This document shows, piece after piece, positions 1 to 37,773 of a DNA stretch of 37,773 bases. The DNA comes from a virus. Lineage: Duplodnaviria; Caudoviricetes. Both the position numbers and the translations under genes were made by a program. The stretch lies in IMG/VR virus record IMGVR_UViG_3300012844_000034, positions 1 through 37,773 of that record; one strand, given 5' to 3'. Within the stretch, counting starts at the first letter, position 1. Each line of letters starts with the position of its first letter. The notes under the pieces are model-generated. The model saw nothing but the letters and a program-made list of their open reading frames with translations. It was not told the origin of the DNA and made no database searches.

Positions 1-1
1 A

Positions 2-32
2 TGTACCAATCGACAGACGACGTGTACCAATC
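2..32 (+). repeat. Direct repeat TGTACCAATC x2, possible integrase arm-type binding sites
   Basis: Identical 10-mers at 2-11 and 23-32 (21-bp period) just before the likely integrase start; function is inferred. Confidence 0.45.
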
Positions 33-36
33 TCAG

Positions 37-1158
37 ATGGCAACGATCAGAACGCGTAAAAAGGCCGATGGCAGCACTAGCTACCTCGTCCAGATCCGCA
101 TTAATCGCGACAAGGTGACAGTCTACCAAGAGAGCCAAACGTTCGCCCGCAAACAGGCTGCAGTGGCCTGGGCGAAGCGACGGGAAACCGAGTTGTCTGA
201 GCCTGGTGCTATCGAGCGCGCCAACCGGGTAGGGCACACGGTCAAACAGATGATCGACCGGTACCTGGTAGAGGCAGAGAAAGCTCGGCCTCTGGGCGAG
301 ACCAAGCGACGCACTTTAAACGCCATCAAGAACAGCTACCTGGGTGAGATGGTCGACTCCGACATCAGCCAGCAGGTGCTGGTGGACTATTCCCTATGGC
401 GTATGAGCCCCGCAGGCGGTGGCATCAAACCGCAGACAGCAGGCAATGATCTGGCTCACCTGGGTTCAGTGTTGTCGCTTGCCAGGGCGGCGTGGGAGTA
501 CGAGATCAACCCCCAAGCTATGCCCGACGCACGCCTTGTCCTGAAACGCCTCGGCTACAACATGAAGAGCCGGGAGCGGGATCGCCGGCCAACGCTTGAA
601 GAACTCGACAAGGTGCTTGAGCATTTCTTCGAGATGCTTGCACGGCGTCCGACAGTCATTCACATGCCGAAGGTGGTTGCGTTTGCCATCTTTTCCACGC
701 GCCGTATGGACGAGATCGCTCGCATCATGTGGGAGGATCTGGATGAGCACCGCCAGGCGGTGAAAGTGCGGGACATGAAGAACCCCGGGCAGAAGATCGG
801 TAACGATGTGTGGTGCCATCTGCCGGATGAGGCGTGGGCGATTGTGCAAAGCATGCCGCGTCAGTGCGCTGAGATCTTCCCTTACAACACCGACTCAATC
901 GGCACGGCCTGGTCCAGAGCGTGCAAGATGGTTGGCGTGGAGGATCTGCATTTTCACGATCTGCGCCATGAAGGTGTGAGCCGGTTGTTCGAAATGGATT
1001 GGGATATCCCGAGGGTGTCGAGTGTTTCCGGTCATCGTGACTGGAACTCGCTGCGGCGTTACACCCATCTGAGGGGGCGTGGTGATCGATACATGGAGTG
1101 GAGTTGGTTAGAGCGGATTATCCAGGCCCCAGTCGCCCTAGGCGCCCGGGTTGAGTAG
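37..1158 (+). CDS. int: Tyrosine recombinase/phage integrase, resembling dusA-associated integrases
   Basis: Catalytic motifs STRRMDEI (R), HFHDLRHEG (HxxR), SGH and RRYTH (Y). The N-terminus MATIRTRKKADGSTSY suggests a start at ATG 37 rather than 1. Confidence 0.92.
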   Translation: MATIRTRKKADGSTSYLVQIRINRDKVTVYQESQTFARKQAAVAWAKRRETELSEPGAIERANRVGHTVKQMIDRYLVEAEKARPLGETKRRTLNAIKNSYLGEMVDSDISQQVLVDYSLWRMSPAGGGIKPQTAGNDLAHLGSVLSLARAAWEYEINPQAMPDARLVLKRLGYNMKSRERDRRPTLEELDKVLEHFFEMLARRPTVIHMPKVVAFAIFSTRRMDEIARIMWEDLDEHRQAVKVRDMKNPGQKIGNDVWCHLPDEAWAIVQSMPRQCAEIFPYNTDSIGTAWSRACKMVGVEDLHFHDLRHEGVSRLFEMDWDIPRVSSVSGHRDWNSLRRYTHLRGRGDRYMEWSWLERIIQAPVALGARVE

Positions 1159-1200
1159 TTTGTTGGGGTACACGGAACGGCGGTGATTAGCCCTGCGCGT

Positions 1201-1292
1201 AGCAGCGCTTTGAGTCGATCCAGCTGGCAGGAGTGGCCGCTTTCGACCCATAGCGGACTCTTGCAAAGGGCAGTAATCGTCCAAAAGCGGTA
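1201..1292. repeat. Palindromic 24-bp repeat cluster 1
   Basis: GGCCGCTTTCGACCCATAGCGGAC (1235-1258) and GGCAGTAATCGTCCAAAAGCGGTA (1269-1292), plus a degenerate copy near 1201-1226. Confidence 0.75.
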
Positions 1293-1533
1293 TTACCAAT
1301 GCTCCGTAGAGTTTCCTTGTTCCGGGCACAATATCATCCCATCGACAATGCGACGGAAATGCTCATCGCAGTCCTCTGTCGACGCGAGCCCCTTCGCAGA
1401 GGGGGCCTGCGGCCTCAGTAGTGTTTGTATTACTGATCGCTTATATTTGTTCGCCTGTGTGATTTTCGGAACCACTCGCGCGCCGCGGATCCACTGGCTA
1501 TTTAGACCGGCATCAAATCTAAAGGATGGCATC

Positions 1534-2229
1534 GTGGCGTGTTCTCGCGGCAAAGCAGCACCGGATAAGCTGACCGAAAAAAGGCTCTTTGCTTCGTCTG
1601 CTGGCTACTGCCAGCGGCCAGGGTGCACCACCCCCTTGTTTCGAGATACCGGAACCAAGGTAATCCACCTCGCTGAAATGGCCCACATTTTTGCGGCCAA
1701 TAACGATGGGCCGCGTGCAAACCCTGCTATGTCAGCAGAAGAGCGCGGAGCCTTTGAAAATCTAATTCTGCTGTGCCCTACATGTCATACGATGATCGAC
1801 AAAGCACCGCAAGATTTCCCAGATGGCACGGTCATTGGGTGGAAGCAGCAGCACGAACGAAAGCTCGCTCAGCTTTTTGGAGCCCAAAAGTTTTCGACAC
1901 GAGAGGAAACCTTTTTGGCAATCAGGCCACTGATGCTTCAAAATCGGATGATCCATCAGCAACTGAATCCTGAGTTGGAGTATCGCTACAATCCTGAGGC
2001 GGAAGAGGCGTCCCAATGGAAGCTAAAAATGGTCGAGCAGATCATACCTAATTCTCGTCGCGTCCTTAGCATCCTCGATGCGAATACCCGACTTATGACT
2101 GAGGAAGAGGAAGTTACACTGGAGTTGTTCAGGCAGCATGTTTATGACCTTGAAGCTCGACATATTGCCAAAATCCCTGCCGGAGCCCAGAGTCGGTTTC
2201 CGATCAAAATGAACGAGATGATGAGATAA
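1534..2229 (+). CDS. HNH endonuclease (Cap5-like Zn-HNH domain) with an unassigned helical C-terminal domain
   Basis: Motifs CQRPGC, AEMAHI, GPR and NLILLCPTCHTMID. GTG at 1534 follows AAAGGA (1521-1526) and is in frame with ORF 1183..2229. Confidence 0.85.
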   Translation: MACSRGKAAPDKLTEKRLFASSAGYCQRPGCTTPLFRDTGTKVIHLAEMAHIFAANNDGPRANPAMSAEERGAFENLILLCPTCHTMIDKAPQDFPDGTVIGWKQQHERKLAQLFGAQKFSTREETFLAIRPLMLQNRMIHQQLNPELEYRYNPEAEEASQWKLKMVEQIIPNSRRVLSILDANTRLMTEEEEVTLELFRQHVYDLEARHIAKIPAGAQSRFPIKMNEMMR

Positions 2230-2233
2230 GACG

Positions 2234-2905
2234 ATGGCACGGAGCCCTCAGGACAACACAAATTTTGCCAGCAGCATGATTGCCAGAATGACTGAAGTTG
2301 TACAACGAGTGGAGACCGTTACTCCGTATTCGTTCCTAGTGCACACGGAAAAATTTCCCCCTGTGCGGGTAGGTGTACTCTCGATAAACAAGGTTGAAGC
2401 ATCAGATATCCAAAGATTGCTCGATGCAGATCCAAGAGTCGAGTTCATAGCGAATATTCCGAAGGTCGGAGTATGGCAAGGCTCAGCAATCCACCTTCTG
2501 CAAGAAAAGGGAGTTGCTTTTGGCCCTGTGAAACACTTGATGGGCGCCATCAGTGGCCGACGAGATGAGGAGCCTCTCAATGATTATGAGCACGCAGAAA
2601 CTAAATATTTCAAGACGATATTGTCCCAGCACAAAAATTTGCATAAATTGGTGCGTATTACTGACTTGATTTATGAATTCCACCGCAAAAACGGCGAGCC
2701 CCTTCTGATTGCCGGTTTGAATGATTATGAACTGACAGGTGTCATGATTCGAGCGGCAGTTGCTCAGCACGGTCAAGTCTCGATAATTTTTGCGACCAAC
2801 CCCAATGGCGGGCCTACACCCGAAGCGTACGACGCCGCAAAATCCATGGGCATTGAGTTGTACGATCAGAGGAATGATTTCTACCGCAGGCTACACACTC
2901 CATGA
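2234..2905 (+). CDS. Hypothetical protein with two apparently duplicated alpha/beta domains (possibly degenerate restriction-endonuclease-like fold)
   Basis: 223 aa, starts 4 nt after the HNH stop. The C-terminus IIFATNPNGGPTPEAYDAAKSMGIELYD resembles the end of Mrr-type domains. Confidence 0.7.
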   Translation: MARSPQDNTNFASSMIARMTEVVQRVETVTPYSFLVHTEKFPPVRVGVLSINKVEASDIQRLLDADPRVEFIANIPKVGVWQGSAIHLLQEKGVAFGPVKHLMGAISGRRDEEPLNDYEHAETKYFKTILSQHKNLHKLVRITDLIYEFHRKNGEPLLIAGLNDYELTGVMIRAAVAQHGQVSIIFATNPNGGPTPEAYDAAKSMGIELYDQRNDFYRRLHTP

Positions 2906-3246
2906 GTGTTGCACAGTTGCTGCAATGCCTCACGAAGGTTATAGATCTGACCGAATCATCCGTCTCTAATGCAAGATGGTTCGGCTTCGGGTCATTTTTT
3001 TTGAGCACAAAACACTTCAGCGATGTCGATCTGTTAGTCGTGTGCGAGACACAGGAGGACGGCATTTTGATTTATCAAATGTGTCGTGAACTTTTGGCCG
3101 AATGGCCAGTCGACCTCCTGATAATGACTCAGACCGAAGCAGCCGATACTTCGTTCATCGTCAGGTGGGGCTGTATCCCCCTACTTGGGGGGATTCCGCA
3201 TTGGCGGACGAGCCAAGGTGCGACTTCCCCTGATGAAAACTGTTGA
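2902..3246 (+). CDS. Minimal nucleotidyltransferase (Pol-beta superfamily, MNT-like)
   Basis: FGFGSF...SDVDLLVV (GS plus DxD) and a third acidic residue in PVDLLIM; ATGA overlap with the upstream gene. Confidence 0.8.
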   Translation: MSVAQLLQCLTKVIDLTESSVSNARWFGFGSFFLSTKHFSDVDLLVVCETQEDGILIYQMCRELLAEWPVDLLIMTQTEAADTSFIVRWGCIPLLGGIPHWRTSQGATSPDENC

Positions 3247-3284
3247 GGGACAATCTCTTGCACCGAACCTATGGCACCTTAAAC

Positions 3285-3341
3285 GCCTGCGTTGATCGCT
3301 GCCTGATCGAAACGACAGGCAGCTCTGGGTTGAAAGCCGTC
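3285..3341. repeat. Palindromic repeat cluster 2
   Basis: GGCAGCTCTGGGTTGAAAGCCGTC at 3318-3341 and a degenerate unit near 3285-3303. Confidence 0.7.
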
Positions 3342-3482
3342 ACTCACTAACGTTTAAGCCAGGCAGCGCCTGTCAGAGACTTCAAGCCGGTAGCGAATCC
3401 CTAAATTGAATTTGGTAGAATTCTCCAATGGCCACTGCTCTTTCTTGGGGCTGTACGAATAACTTTACCAAGTTTTGAATTT

Positions 3483-4172
3483 TCACCTTTCCTTACCATG
3501 CGCGCCCAATTGTTCTGGAGAACCCCGCAGTGTGCGGCATGTATTGCAATTCAATGGCAGGGCAAGATCCTCTGATTCACTTTCGGAAAATTTAATAACA
3601 CACAAACCTAAGTCCCTTAGCGCATCGTTACCAACGACCTCCCGGATATCCGATAGCATTTTCGCATCAAGGAGAAGTTTATCAGCGGTTTCCTCCGCGC
3701 CGGACCGTCTCAAGCCACGAACCTTGCGTATCGCCACATTGCAACTCCAACACTCATCTTCCGCGCATAGCAAGGTAAATTGCTCTTTTCCATCTTGGTC
3801 GCCCAGATAGCACGAAACTCACAAACTTCGGTAGCGGCACCTCAATCTCTTAATCATTGATATAGATATATCGCTGATCATTTAAAGCTCGAAGGCTGGA
3901 AGAATAAAAGAAGGTTCGAGCCTGCTTCGAGTGAGTCTAGACGCCAACCATAGCGATTTAACGCCTGACTCGATATACATGCGCTGATGCCTATTGAACT
4001 CTTCAGGGGGCTGCCCAGACAGGTGCACTTCAATCACCCTTGCTTCGTCATCTCTATTTCAATAGACATCCGCGACCCACTGATACCCGGATGGGGCGGC
4101 TCCGCGAAATTCCGTGATTGCACGCCAGACCACATCAATTGAAATCGGGTAACGCTGCCCGAGTGCGCCATC
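3483..4172 (-). pseudogene. Degraded CoiA-like PD-(D/E)xK nuclease with Cys-rich C-terminus
   Basis: Manual minus-strand translation reads WRAITEFRGAAPSGYQWVADVY*NRDDEARVIEVHLSGQPPEEFNRHQRMYIESGVKSLWL, with stops at 4059-4061 and 3882-3884. The downstream fragment 3483..3773 has CWSC and CNTC. Confidence 0.6.
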
Positions 4173-4189
4173 CGCTCACCCTTGTAAGT

Positions 4190-4220
4190 CGCGACCATCC
4201 CCTATCGGCCGGTCACGGAC
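4190..4220. repeat. Degenerate palindromic repeat unit (cluster 3)
   Basis: ATCCCCTATCGGCCGGTCACGGAC near 4198-4220 partly matches the unit (CTATCGGCC...CGGAC). Confidence 0.35.
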
Positions 4221-4348
4221 GTCGGCAAGGGACTCATTCAGCACCAACATAGTTTCCTGGACTATGGAGTCTGCAATGGCCTACTATCTCAGTCTGCGTC
4301 TTTGGCAGGCCACTAGCCTAATCAAAAATTGATGTTAGAGAAAAACTC

Positions 4349-4750
4349 ATGAAAAAAAGGACTTTTGACTTTTACAGGCTGTTGCACGAGATCGAGTTTG
4401 AGATAGGAAGCGAATGCTACAATGGCAATATTCAGAACTTCGGTCCTGGTGGGTCTTGGGAGGGGGATGGTAGAGATTTTCGCTACCCAGTTCGTTTCAC
4501 CAATGCTGAAGGCGAGCGCGAGAAATACAGAGGAAAGTTCCCGTTTACGAAGAGCTCTAGCGGGGAAGTAGCATACTGCATTCTCGGCGAAAGTCGTTTT
4601 AGTTCTGCTCACTATGCTTTTGGGGCGAATGAGCTTTACATTATGCGAGGAATCAAACACGCTCTTGAAAAGTTAGAGTCACGATTCGGCATAGACTTTG
4701 ATGAGCTATTGAAACAGGAAAAGACCTCCGAGAAAGGGGGGGCAAATTAG
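4349..4750 (+). CDS. Hypothetical protein (accessory cargo)
   Basis: 133-aa ORF with protein-like composition, AT-rich, lying between repeat clusters; no recognised family. Confidence 0.75.
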   Translation: MKKRTFDFYRLLHEIEFEIGSECYNGNIQNFGPGGSWEGDGRDFRYPVRFTNAEGEREKYRGKFPFTKSSSGEVAYCILGESRFSSAHYAFGANELYIMRGIKHALEKLESRFGIDFDELLKQEKTSEKGGAN

Positions 4751-4878
4751 ATTGTTTGTGACAAATCTTGCTACAGGCGTTAAGTTATCAGCGGTTTTTG
4801 TACAGAAGTCGACTCCTGCTTTTGTGGCTGTCTGTGTTCCTAGCTGGAGATCGCGGAAAACTTAATTCAACCCGGGGG

Positions 4879-5003
4879 GGCTGAAACTGGCCATTTGCCA
4901 CACCCTACCAACGGCGGCTATGGGTCGAAAGCGGACGGTCGCGAGCGGCCGCAATCGCCCCAAAGCGGCCGGTGGCGGCGAGCAAAGAACGGCCAAAGCC
5001 GAC
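4879..5003. repeat. Palindromic repeat cluster 4, four units at a 34-bp period
   Basis: Units start at 4879, 4913 (GGCGGCTATGGGTCGAAAGCGGAC), 4947 (GGCCGCAATCGCCCCAAAGCGGCC) and 4981; the outer two are degenerate. Confidence 0.8.
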
Positions 5004-5060
5004 TAATCGTGGCATCTACCAAATCAGCGAAAAGTCATCTTGTTGGCAAGCGAGGTCAAG

Positions 5061-5816
5061 TTAACGCTCATAAATTGGCCTAGGATCTGTATGCTCTAGA
5101 CGGCGGTTCTGTGCAATAGATGCAATCCTGCCACTGAGTATAATTAGCAGCCTGGTGCAAGCTTGCGAGTAATAGTGTTTCGCATCAAAGGTGTAATTGT
5201 CGTTAAAGGTCTTTCGGTAAAGGTCTTTGCATTTGTCGTGCAAGGAAGTGTCTGCGAGTGAAATTCCTAGCTTGTGTGCAAAGCTGTTCCGAACTGCTCG
5301 CACTACCTCAATTGCTTGTAGTTCATCTTTCGAAATAAGACCGAGTGAGAAAGCTGCCTTCGTTCGAGCTGAAAAGGCGGAGAGCGGACCGCTGCCTCTA
5401 CGAAGCATGTCCTTCGTAATGGTGCTTTCAACGAGAAACTGCTCTAGTAGCCGACATAGCATTTCATCCACCATTGACGCCCAGACGAGAACAAGCCCTC
5501 TCTCAGTACCGCTGGCGTTCTCGCGATTGGCCTCTTCGAGAAACTCATGGATATCGTGCCACCCGACAGGTAAGGCTGGCGGATGTAATTCTTCATGTAC
5601 TAGTGACGGTGCGTCGAGTTTCGCCGGAGCTACATTGCCGAATTCACCGGATACGCATCGCTCGAATATTTCTCTCCCGTGGGGTTCTGAGTCTAACGGG
5701 GAGGCCGTAAAAGGCACTTCTTGCCCGAGGTGCTCAAAGAAGACCTGGCAATTGATAGAGGAGCATTCGCTGCTGGACCAGTGCGGTTCACGCACATCGC
5801 GGTAGTTGATTTTCAT
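5061..5816 (-). CDS. Fusion of a tail-fibre-assembly (Tfa)-like N-terminal domain and an MtlR-family HEPN domain
   Basis: N-terminus has PHWSSSECSSINCQVFFEHLGQEVPFTASPLDSEPHGREIFERCVSGEFG. C-terminus has TERGLVLV, GPLSAFSART, LGLIS and VRNSFAH (RxxxxH at 5274-5291). Start is at 5816 or 5822. Confidence 0.8.
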   Translation of the reverse strand: MKINYRDVREPHWSSSECSSINCQVFFEHLGQEVPFTASPLDSEPHGREIFERCVSGEFGNVAPAKLDAPSLVHEELHPPALPVGWHDIHEFLEEANRENASGTERGLVLVWASMVDEMLCRLLEQFLVESTITKDMLRRGSGPLSAFSARTKAAFSLGLISKDELQAIEVVRAVRNSFAHKLGISLADTSLHDKCKDLYRKTFNDNYTFDAKHYYSQACTRLLIILSGRIASIAQNRRLEHTDPRPIYER

Positions 5817-5881
5817 TGTCATCTCATTCTGGTAATTAGTATGGCCGCCGTAAAGCACGCGGATATTCTAGTTCATCCCAT

Positions 5882-6012
5882 GACTGCATTTGGCCTCTTC
5901 TGCCGGTGCTGACCGGCAGCTTTGGGTCGAAAGCGGTCACTACCACATAATGGATTTGGGCATTTTCAGCCGTTCTGATCCAGCCGATTTAGGGGGCGGG
6001 TCGATAGCCGCC
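5882..6012. repeat. Palindromic repeat cluster 5
   Basis: GGCAGCTTTGGGTCGAAAGCGGTC at 5915-5938, with degenerate units at 5882-5904 and about 5995-6012 (GGCGGGTCGATAGCCGCC). Confidence 0.75.
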
Positions 6013-6143
6013 ATCGCAGGCGGCCATCGACGCAAGGTAGCTAAGCCGTATTCGACTGGGTGAAGAATCGGATGCAGCCAGATGTTCCGTGCGGCCGGTT
6101 GACACTGATCAAGTGGCGTGAAATCTCCGTATCAGCTTGCCCG

Positions 6144-6407
6144 TCACCTCTTATTCAATTGCGCACACTCTTTTCGCGCAGCATCCCGCTGCTGGTCCAG
6201 GTAGAGAGCCAGATCAGCAATGTGTATGCCTCGGGCGCTCTTCTGGCTCGGTTCAAGCCGGGTGATCGGCAGCTTGATCTCTCCGGCCAGCACCTTGCGT
6301 TGGAATACAAGCGGCGTTAGGTGCGTGAAGTAGTCAGCGCATACCTGTTCGAGCGAGATTATCGCCGTGCCGTTGTACTGCGCCATCAAAACAAAGGCCG
6401 TGTTCAC
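6144..6407 (-). CDS. Pyocin activator PrtN-family DNA-binding protein
   Basis: MNTAFVLMAQY...CADYF.HLT...SQKSARGIHIADLALYLD is the typical family pattern. Confidence 0.88.
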   Translation of the reverse strand: MNTAFVLMAQYNGTAIISLEQVCADYFTHLTPLVFQRKVLAGEIKLPITRLEPSQKSARGIHIADLALYLDQQRDAARKECAQLNKR

Positions 6408-6652
6408 GCATGGCCCTCCTGTTCCAGCGAATTCGTCTCTGCGTTGCTGGGCCGAGCGGATTGCCTACCCTCACTGAGCTGGGTTAGCACCTGCTTGCTG
6501 GCAAGGTTAAACAACTCGTCGGTGCTAACTGGCGCTATGGACTGCTCGAAGTTGCGCACGGCCTCAAACCGAGTTCGATACAGCCCGGCCTGGCCGAGCC
6601 AAGCGGCTGCGTTGGGGGGCGCGGTCGGTGCGGGATGGTCGTGCTGGCTCAT
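6404..6652 (-). CDS. Phage hypothetical protein
   Basis: 82 aa, ATGA-coupled to both neighbours. Confidence 0.7.
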   Translation of the reverse strand: MSQHDHPAPTAPPNAAAWLGQAGLYRTRFEAVRNFEQSIAPVSTDELFNLASKQVLTQLSEGRQSARPSNAETNSLEQEGHA

Positions 6653-7146
6653 GCTGCCTCCTCCGCGCTTGTGGCACCGGCAGGGGTTTCGCGCAATTGG
6701 GTGTGCATCCGTTTAGCCAGGCCTCCCAGTTGGGTGGCTTGCAAGCTCGCGCGTGATGCCTGCGGAGTTGCCTTCATTGCGATTAGCGTCCGTCCGGTCA
6801 GGCTCAGGGTTTCCATGGCGCTGATGAGCAGCTCGTAATCCGCCCTGGTCACCGCTAATCCGGTGTAGGACATGATCCGAGCTTCCAGCTCGCGGATGCT
6901 GCCTTTGAGGTGTGCGATAGCCGTGTGGTGCTTACGCTGATCTGCTTCGGCTTGAACTTTGGCTTCGTCCAGGTCGTTTTGCAGGCCTTTTATCCGAAGT
7001 TTCAGATCAGCCTTTAGGCTCTGCTTGCCCGCGTCCAAGCCTCTGTTGAATGCGCGATGTCGCGCTTTCGCAAAGAGGAAGGGCAGGATGGTCAGGGTGG
7101 TCAGCCAGAGAATACCGATGGCAAGAACTAGTTGATGCGGTTGCAT
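6649..7146 (-). CDS. Phage membrane-anchored coiled-coil hypothetical protein
   Basis: Likely start MQPHQLVLAIGILWLTTLTILPFLF (hydrophobic segment) followed by a coiled-coil-like region. Confidence 0.7.
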   Translation of the reverse strand: MQPHQLVLAIGILWLTTLTILPFLFAKARHRAFNRGLDAGKQSLKADLKLRIKGLQNDLDEAKVQAEADQRKHHTAIAHLKGSIRELEARIMSYTGLAVTRADYELLISAMETLSLTGRTLIAMKATPQASRASLQATQLGGLAKRMHTQLRETPAGATSAEEAA

Positions 7147-7237
7147 ATGCTGTGCTCCAAAGTGCCCAGCACCGGCCGGAAGTGTGGTGGTGGCCTGGTG
7201 CTGGATGCGTTGCCCCTGATGGCCGGGGCTGCCTCTG

Positions 7238-7477
7238 TTAGCTCGTCTTCTGCGCTTGGGTGTCGAGGTAGTCGGCAAGGTCGTGCAGGTAAATCACATA
7301 CTGCGCTCGGACCGAGTGGTGTAGCTTTTTAGGGTTCAACCCAATCTTTCCGGCGTTGATCAGTTCCCTGAATCGGCGGTCTGTTTTGATATGTGGAAAG
7401 TAGTGTTCTCGCACGGCAGTCAAGGTCGGGCAGGGAGTGCCCCATTGTTTGAACAGTTGCCCAAACGTGCCCGTCAT
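7238..7477 (-). CDS. Second, divergent PrtN-like DNA-binding protein
   Basis: LTAVREHYFPHI...INAGKIGL...IYLHDLADYLD parallels the 6144..6407 protein; ATGA overlap at 7474-7477. Confidence 0.75.
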   Translation of the reverse strand: MTGTFGQLFKQWGTPCPTLTAVREHYFPHIKTDRRFRELINAGKIGLNPKKLHHSVRAQYVIYLHDLADYLDTQAQKTS

Positions 7478-7983
7478 TGGCGGTCCCCGTACCCTACATG
7501 GGGTTGGCCGAGCCTGGTTCGTACTGCATTCGCAAGCGTGAGCTTGCAACTGCCGTATGCAGTCGTGCAGATATCGCCCTGCTCATTAGTTACAACGATG
7601 CCGAAGGGCTGGTTTTCGTCCGTGGTGGGAGTGATGTAAGCGCGCAGGCCTTCAGGTAACACATCGCTCACGCAGTCGAGCGCTTCCATCAAGGCGATGG
7701 CGCGCTGGGTCTGTTGGCCCGACTCAGTTCGGCCATTGGCCACGTCCTGCAGGAAGTTGCGAAGGGCCATGTACTTGGTCGAGTCGCCGCGCCGCAGGGT
7801 GATCGAGCCCGTGTAGGGGCCAAAGCGCACCTGCAGGTGGTGGTCGCGGTCGTCGTTCTCAACCAGGATGTGGGCGTCGAGAGAGGTTTCAGGGCGGTTC
7901 AAGGGGCAGGTGGTGTTGCCGCCATTCTCCAGCGTGCGCTCCAGCAGCATCACGCGGCGCAGCTTGATTGTGAAATCACTCAT
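7474..7983 (-). CDS. Phage hypothetical protein
   Basis: 169-aa ORF translationally coupled within the early-left operon. Confidence 0.7.
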   Translation of the reverse strand: MSDFTIKLRRVMLLERTLENGGNTTCPLNRPETSLDAHILVENDDRDHHLQVRFGPYTGSITLRRGDSTKYMALRNFLQDVANGRTESGQQTQRAIALMEALDCVSDVLPEGLRAYITPTTDENQPFGIVVTNEQGDICTTAYGSCKLTLANAVRTRLGQPHVGYGDRQ

Positions 7984-8141
7984 ACCGCACCCCCGTTAGG
8001 TACGGCGCGAACGTGCCCGGATGGAGTGACGATCAGTTGCAGGCCGGTGAAGCGTTGAAACGCCTCAATCGTGGCTGGGCGGGTGCAGGTGGTGGGGTGC
8101 AAGTAAACCTTGCACCCATTTCGGAGCTGTGCAATTGGCAT
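7980..8141 (-). CDS. Small phage protein (53 aa), first gene of the early-left operon; not in the ORF track
   Basis: MPIAQLRNGCKVYLHPTTCTRPATIEAFQRFTGLQLIVTPSGHVRAVPNGGAV, with a GAGG RBS and an ATGA overlap with the next gene. Confidence 0.65.
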   Translation of the reverse strand: MPIAQLRNGCKVYLHPTTCTRPATIEAFQRFTGLQLIVTPSGHVRAVPNGGAV

Positions 8142-8142
8142 T

Positions 8143-8177
8143 TCTGGACCTCAGTGGTGAGAGGGTTGCGGTCCAGA
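8143..8177 (-). promoter_or_regulatory. Leader hairpin with CCTCTCACCAC loop, overlapping the RBS of the 53-aa gene
   Basis: TCTGGACC/GGTCCAGA stem; loop motif at 8154-8164 on the minus strand. Confidence 0.55.
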
Positions 8178-8179
8178 CA

Positions 8180-8240
8180 ATACTCAAACGAATTTTTCCG
8201 GTCAATACCTAAACGAGACGGTTGCGATTCGTTTAGGGGT
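8180..8240. promoter_or_regulatory. Left operator cluster (three 14-bp sites)
   Basis: ATACTCAAACGAAT (8180-8193), ATACCTAAACGAGA (8205-8218) and ATTCGTTTAGGGGT (8227-8240). Confidence 0.6.
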
Positions 8241-8899
8241 TAAAAGATTTCAACCTTCGATACGACCACGCCACAAATGGTTGCGTCACTCGGCAGTTCG
8301 ATGATTGGGTCCGGCCAAGATGGGTTCAGAGGCTTCAAAAAGTGCCGCTCACCCTCTACCACCAGCTGCTTGAAGGTTGCCTCTTTGCTGTTTGCCAGCT
8401 TGACGATGACCAGGGAGCCATTTTCATAGTCCCTAGCCGGGTCGACAAAGATGATATCTCCCTCTCTGAAGGAACGACGCTCATGCGGGTTAAACATGGA
8501 AAGACCGCGAACCCGCAGGGCAAAAGTCGCACTGCTGTGTGAGACGGCGCAGGGTAACCAAGCTTCTGCAGCCTCAAGTTCAAACGGTTCTTGCATCTCG
8601 CACCAGGCTCCGGCCTGTACCCAAGAAATCAGAGGTACGAAGCCACGAACGTTCGGTCCTGGCTCCACATTGGCCGTTGGCCCGAGTGGCGGCTGACTGC
8701 CACCTTCTCCCTTCCATAGCCAATCAGTAGTCACACCGAGGGCTTTTGCGATCCGCTCGACATTCTCATGCCGGGGGCTAGCGGATGTGCCCGACAGAAT
8801 CCTATGGATGGTTGGCTGTGGTACTCCCGAACGTCGGGCGAGCTCACCGCCTGACAGCCCGAGTTCATGCATGCGTTTTGCTACGCGATTCCCTATCAC
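8240..8899 (-). CDS. cI: CI-like repressor (HTH plus S24 LexA-type peptidase)
   Basis: HTH LSGGELARRSGVPQPTIHRI, VQAG cleavage site, GLSM catalytic Ser and ATFKQL Lys; divergent from cro. Confidence 0.93.
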   Translation of the reverse strand: MIGNRVAKRMHELGLSGGELARRSGVPQPTIHRILSGTSASPRHENVERIAKALGVTTDWLWKGEGGSQPPLGPTANVEPGPNVRGFVPLISWVQAGAWCEMQEPFELEAAEAWLPCAVSHSSATFALRVRGLSMFNPHERRSFREGDIIFVDPARDYENGSLVIVKLANSKEATFKQLVVEGERHFLKPLNPSWPDPIIELPSDATICGVVVSKVEIF

Positions 8900-8913
8900 T
8901 GCGGATTGCTCTG

Positions 8914-8986
8914 ATTAGTTTGCGTATCACAAGTGTATTGCTCTGATCTATTCGTTTGGGTAACATCTGGTTATTCGCTAACGAAT
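8914..8986. promoter_or_regulatory. Right operator cluster between cI and cro
   Basis: ATTAGTTTGCGTAT (8914-8927), ATTCGTTTGGGTAA (8950-8963) and ATTCGCTAACGAAT (8973-8986). Confidence 0.6.
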
Positions 8987-8996
8987 AGGTTGCATC

Positions 8997-9194
8997 ATGT
9001 CCATACAAGAGATGCTTGGAGCGCTAATCGAGAGGGGCTTCTCGCAACGCGCGATTGCAGAGCGGGTTGGCGTTACTCAGCCCACCATCTATCGCGCCAC
9101 CAAGGGGGCGGCGGTTCGCTACGAGGTAGGCAAAGCTATCGAGGCTTTTTACGAGGAGCAGGTAGTAGGAAGCAAGTGCAAGAAGGAACACTGA
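8997..9194 (+). CDS. cro: Cro-like HTH regulator
   Basis: FSQRAIAERVGVTQPTIYR HTH; shares QPTIxR with the repressor recognition helix. Confidence 0.85.
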   Translation: MSIQEMLGALIERGFSQRAIAERVGVTQPTIYRATKGAAVRYEVGKAIEAFYEEQVVGSKCKKEH

Positions 9195-9298
9195 GCTAGG
9201 GCCTCTCACCACAAGAATCCCCTAGCTCAGCGAGAACGGCGCATAGCGCCGATGTACCCCGCCATCCGGTCGCCTCTCACCACAAGATCCGACGGATG
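9191..9298 (+). promoter_or_regulatory. Two tandem hairpins with near-identical loops CCTCTCACCACAAGA(A)TC
   Basis: Stems CTGAGCTAGGG/CCCTAGCTCAG (9191-9230) and CATCCGGTCG/CGACGGATG (9263-9298). Confidence 0.6.
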
Positions 9299-9412
9299 AC
9301 TAGAACCGCGTGAAATGCCCGCACAGCACGCAAAGCACAACACACCGGTCGTATTCACAGGATAGGACGTTGAAAGCCCTGTGACTACACCGTAAACCGA
9401 GGATTTACGGTT

Positions 9413-9901
9413 ATGAGTCGCATTGATCTATTGCCGGGTGCAGGCCCGGTGCTCACCTTGCGGCAGGCGCTCTATCGCGCAGGTCGTGACTATCACGGCG
9501 GAATGACCAGGCTGGCCTTCGACATGGGGCTGGATGTGGACACGCTTCAAAAGAAGCTCAACCATAACGAAGAGCGCCGCTGGCCCACTCCCGACGAGCT
9601 GGAAGAGATCGTTCAGTTGACTGCAAGTCCGCGTCTGCTGGATGCCCTGGTACGTCCAGCCGGTGCAGTTTGGTACCGCCCTGAACCAGTGCCAGCGACC
9701 AACGAGGCACTGCAGGCGGTTGCCAAGCTCCTTGAGGAGTCCAGCGAGTTTGTCGGGAGCCTTCATGATGGGGCCGCAGACAACGTCTGGACCCCGGTAG
9801 AGGTTGTCGACCTGGAGCAACGTGGCATGGATGTTATCCGCCAGGTGCTGGCTATCATGGCGGGCGCTCGCCAGGCCATGGAGGAAAGCACCCATGGTTG
9901 A
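9413..9901 (+). CDS. Phage regulatory CII-family protein
   Basis: 162 aa, LAFDMG...TLQKKLN HTH-like start followed by a helical C-terminus; located after cro. Confidence 0.7.
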   Translation: MSRIDLLPGAGPVLTLRQALYRAGRDYHGGMTRLAFDMGLDVDTLQKKLNHNEERRWPTPDELEEIVQLTASPRLLDALVRPAGAVWYRPEPVPATNEALQAVAKLLEESSEFVGSLHDGAADNVWTPVEVVDLEQRGMDVIRQVLAIMAGARQAMEESTHG

Positions 9902-10097
9902 TGTGGTCGATGTAGCCAATTATCAAGCCGATTACCACCTGCAAGTGGCCCTTCAGCGTCGCCCTCGTCCCGTGACAAAGCCCAGTTCGGAGTTCTGCGA
10001 TGACTGCGGCGAGCCAATTCCGATGAAGCGGCAGCAACTGGTGGCGGGTTGCGAAACCTGCACCAGTTGTCAGGAGCTACGGGAGCGGCGCAGATGA
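9894..10097 (+). CDS. TraR/DksA C4-type zinc-finger protein
   Basis: MVDVVDVAN...CDDCGEPIPMKR...CETCTSCQ. Confidence 0.88.
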   Translation: MVDVVDVANYQADYHLQVALQRRPRPVTKPSSEFCDDCGEPIPMKRQQLVAGCETCTSCQELRERRR

Positions 10098-12859
10098 AAG
10101 AGCGCCCAATTCCTACCACAGCTGATTGGGCGCGGCGTTACATTCAAACCTTCAATCTCGCCCTGGTTCCTATGGAGCCAGGCACGAAGGGGCCGACGCA
10201 AGAAGGCTGGAATAAACCCGGTGGCTATTTTACTGATGTCGCAAGCGCCGAGCAGTTTTGGGTCGCAAATCCGAGTCACAACCTGGGCGTTGTACTCGGC
10301 CCGAGCCGTGTCTGCTCCCTTGATGTTGACGACGTTGAATTCACTCGATTGGTGCTTCAGCAGACCCATGGCATCGACGTTGATGCGCTCGCGGAGTCAT
10401 ACCCTACCTCTGTGGGCAATCCCGCACGATTCCGCATCATGTTCCGCGTTCCTGATGGCGTAGAGCTGAAGAAGCATGCGCTTGTATGGCCGAACAAGAA
10501 TGACCCCGAGGGCATTATTCACAAGGGGCTGATGGCTCAGGTAAGGGCTGCAGTCGATGCAAAAGATGAAGCCAGGGAGGCGGCACTCCGCATGGCCGCT
10601 GAGCCATTCAAAAAGCTCACCGTGTTCGAGCTTCGCGCTGGTCTAGTGCAGGACGTATTGCCTCCGTCGATCCATCCGGGTACTGGCAAGCCGTACACTT
10701 GGCGTAAGGCGCCGGACGCAAACGGTTTGCCTGATCTGCCTGGGGAGTTGCTGGCAATCTGGCAGGGTTGGGAAGAGTTCAAACCGAATGGCGAGGCGTT
10801 GTGCCCTTGGAGGCCTCAGCCTGCTGTTCCAGTGAGTAGACCTGCAGTCGCTCTCCGCCCCGCAGCTGCCCGTTCCGGAGAGCCGCTGCCCGAGGTCATT
10901 CCTGAGTTCAACCGCATCCACGACATCGCCATGATGATCGAGGCGCATGGCTACAAGCGGGTGGGCGGCAAGTGGTTGTGCCCGCAAAGCAGTTCCGGCC
11001 TTCCAGGCGTGACGATTACTGACGACAAAAAACTGTACTCGCACCACACCTCTGACCCGCTGGCGAACGGACACAAGAACGATGCGTTCGATGTGTTCCG
11101 CATCTTGATGCACAACGGTGACCAGCGGGCAGCCACCCGAGCTGCTGCGCAGATCCTTGGCATTGACGCCCAGTCACGCCCGCCGGCTCCGCCGCCATTG
11201 GGCGAACTTCCCCATGCCCCATCAGTGGTTGAGCAGGCCGAACAGCGGCCGGCTGATGCCGGCAACGTCGAGTATCTTCCCCGCACACCATCGGGCGGAG
11301 AGGAGACCAGCCCGGCCGGCTCCTCGGCCACCGGGGGGGCGGGGGGCGATGCCTTGGACATTGATGGCGCGATGCGTCGATTCGCTTTGGTCGAAGGCTC
11401 CACGAACGTGTGGGACTTCGATAAAAGGCGGTCGATGAAGCGGACAGGCTTTGAGGCCCTGATTGGAAAGCCGCTCGCGAAGGCGTGGATGGAGCGGACT
11501 GACAAGAAGCTCATAGCCTCCGAGCAGGTGGCAGAGCTTGAGCAGGCCCGAAAGATGTCGAGCAAGAAGGGCGGAGCGCTGAAGCTTGAACCGCTCGACC
11601 GGTACATCTATATCGACGGTACGAAAGAGGCTTGGGATCGCGAGAAGAAACGGCGCCTGCCCGAGGGTAGCGTCAAGATGGCCCTGGGTGATGCTTATCA
11701 ACTCTGGCTGAACAGCCCTGAGCGGCGGGTAGTGGACGTCGACCACATCGTGTTTGACCCGACGATGACCAAGGACCCGGCAATCTATATCAACACGTTC
11801 GAGGGCTTGCCGCTTGCGCCGGTCCGTGATGATGCTGCGTGCGAGAACCTGCGGTGGCTGATCTCATTCCTTTGCAACAATGACGCTGAAGCGCGGGATT
11901 GGCTGGTCAAGTGGCTGGCTTACCCGCTACAGCATATGGGTGCGAAGATGGACACCGCCATCTTGTTTCACTCGACCATGGAGGGCTCGGGTAAGAGCCT
12001 GCTGTTCGCCGACATTATGGGCGAGCTATACGGTCGGTACAGCGCCACGGTTGGACAAACGCAACTGGAAGGCAACTTCAACGCTTGGCAGAGCGGAAAG
12101 CTGTGGGCCGTGTTTGAAGAGGTTGTAAGCCGTGACCAGCGCTACAACCAGGTTGGCAAGATCAAACACATGATTACCGGCAAAACGGTGCGGATGGAAT
12201 CGAAGTTCATCAACGGCTGGGAAGAAGCCAACCACATGAACTCGGCGTTCCTGAGCAACGAGATCATGCCGTGGCCGATCAGTGAAGACGACCGTCGAAT
12301 GCTGGTGATGTGGCCAATGGAGACCCTGCCAGCGGAAAGGCAGAAAGCTATCGCCCGAGAGTTAGCCAATGGTGGCGTGGCCGCTTTATACGGCTGGCTA
12401 TTAGATATCGACCTTGAGGATTTCAACCAGCGCACGCGCCCGCCGAAAACCGAGGCTCGCCAGCGGCTTGTCGAGCTGAGTCGCACCGCCTGGCAGACCT
12501 TTTTCTACCTCTGGCGAAACGGCGAACTGGGGCACGGCCTATGGGGTTGCTGCCTGACTTCGGACGTCTACGCCATGTTTCTTGAGTGGTGTTCCCACAA
12601 CAAAGAAAACTCCATGAGCCATACAAAATTTTCGCTGATGTTCAGCGCGAAGGTTGAGAAGACGCGGCCCATCCCTTGGACAGACGGCAGTTCTCGAAGA
12701 TTTGCGGCGTTCTTTGTGCCCAGTGAGGGTGATCCTTCCCTGCCCCCATCCATGAAGTCGGCCGAGCTAGGCAAAACGGTTGTCGAGTGGCGTGCCCGAG
12801 CCAAGCTGGCAGGGTGGAGCGTGGACGGTTGGGACCATATCAAGAGGCTTGCAGCATGA
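10094..12859 (+). CDS. Bifunctional primase-polymerase fused to an SF3/D5-like helicase
   Basis: Prim-Pol motifs NLGVVLG, SLDVDD and LPPSIHP.TGKPY.W; Walker A EGSGKS, Walker B VFEE, and FLSNE. Confidence 0.88.
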   Translation: MKERPIPTTADWARRYIQTFNLALVPMEPGTKGPTQEGWNKPGGYFTDVASAEQFWVANPSHNLGVVLGPSRVCSLDVDDVEFTRLVLQQTHGIDVDALAESYPTSVGNPARFRIMFRVPDGVELKKHALVWPNKNDPEGIIHKGLMAQVRAAVDAKDEAREAALRMAAEPFKKLTVFELRAGLVQDVLPPSIHPGTGKPYTWRKAPDANGLPDLPGELLAIWQGWEEFKPNGEALCPWRPQPAVPVSRPAVALRPAAARSGEPLPEVIPEFNRIHDIAMMIEAHGYKRVGGKWLCPQSSSGLPGVTITDDKKLYSHHTSDPLANGHKNDAFDVFRILMHNGDQRAATRAAAQILGIDAQSRPPAPPPLGELPHAPSVVEQAEQRPADAGNVEYLPRTPSGGEETSPAGSSATGGAGGDALDIDGAMRRFALVEGSTNVWDFDKRRSMKRTGFEALIGKPLAKAWMERTDKKLIASEQVAELEQARKMSSKKGGALKLEPLDRYIYIDGTKEAWDREKKRRLPEGSVKMALGDAYQLWLNSPERRVVDVDHIVFDPTMTKDPAIYINTFEGLPLAPVRDDAACENLRWLISFLCNNDAEARDWLVKWLAYPLQHMGAKMDTAILFHSTMEGSGKSLLFADIMGELYGRYSATVGQTQLEGNFNAWQSGKLWAVFEEVVSRDQRYNQVGKIKHMITGKTVRMESKFINGWEEANHMNSAFLSNEIMPWPISEDDRRMLVMWPMETLPAERQKAIARELANGGVAALYGWLLDIDLEDFNQRTRPPKTEARQRLVELSRTAWQTFFYLWRNGELGHGLWGCCLTSDVYAMFLEWCSHNKENSMSHTKFSLMFSAKVEKTRPIPWTDGSSRRFAAFFVPSEGDPSLPPSMKSAELGKTVVEWRARAKLAGWSVDGWDHIKRLAA

Positions 12860-12871
12860 CTTCGCCGGAAA

Positions 12872-13164
12872 GTGTGTTGGGTGTGTTGGGTATGTGTTGG
12901 GTTGGTTTTGGAAAGCCAACACACATTGAAAGCACGAAATTCGTGACCTTGCGGGCATGTGTGTTGGGTGTGTTGGGTTTGTGCGCACGCGCGCGCGCGG
13001 GATTTTTTTTAATCGCTGAAAATGATGGGGAAATAAATCTTTATGCGAACCCTGAAAAACCCAACACACCCAACACACTTAACACAGATCCTCCCAATCC
13101 ATTGAATTTATTGGGTTTTGAGTGTGTTGGGTTTGTGTTGGGTTTGCCCAAATGCGTGTTGGGT
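12872..13164. repeat. Iteron-like TGTGTTGGG repeat field, putative replication origin
   Basis: About 8 forward and about 4 inverted (CCCAACACA) copies around a (CG)n run and an AT-rich core (about 13002-13058), directly after the helicase gene. Confidence 0.6.
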
Positions 13165-13183
13165 AGTGATCGGGAGGTTGGTG

Positions 13184-13735
13184 ATGACGAATGACCAAGG
13201 TTTGCGCCTACAGCAGCAGGTGGATCTTGCACTGCACCGCATTGATATGGCGGCGCTCATCGACCAAGCCGAACGCCTGCGCCTGGTCGGCGAGCTGATG
13301 AAGCACTGGGGCGAACAGCGGTCTCGGCTTGGTTTGGAGGCCAGCTTGGGTAGCCAGATGGGCACCATCATGGAATGGAAGGGCTCGGCGCCACGCGGTG
13401 GCACTTCCGGTTCGCGGATTCTGGTCTCAGGTGCAGGCCTCGACCATGCAGCGGCTGAGGTCGATGCTGCAGTAGCCCAGCTGGAGCGGCGCGACGAGAG
13501 GGGGGCAACATTGGCCAAGCTGGCTCACCATCGATACCTCTTCGGTACAACGGTGCGGACACAGATGCGAGAAGTTGGGCTGGCTGAGGATGCTGACCGC
13601 ACCTACCGGAACTGGGTCAAGGCCCTGCACTTGCAAGTGTTTGCCATCCTGGCTGCCCGCGCTGGCCGAGTCAGGCAACAGACCGTTCGTCGGGTCACTA
13701 TGCGCCGAGCGTGCGCCGAAGTTGCGTCGAAGTAG
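13184..13735 (+). CDS. Phage protein, possible late-gene regulator (Q-like position)
   Basis: GGAGG RBS and a C-terminal HTH-like segment (QMREVGL...RTYRNWVKALH); lies between the replication genes and the holin. Confidence 0.6.
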   Translation: MTNDQGLRLQQQVDLALHRIDMAALIDQAERLRLVGELMKHWGEQRSRLGLEASLGSQMGTIMEWKGSAPRGGTSGSRILVSGAGLDHAAAEVDAAVAQLERRDERGATLAKLAHHRYLFGTTVRTQMREVGLAEDADRTYRNWVKALHLQVFAILAARAGRVRQQTVRRVTMRRACAEVASK

Positions 13736-13876
13736 CGCCGAAGCGGCGAACCGTAAATAGGCCCTTTTCGGTTTTTCCGGAGGCATGTACAAAGGCGTCA
13801 CGATATCAAAAGTGCGCTTATGCGCTTCCCCCACAAGCACTGTGCTGTGCAACCCGCCCCGGCCTGTCGGAGCATC

Positions 13877-13910
13877 GAGAACCCTGCCACCCGGCGGGGT
13901 TTTCTATTTC
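13877..13910 (+). terminator. Probable intrinsic terminator upstream of the late operon
   Basis: AACCCTGCC-ACCC-GGCGGGGTT stem followed by TTCTATTT. Confidence 0.5.
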
Positions 13911-13939
13911 CGGCGCTGTGCTTTGCCAATGAGGCTTAC

Positions 13940-14287
13940 ATGAATAGCGAGCAACAAACGTTAGCCGAGCTGCCGATCTGGATGGTGATCGTGCTGTCCC
14001 TGGTCGGCGGTGTTTCGGGAGAGATGTGGCGGGCGGACATGGCGGGTGCTCGCGGCTGGGGGTTGATCCGCCGGCTGGCGTTGCGCTCTGGTGCCTGTGT
14101 GACCTGCGGGCTTTCGACCAATATGCTGCTTTACGCCCTCGGCGTTTCGGTATGGGCGGCGGCAGCGGTTGGTTGCTTGGCTGCAATGGCCGGTGCCGAT
14201 GTTGCGATCAATCTCTACATGCGCTGGGCTGCCAAGCGCCTGGGGCTGGAGCAGGCGCCGCCCCAGGCCGGCGAGCCGGGGCAGTGA
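13940..14287 (+). CDS. Holin (Pseudomonas phage/pyocin type)
   Basis: MNSEQQTLAELPIWMVIVLSLVGGVSGEMWRAD..., hydrophobic segments and a GAGG RBS. Confidence 0.85.
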   Translation: MNSEQQTLAELPIWMVIVLSLVGGVSGEMWRADMAGARGWGLIRRLALRSGACVTCGLSTNMLLYALGVSVWAAAAVGCLAAMAGADVAINLYMRWAAKRLGLEQAPPQAGEPGQ

Positions 14288-14311
14288 CCCGACCGCAAGC
14301 GTGGCATTGAT

Positions 14312-14755
14312 TTATCCCGGCACCCCAAAGTGGGCAGTGACGAGGCGGGAGCCCACCGAAAGTACCTCGCCCGCCAAGCTGCCAAGAATGCTCTTGGTTC
14401 CGCTTTTGGTGGCGTCAACAAGTTGGTCGCCTAAGGATGGGCCTGCGGTGAGGCTAGCAGGGAACGCCTTTAAGGCCTCCAAGCCCTTGGCGGTCAACAC
14501 TGCGTTCAGCACTCCGTTACCGTGCGACTGATCTTTGTAAGAAAGGTACCCGGCTTCGGATAACCATTCGATACAGGCTATGAAGAACTCGCCTCGCTCG
14601 TTAGCGATGTCCCCGGCCATTTGTTCATTAAAGGTGTACCCACCTTCAATGAACTGCTTGATCAACAAAGGGCGTGGAACAGGGAAGTTTTCGTACAGCG
14701 CGCCGAGTACTTGCCCGGTGATCTCATCAAACTGTTGGATGTTGGAGATGGTCAT
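14312..14755 (-). CDS. Moron-like hypothetical protein, opposite to the late operon
   Basis: Start MTISNIQQFDEITG with AGGAG RBS; winged-helix-like segment WLSEAGYL...VLTAKGLEAL. Confidence 0.75.
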   Translation of the reverse strand: MTISNIQQFDEITGQVLGALYENFPVPRPLLIKQFIEGGYTFNEQMAGDIANERGEFFIACIEWLSEAGYLSYKDQSHGNGVLNAVLTAKGLEALKAFPASLTAGPSLGDQLVDATKSGTKSILGSLAGEVLSVGSRLVTAHFGVPG

Positions 14756-14984
14756 GTCCTTGACTCCTGAAGAAGAGAACAAAAGCCCACAAAGCTGGGA
14801 ACAAGTTTTGCGTTACATCGACATGCAGGTGCGGAGAGATTGCGACCTTACGCGTGCGCGACATTACTGGGCGAAGACCTTGGAAGAAACCCCTAAAGAA
14901 GTGCTTGTGGAAGCATTGAGCATTGCGTTGGCCTCTGGCCGTTACCAAGAGAAGCCGCGCGGGCGGTGTTGCCGGTGTTGCTGA
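14754..14984 (+). CDS. Small hypothetical protein with Cys-rich C-terminus
   Basis: MSLTPEEE...GRCCRCC (76 aa), with GGAG at 14743-14746. Confidence 0.45.
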   Translation: MSLTPEEENKSPQSWEQVLRYIDMQVRRDCDLTRARHYWAKTLEETPKEVLVEALSIALASGRYQEKPRGRCCRCC

Positions 14985-15019
14985 CACTTTGCGTCCCCAG
15001 TAGGCCCAGCTGGCTTGGG

Positions 15020-15155
15020 ATAGGGGTGGGGACCCTGGCAACTTGGCCGGGGTACGGGGCAGGAAACCCGCGGTTCTTTGTTAGCGGAAGGTTCACCAGC
15101 TTAGTGAACTGCGGTGAACTGGTTAACCCCCCGAATTCATTGGGTGAACTGGACG
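15020..15155. other. Putative cos/packaging region
   Basis: Non-coding GC-rich stretch upstream of the small terminase with repeated GTGAACT/GTTCAC motifs (15091-15152), positioned like lambda cosN/cosB. Confidence 0.4.
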
Positions 15156-15162
15156 TTTCGAC

Positions 15163-15744
15163 ATGACGCACCTGACGAAATCGGGGTTCGCCGCCCGGCA
15201 CGGATGGTCGAAATCCTACGTTTCAAAACTGGCCAAGCAGGATCGCCTGGTGCTGAGCGCCGACGGCAAGGTCGATGTAGAAGCTACAGAAGTGTTGCTG
15301 GCCGAATCTGCCGATCCGAGCAAGGCGGCTGTCGCCGCTCGGCACGAGGAGCACCGCGTCGAGCGGGATGTTCGAAGCCAGCTCCAGCCCGGCCCCGGCC
15401 CTGCTGCAACGCTGCAGCCAGATTCGGCATCCGCCGGCGCTCACAACTTCCAAAAGGCGAAGGCGCACCGCGAGTACTACCTCGCCCAACTGGCTGAGGC
15501 AGAGTTCAACAAGGTCCAGGGCAATCTGGTCGAGCGGCAGGCTGTAGAAGATGCCGCGTACTCTGCGGGTCGTATGCTTCGCGATCAGTTTCTGGGCCTT
15601 GCGCCACAGCTGGCCGCAGAGCTGGTCGCGATGAGTGACCCGTGGGACATCGAGAAACACCTCGTTGACGCCTTCCGCCGCGTCTTCACCGAAGTCGGCA
15701 AGATGAACACCGCCGACCTTTCGCAAGCCATTACACAGAGCTGA
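15163..15744 (+). CDS. Terminase small subunit
   Basis: N-terminal wHTH (FAARHGWSKSYVSKL) and C-terminal coiled coil with GNLVER; directly before the large subunit. Confidence 0.85.
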   Translation: MTHLTKSGFAARHGWSKSYVSKLAKQDRLVLSADGKVDVEATEVLLAESADPSKAAVAARHEEHRVERDVRSQLQPGPGPAATLQPDSASAGAHNFQKAKAHREYYLAQLAEAEFNKVQGNLVERQAVEDAAYSAGRMLRDQFLGLAPQLAAELVAMSDPWDIEKHLVDAFRRVFTEVGKMNTADLSQAITQS

Positions 15745-15748
15745 GCCT

Positions 15749-17791
15749 ATGCCCACCGGATACACAGACGGTGCCAAGGTGTACCGCGAAGCGTATTGCA
15801 GAGGGCTGAAGCCTGACCCCGATCTGTGGGTCGACGAGTGGTCGGACGAGTACATGCGGATCCCGCGTGATACCGGCGCCGCAGAGCCTGGCAAGTACCG
15901 CACCGCGCGTACCCCGTACGCCCGCGAACCCATGCGCTGCCTGTCTCCAGCCCACCCGTGCAAGCGGGTAGTGACCAAGGTCGCATCGCAGCTGATGAAA
16001 ACGCAGATTGCCCTCAACTGGATCGGGGCGCTGATCCACATGGCACCGTCAAACATCTTGACGCTACTGCCCAGCCTGGGGCTTGCCAAACGGGTTTCCT
16101 CGCGGATCGGTAAGACGATCGATGCAACGCCCGAACTCAAGGCGCGTGTGGCGGCTAACCGCTCCAGGGATGCCCGCAACACCATGGACACCAAGGAGTT
16201 CGAGGGTGGCACGTTGTTCGCCACCACGGCCGGCTCGGCTGCCAACTTGTCCGAGCTGTCGGCGCGGTATATCTACGGCGATGAGGTTGATCGTTGGGAC
16301 GTCGACGTCGACCAAGAGGGCGACCCCATCAAGCTGGCCGAAGCCAGGGGCAGTACCTTCGGCCGCAATGCCAAGTTCTATTTCTCCAGCTCACCGCTCA
16401 TCAAAGGGGCGTCGCGGATCGACGACCTCTTCATGATGGGCGACCAGCGCCACTTCTACGTGCCGTGCCCGACCTGTGGGCACATGCAGGTGCTCAGCTG
16501 GGACCGCCTGCTGTACTCGCCTGACTTCAGCACCGTGCACTACCAGTGCGCTGGTCCGGATTGTGATGTGCTGATCGAGGAGCACCACAAGAGCGAGATG
16601 CTGGCTAAGGGCGAATGGCGCGCGCACGCGAAAGGTGACGGCGAGACGGTGAGCTTCCAACTCAACGCACTGTATGCCCCGCTCGGCTGGCACTCGTGGA
16701 CGATGTTGGCCCGCGAGTTCGAGGAAGCCAAGCGCGCCCAAGACCGCGGCGACCTGGAGCCCATGCAGGTGTTCTACAACACCCGCCTGGCTGAGGTCTG
16801 GGACAGTGCGATCGAGCAGACCAAGGCCGAAGTGCTGCAGGCCCGCGCGCTGCAAGAAGACTATGTGCTCGGCACATTGCCCGTCGGGGCGCTTGCCTTG
16901 ACGGCCTCTGTCGACGTCCAGGCCAACCGCCTGGAGCTGATGACGATGGCTTGGGGTGCCGGGATGGAACGCTGGGTGGTCGATCACCAGGTGATCCCCG
17001 GTGACCCGGCCGACGAGCGCACTTGGGCGCTGCTCGATGACCGTCTCAAGATTCGCTACCGCCACCCTTGCGGGGTAAGCCTGGCGATCTTGGCCACTGG
17101 CATCGACTCCGGCGGCCACCACACCCACGAGGTCTACCAGTTCACCCGCGTACGCCGTTGGCGCAACGTGTTTGCGCTTAAGGGGGCTAGTAAGCCGGGC
17201 CGGCCTGTCATCGCCCAGCGCCCGTCGCAGGTGGACGTCACCTGGAAAGGCCAGACCGAGCGAAACGGCGCTGAGTTGTGGATCGTCGGTACCGATACGG
17301 CCAAGGACTGGATCTATAACCGCTACAGCTTCGAGAAGGGCCCTGGTGCGCTGCACTTCGCCAAAGACCTGCCGGACGAGTTCTTCCAGCAGTGTGTTGC
17401 CGAACGCAAGATCGCGCGCTACGTGAAGGGCTACAAGCGGATCGAGTGGGTCAAGAGCAAGGCCGAGCGCAACGAGGCGCTGGACCTCATGGTGTACAAC
17501 CTGGCCATGGCCAACTTCCTCGGCCTGCACCGGTACGTCGAAAACGACTGGGACAAGCTGCGGCAGGCGCTGGCGCAGGCCAGCCTGTTCGACCAGGGCG
17601 AGCAACAGCCAGCCCGGCCCCAGGCCAGTGAGCCGGCGCCTGATGAACAGGAAGAAGACGATCCGTCGCCACCCCCTGCACCAGCGCCGGCGAGGCGCAA
17701 CGATCCGCCACCACCAAAGCCGGCCCCGCCTGCCGCGCTCCAACCCATGCAACGCCGCAGCTCCAGCAGCGGTTACCTGAAGAGACGCTGA
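15749..17791 (+). CDS. Terminase large subunit (lambda GpA family)
   Basis: RTPYAREPM, ASQLMKT, YGDEVD, SSP, VPCPTCG, VDVQ and IDSGG motifs. Confidence 0.95.
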   Translation: MPTGYTDGAKVYREAYCRGLKPDPDLWVDEWSDEYMRIPRDTGAAEPGKYRTARTPYAREPMRCLSPAHPCKRVVTKVASQLMKTQIALNWIGALIHMAPSNILTLLPSLGLAKRVSSRIGKTIDATPELKARVAANRSRDARNTMDTKEFEGGTLFATTAGSAANLSELSARYIYGDEVDRWDVDVDQEGDPIKLAEARGSTFGRNAKFYFSSSPLIKGASRIDDLFMMGDQRHFYVPCPTCGHMQVLSWDRLLYSPDFSTVHYQCAGPDCDVLIEEHHKSEMLAKGEWRAHAKGDGETVSFQLNALYAPLGWHSWTMLAREFEEAKRAQDRGDLEPMQVFYNTRLAEVWDSAIEQTKAEVLQARALQEDYVLGTLPVGALALTASVDVQANRLELMTMAWGAGMERWVVDHQVIPGDPADERTWALLDDRLKIRYRHPCGVSLAILATGIDSGGHHTHEVYQFTRVRRWRNVFALKGASKPGRPVIAQRPSQVDVTWKGQTERNGAELWIVGTDTAKDWIYNRYSFEKGPGALHFAKDLPDEFFQQCVAERKIARYVKGYKRIEWVKSKAERNEALDLMVYNLAMANFLGLHRYVENDWDKLRQALAQASLFDQGEQQPARPQASEPAPDEQEEDDPSPPPAPAPARRNDPPPPKPAPPAALQPMQRRSSSSGYLKRR

Positions 17792-17792
17792 C

Positions 17793-17999
17793 ATGGCATA
17801 CACGAAAGCAGACCTCGCCACCGTTGAGCGTGCGATCGCGCGTGGTGAAAAGATCGTTCGCTACTCGGACCGCACCGTCGAGTATCGAACGGTCGACGAG
17901 TTGATCAAGGCCCGCGATCTGATCCAGTCCGAACTGGTCAAGGTCGCGGGGCCGCGCTCGCGCGTTACGCGGCTGTACCACGGGGGTAAGGGACTATGA
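17793..17999 (+). CDS. Head-tail joining protein (gpW-like)
   Basis: 68 aa between terminase and portal; RTVEYR motif. Confidence 0.8.
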   Translation: MAYTKADLATVERAIARGEKIVRYSDRTVEYRTVDELIKARDLIQSELVKVAGPRSRVTRLYHGGKGL

Positions 18000-19477
18000 G
18001 CGGGCGTTACATGTCCATCGGCCGCTCGGGCATCTTGGTGCCCGAGCGGATCAAGGCCAGCTACGAAGGTGCCGCCGAGGGGCGACGCTCGTCAGGGTGG
18101 GATGCGCCGGATACCGGTGTGAACAGCCTGATCATGCCTGCATTGCGCAACCTGCGCTCCCGCTCGCGCAGTGCGGTGCGCAATGACCCATACGCCGCCA
18201 ACGTCATCGACAAGCGTGTCAGCAACCTGATCGGCACCGGCATTACGCCGCATCCGCAGCTCGTCGACAAAGAAGTACGCAAGGCGATGCAGGTCCTGTG
18301 GGAGGACTGGGTGGATGAGGCTGATGCCGATCAGCTCACCGACTTCTATGGCCTGCAGGCTTTGGTGGCCCGAACGGTGGAGCAGTCGGGCGAATGCTTC
18401 GTCCGCTTGCGTCCGCGCCGGCTGGAGGATGGCTACGCCGTACCGCTGCAGCTGCAGTGCTTGGCACCGGAGTTCGTCCCGCATGACAAGTTCGAGGTGA
18501 CCCGCTTCGGCAATGTCATCCGCGCAGGGATCGAGTTCAACGGCATGGGGCGACGGGTGGCGTACTGGTGCTATCGCGTCCACCCCAGCGACAAGTCCTC
18601 GCTGAATGTCGGCTACAACCAGCTGGTGCGTGTCCCTGCCGAGCAGATGCTGCACATCTTCGAGCCACTGGAACCGGGGCAACTGCGCGGTGTGCCGCGC
18701 CTGGCGCCCGTCCTGAAGCGCTTACGCAGCCTGGACAACTTCGACGATGCGGTGTTGTTCCGGCAGGAAGTGGCCAACCTGTTCGCAGGCTTCGTGCGCA
18801 AGCCAACGCCGGACGGTCGGCCACAGCTTGATCCTCTCACCGGGGCGCCCGTCGACCTCGACCGGGACGGGTTCACCCCAATGGTTGGGCTGGAGCCCGG
18901 CACGGTGCAGGAGCTGGGGGCAGGCGAGGAGATCGAATTCTCCGACCCGCCGGACGCAGGCAACAACTACCGCGACTTCATGCGGCAGCAACTGATGGCT
19001 GCCGCTGCCGGTACCGGCTTGCCTTACGAGCTGATGACCGGCGACATGCAAGGCGTGAACGACCGGGCGATACGCGTGGTTCTGAACGAGTTCCGGCGCC
19101 GGCTGGAGCAGCTCCAGTTCCAGGTCTACGTCCACCAGTTGTGCCGTCCTGTGCGGCAAGCCTGGTTGGACATGGCTGTCCTGGCCGGGGCGCTCGACCT
19201 GCCGGACTACTCGCAGCGGCGCCGCGAATACCGGCGAACCCGCTGGGTACCGCAAGGCTGGGCCTACATCCACCCCGTTCAAGACGTCCAGTCCCGGCAG
19301 ATGGAAATCGCTGCCGGTTTCACCACGCGCAGCGAGACTTGCTTGCGCAATGGTACCGATGCCGAGGTGGTGGACGAAGAGAACGCCGCCGATCTCGCCC
19401 GGGCGCAGGGCCTGGGTATCAAGTACAGCACTTTGTCGGCGGTCGATGACGATCCCGACGAGAAGGAGAAAGCATGA
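17996..19477 (+). CDS. Portal protein (lambda family)
   Basis: YEGA, LRSRSRSAVRNDPYA, GQLRGVP and GWAYIHP motifs. Confidence 0.95.
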   Translation: MSGRYMSIGRSGILVPERIKASYEGAAEGRRSSGWDAPDTGVNSLIMPALRNLRSRSRSAVRNDPYAANVIDKRVSNLIGTGITPHPQLVDKEVRKAMQVLWEDWVDEADADQLTDFYGLQALVARTVEQSGECFVRLRPRRLEDGYAVPLQLQCLAPEFVPHDKFEVTRFGNVIRAGIEFNGMGRRVAYWCYRVHPSDKSSLNVGYNQLVRVPAEQMLHIFEPLEPGQLRGVPRLAPVLKRLRSLDNFDDAVLFRQEVANLFAGFVRKPTPDGRPQLDPLTGAPVDLDRDGFTPMVGLEPGTVQELGAGEEIEFSDPPDAGNNYRDFMRQQLMAAAAGTGLPYELMTGDMQGVNDRAIRVVLNEFRRRLEQLQFQVYVHQLCRPVRQAWLDMAVLAGALDLPDYSQRRREYRRTRWVPQGWAYIHPVQDVQSRQMEIAAGFTTRSETCLRNGTDAEVVDEENAADLARAQGLGIKYSTLSAVDDDPDEKEKA

Positions 19478-20625
19478 AATCCTTGAAACCCCTCCGCATC
19501 CTCAACAAAGCCCCCACGCAGCAGCCCGAAAACGAACAGCACTGGTACCGCATCAGCGCCGCCACCAAGGCCGAGGGCGTTGCTGACGCTGAGCCAAACC
19601 CGATCGAGATCTACATCTATGGCGAGATCGGTGGCTGGGGCATCACCGCCAACCAGTTCCTCCGCGACCTGAAGGCGATCGATGACGGTGTATCGCCGGT
19701 GCACGTGGCCTTCAACACCAACGGTGGCGACCTGTTCGAGGGCGTGGCTATCCACAACGCGCTGCACCGGCTGGGCGAACGCTGCACTGCCCGTATCGAT
19801 GCGCTGGCTGCCAGCGCAGGTAGCGTAGCGGTATGCGGCGCCCACCGGGTGGTGATGGCGTCCAACGCGATCCTAATGATTCACAACCCCTACACCTGGC
19901 TCGAAGGCGACGCCGAAGAGCTGCGGCGGGTGGCCGACGTGCTCGACCAGGCCTTCGAGGTGATCATCGCGGCTTACAAGGCTAAATCGCCTGACATCGA
20001 CGAAGTCGAGCTGCGTCGCTTGGTCAACGCTGAAAGCTGGCTCACCGCCGAGGAGGCACTCGCGCTCGGGCTCGTCGATGAGATCGGCAGCGGCGTGCAG
20101 GTGCGGGCCTGTTTGGGCAATGGCGCGGCCATGGCCCGCTATCAGAAAACCCCGCAGGCGTTGCTCGACCAGTTGTCCAGCAAGCCGCCAGCAGATGATC
20201 CGGCTAAGCCGCCTGCGTCGACCAAGTCTGAAGTCGCCGACTCCACGGCGCTGGCGCTCATGATCACCCAGGACTGCGCCAAGGCCGGTATCGGCAACCT
20301 GGCTGAAACGCTGATCGCTTCGACCAAGCTGACTGACACGGCCACGGTGCAGGCTGCGCTGAAGCAGGCCAAGGGTGTACACGATCTCTGTGTCGCGGCG
20401 CGGTTGCCCGAGTTGACGAAGGAATACGTCGCCGCCGGTCTGGACGCTGACGCGGTGCGGGCGCGGCTGTTCGAGAAGATTGTCAGCTCCGGTAAGGGCT
20501 TCGAGATCAACAACGCCTTGCCGCCGGCCGACGATGACCAAGAGAAGGTCAAGGCGCAACTCCCCAACCCATCCAGTGTCTGGGCTGCCCGCCGGCAGGC
20601 CGCCAACAAAGGAGCAAGACCATGA
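19474..20625 (+). CDS. ClpP-like head maturation protease with scaffold region
   Basis: IYIYGEIGGWG, NTNGGD, ALAASAGS, MIHNP and ESWLTAEEA motifs. Confidence 0.92.
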   Translation: MKSLKPLRILNKAPTQQPENEQHWYRISAATKAEGVADAEPNPIEIYIYGEIGGWGITANQFLRDLKAIDDGVSPVHVAFNTNGGDLFEGVAIHNALHRLGERCTARIDALAASAGSVAVCGAHRVVMASNAILMIHNPYTWLEGDAEELRRVADVLDQAFEVIIAAYKAKSPDIDEVELRRLVNAESWLTAEEALALGLVDEIGSGVQVRACLGNGAAMARYQKTPQALLDQLSSKPPADDPAKPPASTKSEVADSTALALMITQDCAKAGIGNLAETLIASTKLTDTATVQAALKQAKGVHDLCVAARLPELTKEYVAAGLDADAVRARLFEKIVSSGKGFEINNALPPADDDQEKVKAQLPNPSSVWAARRQAANKGARP

Positions 20626-20969
20626 GCAACATCCAACAGGAACCGGTCCATGCCGGTGAGTTCCTGCTTTCCGAGGGGGCGGGCAAGATCTCCCGCGAAG
20701 CCATCAACATCGCCGCTGGTCCGGCCCTGGTTGCTGGCCAGCTGCTGGGTCTGGTCACGGCATCCGGCGAGTTCGCGCCATACGATCCTGCGGCTGAAGA
20801 TGGTACCGAAAACGCCGTCTGCATCCTCTTTGCCCCGCTCGGCGAGTCGGATGTCTCGCGCCGTGGGCGCGCGGTGGTGCGGCTGGCCGAGGTCACCGAA
20901 GCGCTGCTGACGGGCGTTGATGTTGATGCCGAAAAAGCGCTGGCGTCACATTTCATCATCTTGCGCTGA
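20622..20969 (+). CDS. Head decoration protein
   Basis: EFLLSE...ISRE and YDPAAEDG motifs; located between protease and capsid. Confidence 0.85.
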   Translation: MSNIQQEPVHAGEFLLSEGAGKISREAINIAAGPALVAGQLLGLVTASGEFAPYDPAAEDGTENAVCILFAPLGESDVSRRGRAVVRLAEVTEALLTGVDVDAEKALASHFIILR

Positions 20970-20989
20970 CCTGACTAACTCTTCTTCCC

Positions 20990-21018
20990 AACCCCGCCTT
21001 GAGCGGGGTTCTTACTTT
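20990..21018 (+). terminator. Hairpin/terminator-like element before the capsid gene
   Basis: AACCCCGC-CTTGA-GCGGGGTT followed by T-rich bases. Confidence 0.4.
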
Positions 21019-21030
21019 CTGGAGTACCCC

Positions 21031-22026
21031 ATGGCTGAGATTGCCATTTTCCAAGACGATGCTTTCAGCGTTGCGGCCCTGACTGCGGCCATCAACGAGC
21101 AGGAGTATGTGCCGGGCCGCTTGGCAGACCTCGGTCTGTTCCGCGAAGAGGGCGTCCCAACCCTGACCGTCCAGCTCGAAAAGGACGGTGATACGCTGGC
21201 TCTGGTGCCTGCAGGTGAGCGTGGCACCTCTGGGCTGGTGGTTGGCGGCAGCAAGCGTCAGCTGATTCCGTTCAACACCATCCACTTGCCGCAGCGCTTC
21301 GCTATCAAGGCCGACGAAATCCAGGGCATTCGCGCGTTCGGCGCCCTGACAGAGTTGCAGGCTGTCCAGGCTGTAGTGAACAAACGCCTGAGTAAGGCGC
21401 GGAGTCAGCTGGATGCTACCCACGAATACCATCGAATGGGCGCGCTCAACGGCAAGGTGCTCGATGCTGACGGCGCTACGGTGCTGCTGGACATCTACAA
21501 GGTATTTGGCGTGTCGCAGCAGAAGCTGGCGATGGGCCTCAACGATCAGGAGTCGAATGTTCAGGGGCTGTGCGTGGACGCACTGGACATGCAGGAAGAT
21601 GCCCTCGGCAACGTCACCACTACCGGAGCGCGTGCCTTCTGCGGCAAGACGTTCTGGAAGAAGCTGATCGCCCACAAGTCAGTGGTCGACACTTACAAGG
21701 GCAGCCAGCAGGCCGCATCCCTGCGCGGCGATGGCCGTGAGTCGTTCGACTTTGGCGGTATCAGCTGGGAGCGTTACCGCGGCAAGGTCGGTGGCAACGC
21801 GTATGTTGCCGACGACGAGGCCCGCCTGGTGCCTGAGGGCGTCTCGGATCTGTTCCTGTCGATCTACGCCCCGGCGGACTACATCGAGACCGTTAATACC
21901 GAAGGCCTGCCGTACTACAGCAAGATCGAGGAGATGCCATTCGGCAAAGGTGTCGACGGCGAGGCGCAGTCCAACCCGTTGCATATCTGCACCCGTCCCC
22001 GCGCTGTTATCCGTCTGACGATCTGA
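21031..22026 (+). CDS. Major capsid protein (lambda gpE-like family)
   Basis: DAFSVAALTAAIN, IQGIRAFG, APADYIETVNT.GLPYY and QSNPLHICTRP motifs; GGAG RBS. Confidence 0.93.
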   Translation: MAEIAIFQDDAFSVAALTAAINEQEYVPGRLADLGLFREEGVPTLTVQLEKDGDTLALVPAGERGTSGLVVGGSKRQLIPFNTIHLPQRFAIKADEIQGIRAFGALTELQAVQAVVNKRLSKARSQLDATHEYHRMGALNGKVLDADGATVLLDIYKVFGVSQQKLAMGLNDQESNVQGLCVDALDMQEDALGNVTTTGARAFCGKTFWKKLIAHKSVVDTYKGSQQAASLRGDGRESFDFGGISWERYRGKVGGNAYVADDEARLVPEGVSDLFLSIYAPADYIETVNTEGLPYYSKIEEMPFGKGVDGEAQSNPLHICTRPRAVIRLTI

Positions 22027-22028
22027 TC

Positions 22029-22343
22029 ATGGGCTTTCGGGACCTGATCAGTGATGTGGATGAGGTGGTGTTCGACGTCCTGGGCGATCCAGCGCAAATC
22101 GATGGCCGTGATGTTCTCGGGATGTTCTCGGCGCCCTGGCTCCAACCGAAGATCGGTCAGATCAATACCGGCCTGCGTGAGCCGCACCTGGTCATCCGCG
22201 TTGGCGATAACGCGGGCGTTGAGGCGCGGCAGAGTGTCATGATCGATCTGCCGACCGAGGACGGTGGTGGCAACTACATCATCGCCCGCATAGAGCCAGG
22301 GGGCGACGGCCTGGTGACGCTCGTTCTGAGGAAATCGCCATGA
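22029..22343 (+). CDS. Head-tail joining/closure protein
   Basis: 104 aa, beta-rich, directly after the capsid gene. Confidence 0.65.
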   Translation: MGFRDLISDVDEVVFDVLGDPAQIDGRDVLGMFSAPWLQPKIGQINTGLREPHLVIRVGDNAGVEARQSVMIDLPTEDGGGNYIIARIEPGGDGLVTLVLRKSP

Positions 22344-23002
22344 GTGTCGGCAGCTATCACAAAGTGTCAGCCAGCGCAGGCTTGTTGACCCTGCAGATGA
22401 GTCCGCAAGACGTCAAAGGCTTCGAGGACTTTGCCAAGCTTGTGCCCAAGGCCATGGCAGCGGCTCAGCGGAGAGCTATCAACAAGACACTGCGCTGGCT
22501 TCGCGGGCAGATTGCGCGAGAGGTCGGGCGGCAAGAGCGAATCGCCATCGCTGCTGTGAGGCAGCGGCTCAAGGCGTTCCCGATGGGGAGCAATGGGCAA
22601 GGCAAGTTGTGGTTCGGTATTCGTCCCATTGAAGCCGGTCGCGCCGGCCGTCCCCGGCAAACCCGGGCGGGTGTGTCGGTGGCGGGGCGTCGTTATCAAG
22701 GGGCGTTCTACCGACAGGTGTACGGGGGCAAACCTGATATCTGGATTCGCACTGCCAGCAAGCACTTCGATGCCGCCGACTACCCGGATAGCGAAGTATC
22801 GGGCGTGGGTGGTCGTCGCTCTGGCTGGGTTTCAGAGAACGACAGCCGCTTTCCCCTGGCCAAGGCGAAGATCTCGCTGGATGACGTTCGACCGCATTTC
22901 GAAGCCTGGACTAACCGGGCTCACGAACGGTTGGAGGTGGTCCTTGAACAAGAGCTGAACTTTGAGCTGCATAAGTATTTGCGGAGAACAGGCAATGGTT
23001 GA
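22340..23002 (+). CDS. Minor tail protein (gpZ-like)
   Basis: Basic protein with RAINKT motif, in the neck-gene position. Confidence 0.7.
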   Translation: MSVGSYHKVSASAGLLTLQMSPQDVKGFEDFAKLVPKAMAAAQRRAINKTLRWLRGQIAREVGRQERIAIAAVRQRLKAFPMGSNGQGKLWFGIRPIEAGRAGRPRQTRAGVSVAGRRYQGAFYRQVYGGKPDIWIRTASKHFDAADYPDSEVSGVGGRRSGWVSENDSRFPLAKAKISLDDVRPHFEAWTNRAHERLEVVLEQELNFELHKYLRRTGNG

Positions 23003-23525
23003 TGACCCAATACCCCTGGCTCAGATCTATTACGCAATCGAGCAACACATCAGCGATGCCATTCCTGGCCTCGCGTATGTCGGCACGATGCCGGACGGGA
23101 TCGAGGTTGTGCCGGTGCCGGCGGTAGTGCTGGAGCTGGCAAGCCTTGAGAGTGCGGACAAGGACCCTGGTACAGGTGAAACCGCCGTAGATGCTCGTTT
23201 CGAGGCGCGTGTGATCGTTGGAGCGGAAGAGCCGAATTGCTTACATGTGGTGGCCTTCGTGGCGGCTCAGCTGGCGGTGCTGTTACGCATGCAGTCCTGG
23301 GGCTTGGCAGTTGAGTTTGCTCAGTTCGTCCGGGCAGAGCGGGACTGGAGCCGTCCGGAGTTAGATAGCTACGCGGTCTGGGTGGTTGAGTGGACCCAGG
23401 TGATTTACCTCGGTGAGGAAGAGTGGCCGTGGCCCCGAGAGCCCGGCCCAGTGCTGTTCGCCTTCGACCCGGACAGCGGGGAGGGGAAGGAACAGCACTA
23501 CCAGCATCCGGAGGCCATGGAATGA
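22995..23525 (+). CDS. Tail terminator/neck protein
   Basis: Acidic protein with PAVVLE and [13 protein letters not shown] motifs; precedes the baseplate spike. Confidence 0.65.
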
Positions 23526-24103
23526 GCTACGCGAGCGCTCAGCATGACCGGATGCTGTCCGACCAGGTGATCAAGGGTTACGTAGTGGCCGTGGACCTGG
23601 TGGCCGGCAAGCTGCGCATGTCGGACGGTAGCGACTGGGTCAGTGCGTGGGTGAAGTGGCATTCCCTCGCCGCCGGCAAGGCTCGCCATTGGCGGTCGCC
23701 AAGTTTGGGCGAGCAGGGCGCATTGATCAGTCCGAGCGGGGACCCAGCCCAAGGCACGTTTGTGCCAGGCCTGTATGGCAATGCCGGTCCCCAGCCGGAC
23801 AATCGCGACCATGTCGAGGTATGGCGTTTCGACGATGGCGGGTCCCTGGTCTACGACTGGGCGGCCAATAGCTACACCATCCAGCTGCCCAGCGGCACGG
23901 TCAACATCGAGGTGGGCAGCAGCAAGGCGGTGATCACCGACGCCGCGATCAATGCCGAGTCGGCCGCCATCACAGCCAAGGCGCCCACCATCACCCTGCA
24001 GGGCAGCGTGGAGATAGTCGGGCCGTTACGCGTAACGGGCGACATTCTCGGTCTTGGAAAGATCATCGACACCGCCGGCAACACGGCGAACCACAAACAC
24101 TGA
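23522..24103 (+). CDS. Baseplate assembly protein V (spike)
   Basis: WRSPSLGEQ...SPSGD, FDDG...YD and a C-terminal HKH iron-binding motif. Confidence 0.9.
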
Positions 24104-24145
24104 CAGCCCGCTCTCGCGGGCTTTGTCTTTTCTGGAGCATGACTT

Positions 24146-24427
24146 ATGGCAGTCAAGAAAATTGACGAGACCGACGCGGCGGCGAGTTCGGACGCCTCCG
24201 CAGTTATACCTGTTGCCGATGGTGCTGGCGCCACAGTGGTGGTCGCTGAGCCGGTCGGTGTGACCTTTGCCGACAACGCCTACACCTCACGCTCGCTGTT
24301 CCTGCAGGCCGGTAAAGACCTGCGCGAGTTCAGGGTGCAGGCTGGTCGCGTGACCGTTCAGGCCGACGACACCGAGGCGGTGGCGTTCCTGCGCAAGCAC
24401 ACCGACCTGCAGCGGCTGGACGGCTAA
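24146..24427 (+). CDS. Phage hypothetical protein
   Basis: 93 aa, GGAG RBS, between the V and W genes. Confidence 0.65.
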   Translation: MAVKKIDETDAAASSDASAVIPVADGAGATVVVAEPVGVTFADNAYTSRSLFLQAGKDLREFRVQAGRVTVQADDTEAVAFLRKHTDLQRLDG

Positions 24428-24429
24428 GC

Positions 24430-24756
24430 GTGATCGGCGTGGACCGCAGGACCGGCCAGCAATCTACGGGCCTTGATCACCTGAAACAGTCGATTGAGGA
24501 CATCCTGACCACCCCCTTGAAAAGCCGGCGCATGAAGCCGGAGTACGGCAGTAACCTGCGCCGCTTTGTCGACCTGCCGGTTAACGAAGGCTGGAAAAGC
24601 GCCGTACAGGCCGAGGTTGCCCGCGCTCTGGGTCGCTGGGAGCCGCGCCTGCAGCTGGAGCGCGTCAAGGTCGTTTCGGTGCTCGACGGCCAGATTGGCC
24701 TGTTGCTGACGGGCCAGTACCTGGGCAACTCGGCCGTCGTGGAGGTGAGCGCATGA
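24430..24756 (+). CDS. Baseplate wedge protein W (gp25-like)
   Basis: HLKQSIEDILTTP..SR.M.PEYGS and WEPR motifs. Confidence 0.92.
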   Translation: MIGVDRRTGQQSTGLDHLKQSIEDILTTPLKSRRMKPEYGSNLRRFVDLPVNEGWKSAVQAEVARALGRWEPRLQLERVKVVSVLDGQIGLLLTGQYLGNSAVVEVSA

Positions 24757-25733
24757 TTGACCTGTCTTTGCTGCCCCCGCCCGACGTGGTGGAAAGTCTG
24801 GACTTTGAGGCGCTGTATCAGGAGGTGTTAGGCATCTTCCGCGCCCATATGGGCGACCAGTGGACCGCGCTGTTGGAGTCCGATCCGGTGGTCAAGCTGA
24901 TGGAGGTCATGGCGTACCGCGAACTGGTCATGCGTGCCCGGGTCAATGCGGCGGCCAAGGCCAGCCTGTTGGCCTATGCAAAGGGCGCTGATCTGGACAA
25001 CCGCGCGGCTGACTACGGCGTACAGCGCCTGACTATCCGTGCGGCGGACCCTGACGCGGTACCGCCGGTAGCGGCGGTGATGGAAGGCGATGAAGCGTTG
25101 CGCTACCGCACGCGGCTGTCGCTTGAAGCGCTGTCGGTCGCTGGCAGTAGCGGGGCATATGAGTATCACGCGCTGAGTTCGTCGGCTGAGCTGGTGCACG
25201 TTTCGGTCGATTCGCCCCGGTTTTCCGGAATGGCGGTGCCAGCCGCAGTGAGGTCGCAGTTGCCGGCCGGGGCAATCGTAGTGGTCTGTGACTACGACGC
25301 CGGCTTGGTCAACCCGCTGCCAGGTGACGTATCGCTGGCTGTGCTGGCTGGCTCGGGCAGCACGGTGCCCGAGCAGCAGCTGGTGGCTACCGTCCTCAAG
25401 GCGCTGTCGGCCGAGGCGGTGCGGCCGGTGACTGATCGGCCGCGCGTACAGGGCGGAATCCCGACTGACTTCAAGGTCGAAGCGGTGCTGTGGGTGGAAG
25501 ACGGTCCAGACCCTGAGGTTGTCCTTGCGAGGGCTCAAACAAGCCTGGATGCCGCTATTGCAGACGCTCGCCGGCTGGAAGGGCAATTACCCGTTTCGGG
25601 TATCTATGCGGCGTTACATGTAACGGGTATCAGCCGTGTTGACTTGGCCAAACCGGTGGAAGGGGTGGTGTGTGACAAGCGGCATTACCCGCGCGCCACG
25701 TCCATTGCCCTGACCACCAAGGTGGTCACATGA
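24753..25733 (+). CDS. Baseplate J protein
   Basis: IDLSLLPPPDVVE.LDFE, ESDP..KL, SVAG..GAYEYHA and VRPVTD motifs. Confidence 0.92.
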   Translation: MIDLSLLPPPDVVESLDFEALYQEVLGIFRAHMGDQWTALLESDPVVKLMEVMAYRELVMRARVNAAAKASLLAYAKGADLDNRAADYGVQRLTIRAADPDAVPPVAAVMEGDEALRYRTRLSLEALSVAGSSGAYEYHALSSSAELVHVSVDSPRFSGMAVPAAVRSQLPAGAIVVVCDYDAGLVNPLPGDVSLAVLAGSGSTVPEQQLVATVLKALSAEAVRPVTDRPRVQGGIPTDFKVEAVLWVEDGPDPEVVLARAQTSLDAAIADARRLEGQLPVSGIYAALHVTGISRVDLAKPVEGVVCDKRHYPRATSIALTTKVVT

Positions 25734-26452
25734 GCCTGCTGCCGCATAACGCCACGCTGCTGGAACGGGCGCTTGAGCGTGCTGGCGAGCTGGGTGTAGA
25801 CCCGGAAATCATCCGGGGCGTGGCCGATTCCGCGCGCTGCCCGCCCAACTTCCTGCCCTGGCTGGGCTGGGCGCTCAAGGTCGAAGGCTGGGAGGCGGCT
25901 TACATCGACACCCAGCGCCGCGAGCTGATCCACGAGGCGATCCCGGTGCACAAGACCAAGGGCACTGTCGGCGCGATCCGGCGGGTGCTCAAGGCGATTC
26001 GCGTCAACGCGGAGTTCAAGGAATGGCACCAGATCCCGAACGCTGCGCCGTACACGTTCCAGATCACGGCGTGGGCCAACGATAACCGGCCGGGGGAGGG
26101 CTCAATCATCTCGCCCGAGCTGGGTATGCGATTGCGCGCCCTGGTCGACGCGGCGAAGAACGAGCGCAGCCACTACGAGTTTCGGCTGGGCGCGCGCTTC
26201 GACGGCGGCCTGGTGCTGGGCAACGCCTTCCAGGCGCGCGCGGTGCAGCACCGGTCCATGGATGCTCAGGCGGTGCCCGTCGACCCCATGGCGCAGACGG
26301 TGCTGTTTGCCAATGCGCTCAACGCGTCCAGCGTGTCCCGGCGATTTGCCGAGGCGCAGGGCGTTCCCATTCAAGCAGAAGGCGCCCCGCTGGTGGCCAA
26401 CGCGGCGCATGTGCGCACGGTCGTGCGGGGCTACATGGAGGCTGTTCTATGA
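25730..26452 (+). CDS. Tail protein I (P2 gpI-like)
   Basis: SLLPHNATLLE, CP..FLPWLGW and H..KGT.GA motifs. Confidence 0.9.
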   Translation: MSLLPHNATLLERALERAGELGVDPEIIRGVADSARCPPNFLPWLGWALKVEGWEAAYIDTQRRELIHEAIPVHKTKGTVGAIRRVLKAIRVNAEFKEWHQIPNAAPYTFQITAWANDNRPGEGSIISPELGMRLRALVDAAKNERSHYEFRLGARFDGGLVLGNAFQARAVQHRSMDAQAVPVDPMAQTVLFANALNASSVSRRFAEAQGVPIQAEGAPLVANAAHVRTVVRGYMEAVL

Positions 26453-27135
26453 GTACAGGCTTGCAACCTGTCATCACCAAGGCCGGCCTGGCGGCGATCC
26501 TGACGGCAACGAAAACCGGACTTTCGGCCGAAATTAGCCATATCGCCCTGGGCAGCGTGGCCTACACCCCAGGCGCCGATCAAAAGACCCTGCGCAACGA
26601 GGTGGCGCGGTTCCCGATTTCCAGCGGCGAGAAGCTGAGCAGCACCCTGTTGCATCTAACCGCTGTCGCGGATGGCACGACCGGCTACTGGGTGCGTGAG
26701 ATTGGCATTTTCCTCAAGGACGGCACCTTGTTGGCGGTTTGGTCGCACTTGACCGAGGCGCTGGCCTACAAGGCCCCCAACATCGACCTGCTGCTGGCCT
26801 ACGACCTGTCACTGTCGGCGCTGCCGGCAGACAGCGTGACCATCACCAGCACGGCCGCCGGCCTCAACTTGACGTTGGCTGAGTCCTTGGCCGCGCAAGC
26901 CACGGCGCTCATTGCCGAGCAACTGCGCACTCTGCAGCAGCAAGACCGCCTGGTTAGCCAGGAACGACTGCAGCGCATTGCAGGGGAGCAAATCAGCGGC
27001 CTGCTGGAGCGCATGAGTACCGCCGAGAAATCCGCCTCCGAAACGCGCGACGTACTGCTAAGCGTGACGGTTGCCAATGCCACCGGCCTGATGGCCCTTC
27101 AACACACCGTTCTCCAACACATTCACGGATCCTAA
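26449..27135 (+). CDS. Tail fibre N-terminal/collar protein
   Basis: IT.AGLA...WVREIGIF..DGTL.AV (gpH-type baseplate anchor) followed by a coiled coil. Confidence 0.8.
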   Translation: MSTGLQPVITKAGLAAILTATKTGLSAEISHIALGSVAYTPGADQKTLRNEVARFPISSGEKLSSTLLHLTAVADGTTGYWVREIGIFLKDGTLLAVWSHLTEALAYKAPNIDLLLAYDLSLSALPADSVTITSTAAGLNLTLAESLAAQATALIAEQLRTLQQQDRLVSQERLQRIAGEQISGLLERMSTAEKSASETRDVLLSVTVANATGLMALQHTVLQHIHGS

Positions 27136-27137
27136 CC

Positions 27138-27869
27138 ATGAGCCTTGAAACTGAAATCGCCGCGCTGGTCGCGGCCAACAACAAGCTGATTGACTATTTC
27201 AACGGCAAAAAGACCGCGATTGACGCCGCCGTGTCGGCCGCCATCGCTGCAGCGCCGTCCATGGTCCGTGTCTACTGGGTTGACCAGCAGCTTGGGGACG
27301 ACGCCAACGGCCTCGGCACCGAGGCGAGTCCGTTCAAGACCCTGCAGCAGGCTATCAACGCTACCCCGGACGGTGGCCGGGTGCAGGCCTGGCTGTCCAA
27401 GGACTATGTGATGGACAAGCACATCAACCTGACCGGCCGGCGATTGATCGTTGCCGGCGTGGCGGGTTCGGGTCGTCGCCTGACCATCAACGAATTCATG
27501 CCAGAAGGTGACACCCTGCTGCGCATGGGTTCTTTCTGGGCTTCGAACGATTCCACCGTCCAGCTGGTGAACGTGACGGTGAGTCTTCCGGCTTCGAGCG
27601 CCGGTGACCTGAGCGCGTATTACGGGCTCGTTTTTGCCAGCGGTTCGTCGGCGCCGATCATGCTGCAGCTGCGCATGTACAACTGCGCGTTCGAGCTGCG
27701 CGGCACCTTCCGGGGCAAGTTGTTTGGCCCTGGATCGGTACTGTTCGCGCTGTCGATGATCGGCACCGCTGTGCCTTCGGCGCTCAATGGCTCGCTGATT
27801 CCTGGCGTTTCTGCTGGCACCCTTTCCAAAGACGTCGGCCACGTCGTCACCAACCTGTCGAGCCTGTGA
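27138..27869 (+). CDS. Tail fibre/receptor-binding-like protein
   Basis: MSLETEIAALV coiled coil, YWVD...GDD..G....PFKTLQQAI motif, then a beta-rich domain. Confidence 0.6.
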   Translation: MSLETEIAALVAANNKLIDYFNGKKTAIDAAVSAAIAAAPSMVRVYWVDQQLGDDANGLGTEASPFKTLQQAINATPDGGRVQAWLSKDYVMDKHINLTGRRLIVAGVAGSGRRLTINEFMPEGDTLLRMGSFWASNDSTVQLVNVTVSLPASSAGDLSAYYGLVFASGSSAPIMLQLRMYNCAFELRGTFRGKLFGPGSVLFALSMIGTAVPSALNGSLIPGVSAGTLSKDVGHVVTNLSSL

Positions 27870-27876
27870 GGCGACC

Positions 27877-28332
27877 ATGCAAAAAACCTTTCTGAACGTC
27901 GTCTATGGCGACAACACCTACAACGGCTTTGACTTCGACGCGCTGCCCATTGGCGCCGCGTTGCTGGTGGCGCAGCAGCAAATCGAGCAAGCCGCCGACC
28001 AGGCGCGCTCGGCGGTACTCGGTGACCCGCTGCGTGCCATCGAGAACCAGCTGGCCGAAGACGAAGCGAAGGCCTTCAAGCAGGCGGGTTACGCCGGCGA
28101 AGTGCCGTTGACCGTACAGGCGCTGGTCGATGCCCAGGGCGTCGAGCCCATGGAAGCGGCCGAGGCGATCCTGCAGGAGGCGCAGGCCTGGCATGCGGCG
28201 GTGTGCTCGATCCGCGCGGCTCGCCTCAAGGGCAAGGTCGAGGTGCTCAAGGCAACCACCCATGCGCAGGCTGAGGCCTATGCCGATACGGCAATCAACG
28301 CCATCCGCGCGAGTGTATCCGGCATCGTCTGA
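27877..28332 (+). CDS. Tail fibre-associated protein, possible chaperone
   Basis: Helical 151-aa protein directly after the fibre genes. Confidence 0.55.
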   Translation: MQKTFLNVVYGDNTYNGFDFDALPIGAALLVAQQQIEQAADQARSAVLGDPLRAIENQLAEDEAKAFKQAGYAGEVPLTVQALVDAQGVEPMEAAEAILQEAQAWHAAVCSIRAARLKGKVEVLKATTHAQAEAYADTAINAIRASVSGIV

Positions 28333-28426
28333 CCCTCTCCCCGCATTCCCTTGAGCGCCCCGATTTCGGGGCGTTTCTGTTTCTGCAGGGCCGCCGCGTG
28401 CGGCCCATTCTTTTGGAGCAATCCCA

Positions 28427-29596
28427 ATGGCTGCAAGCTTCTTCCACGGCGTTACCGTAACGAACGTCGACACTGGCGCGCGTCCTGTTTCGCTGCCGTC
28501 TTCCTCGATCATTGGCCTGGTCGACACCTTTACCGAAGGCGCGAATGTGTCGGCCAAGGCCGGCGACGTTGTGCTGATCACCAACGAGCGTGAGGCCATC
28601 GCTGCGTTTGGCGCCGGCGCTGCGATTACCAAGGCCTGCCAGGCGATCTACGCCCGTTCCAAGGCAGTGATCGTCGCCACGGGCGTGGCTAAGGGCGCCG
28701 ATGTGGCTGCACAAACTTCCGCGATCATTGGCGGCGTGCAGGCCAACGGTAAGCGTACCGGCCTGCAGGCGCTGCTGGACGGCAAGAGCCGTTTCAACGC
28801 CCAGCCGCGGCTGATCATTGCGCCCAAGCACAGCGCCACCCAGGCAGTGGCCACCGCCATGGATTCGATTGCGGCCAAGCTGCGGGCCGTGGCGATCATC
28901 GACGGCCCCAACACCACCGACGAGGCGGCCACCACCTACGCCAAGCTGTTCGGTTCCAAGCGACTGTACATGGTCGACCCCGGTGTACAGATGTGGGACA
29001 CCACCACCAGCGCGACTGTAGATGCGCCGGCCTCGGCCTGGGCTGCAGGTATGTTTGCCTACACCGACAGCGAATATGGTTTCTGGTCCTCGCCATCGAA
29101 CAAGGAGTTCGTCGGCATCACCGGCACCACCCGTGCCATCGAGTACCTGGACGGTGACGAGACGTGCCGTGCCAACCTGCTGAACAACGCCAATATCGCG
29201 ACCATCATCCGCGACGACGGGTTCCGCCTGTGGGGCAACCGCACGCTGTCGAGCGATGCGAAATGGGCGTTCGTCACCCGTGTGCGGACCATGGACATGG
29301 TCATGGACGCGATCCTGTACGGCCACAAGTGGGCGGTAGACCGGGGCATTACCTCGACCTATATCCGCGACGTGACCGAAGGCCTGCAGGCCTTCATGCG
29401 CGACCTGAAAGCCCAGGGCGCAATCATCAACTTCGAAGTCTACGCCGACCCGGTGCTCAACACGGCCAGCCAGCTGGAGCAGGGCAAGGTGTATTGGAAC
29501 ATTCGCTTCACCGACGTTCCGCCGGCTGAGAACCCGAATTTCCGTATCGAAGTCACCAACCAGTGGCTGACCGAAGTCCTCGACCAAGTCGCATAA
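28427..29596 (+). CDS. Contractile tail sheath protein (FI-like)
   Basis: FFHGV, TGLQAL, WSSPSN, GFRLWGNRT and PPAEN motifs. Confidence 0.95.
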   Translation: MAASFFHGVTVTNVDTGARPVSLPSSSIIGLVDTFTEGANVSAKAGDVVLITNEREAIAAFGAGAAITKACQAIYARSKAVIVATGVAKGADVAAQTSAIIGGVQANGKRTGLQALLDGKSRFNAQPRLIIAPKHSATQAVATAMDSIAAKLRAVAIIDGPNTTDEAATTYAKLFGSKRLYMVDPGVQMWDTTTSATVDAPASAWAAGMFAYTDSEYGFWSSPSNKEFVGITGTTRAIEYLDGDETCRANLLNNANIATIIRDDGFRLWGNRTLSSDAKWAFVTRVRTMDMVMDAILYGHKWAVDRGITSTYIRDVTEGLQAFMRDLKAQGAIINFEVYADPVLNTASQLEQGKVYWNIRFTDVPPAENPNFRIEVTNQWLTEVLDQVA

Positions 29597-29608
29597 GGAG
29601 CGCAATCC

Positions 29609-30118
29609 ATGGCAATGATTCCCGAAATTCTGGCCAACCTGAACCTGTTTGTGGATGGCGTCAGCTTCCAGGGCGATGTGCCCAGCCTGACCCTCCCCAA
29701 GCTTACGCTCAAGACCGAGGAGCACCGGCCCGGCGGTTACGACATGCCGATTGAGATGGACGTGGGCATGGAGAAGATGGAGTCCAACTTCACCACCACC
29801 GGCGTGCGCAAGGAATCGCTGAAGTTCTACGGCCTCGCGGACGGCAATGCCTTCAACGGCACTTTCCGGGGTTCGTTCAAGGGCCAGAAAGGTGAAACCA
29901 AAGCGGTAATCGTCACCCAGCGGGGGACCTTGAAAGAGATCGATATGGGCGACTGGAAGCCCGGCGACAAGGCTGAGCTCAAGCATTCCATTGCCGTGAC
30001 CTACTACAAGCTGGAGGTCGGCGGCGAGACCATTTACGAGATCGATCCGGCCGGCATGAAGCGCGTCATCAACGGCGTCGACCAGTTGGCCAGCCAGCGC
30101 CGCGACCTCGGCCTGTAA
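29609..30118 (+). CDS. Major tail tube protein (FII-like)
   Basis: NLFVDG, LPKL..KTEE.R.GG, YYKL and INGVDQL motifs. Confidence 0.93.
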   Translation: MAMIPEILANLNLFVDGVSFQGDVPSLTLPKLTLKTEEHRPGGYDMPIEMDVGMEKMESNFTTTGVRKESLKFYGLADGNAFNGTFRGSFKGQKGETKAVIVTQRGTLKEIDMGDWKPGDKAELKHSIAVTYYKLEVGGETIYEIDPAGMKRVINGVDQLASQRRDLGL

Positions 30119-30160
30119 TCCCTTCAGGCCTTTCTCATCCCCTTTCAAGGTAACCACTCG

Positions 30161-30457
30161 ATGACCAAGCCACTGCCAAAATTCATCATGCTGGAAGCTG
30201 ACCGCGTCACTGTGACGCTGACCAGCCCGGCCGAACTCAACGGCGTCCAGCAGGACCACATCACCTTGCGCGCGCCGACTGTGCGCGATATCCGCAACTC
30301 CACCAAAACCTCGGACGGTGACGACGAGCAGCGCGAGTTGAACCTGTTCGCCTCCCTGGCTGAGGTGCATGTCAAAGACCTGGAGGGGCTTACCTACAAG
30401 GACTACAACCGCCTTGCGACCGGGTACAACTTTCTGGTGCGAGACGACGAGCTTTAA
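30161..30457 (+). CDS. Tail assembly chaperone (gpE-like)
   Basis: ITLRAPTVRD and DYNRL motifs; between tube and tape measure genes. Confidence 0.88.
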   Translation: MTKPLPKFIMLEADRVTVTLTSPAELNGVQQDHITLRAPTVRDIRNSTKTSDGDDEQRELNLFASLAEVHVKDLEGLTYKDYNRLATGYNFLVRDDEL

Positions 30458-30569
30458 TCCGGCCACGCAGAAGCAAGCTGCCAAGCGACTTGCGGCTGAG
30501 CTGAATTTTTCAGCCGCAGAGATCCAGACCATGTCCTATGCGGACATGGTGTGGTGGCTGACGGATTGA
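30453..30569 (+). CDS. Frameshift extension of the tail chaperone (E+E'-like)
   Basis: +1 frame reads FNPATQKQAAKRLAAELNFSAAEIQTMSYADMVWWLTD, resembling the gpE' pattern; no clear start of its own. Confidence 0.6.
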   Translation, partial: FNPATQKQAAKRLAAELNFSAAEIQTMSYADMVWWLTD

Positions 30570-30588
30570 GCTTGCATAGGGGGCACCG

Positions 30589-33500
30589 ATGGCAGGCAAA
30601 CTAGCGTTATCGCTGGTGATCGGGGGTGCTGTCGCCTCGTCGGTAGGCGCTGCATTCAAGACGGTCGAGAGCGGCATCCAGAAGCTGGAAGCCAAAGGCA
30701 ACAGGGCCAAGGTGCTGAAAAGCACCATTGGCGAAACCGTCAAGCTGCGCGAAGAGTGGAAGCGTGCGCATGATAGTGGCGCTGCCGGCGCCGACAAACT
30801 GCTGCGCAAGCTGGACAGCAACCTTGATGCTTTGCGCAAGCAAGGCATTGAGGTTGGGCGCCTCAGTCGCGAGTATCAGCGGCTGGGGCGCGAGGCGAGA
30901 GCCGCCGATATGCAGCTGAAGGGTCACCAGCAGCTGCAGGCGGGCAAGGAATCGCTCAAGTCGAACATCGGCAAGGCGGTGGTCGCCACGGGCGCGGCCG
31001 CTGTGCCGACGATGATCAGTGCGAACTATCAAGCGATCATCCGGGACATTGCGATCAAGGCCGATATCGTCAACAAGCCGGAAGAGCGGCAGCTCACCCG
31101 GACGGTAATCGATACGGCCAAAGATACTGGCATGTCGCGCAATGACGTGGCCGACCTGGTCAACCAGCTGGTCGGCGCCGGCATGGACCTCGACAAGGCG
31201 CTGTCGTATGCGCCAGTGGCTGCCAAGTTCGCTATCGGCCAAGGATCCTCGGGCGTCGATACGGCGTCGATGATCCAGGTGCTGCAGCAAAACGCCAAGA
31301 TCAGCGATCCGAAGGTCATGCAGCAGGCCCTGGAGGCTATCGCCTACCAAGGTCAGGCGGGTAGCTTCGAGGCCAGCGACATGGCCAAGTGGTTCCCGCA
31401 ACTGCTGGCCGGCATGGAGAAGAACGGCATCACCGGGCTGGATGCGGTGACCTCGCTGGGCTCGATGCTGCAGGTCCAGATGAAGACCGCCGGCAGTTCG
31501 GACGAAGCGGCTAACAACTTCAAGAACTGGATGGAGAAGATCGGCGCTGGTGATGTGGTCAAAGCCTACAAGGATGCTGGCATTGACTATCAGTCCTCGC
31601 TGAACACTGGCCTGCAGAAGGGCATGAACGTCATTGAGGCGTCCATGGCCCTGGCCATGAAGTACGTCGAGGCGACTGATCCGGCCAAGGCCAAAAAGAT
31701 CGAGGCAGCCAAGGCCAACATCGACAAGGAAGTTGACCCGGAGAAAGCCAAGGCCGCGCTTGAGGCGCTGGAGAAAACGTTGCGCACCGGCGATATCTTC
31801 GCCGACATGCAGGTCAAGGCCGCGCTCACAGCCTACGGGCAAAACCGGGGCTTGTATGAGGAGCTCAAAGCCGATTCGCAGAAAGCCTCGGGCATCCTCG
31901 ATAAGAACCTTGCTGAGCGCCGAGAGACCTCTGCGCAGCATTGGGCCGAGCTGGGGCAGGCTGTCAACGACTCGATGCGCAGCATTGGTGACGCCATCCG
32001 CCCGGCCACCGACATGGCGGCTAAAGGACTGACGGCGGTTGCCCGTGGCGTCACCGAGCTGTCGGACAAGTTTCCGATGGTCGTGGCGGGCATTGCCGCC
32101 ACCGTAGGGGCCATCCTGGCATTCAGGACCGCGTCCAGTGCGCTCAAGATCGGGCGAGGCGTGGTCAACATCGCGCGCGGCCGTGGCCTGGAGTCTTTCG
32201 CTGGTCGAGCTAATCGTGGCGAGCGTGCACCCATCGAACTGCCCAAGACCGGTAACAAGGTGGTCGACACCGGGTTAGGCGTGCTGGGCAAGGTGCTTGG
32301 GGCGCGCTCGCCCGGTTCTGATCCGGCCAATGACCCTGTAACGGATGGAAACGACCCGCAGCGGGTGTTTGTGGTCAATGCCGACGCCATGGGTGGGATT
32401 GGCAGTAGCGTTGCGAATAGCGCCCCAGCAGCGCCTGCCAAGGGTAGTCGCAGAAGCCGCCGTCGTGCGCGTCGACGCGAAAACAGGCAAGGCGCCTCAG
32501 CCCGGCCGAAGCAAGCGGTGGGGCCGACAAAGTTGCCATCGGTAAAGCCCGCTGTAGCTGCAGTTGTTCCTACGGCTATACCAAAAGCGGTGACCGGCAT
32601 TGAAGAATTGGGCAGGGTCGCTCGCTCAGTACGCGGCGTTACCCGTCTTGCCAAGCGATTGCCTGGCGGGAATGTGGTTGATGCCGGCGCTGCCGCGATT
32701 GATGTGGCGATCAACGCCAACTCTCAGGAAGAGAAAGCTGAAGGGTATGGGGGGGCTGCAGGCAGTCTCACGGGGGCTCTCGCGGGCGCTGCAGCAGGGG
32801 CGGCCATCGGTTCGGTGGTGCCTGTTATTGGTACAGCAGTGGGTGGTGCTGTCGGCGCCGTGCTTGGCGGTATGGGTGGCGAATCGCTGGGCAGCTGGTT
32901 GGGTAAGCGCTGGTTTGGTAATGAACAGCCTGATGCGGAGGATGAACCAAAGCCGGAAAGTCCGCAGATGCCGGGGCAGGCTTTACGGGCCACGGTGCTC
33001 CCTGCGCAGGAAGACAAACCGGAAGGCAAGGTACAGCAGGGGGCACCATTGCCTGCAGCGCCGGTCCCGGCCTTGGGTGAGACCGTGCGCAACGTACCGG
33101 CCTCAGCGCCCGTCGCGCCTATTGTGTCTGACGCGCTCGGCTCTGAAGCAAATGACCCGTACCTGTTGCCCGCGTTGACAGACAACAAGGTACGTTTCCC
33201 GGGGGCGCCCCTGGTGCGGCCGCCGATTCAGCCTGAACCGGTGCCCGAGCCTGAGCCAGCAACTTTGCTGCACGAACCGCCGAAGCTGGGTGACACGGTG
33301 AGAGCCGTGGCCGCTCCGGCACCGGCCGCCCCGGCAGTGTCATATGACCCGCTCGATCCGGGGGCCAAGGACCCGTATCTGTTGCCGGCCCTGACGGTGA
33401 ACAAGGTACGCTTCCCCGGTGCACCTCTGGTGCGACCGTCGGTTCAACCTGAACCTGAACCTGAGCCAGCGCCTGCAGTGTCGTATGACCTGCTCGACCC

Positions 33501-34470
33501 CAAGGCCAAGGATCCATTCCTGTTGCCGGCCCTGACGGCCAACAAAGTCCGTTTCCCGGGTGCGCCTCTGGTGCGTCCGCCGGTTCAACCTGAGTCGTTG
33601 CCTGAGCCCGTGCCCCTGCTGCAGGAACCGACGAAGCTGGGCGACACAGTGCGAGCGTTGGCCGCCCCGCAACCGGTCGAGCCGGCTGTTTCGTATGACC
33701 CGGTCAATCCCGAGGCCAAGGACCCATATCTGTTGCCGGCATTGACGGCCAACAAGGTACGTTTCCCGGGTGTGCCCCTGTTGCGGCCGCCGGTCCAGCC
33801 TGAGCCGGTGATTGAGGCTGAGCCAGCGCCGACACTGCAGGAACCGCCGAAGCTGGGTGACACGGTGAAAGCCGTGGCCGCTCCAACGCCGGCCGCCCCG
33901 GCAGTGTCATATGACCCGCTTGCGCCGGGGGCCAAGGACCCGTATCTGTTGCCGGCCCTGACGGCAAACAAGGTGCGCTTCCCAGGTGCAGGGCTGGTGC
34001 CACCGCCAGCGCAGCCACAGCCGGCGTCGGAAACACCTCCGACGAAATTGGGTGAGACGTTGCGTGAGGCCCCAGTCAAGTCGACGCCCGCCCCAATAAT
34101 CATCGACAACCGCCAGCGCAAGCCTGCGGCCGATGGAGTGTCACCTCAAGTCATCCCCCGGCCGGAAACCGTGCCAGCGGGGTTGGGTGAGCTGGTACGC
34201 GACATGGTGGCCAAATCGGCGCCTGCCGCGCCCCGGATGCCCGACTTGGTTCAGCCAGCCAAGGTCGCTGCGCCGGCCCCGGCTCCGAAGGTTGATCAGT
34301 CGTTTACCTTCGCGCCGAGTATCCCGATCAACGTCACCGGCGATGTGAAGGACCCGGCGGAGCTGCTGCGCGAGTTGGAATCAGGCGTGAGGCGGCTGTT
34401 CGATGGCTGGCAGCGTGAGCTGTCTGCGCGCACGGCCTCGACCCAATTGTTCGATCAACCGCATGTGTAA
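30589..34470 (+). CDS. Tail tape measure protein with a Pro-rich repeat insertion
   Basis: 1293 aa, Ala-rich helical core, GAAAGAAIGSVVPVIGTAVGG segment, in the standard position. Confidence 0.92.
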   Translation: MAGKLALSLVIGGAVASSVGAAFKTVESGIQKLEAKGNRAKVLKSTIGETVKLREEWKRAHDSGAAGADKLLRKLDSNLDALRKQGIEVGRLSREYQRLGREARAADMQLKGHQQLQAGKESLKSNIGKAVVATGAAAVPTMISANYQAIIRDIAIKADIVNKPEERQLTRTVIDTAKDTGMSRNDVADLVNQLVGAGMDLDKALSYAPVAAKFAIGQGSSGVDTASMIQVLQQNAKISDPKVMQQALEAIAYQGQAGSFEASDMAKWFPQLLAGMEKNGITGLDAVTSLGSMLQVQMKTAGSSDEAANNFKNWMEKIGAGDVVKAYKDAGIDYQSSLNTGLQKGMNVIEASMALAMKYVEATDPAKAKKIEAAKANIDKEVDPEKAKAALEALEKTLRTGDIFADMQVKAALTAYGQNRGLYEELKADSQKASGILDKNLAERRETSAQHWAELGQAVNDSMRSIGDAIRPATDMAAKGLTAVARGVTELSDKFPMVVAGIAATVGAILAFRTASSALKIGRGVVNIARGRGLESFAGRANRGERAPIELPKTGNKVVDTGLGVLGKVLGARSPGSDPANDPVTDGNDPQRVFVVNADAMGGIGSSVANSAPAAPAKGSRRSRRRARRRENRQGASARPKQAVGPTKLPSVKPAVAAVVPTAIPKAVTGIEELGRVARSVRGVTRLAKRLPGGNVVDAGAAAIDVAINANSQEEKAEGYGGAAGSLTGALAGAAAGAAIGSVVPVIGTAVGGAVGAVLGGMGGESLGSWLGKRWFGNEQPDAEDEPKPESPQMPGQALRATVLPAQEDKPEGKVQQGAPLPAAPVPALGETVRNVPASAPVAPIVSDALGSEANDPYLLPALTDNKVRFPGAPLVRPPIQPEPVPEPEPATLLHEPPKLGDTVRAVAAPAPAAPAVSYDPLDPGAKDPYLLPALTVNKVRFPGAPLVRPSVQPEPEPEPAPAVSYDLLDPKAKDPFLLPALTANKVRFPGAPLVRPPVQPESLPEPVPLLQEPTKLGDTVRALAAPQPVEPAVSYDPVNPEAKDPYLLPALTANKVRFPGVPLLRPPVQPEPVIEAEPAPTLQEPPKLGDTVKAVAAPTPAAPAVSYDPLAPGAKDPYLLPALTANKVRFPGAGLVPPPAQPQPASETPPTKLGETLREAPVKSTPAPIIIDNRQRKPAADGVSPQVIPRPETVPAGLGELVRDMVAKSAPAAPRMPDLVQPAKVAAPAPAPKVDQSFTFAPSIPINVTGDVKDPAELLRELESGVRRLFDGWQRELSARTASTQLFDQPHV
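33154..33990 (+). repeat. Five in-frame repeats encoding DP(Y/F)LLPALTxNKVRFPG
   Basis: Copies start at 33154, 33370, 33511, 33721 and 33937 (spacings 216, 141, 210 and 216 nt). Confidence 0.9.
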
Positions 34471-34479
34471 GGAGGGCCT

Positions 34480-35325
34480 ATGGCCTACATGGCGCAGCTG
34501 GAGTCGTCCCTTTCCGGGCTGGTTTCAGCTGGGGAAGCTGGGCGCAAAGGTGTGGACGGCATGCTGTCCCCGCTCAACAGTGCGGTCGGGAGCATCACAG
34601 GTGCTGCGTCGGAGCTGGAAAACATACCGTTCGTGGGAGCTGAGGCTGGTGCAAAGCTTGGCCGGATCGTGCGAAGTATCAATGTCGCGCAGTCCCAGGT
34701 GGGGCAGGTTGCGTCGATGTATAGCCGAGCCGTCACCGGCGCCGCCCAGGTGCAGGAACGCCTGGGCACGTTCAAGACGATGGCGGGCAAGGTCACGGCC
34801 GAGGCGGGGCGGGTGGCGGGGCTGGTCAGCCCGTCACTGGCCAACATCCTGCCCACGGGCGGCTTGATGGGCTCGGCTACACCGCTTCCCGAGGCGGTTG
34901 CTCCGTTCCCGCACCTGCTGATCATCCAGCCACATGACCCCAAGCTGCAGCCGTATTACTTCAACCTGGGCACTGCACCCTTCGACGAACTGCGCCGACA
35001 GGCGTCGTATCGCTGGGCTGGGCAAGAGCGCCTGCGCCGAAGTGTGGCGCAGCAGGCGGTCGGCCTGGGTGAAGAAAAGATCACGCTCAAGGGCGCGATC
35101 TTCCCGCACCACAAGGGCGGCATTAATCAACTGAAGGTGCTGCGTAGCATTGGCCGCAACCTGCAGGCGTTGAAGCTGGTCACGGGCTATGGCGAGGTGC
35201 TGGGCGACTGGTGCCTGGTGAGTGTGGAAGAGGAACAAAACCACCTGCTGGCAGGCGGCATCCCCCGTAAACAGGGCTTTAACCTGGAGTTTGTGAGCTA
35301 TGGCAACGACCTGCAGAACGTCTGA
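34480..35325 (+). CDS. Tail protein, GpU family, with N-terminal extension
   Basis: C-terminal YRWAGQERL...Q..G.GEEKITL.G and LVTGYGEVLG.W motifs. Confidence 0.85.
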   Translation: MAYMAQLESSLSGLVSAGEAGRKGVDGMLSPLNSAVGSITGAASELENIPFVGAEAGAKLGRIVRSINVAQSQVGQVASMYSRAVTGAAQVQERLGTFKTMAGKVTAEAGRVAGLVSPSLANILPTGGLMGSATPLPEAVAPFPHLLIIQPHDPKLQPYYFNLGTAPFDELRRQASYRWAGQERLRRSVAQQAVGLGEEKITLKGAIFPHHKGGINQLKVLRSIGRNLQALKLVTGYGEVLGDWCLVSVEEEQNHLLAGGIPRKQGFNLEFVSYGNDLQNV

Positions 35326-35506
35326 CGGGGATCTGCTGGACGTGATCTGCCAGCACTACTACGGGCACCTCAACGGTACCGTCGAGGCGGTGCTGGAGGC
35401 TAACCCGGATCTGGCCAGGGAGGCGCAGCCGTATCGTGCCGGCCTGCTGATCCAGTTGCCCGACTTGTCGGCGCCGGCGGTCGAGCTGCTGCAGCTGTTC
35501 GACTGA
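35300..35506 (+). CDS. Tail protein X (LysM-like)
   Basis: GDLLDVICQHYYG...VLEANPDL motif. Confidence 0.9.
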   Translation: MATTCRTSDGDLLDVICQHYYGHLNGTVEAVLEANPDLAREAQPYRAGLLIQLPDLSAPAVELLQLFD

Positions 35507-35528
35507 CCCCCTTAAGTCACGCGTAACG

Positions 35529-35556
35529 AACCCCGCCCCGCGCGGGGTTTCTTGTA
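35529..35556 (+). terminator. Intrinsic terminator-like hairpin
   Basis: AACCCCGC-CCCGC-GCGGGGTT followed by TCTT. Confidence 0.45.
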
Positions 35557-35568
35557 TCTGGAGCACGC

Positions 35569-36612
35569 ATGAAACCAACGTATCGAGTCATTGCCGACCG
35601 CAAGGACATTACCGCGCTGATCAATGACCGCCTGTTGCTTCTGCGCATCTCGGACAAGCCCGGCATGGAGTCGGACGAGTTTGAGCTACGCATTGACGAC
35701 CGCGACCAGGCAGTGGCGCTGCCAGCGCGGGGAGGGGTGGTGGAGGTCTTGCTGGGTTACGAGGGCCAGCCCCTTAAGCGCATGGGCGCCTACACCGTCG
35801 ACGAGGTGCAGTTATCCGGCCCGCCCGATGAACTGATCATTCGCGGCAAGGCCAGCGACATGCGTGGAAGCGGCAAGACCATCCGCAGCGGCAGCTGGGA
35901 GAATGTGCCGCTGTCGGAGATCGTCACTGAAATCGCCAAGCGTAACGGCTGGGAGGTGGTCTGCCCGGTCACGACGAAGGTCGAGCGCATCGATCAGCGC
36001 AACGAGTCGGACTTCAACTTTGTCACGCGCTTGGCCCGGCAGTATGACAGCACAGCTAAGGTTGCCGAGGGCAAGCTGCTGGTTATGCCCCGGCAGGGCG
36101 GCAAGAGCACATCAGGCAAGTCGCTGCAGGTCATCACGGTCAACAAGACGGACGTCTCGCGGTACCAATTCCGGTTATCGGACCGCAGCACGCAGAAGGC
36201 AGTGAAAACACAGCATCAGGACCCGAAGACCGGCGCCTTAAAAGTCGTCCAGCTGGACAACGACGAGTCGCCAGACGGTCTGCCCCCGGTTCACACCGAC
36301 CGCCACATCTACCCCAACGAGACTGCTGCCAAGCAGGCCGCCAAGGCGCGGCTGGCCGCGTTCAACCGCAGCACGGCGGGCGTGCGTCTGGAAATGGCCG
36401 GCCGGCATGACCTGTTTGCCGAGTGCACGATTAACGCCCACGGCTTCAAGGTCGGTCTCGATGGCGAGTACCTGGTGGAAAGCGTTGAGCAGGTGTTCAC
36501 CGCCAGCGGGTGGACCACGACCGTGGAATGCAACGGCGGCAAGAAGGGTAAGGCCAAGGCCTCGGGCAAGAAAAAGAAAGTTGAAAAGCCGCTCAAGGTT
36601 GAGCAGCTCTGA
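35569..36612 (+). CDS. Late control protein D/baseplate hub
   Basis: D..GMESD.F...IDDRD, G.YTVDEV..SGPPD and DQ.NESD..F.TRLA motifs. Confidence 0.92.
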   Translation: MKPTYRVIADRKDITALINDRLLLLRISDKPGMESDEFELRIDDRDQAVALPARGGVVEVLLGYEGQPLKRMGAYTVDEVQLSGPPDELIIRGKASDMRGSGKTIRSGSWENVPLSEIVTEIAKRNGWEVVCPVTTKVERIDQRNESDFNFVTRLARQYDSTAKVAEGKLLVMPRQGGKSTSGKSLQVITVNKTDVSRYQFRLSDRSTQKAVKTQHQDPKTGALKVVQLDNDESPDGLPPVHTDRHIYPNETAAKQAAKARLAAFNRSTAGVRLEMAGRHDLFAECTINAHGFKVGLDGEYLVESVEQVFTASGWTTTVECNGGKKGKAKASGKKKKVEKPLKVEQL

Positions 36613-36649
36613 ACCCCTCGGCCGCTTTCGGCCATCACTGGAGAAATCA

Positions 36650-37219
36650 ATGGCTATCTCAGTTCAACAGCTGCAACAGATCCTCCCCAACGCCGGCCGC
36701 AAAGCCGGCGTTTTTGTTCCTGGGCTCAACGCGACAATGGGCAAGTACTCGATCATCACGGCCAAGCGTATGGCGGCATTCCTTGCCCAGGTAGGCCATG
36801 AGTCTGGCCAGCTGCTGTATGTGCGTGAGCTCGGTAACGATGCCTACCTGGCCAAGTACGACACCGGCCGCCTGGCGCAGCGCCTTGGCAACACCCCACA
36901 GGCGGATGGTGATGGCCAGCGGTACCGTGGCCGTGGGCTTATTCAGATCACCGGGCGCGACAACTACGAAGCCTGCAGTGAGGCGCTGTTCGGTGACAGT
37001 CGCTTGCTCAATACCCCCGACCTGCTCGAGCAGCCGGTCTACGCGTCGCTGTCAGCCGGGTGGTTTTGGCAGCGTGCGGGCCTCAATAGCCTTGCTGACA
37101 AGGTGGCACAGGCCGATGACTCGGTTTTCGAGTCGATCACCCGTCGCATCAATGGTGGCCTCAATGGCTTGAAAGATCGCCAAGCGCTCTACAAGCGGGC
37201 GCTTGAGGTGCTGCAGTAA
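36650..37219 (+). CDS. Endolysin, glycoside hydrolase family 19
   Basis: AAFLAQVGHESG, YRGRGLIQITGRDNY and TRRINGG.NG motifs; GGAG RBS. Confidence 0.93.
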   Translation: MAISVQQLQQILPNAGRKAGVFVPGLNATMGKYSIITAKRMAAFLAQVGHESGQLLYVRELGNDAYLAKYDTGRLAQRLGNTPQADGDGQRYRGRGLIQITGRDNYEACSEALFGDSRLLNTPDLLEQPVYASLSAGWFWQRAGLNSLADKVAQADDSVFESITRRINGGLNGLKDRQALYKRALEVLQ

Positions 37220-37773
37220 TGTCGCTGAGTTGGCGTATTGCCTTGTTGGCCGTTGCGCTCGGGGTCTATATCGGCGGCCGTGGCGCCTGGACGTGGCAGG
37301 CCAACGAGTACGGTCGGCAGCTCGCGGATCAGTCAGCTGATTACATTGGGCAACTGGCCGACAAGGATCGAGCCTATGGTCGCGAGCGTGAAGAGGCTGC
37401 AGCTGCAGCCCTGGATCGGTTGGCGAAGCAGAAGGCTCAGCGGCAAGCCTTGGAAGATCGCCTGCAGGAGCAGGGCAAAACCCATTGGCAGGAGATGAAC
37501 AATGCACAAACAACTCAAGCTCGCCTGCGTGACAGGCTTGCTACCGCTAATCTGCGGTTGTCAGTCCTTGTCGACGCCGGAGCCTTTGCCGCCCCGGGTT
37601 GTGACGGTGGGGTGCGAGAAACCGCCGGCACCGGAAGCCTGGTACATGGCGCCGTACGCGCCCAACTTGACCGAGCGCATGCTCAACGAATTGTCGCCAT
37701 CACCGACGACGGCGACCGGGGGCTGATAGCACTGCAGGCTTGCCAGGCCTACGTGCGCGAAGTCACCAAGTAA
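37219..37773 (+). CDS. Rz: Inner-membrane spanin (Rz-like)
   Basis: N-terminal hydrophobic segment, coiled coil and C-terminal GD...L.ACQAYV. Confidence 0.88.
   Translation: MSLSWRIALLAVALGVYIGGRGAWTWQANEYGRQLADQSADYIGQLADKDRAYGREREEAAAAALDRLAKQKAQRQALEDRLQEQGKTHWQEMNNAQTTQARLRDRLATANLRLSVLVDAGAFAAPGCDGGVRETAGTGSLVHGAVRAQLDRAHAQRIVAITDDGDRGLIALQACQAYVREVTK
37502..37726 (+). CDS. Rz1: Outer-membrane spanin lipoprotein embedded in Rz
   Basis: +1 frame inside Rz; signal peptide ending in lipobox-like LICGC, followed by a Pro-rich mature region. Confidence 0.75.
   Translation: MHKQLKLACVTGLLPLICGCQSLSTPEPLPPRVVTVGCEKPPAPEAWYMAPYAPNLTERMLNELSPSPTTATGG

Follow-up and report, generated by a model that had tools for sequence, protein, structure and literature searches.

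Palindromic 24-bp sites at the junctions of exchangeable prophage cargo, with a small tyrosine recombinase as their candidate enzyme

Introduction

How prophage defence hotspots manage to swap their cargo with such precision is an open question. We considered it at one locus, a 37,773-nt stretch of Caudoviricetes DNA (IMG/VR record IMGVR_UViG_3300012844_000034, positions 1 to 37,773; hereafter, the window), whose cargo slot between integrase and excisionase carries six 24-bp palindromes, each composed of an arm, a 6-bp centre, and an arm. A sequence-only reading had proposed that these repeats belong to an integron-like system that captures defence genes next to the integrase.

Several known systems offer points of comparison. 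FimB and FimE are catalytic-domain-only tyrosine recombinases of about 200 aa that catalyse inversion between inverted sites, and lox-type cassette exchange swaps DNA between two site pairs. In P2-like coliphages, inverted repeats flank the variable Z/fun locus (Nilsson, Karlsson and Haggard-Ljungquist 2004, cited in the available text of PMC8987985; bioRxiv 10.1101/2021.01.21.427644, available in part). According to the available part of PMC13141974, Acinetobacter plasmids carry dif modules between inverse pdif sites, with two alternating module classes and empty modules, and these modules undergo inversion as well as single-module replacement through cointegrates. The available part of PMC10132070 describes dedicated insertion sequences (IS) of the IS1202 family that hunt dif sites.

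Results

The six full copies start at 1235, 1269, 3318, 4913, 4947, and 5915, with the coordinates and letters given by the sequence-only reading. The 18-mer at 1237–1254 (reverse complement) recurs identically at 4917–4934 and is one base off at 5915, again as claimed. In leave-one-out scoring, the copies reached 15.9–28.1 bits, all above the maximum of 11.7–13.5 bits in the 31.7-kb backbone (both strands), so the backbone indeed holds no full copy. A further degenerate copy claimed at about 4198 scored 8.5 or 5.9 bits (two scorings), which is under the backbone noise, and is unsupported. The 33–34-bp stacking period is real, but the units at 4879, 4981, and 5882 each score below 5 bits on their own and are assigned only by register and by agreement with the centre TGGCCG at five or six of its six positions. 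Two more degenerate sites, with centres at 1212–1217 and 5998–6003, were added to the earlier list.

The left fixed flank is the prophage tyrosine integrase (1–1158, plus strand; PF00589, phrog_1). The degenerate outermost left site follows (1203–1226, plus strand; centre GAGTCG, assigned by sequence); in five other loci, an intact counterpart precedes the left terminal site by 34 bp. The left terminal site (1235–1258, minus strand) has its centre GGGTCG on the minus strand at 1244–1249, and 34 bp from 1235 lies an inner TGGCCG-class site (1269–1292, minus strand; centre TGGACG). Three plus-strand genes then form a single unit at 1534–3246, so that a site is not present at every gene boundary. 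The first (1534–2229, start codon uncertain) encodes an HNH nuclease domain like that of CBASS/SAVED-HNH effectors (PF13391; PADLOC PDC-M68A, E 3e-30 over about 100 residues). The second (2234–2905) encodes a 223-aa protein without family assignment, whose relatives include Pseudomonas syringae hypothetical proteins, and the third (2902–3246) has a weak minimal nucleotidyltransferase match (PF18765/PF01909, below cut-off). This module is closed by a site recognized by motif score (3318–3341, plus strand; centre GGGTTG).

The next stretch, 3342–4340 (no strand assigned), is decayed or non-coding, with short frames only and a negative Pfam search; fragments at 3483–4198, considered as a possible nuclease remnant, likewise gave no Pfam match. 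A 133-aa cargo gene without a named function follows (4349–4750, plus strand), with a 76% DNA match in one other genome, where no clear sites accompany it. Then come a degenerate TGGCCG-class site (4879–4902, plus strand; centre TGGCCA), a site supported by motif score and the shared 18-mer (4913–4936, plus strand; centre GGGTCG), a site facing it across a 28-bp linker (4947–4970, minus strand; centre GGGGCG), and a degenerate TGGCCG-class site with an exact centre (4981–5004, minus strand). The last cargo gene (5061–5822, minus strand; 253 aa) combines a tail-fibre-like N-terminus with an MtlR-like domain. It is followed by a degenerate TGGCCG-class site 33 bp before 5915 (5882–5905, plus strand; centre TGGCCT), which is intact in three other loci, and by the right terminal site (5915–5938, plus strand; centre GGGTCG at 5924–5929). 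The outermost right site (5989–6012, plus strand; centre GGGTCG) has a decayed inner arm and is the right cargo boundary in four other loci and in the inverted assembly X7 described below. The right fixed flank is a PrtN-like gene (6144–6407, minus strand; PF11112), most likely an excisionase (phrog_1300 excisionase, E 3e-33); its counterpart in phage Haddon is annotated as such.

Cargo turned out to be almost entirely unshared across 38 slots. The 223-aa and 253-aa genes were each detected in none of 301 Pseudomonas genomes, atlas look-ups gave no function for the 223-aa and 133-aa proteins, and the annotated phage collection matched int and xis only, with the cargo in no record. No RNA holders were listed. 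The cargo is often, though not invariably, of a putative defence type.

Alignment of related prophages, the check proposed by the earlier reading, located the cargo changes at the repeats. In close relatives, the flanks are kept, and the switch to other cargo falls precisely on the 6-bp centres of the terminal sites, which mark the crossover points of the swaps. Five loci have the left flank in common; compared in pairs, they were identical at 0.80–1.0 through the centre, 0.77/0.58 across the inner arm, and 0.17–0.37 beyond; the right junction gave the mirror-image pattern in seven loci. Two loci with a rearranged backbone and just one joint at a site were left out. In the public assembly X7, the same 4.7-kb block is inverted, with both joints in register with the terminal sites: its contigs connect position 1168 with 5941 and position 1235 with 6013, each pair lying on opposite strands and each joint having sides of 255 nt. 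In assembly X4, a single contig spans 1233–5939 with eight differences and has different flanks. The X7 and X4 evidence consists of contig alignments, not letter-by-letter comparisons, and unitigs break at repeats anyway, which counts against it. Skips in X4 from 1258 to 5911/5915 were rejected as deletions, their sides being only 22–24 nt. The 253-aa gene also occurs in another phage hotspot (83% DNA identity), where it neighbours an SRAP gene and is enclosed by outward-facing sites. The repeats are, then, the exact junctions of swapped or inverted cargo blocks in related prophages.

Neither observation named in advance as refuting the earlier reading was made, namely cargo boundaries in relatives that fail to match the repeats or a known REP or terminator family behind housekeeping genes and unconnected to variable cargo. 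It is extremely improbable that the repeats are a REP/REPIN or terminator family gathering in accessory DNA, a reading that the junction mapping contradicts. The facing pair at 4905–4978 does fold well (z −5.0), but four of five single units fold at chance level (z −1.7 to +1.2; the other, z −2.3). The arms do not covary, strict copies number about four per genome, GTAG/GTGG tags occur at 8 of 67 sites and T-runs at three of 67, and no Rfam family matched the repeats. No RAYT-like family came up repeatedly in the unannotated clusters of the 880 ORFs neighbouring sites.

Exchange of cargo by short homology, through RecA or phage annealing proteins and with the repeats as conserved linkers, would fit the observations that the repeats are the sole sequence common to donor and recipient contexts and that the window lacks an enzyme. 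We consider it very improbable, because homology alone explains neither the fixed arm spacing nor the in-register junctions nor the orientation grammar of copies that are only about 70% alike.

That grammar is simple. Each site has two symmetric arms of 9–14 bp flanking a 6-bp centre that is asymmetric (in Pseudomonas, GGGTCG or TGGCCG) and sets the direction of the site. Arms were separated by a 10-nt gap in 146 matches and by any other gap within 4–18 nt in at most five, without covariation beyond column frequency. Segments of up to 40 bp were direct in 17 cases, inward in 16, and outward in none; those longer than 300 bp were outward in 37 (GC 0.50), direct in 13, and inward in six (GC 0.60). 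Cargo is bounded by outward-facing sites and the 28-bp linkers by inward-facing or co-directional ones. The stacks obey this grammar and need not be read as lost cassettes, as had been suggested. The terminal sites of the window slot are inverted relative to each other; therefore, inversion and double-crossover swaps are expected, not single-cassette circles. In its logic, the arrangement matches the swapping and inverting of Acinetobacter dif modules, not integron excision.

The adjoining phage integrase could be the driver of an integron-like system on these sites. The slot begins 80 bp after int, and site matches number 41 in 86 kb of slots vs 10 in 764 kb outside. Against this, an empty, site-free slot lies beside the same integrase family in 41 of 80 relatives, with half-sites at none of 35 upstream of int and two of 41 downstream. 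The same sites also occur far away, at SRAP/umuDC hotspots, on chromosomes, and around P2 fun. The window integrase scored 19 bits on the integron-integrase model (cut-off 265), and the exclusion of attC was confirmed: an RYYYAAC...GTTRRRY pair surrounds none of 67 sites, and the slots hold only four such pairs. The window integrase probably does not act on the sites, and an integron-like system driven by it is very unlikely. Of the earlier proposal, the repeats as junctions of changing cargo stood up in relatives, and the excision and integration logic tied to the integrase did not. A full site is absent from 13 of 37 loaded slots of relatives; therefore, cargo also arrives or persists without sites.

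IS1182-family elements are the next possibility, with the repeats as their transposition targets or scars and the IS also moving cargo. At 15 of 18 recognized ends (12 of 14 viral loci), the element abuts an arm and centre, and 4 bp of the centre are duplicated; IS-end remnants form slot boundaries in three loci. However, the IS ends are unlike the arms and are present in only three of 37 slots, sites are intact at most junctions, and an IS1182 element splits a site that was already there. A subgroup of the family targets the site centre for insertion, but IS1182-family transposition is very improbable as the origin of the repeats or the mover of cargo. The repeats are very probably real recombination sites.

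A tyrosine recombinase of about 205 residues, absent from the window, lies between inward-facing sites in most of its loci. When its loci were fetched by the protein alone, inward half-sites were present upstream in 39 of 80 and downstream in 43 of 77, vs 5 of 80 and 4 of 77 for outward half-sites, 74 of 2562 for distal controls, and 21 of 3140 for shuffled ones. The half-site test was picked after inspecting the recombinase flanks and then repeated on a fresh set of Pseudomonas loci, which gave 20 of 25 and 22 of 25 inward and no outward half-sites. The full symmetric model, tested first, was nearly blank at these flanks (3 of 83 and 11 of 80) because the inner arms of the unit are shifted; this one-base shift counts against the enzyme assignment. 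The unit measures 714–723 bp in unrelated flanks (18 loci) and is found on 336 plasmids. Its catalytic set (R57, K85, H154, R157, H180, Y189) is invariant in 69 sequences, its fold is Xer/Cre-like (Foldseek: XerA/XerH/Cre), and its median dN/dS is 0.044. In several loci, the flanking centres are mixed, GGGTCG on one side and TGGCCG on the other; centre identity is therefore no strict barrier. Bracketing by sites would be equally expected of a passenger.

It is unlikely that the sites are served by host XerC/XerD or another conserved or mobile recombinase, with the small recombinase a passenger or helper. Sites occur in 181 of 201 Pseudomonas genomes vs the small recombinase in 49, and the two are uncorrelated: mean site counts were 3.92 with it (n = 49) and 3.89 without (n = 152; p 0.9), which speaks against the small recombinase as the enzyme. 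The recombinase was not found in five further genomes (G001, G002, G003, G444, G005), among them Caulobacter G005, which nonetheless has large, co-directional arrays with 27 exact sites. None recurred in cis among 880 clustered ORFs from 149 site loci, and the window has no recombinase besides int (tblastn best E 1.2). A centre of 6 bp is also a feature of dif. However, the arms are symmetric, with the TTAT motif of Xer arms at the start of only 1 of 134, and the small recombinase is bordered by conserved inverted ends of its own, lies in the orientation opposite to cargo, and shows strong purifying selection. The small recombinase, a candidate by association, is fairly likely to be the enzyme of the sites.

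The site family extends to many Proteobacteria and, by sequence comparison, to the repeats that phage P2 carries around fun(Z). An arms-only model learnt elsewhere ranked these two flanks first and second in the P2 genome of 33.6 kb (20.5 and 10.3 bits; third, 10.0). A looser arms-only pattern scanned phylum-wide stayed at control level and was dropped.

Discussion

The two P2 flanks, equated with the Z/fun repeats of the 2004 paper by position around fun(Z) only, share arm sequence, arm spacing, and 6-bp centre length with the present sites and face outward around swappable anti-phage cargo in a fixed slot. The centres differ (GTGCCA/GAGCGA classes in enterobacterial phages vs GGGTCG/TGGCCG here), and the window stacks several modules and linkers in a prophage with a lambda-like head and contractile tail. 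With pdif, our sites share the two arms and 6-bp centre, modules between inverted sites, two alternating module classes, empty modules, inversion, seen in X7 at identical centres, and, as proposed here, replacement of single modules through cointegrates. Unlike pdif, our sites have symmetric arms without distinct XerC/XerD boxes, take their direction from the centre, and range over Proteobacteria and phages with a mobile, not chromosomal, candidate enzyme; the site-hunting IS belongs to the IS1182 family and inserts in the centre, whereas the dif counterpart is of the IS1202 family.

As in integrons and CALINs, small accessory or defence genes stand in arrays cut at repeated sites, co-directional in Caulobacter G005. 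Unlike integrons, the arrays have no attC cores (no pair in the window slot), fixed site length, no hairpin covariation, mixed orientation in the window and Pseudomonas loci, multi-gene modules in either gene direction, and no IntI: the window integrase and the small recombinase scored 19–22 bits on TIGR02249 (cut-off 265). The candidate recalls FimB/FimE in size and inversion logic but falls below the invertase-model cut-off (34 bits vs 222), and it fits no subgroup described in the available part of PMC8138268. In the literature searched, we found no printed motif, named enzyme, or description of IS1182 targeting, nor any account of the wider range of the P2 repeats; such descriptions may exist in supplements, in subscription journals, or in the 2004 paper, all outside that scope.

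On balance, we favour a mechanism in which the repeats are cargo junctions and double-stranded sites that would be cut at the 6-bp centre by a small tyrosine recombinase encoded elsewhere and acting in trans. One crossover between the inverted terminal sites would flip the cargo block; two successive crossovers with a second molecule, forming a cointegrate that is then resolved at the second site, would swap it; and a crossover between co-directional sites would lead to the gain or loss of cargo together with a linker. The enzyme would be the catalytic-domain-only protein of about 205 aa, whose own unit of about 720 bp, held between inward-facing sites, may visit on plasmids and islands.

The chances are slightly better than even that this is a general gene-cassette system, the third after integrons and dif modules, made of a recombinase-only mobile unit and 6-bp-centred palindromic sites. 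It would be a natural network of cassette exchange, in which defence modules are loaded, flipped, and swapped between the prophages, plasmids, and chromosomes of Proteobacteria; it would explain the variable slot of P2, its enzyme missing since 2004, and would be sufficiently old for an IS1182 subgroup to have specialized in hunting its sites. The recombinase and its 24–30-bp sites would make a compact genetic tool. At this locus, the crossover points are mapped, an inversion has occurred naturally, the grammar is simple, and a single candidate enzyme can be put to the test. The motif also marks directly, in the majority of Pseudomonas genomes and beyond, which accessory and defence genes are swappable.

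Cargo Exchange at Palindromic Sites

The six full repeats proposed by the sequence-only reading, 24-bp palindromes with a 6-bp centre at 1235, 1269, 3318, 4913, 4947 and 5915, were confirmed, each outscoring the whole 31.7-kb backbone in a leave-one-out model. Of the additional units it had listed, those at 4879, 4981 and 5882 were weak, with support from register and centre, and the one near 4198 did not score above noise. The repeat-bearing stretch was bounded by the integrase gene (1–1158) and a PrtN-like gene, had low GC content (0.47–0.53 vs. about 0.62) and followed the order left pair, module 1 (1534–3246), a single site, the middle cargo, a stack of four sites, the last module and a site pair. 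The PrtN-like gene is called an excisionase (xis) both by PHROGs and in phage Haddon's annotation. This single prophage contained two PrtN-family genes (6144–6407 and 7238–7486), the first of which scored as an excisionase. Nearest phages and proteins point to Pseudomonas as the likely host.

We compared the int–xis slot in 80 viral loci with the same integrase as the window. The slot was empty in 41 loci (gap of 21–38 bp), loaded with 0.6–5.6 kb of cargo in 37 and rearranged in two; cargo was almost never common to different slots. A model of the six copies matched 41 times within slots (86 kb) and 10 times outside them (764 kb), and a slot-refined, hence partly circular, model matched 67 and six times, respectively. 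A full site was not detected in 13 of the 37 loaded slots. The prediction that cargo changes at the repeats held: in L001, L002, L005 and L006, the left flank followed the window through the site centre (1244–1249) and then diverged, with the consensus alone kept in the inner arm, and the right end showed mirror-image divergence at 5924–5929. In L036 and L037, the backbone block behind int ran in the opposite direction, and one of its joints fell at a site; this is either a real rearrangement or a misassembly. A second site-bounded hotspot adjoined SRAP/umuDC-like genes in other Pseudomonas-type prophages (L207, L211, L221, L223, L225 and L489).

Traces of movement were found in sequencing runs with contigs matched to the window. 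In run X7, the entire cargo block was reversed relative to int and xis, with joints 1168/5941 and 1235/6013. The inverted centre began 169 bp past int, and the left terminal site lay at 165–170 in eight long-leader relatives; the other joint fits the centre at 5998–6003 on allowing for a one-base allele that 10 of 14 relatives carry. Run X4 yielded a single 4732-nt contig corresponding to 1233–5939 with eight differences, running on into different sequence with one further site; this was weighed less, as the run may be mixed and its contigs break at repeats. A copy of the 253-aa gene (83% identity) lay beside an SRAP gene in L489, between outward-facing sites there too, and in both loci homology began 8–10 bp inside the left site. 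Gene-less segments also move between sites, because the 74-bp stretch between two right-hand sites (5915–5990) recurred with 83% identity in a Pseudomonas chromosome (L240:10574–10648), beside a GNAT gene. The site system is real, with junctions lying at the sites themselves.

The site centre is marked independently by IS1182 insertion. In L240, an IS1182 transposase lay inside a split site whose central 4 bp were duplicated. Among 14 viral loci of this IS, two of them near duplicates, recognisable ends numbered 18, in 12 loci; 15 of these ends abutted a half-site scoring at least 9 (best of two centre orientations). The subgroup sat at the site centre with a 4-bp duplication in L240:8898–10556, L491–L504, L475, L003, L010 and L011; in L011, two half-sites also enclosed a 155-bp miniature of this IS. 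A parallel is provided by IS1202 elements, which hunt pdif sites (PMC10132070).

Segment Orientation and Cargo

Segment orientation was assigned from the site centres. Short segments were direct (17) or inward (16) and never outward; 37 of the 56 long segments were outward, with low GC. The site–module order is that of dif modules, in which, according to PMC13141974, module classes alternate, some modules are empty, and modules invert or are replaced through cointegrates. A single outward-flanked module would invert or be swapped, not excised. Stacking of units, which had been suggested as a possible mark of lost cassettes, was borne out, but since this layout predicts inversion or swapping without excision of single modules, the stacked units are linkers and not necessarily lost cassettes. 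By membership tests, the sites belong to neither integrons nor REP, nor to pdif, although they work like dif modules.

The cargo is defence-rich as a description, not as an enrichment. The window carried one HNH gene like defence effectors, one weak nucleotidyltransferase and three unknowns. Of 60 cargo ORFs in relatives, 18 matched PADLOC (E 1e-8 or better); slots without detectable sites accounted for about half of these matches. Others among the cargo ORFs were transporters or signalling genes. Defence-type cargo (PD-Lambda-5, AbiU, AAA ATPases and methylases) occupied the same slot without detectable sites in L015, L016, L023, L038, L041, L044 and L077. The protein encoded at 5061–5822 joined a tail-fibre-like stretch (the 65 N-terminal residues) to an MtlR-like domain; it may represent a decoy made of a phage part, or a sensor, fused to an effector.

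Site Anatomy, Range and Candidate Enzyme

The site consensus was AATGTCCGCTTT-GGGTCG-AAAGCGGACATT. Searching with the arms alone gave 140 secondary copies in 593 kb vs. three in shuffles. Their gap was fixed, their centre was conserved (with G counts inflated by orienting copies on G content) and they showed no covariation between arms, which together favour a double-stranded protein site over a hairpin. Other centres occurred on the same arms in phages (GTGCCA, 36/105; GAGCGA, 27/105). An exact 18-mer scan of a species-genome collection found at least 126 loci (about 940 stretches estimated), with record titles from alpha-, beta- and gammaproteobacteria plus some MAGs from other phyla. A Caulobacter genome (G005) contained co-directional site arrays with small genes between. 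These arrays (L230–L233; contigs C23, C24 and C28) had a site spacing of 250–2000 bp, and their small, lower-GC genes included Imm35 and Cys-rich CPCC. Despite the integron-like layout, the small recombinase described below was not found in the G005 assembly.

A short PF00589 gene adjoining a site in L237 led to the candidate enzyme, a tyrosine recombinase family of ~205 aa, absent from the window, with a full catalytic set and an Xer/Cre-like catalytic fold and lacking the core-binding domain. An intact copy lies at L452:2971–3591. For the flank test, loci were fetched by protein alone, and 84 of the 88 were used after four partial ones had been dropped. Inward half-sites lay upstream in 39/80 and downstream in 43/77 loci; outward, distal and shuffled controls all gave far lower rates. 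The 49 positive Pseudomonas genomes yielded 25 loci, in which inward half-sites lay upstream in 20 and downstream in 22, with no outward ones. The unit measured 714–723 bp in 18 of 27 loci (both ends by pattern), its inner ends were conserved, its flanks were unrelated, and the gene was under purifying selection. The inner arm downstream formed part of a terminator-like hairpin, and a conserved hairpin covered the ribosome-binding site (L464–L488 and L371–L450 for both); tight expression control via these hairpins is possible.

Among 201 Pseudomonas genomes, 181 matched the strict site pattern (784 matches; far fewer for the control) and 49 carried the small recombinase; both tallies include two unpublished genomes, and the result was unchanged without both. 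The recombinase also occurred in 10 of 151 genomes from across the phylum and on 336 plasmids, of which 149 were predicted to be conjugative. Two observations count against its role: site numbers were equal in genomes with and without it, and it was missing from several site-rich genomes searched. Both observations would be explained if the small recombinase were a transient visitor outlasted by its sites, but also if another enzyme were at work.

In phage P2, the best two site matches flank fun(Z). For P2, a 2004 study reportedly had already published both this family of sites and the notion that exchange there is site-specific. A review states, in the portion available, that fun has inverted repeats on both sides, making site-specific exchange possible (PMC8987985). 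The accessible sections of PMC10250203 mention no such motif, and those of PMC8138268 describe no subgroup like the small recombinase. Our literature search returned nothing on range, grammar, enzyme or IS for the P2-type site family. Judged by the literature found, the P2 site family and the exchange idea are already known, and the range, orientation grammar, candidate enzyme and associated IS appear to be new.

Follow-up and report, generated by a model that had tools for sequence, protein, structure and literature searches.

Sensors of the SecB type are known from toxin-antitoxin-chaperone systems. Two described HEPN proteins stand closer to the gene reported here. HepS of the Salmonella prophage Gifsy-1 is, in the accessible text of its report, the product of a solo accessory gene, carries an Rx4H HEPN motif, is switched on by a tail tip protein while virions are being made, cleaves tRNA anticodons, avoids its own prophage by way of a different tail, and has no separate sensor, its own termini pairing with a lambda J peptide (PMC13043305). 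RAZR, according to the available text of a review, is a single protein in which an N-terminal zinc-finger sensor precedes a DUF4145-like HEPN domain, and it is activated on oligomeric phage structural proteins that form 12- or 24-fold rings (PMC13434031). Two further systems concern the tail. PD-T2-1 is a two-gene defence system, one gene having a predicted membrane segment, that is activated by tail fibre proteins (T7 gp17 and T2 gp37, gp34 and gp12), and the accessible text of its report does not contain the word HEPN (PMC12236752). The Schlafen protein pSlfn5 is presented in the available text as a sensor-RNase fusion tied to tail assembly, whose target is a phage chaperone that carries an Ig-like domain (PMC13056530).

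The window, that is, the whole stretch of 37,773 nt that was analysed, is a provirus record (93% complete) in which positions 5061-5816 (minus strand) form an open frame for a protein of 251 aa, P0001, and every motif quoted for it in the earlier note was present. Using translation, profiles, and a structure model, the protein was divided into three parts, all on the minus strand: an N-terminal domain of tail-fibre assembly proteins of the PB1 gp45 type (residues 1-66; 5619-5816), which is the predicted sensor and has the VPFTAS strand (residues 34-39; 5700-5717) at the centre of its predicted fibre-binding face; a variable Pro-rich linker (residues 67-84; 5565-5618; pLDDT below 50 at 69-81); and a HEPN domain of the MtlR/HepS/DUF4145 neighbourhood (residues 85-240; 5097-5564), the predicted RNase, which contains the HEPN Rx4H motif R176-N-S-F-A-H181 (5274-5291) with a polar residue after the arginine. 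Like HepS, the fusion is encoded by a solo prophage accessory gene, and the same scheme of trigger and self-avoidance is proposed for it; unlike HepS, it has a discrete phage-derived domain of 66 aa, and its predicted trigger is a side-fibre tip. With RAZR it shares the one-protein layout and the proposed activation on an oligomeric phage structural protein, but its sensor is a chaperone domain and its putative trigger a trimeric tip; no zinc-finger family match was found in P0001 with Pfam or NCBIfam, and no conserved CxxC pairs were seen in the alignments. Tail fibre proteins are the predicted activators here as in PD-T2-1, and where pSlfn5 detects a chaperone, the chaperone domain is here the predicted detector. 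The two-part plan with a fibre-binding N-domain is that of PB1 gp45, KoPa-4 gp26, Pam3 gp25, and Mu Tfa (PMC9608196, accessible text), except that HEPN replaces the helical C-domain of the PB1 gp45-type chaperones and that the gene lies away from any fibre gene. In its proposed action the fusion is like HepS and RAZR, and it belongs to neither.

The assignment of the C-terminal half to HEPN proteins of the MtlR type, made in the earlier note, was borne out by the fold match and the intact RNSFAH motif. The AlphaFold model of P0001 (37-row alignment, mean pLDDT 85.9) consisted of a beta-beta-beta-alpha N-domain, a low-confidence linker at 69-81, and a helical domain, and residues 85-240 showed the helical fold of HEPN domains in structural alignment of the model. 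The closest solved folds were MtlR (Z 14.5, rmsd 2.3, 138 aligned, in agreement with Foldseek) and YggD (Z 14.2); AF0298 gave Z 10.7. HepS was the nearest solved defence protein and lies in the same structural neighbourhood (Z 11.7, rmsd 13.8, 155 aligned, 8-12% identity in structural alignments; profile E 0.04 over 50 positions). The structure matches listed for the whole model in the PDB were taken up by the HEPN half. The best matches in a library of viral models included tail proteins of Aeromonas and Pseudomonas phages and one 'tail assembly chaperone'; a single-sequence fold of the N-domain (pLDDT 55) was left unused. P0001 had no PADLOC 2.0 match at E<=1 (2023 library), and the best match among seven fusion-family members reached E 0.013. 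From its sequence, we infer that the HEPN part would cut RNA as the predicted RNase.

A regulator of sugar genes like MtlR, or another housekeeping role, is very improbable. MtlR is the top fold match, some homologs are named 'MltR family transcriptional regulator' in their source records, and one homolog (L189) lies approximately 30 nt 3' of the kinase gene that closes a mannitol dehydrogenase (polyol) operon. This link was seen at that locus only among the neighbour-scanned loci, with no mannitol operon around the window gene, and the fused gene there has a GC of 0.48 versus 0.61. Moreover, residues 119-195 match Pfam MtlR weakly (E 7.2e-5, 23.2 bits, below the 25.2 cut-off), P0001 is below the family threshold of NCBIfam MltR (score 25.6, cut-off 149), and the fibre-chaperone domain has no evident part in such a role. 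In the accessible text of a HEPN survey, MtlR proteins are often without the motif (about 60% keep Rx4H), lie in mannitol operons, and are without such an N-domain (PMC3710099).

Likeness of the N-terminal domain to tail-fibre assembly proteins had been named beforehand as one point on which the proposal could fail, and similarity was found. Residues 3-67 match PHROG 1795 (E 3.7e-14) and PHROG 1141 (E 2.5e-12), both annotated 'tail fiber protein', and the domain is homologous to PB1 gp45 (E 6.9e-23) and KoPa-4 gp26 (E 3.7e-7). The former is ORF45, located immediately 3' of the 964-aa ORF44, and the latter is the product of an annotated 'tail fiber assembly' gene that follows the fibre gene. 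A 36-row profile of the domain retrieved 2,613 cluster representatives at E<=0.001; among the best matches listed, unfused proteins consisted of the domain alone or of the domain plus C-terminal domains including Phage_tail_APC, Caudo_TAP, and DUF4376. With tblastn, the domain was located in 376 of 50,697 phage records; 315 of the 376 are named Pseudomonas phages, and most of the 376 belong to Pseudomonas phages of Pbunavirus type. Pfam has no family for it, and searches of the PDB by sequence gave no solved relative and no match to Mu Tfa or Pam3 gp25. In these two chaperones it is a variable N-domain that holds the fibre, and trimerisation falls to the C-domain (PMC9608196, accessible text); since no sequence link from the present N-domain to their structures was found, the same roles are assumed here by analogy, and in natural PB1-type chaperones the N-domain would grip the fibre and the C-domain would oligomerise. 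Stand-alone N-domain genes of 85-95 aa occur at L042-L045 and L054-L058, several of them with a tip gene approximately 1.2 kb upstream and another gene in between; the N-domain can occur without any C-domain.

Genes upstream of unfused N-domains share a C-terminal tip of the form G-S/T-Y...AGS-L...GTWRCMG...R-x-S/A/T-stop, and the C-terminus of PB1 ORF44 is a tip of this type. By profile search the tip was found in 32 of 39 unfused loci, a count that is partly circular because the tip profile includes those loci. A reciprocal test was performed on tips with the exact GTWRCMG motif, in which viral contigs (19 of 64 parts) were scanned for DNA encoding the motif and the N-domain was ignored. This gave at least 121 loci and 122 matches (L099 and L038 being the same contig), of which 118 end in R-x-x-stop within 60 residues. 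After eight tips with less than 200 nt downstream were dropped, an N-domain was encoded within 300 nt downstream in 81 of the remaining 110 tips (74 of 100 distinct tails), compared with 1 of 261 control windows; the other 29 tips had no detectable N-domain downstream. A tandem pair of tip-bearing genes lies ahead of one N-domain gene at L118. The tip domain is without a Pfam family (one weak match among 55 members), and its solved relative is PDB 9b45, 'gp47 Tail fiber' (E 5e-17 with the tip profile), which we take to be from phage Pa193. Gene order, together with the complex model described below, suggests that this one class of fibre tip is likely the specific partner of the N-domain and the trigger of the fusion protein.

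A co-fold with a fibre C-terminus, one of the checks proposed in the earlier note, was made as a complex of P0001 residues 1-68 and a Pbunavirus-type tip (L167), each in three copies. The complex scored 0.83 (runs 0.80, 0.85, and 0.83), while the best of three controls reached 0.55. In calibration, 116 of 157 solved complexes attained the score mark, as did 2 of 215 mismatched pairs; the present 3+3 job, run with its own alignments, is unlike that calibration. As a further caveat, the tip itself has a solved relative. At least 96% of contacts agreed between runs, and the partner pLDDT was at least 90. The predicted contacts involve residues 34-39, 41-44, and 46-47 of the N-domain and residues 29-33, 49-53, 2-6, and 77-78 of the tip, including the invariant G52-T53 and the near-invariant position 32, and they fall on the most conserved positions of both families. 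The model supports binding of the window's N-domain to the Pbunavirus-type tip through residues 34-47 on the AGS and S-G-T segments. In view of the single control at 0.55 and of alignments that are mostly natural fibre-chaperone pairs, the result counts as support only, and because of those alignments the pass may reflect the family rather than this copy.

Residues P35, F36, T37, A38, D42, E44, H46, and G47 are equally conserved in 69 fused and 206 unfused domains, a set partly chosen by motif, and F36, A38, and D42 show no variation in either group. An apparent invariance of DxExHGREI in alignment A2 was discarded as an artefact of the search pattern; only D42 is invariant among tip-selected loci. 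These data bear on the explanation that the protein is a defence RNase with another trigger, in which the N-domain would be a strand-binding or autoinhibitory module repurposed for some other phage or host protein. Fused domains do have conserved residues of their own (W13, C23, E33, and C54), and some genomes hold the fusion and the tip together, but the shared conservation of the predicted tip-binding residues (within the partly motif-chosen set) and the passing complex model of the window's N-domain make another trigger unlikely.

The fusion forms a family and is no chance joining: 45 homologs of P0001 were retrieved at E<=0.001, most covering more than 90% of the query. After profile searches, 71 two-domain proteins were present among 285 collected, 66 of them at least 200 aa long, with a median identity to P0001 of 37% and a minimum of 28%; carriers include Rheinheimera, Marinobacter, Halomonas, Budvicia, Pseudocitrobacter, Ensifer, Mesorhizobium, Loktanella, and Amaricoccus. 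In the protein atlas, P0001 falls in a cluster of its own with 50 members, other matches being below 0.9. A tree of 275 N-domains (70 columns, most forks open) requires 10 changes of the fused label versus approximately 62 when labels are shuffled. No other effector was seen on the N-domain among the best 120 of 519 and the best 150 of 2,613 matches; when longer proteins containing this HEPN were sought, the one match was itself a family member, which carries little weight; and matches on plasmids were to the HEPN half only.

The R-[ND]-xxx-H motif is retained in 64 of the 66 full-length fusions (the exceptions read QNVCAH and RNHVAN), and R176, N177, and H181 are invariant in all 16 aligned HEPN domains. 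In comparison with L021 (84% identical), the N-domain had a dN/dS of 0.23 and the HEPN part one of 0.12; both domains are under purifying selection, the HEPN part more strongly constrained. The dS was saturated in the comparison with L001. The conservation of the HEPN part is relevant to the alternative of an assembly blocker, a protein that would bind tips and poison fibre assembly so that progeny are without fibres, with HEPN mainly an oligomer scaffold and no need for the cell to die. Blockers of tail assembly encoded by prophages (Tab, Tai) are known, and the predicted binding position probably coincides with that of the chaperone itself. The accessible HepS text likewise models HepS binding as clashing with J trimerisation (PMC13043305). 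The near-universal motif and the stronger constraint on the HEPN part nevertheless speak against a mere scaffold, and this alternative is considered quite improbable.

In the window, Pfam and PHROGs identify an integrase gene (1-1158), genes for a repressor and for replication, lambda-like genes for the head, and a contractile tail resembling that of P2. Since the terminase-portal region is approximately 72% identical to temperate phages of Pseudomonas aeruginosa, the sequence makes a Pseudomonas host likely. The fusion gene lies within low-GC cargo (0.48-0.51, compared with about 0.60-0.65 in structural genes) flanked by the integrase on one side and an excisionase-like gene on the other. This excisionase gene (6144-6407, minus strand) is one of two of the PrtN-like type, the second being at 7238-7549 (minus strand; both by Pfam and PHROGs); the integrase is 5 kb from them on the opposite strand, with the cargo in between. 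The prophage's own fibre genes are located at 26449-27135 and 27138-27869 (plus strand), and the first starts 20.6 kb from the fusion gene, in line with the separation of about 20 kb from the tail module stated earlier. A gene directly after them (27877-28332, plus strand, 151 aa) likely encodes the prophage's own fibre chaperone; it has no match to the fusion's N-domain, its N-terminus being different, and its C-terminus weakly resembles the chaperone C-domain of an N-domain-bearing protein (28% over 68 aa).

Several other elements were observed in the cargo. A run of three genes at 1183-3246 (plus strand) encodes an HNH nuclease akin to the effector nucleases of CBASS (PADLOC E 1.8e-26), a 223-aa protein, and a minimal nucleotidyltransferase, and is a candidate defence operon. 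Stop-interrupted coding-like pieces at 3483-4200 (minus strand; 3483-3818 and 3882-4058), with no NCBIfam match, are possibly a decayed gene. The gene at 4349-4750 (plus strand, 133 aa) has no match in Pfam, PHROGs, PADLOC, or NCBIfam. A 22-nt repeat with the core GGGTCGAAAGCGG occurs in five copies, all in the cargo region, where none is expected by chance: 1237-1258, 3318-3339, 4913-4934 (plus strand) and 4949-4970 (minus strand), both downstream of the fusion gene, and 5915-5936 (plus strand), upstream of it. The 93%-identical homolog L186 has in common with the window only 4944-5930, so the fusion gene moves alone; the upstream repeat copy is near one end of this shared stretch and the two downstream copies are at the other, which suggests cassettes that are bounded by repeats and differ in kind from those of attC. 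No promoter-like site was seen near the fusion gene, and one terminator-like site was at chance level.

Elsewhere, fused genes are present as single inserts, in attC-like cassettes, as cargo of prophages, and next to defence systems, with several copies among housekeeping genes and many homologs outside phage-like regions. The GC of the fused gene was below that of its flanks in 23 of 28 loci with flanks. A tip gene was near a fused gene in none of 31 loci (1.1-16.8 kb), a set that includes the window's own copy, several near-duplicates, and the incomplete L014, and neighbour scans gave no recurrent partner gene. PADLOC applied to chosen neighbours identified defence genes in 5 of 16 loci (QatABCD, Avs2, AbiEi plus Old, PDC-S01, and PDC-S15; 64 of 146 ORFs) and in 2 of 10 further loci (PDC-M01 and PDC-S01; 24 of 89 ORFs); these counts come from chosen ORFs with no background rate and do not measure enrichment. 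Pfam neighbours were AbiV, PemK, YafO, ParE, and Panacea. At L014 the homolog (7950-8471) lies directly 3' of QatABCD and is truncated ahead of the HEPN motif. At L184 and L185, attC-like sites lie on either side of the fused gene; arrays of such sites are clear at L184 (5900-12400) and L185 and partial at L195, L011, L012, and L193, and no integron integrase was seen within these six loci.

This setting weighs on the explanation that the protein serves in the virion or the tail assembly of the prophage itself. Its N-domain is of a kind that belongs to tail modules, and some chaperones remain on the virion (PMC9608196, accessible text); however, the gene is encoded on the other strand from the tail genes and 20 kb away from them, within low-GC cargo that separates the integrase from the excisionase, the provirus has no cognate tip, none of the 31 fused loci has one, and many homologs lie outside phage-like regions, which together make a virion role extremely improbable.

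Self-tolerance had been tentatively attributed in the earlier note to the prophage's own fibres. By profile search the provirus has a single N-domain copy, that inside the fusion gene, and no match to the GTWRCMG-type tip, its own fibre genes included; the tip profile recovers two positive-control records. The tip is likewise missing from two further fusion-bearing virus records, which are 86% and 13% complete. The attribution fits this prophage, but as a strict exclusion it does not stand, because two of the 14 fusion-bearing bacterial genomes encode tip plus chaperone elsewhere (L252 and L253). In these two genomes the fusion might restrict such prophages on induction or might miss those variants; both are natural test cases for self-avoidance.

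The best reading, to which we assign a probability of about 0.65, is an abortive-infection RNase that uses a co-opted phage chaperone domain as its sensor. The earlier note's proposal to this effect is supported by the agreement of domain homology, motif, tip pairing, and separation from fibre genes. HEPN would stand in place of the natural chaperone's C-domain, and the N-domain would keep its grip on the fibre. The trigger would be the new trimeric fibres that a rival phage (a Pbunavirus such as PB1, a KoPa-4-like phage, or some Aeromonas phages) produces late in its infection. HEPN sites form between two protomers (PMC13043305, accessible text), and for this reason a trimeric tip that gathers up to three sensors would bring HEPN half-sites together; such clustering on a trimer, as in RAZR, is somewhat favoured over pure allosteric release, as in HepS. 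Cleavage of tRNA or other RNA, tRNA being most likely by analogy with HepS, would then halt the infected cell, while the carrying prophage would escape by having a fibre of another class. Competition of the invader's own chaperone for the same tip site would count against this best reading. It is also rather likely that the protein is a prokaryotic 'integrated decoy', in which bacteria and prophages took over the fibre-gripping domain of a phage assembly chaperone and coupled it to an RNase, and in which the sensor reads a surface needed for fibre assembly.

The earlier note knew of no named system with this architecture, and searches of open PubMed Central and bioRxiv text, at the level of listings and the opening lines of abstracts, turned up no account of the fusion; supplementary candidate lists may include homologs. 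In word searches, 'tail' had no occurrence in the HEPN survey (PMC3710099), neither 'tail' nor 'MtlR' occurred in the DefensePredictor paper, and the fusion was likewise absent from PMC8987985. Abortive infection by a sensor joined to HEPN is a known kind; the chaperone origin of the sensor was not found in print.

Triggers of defence systems usually come from escaper screens, whereas in this case the ancestry of the sensor points to the trigger, for which an 80-residue piece of fibre is enough for a test. The tip and the N-domain constitute an unnamed pair of fibre-tip and chaperone domains used by Pbunaviruses. Pbunavirus phages are widely used against Pseudomonas aeruginosa, and if the proposal is true, the fusion predicts resistance to this therapeutic genus. 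It would also provide a small, possibly re-targetable sensor-RNase. Finally, it would mean that immune sensors can arise by capture of a phage's own assembly factor, and a phage would escape at the expense of assembling its fibres, unless its fibre and its chaperone altered in concert or the invader's chaperone out-competed the sensor.
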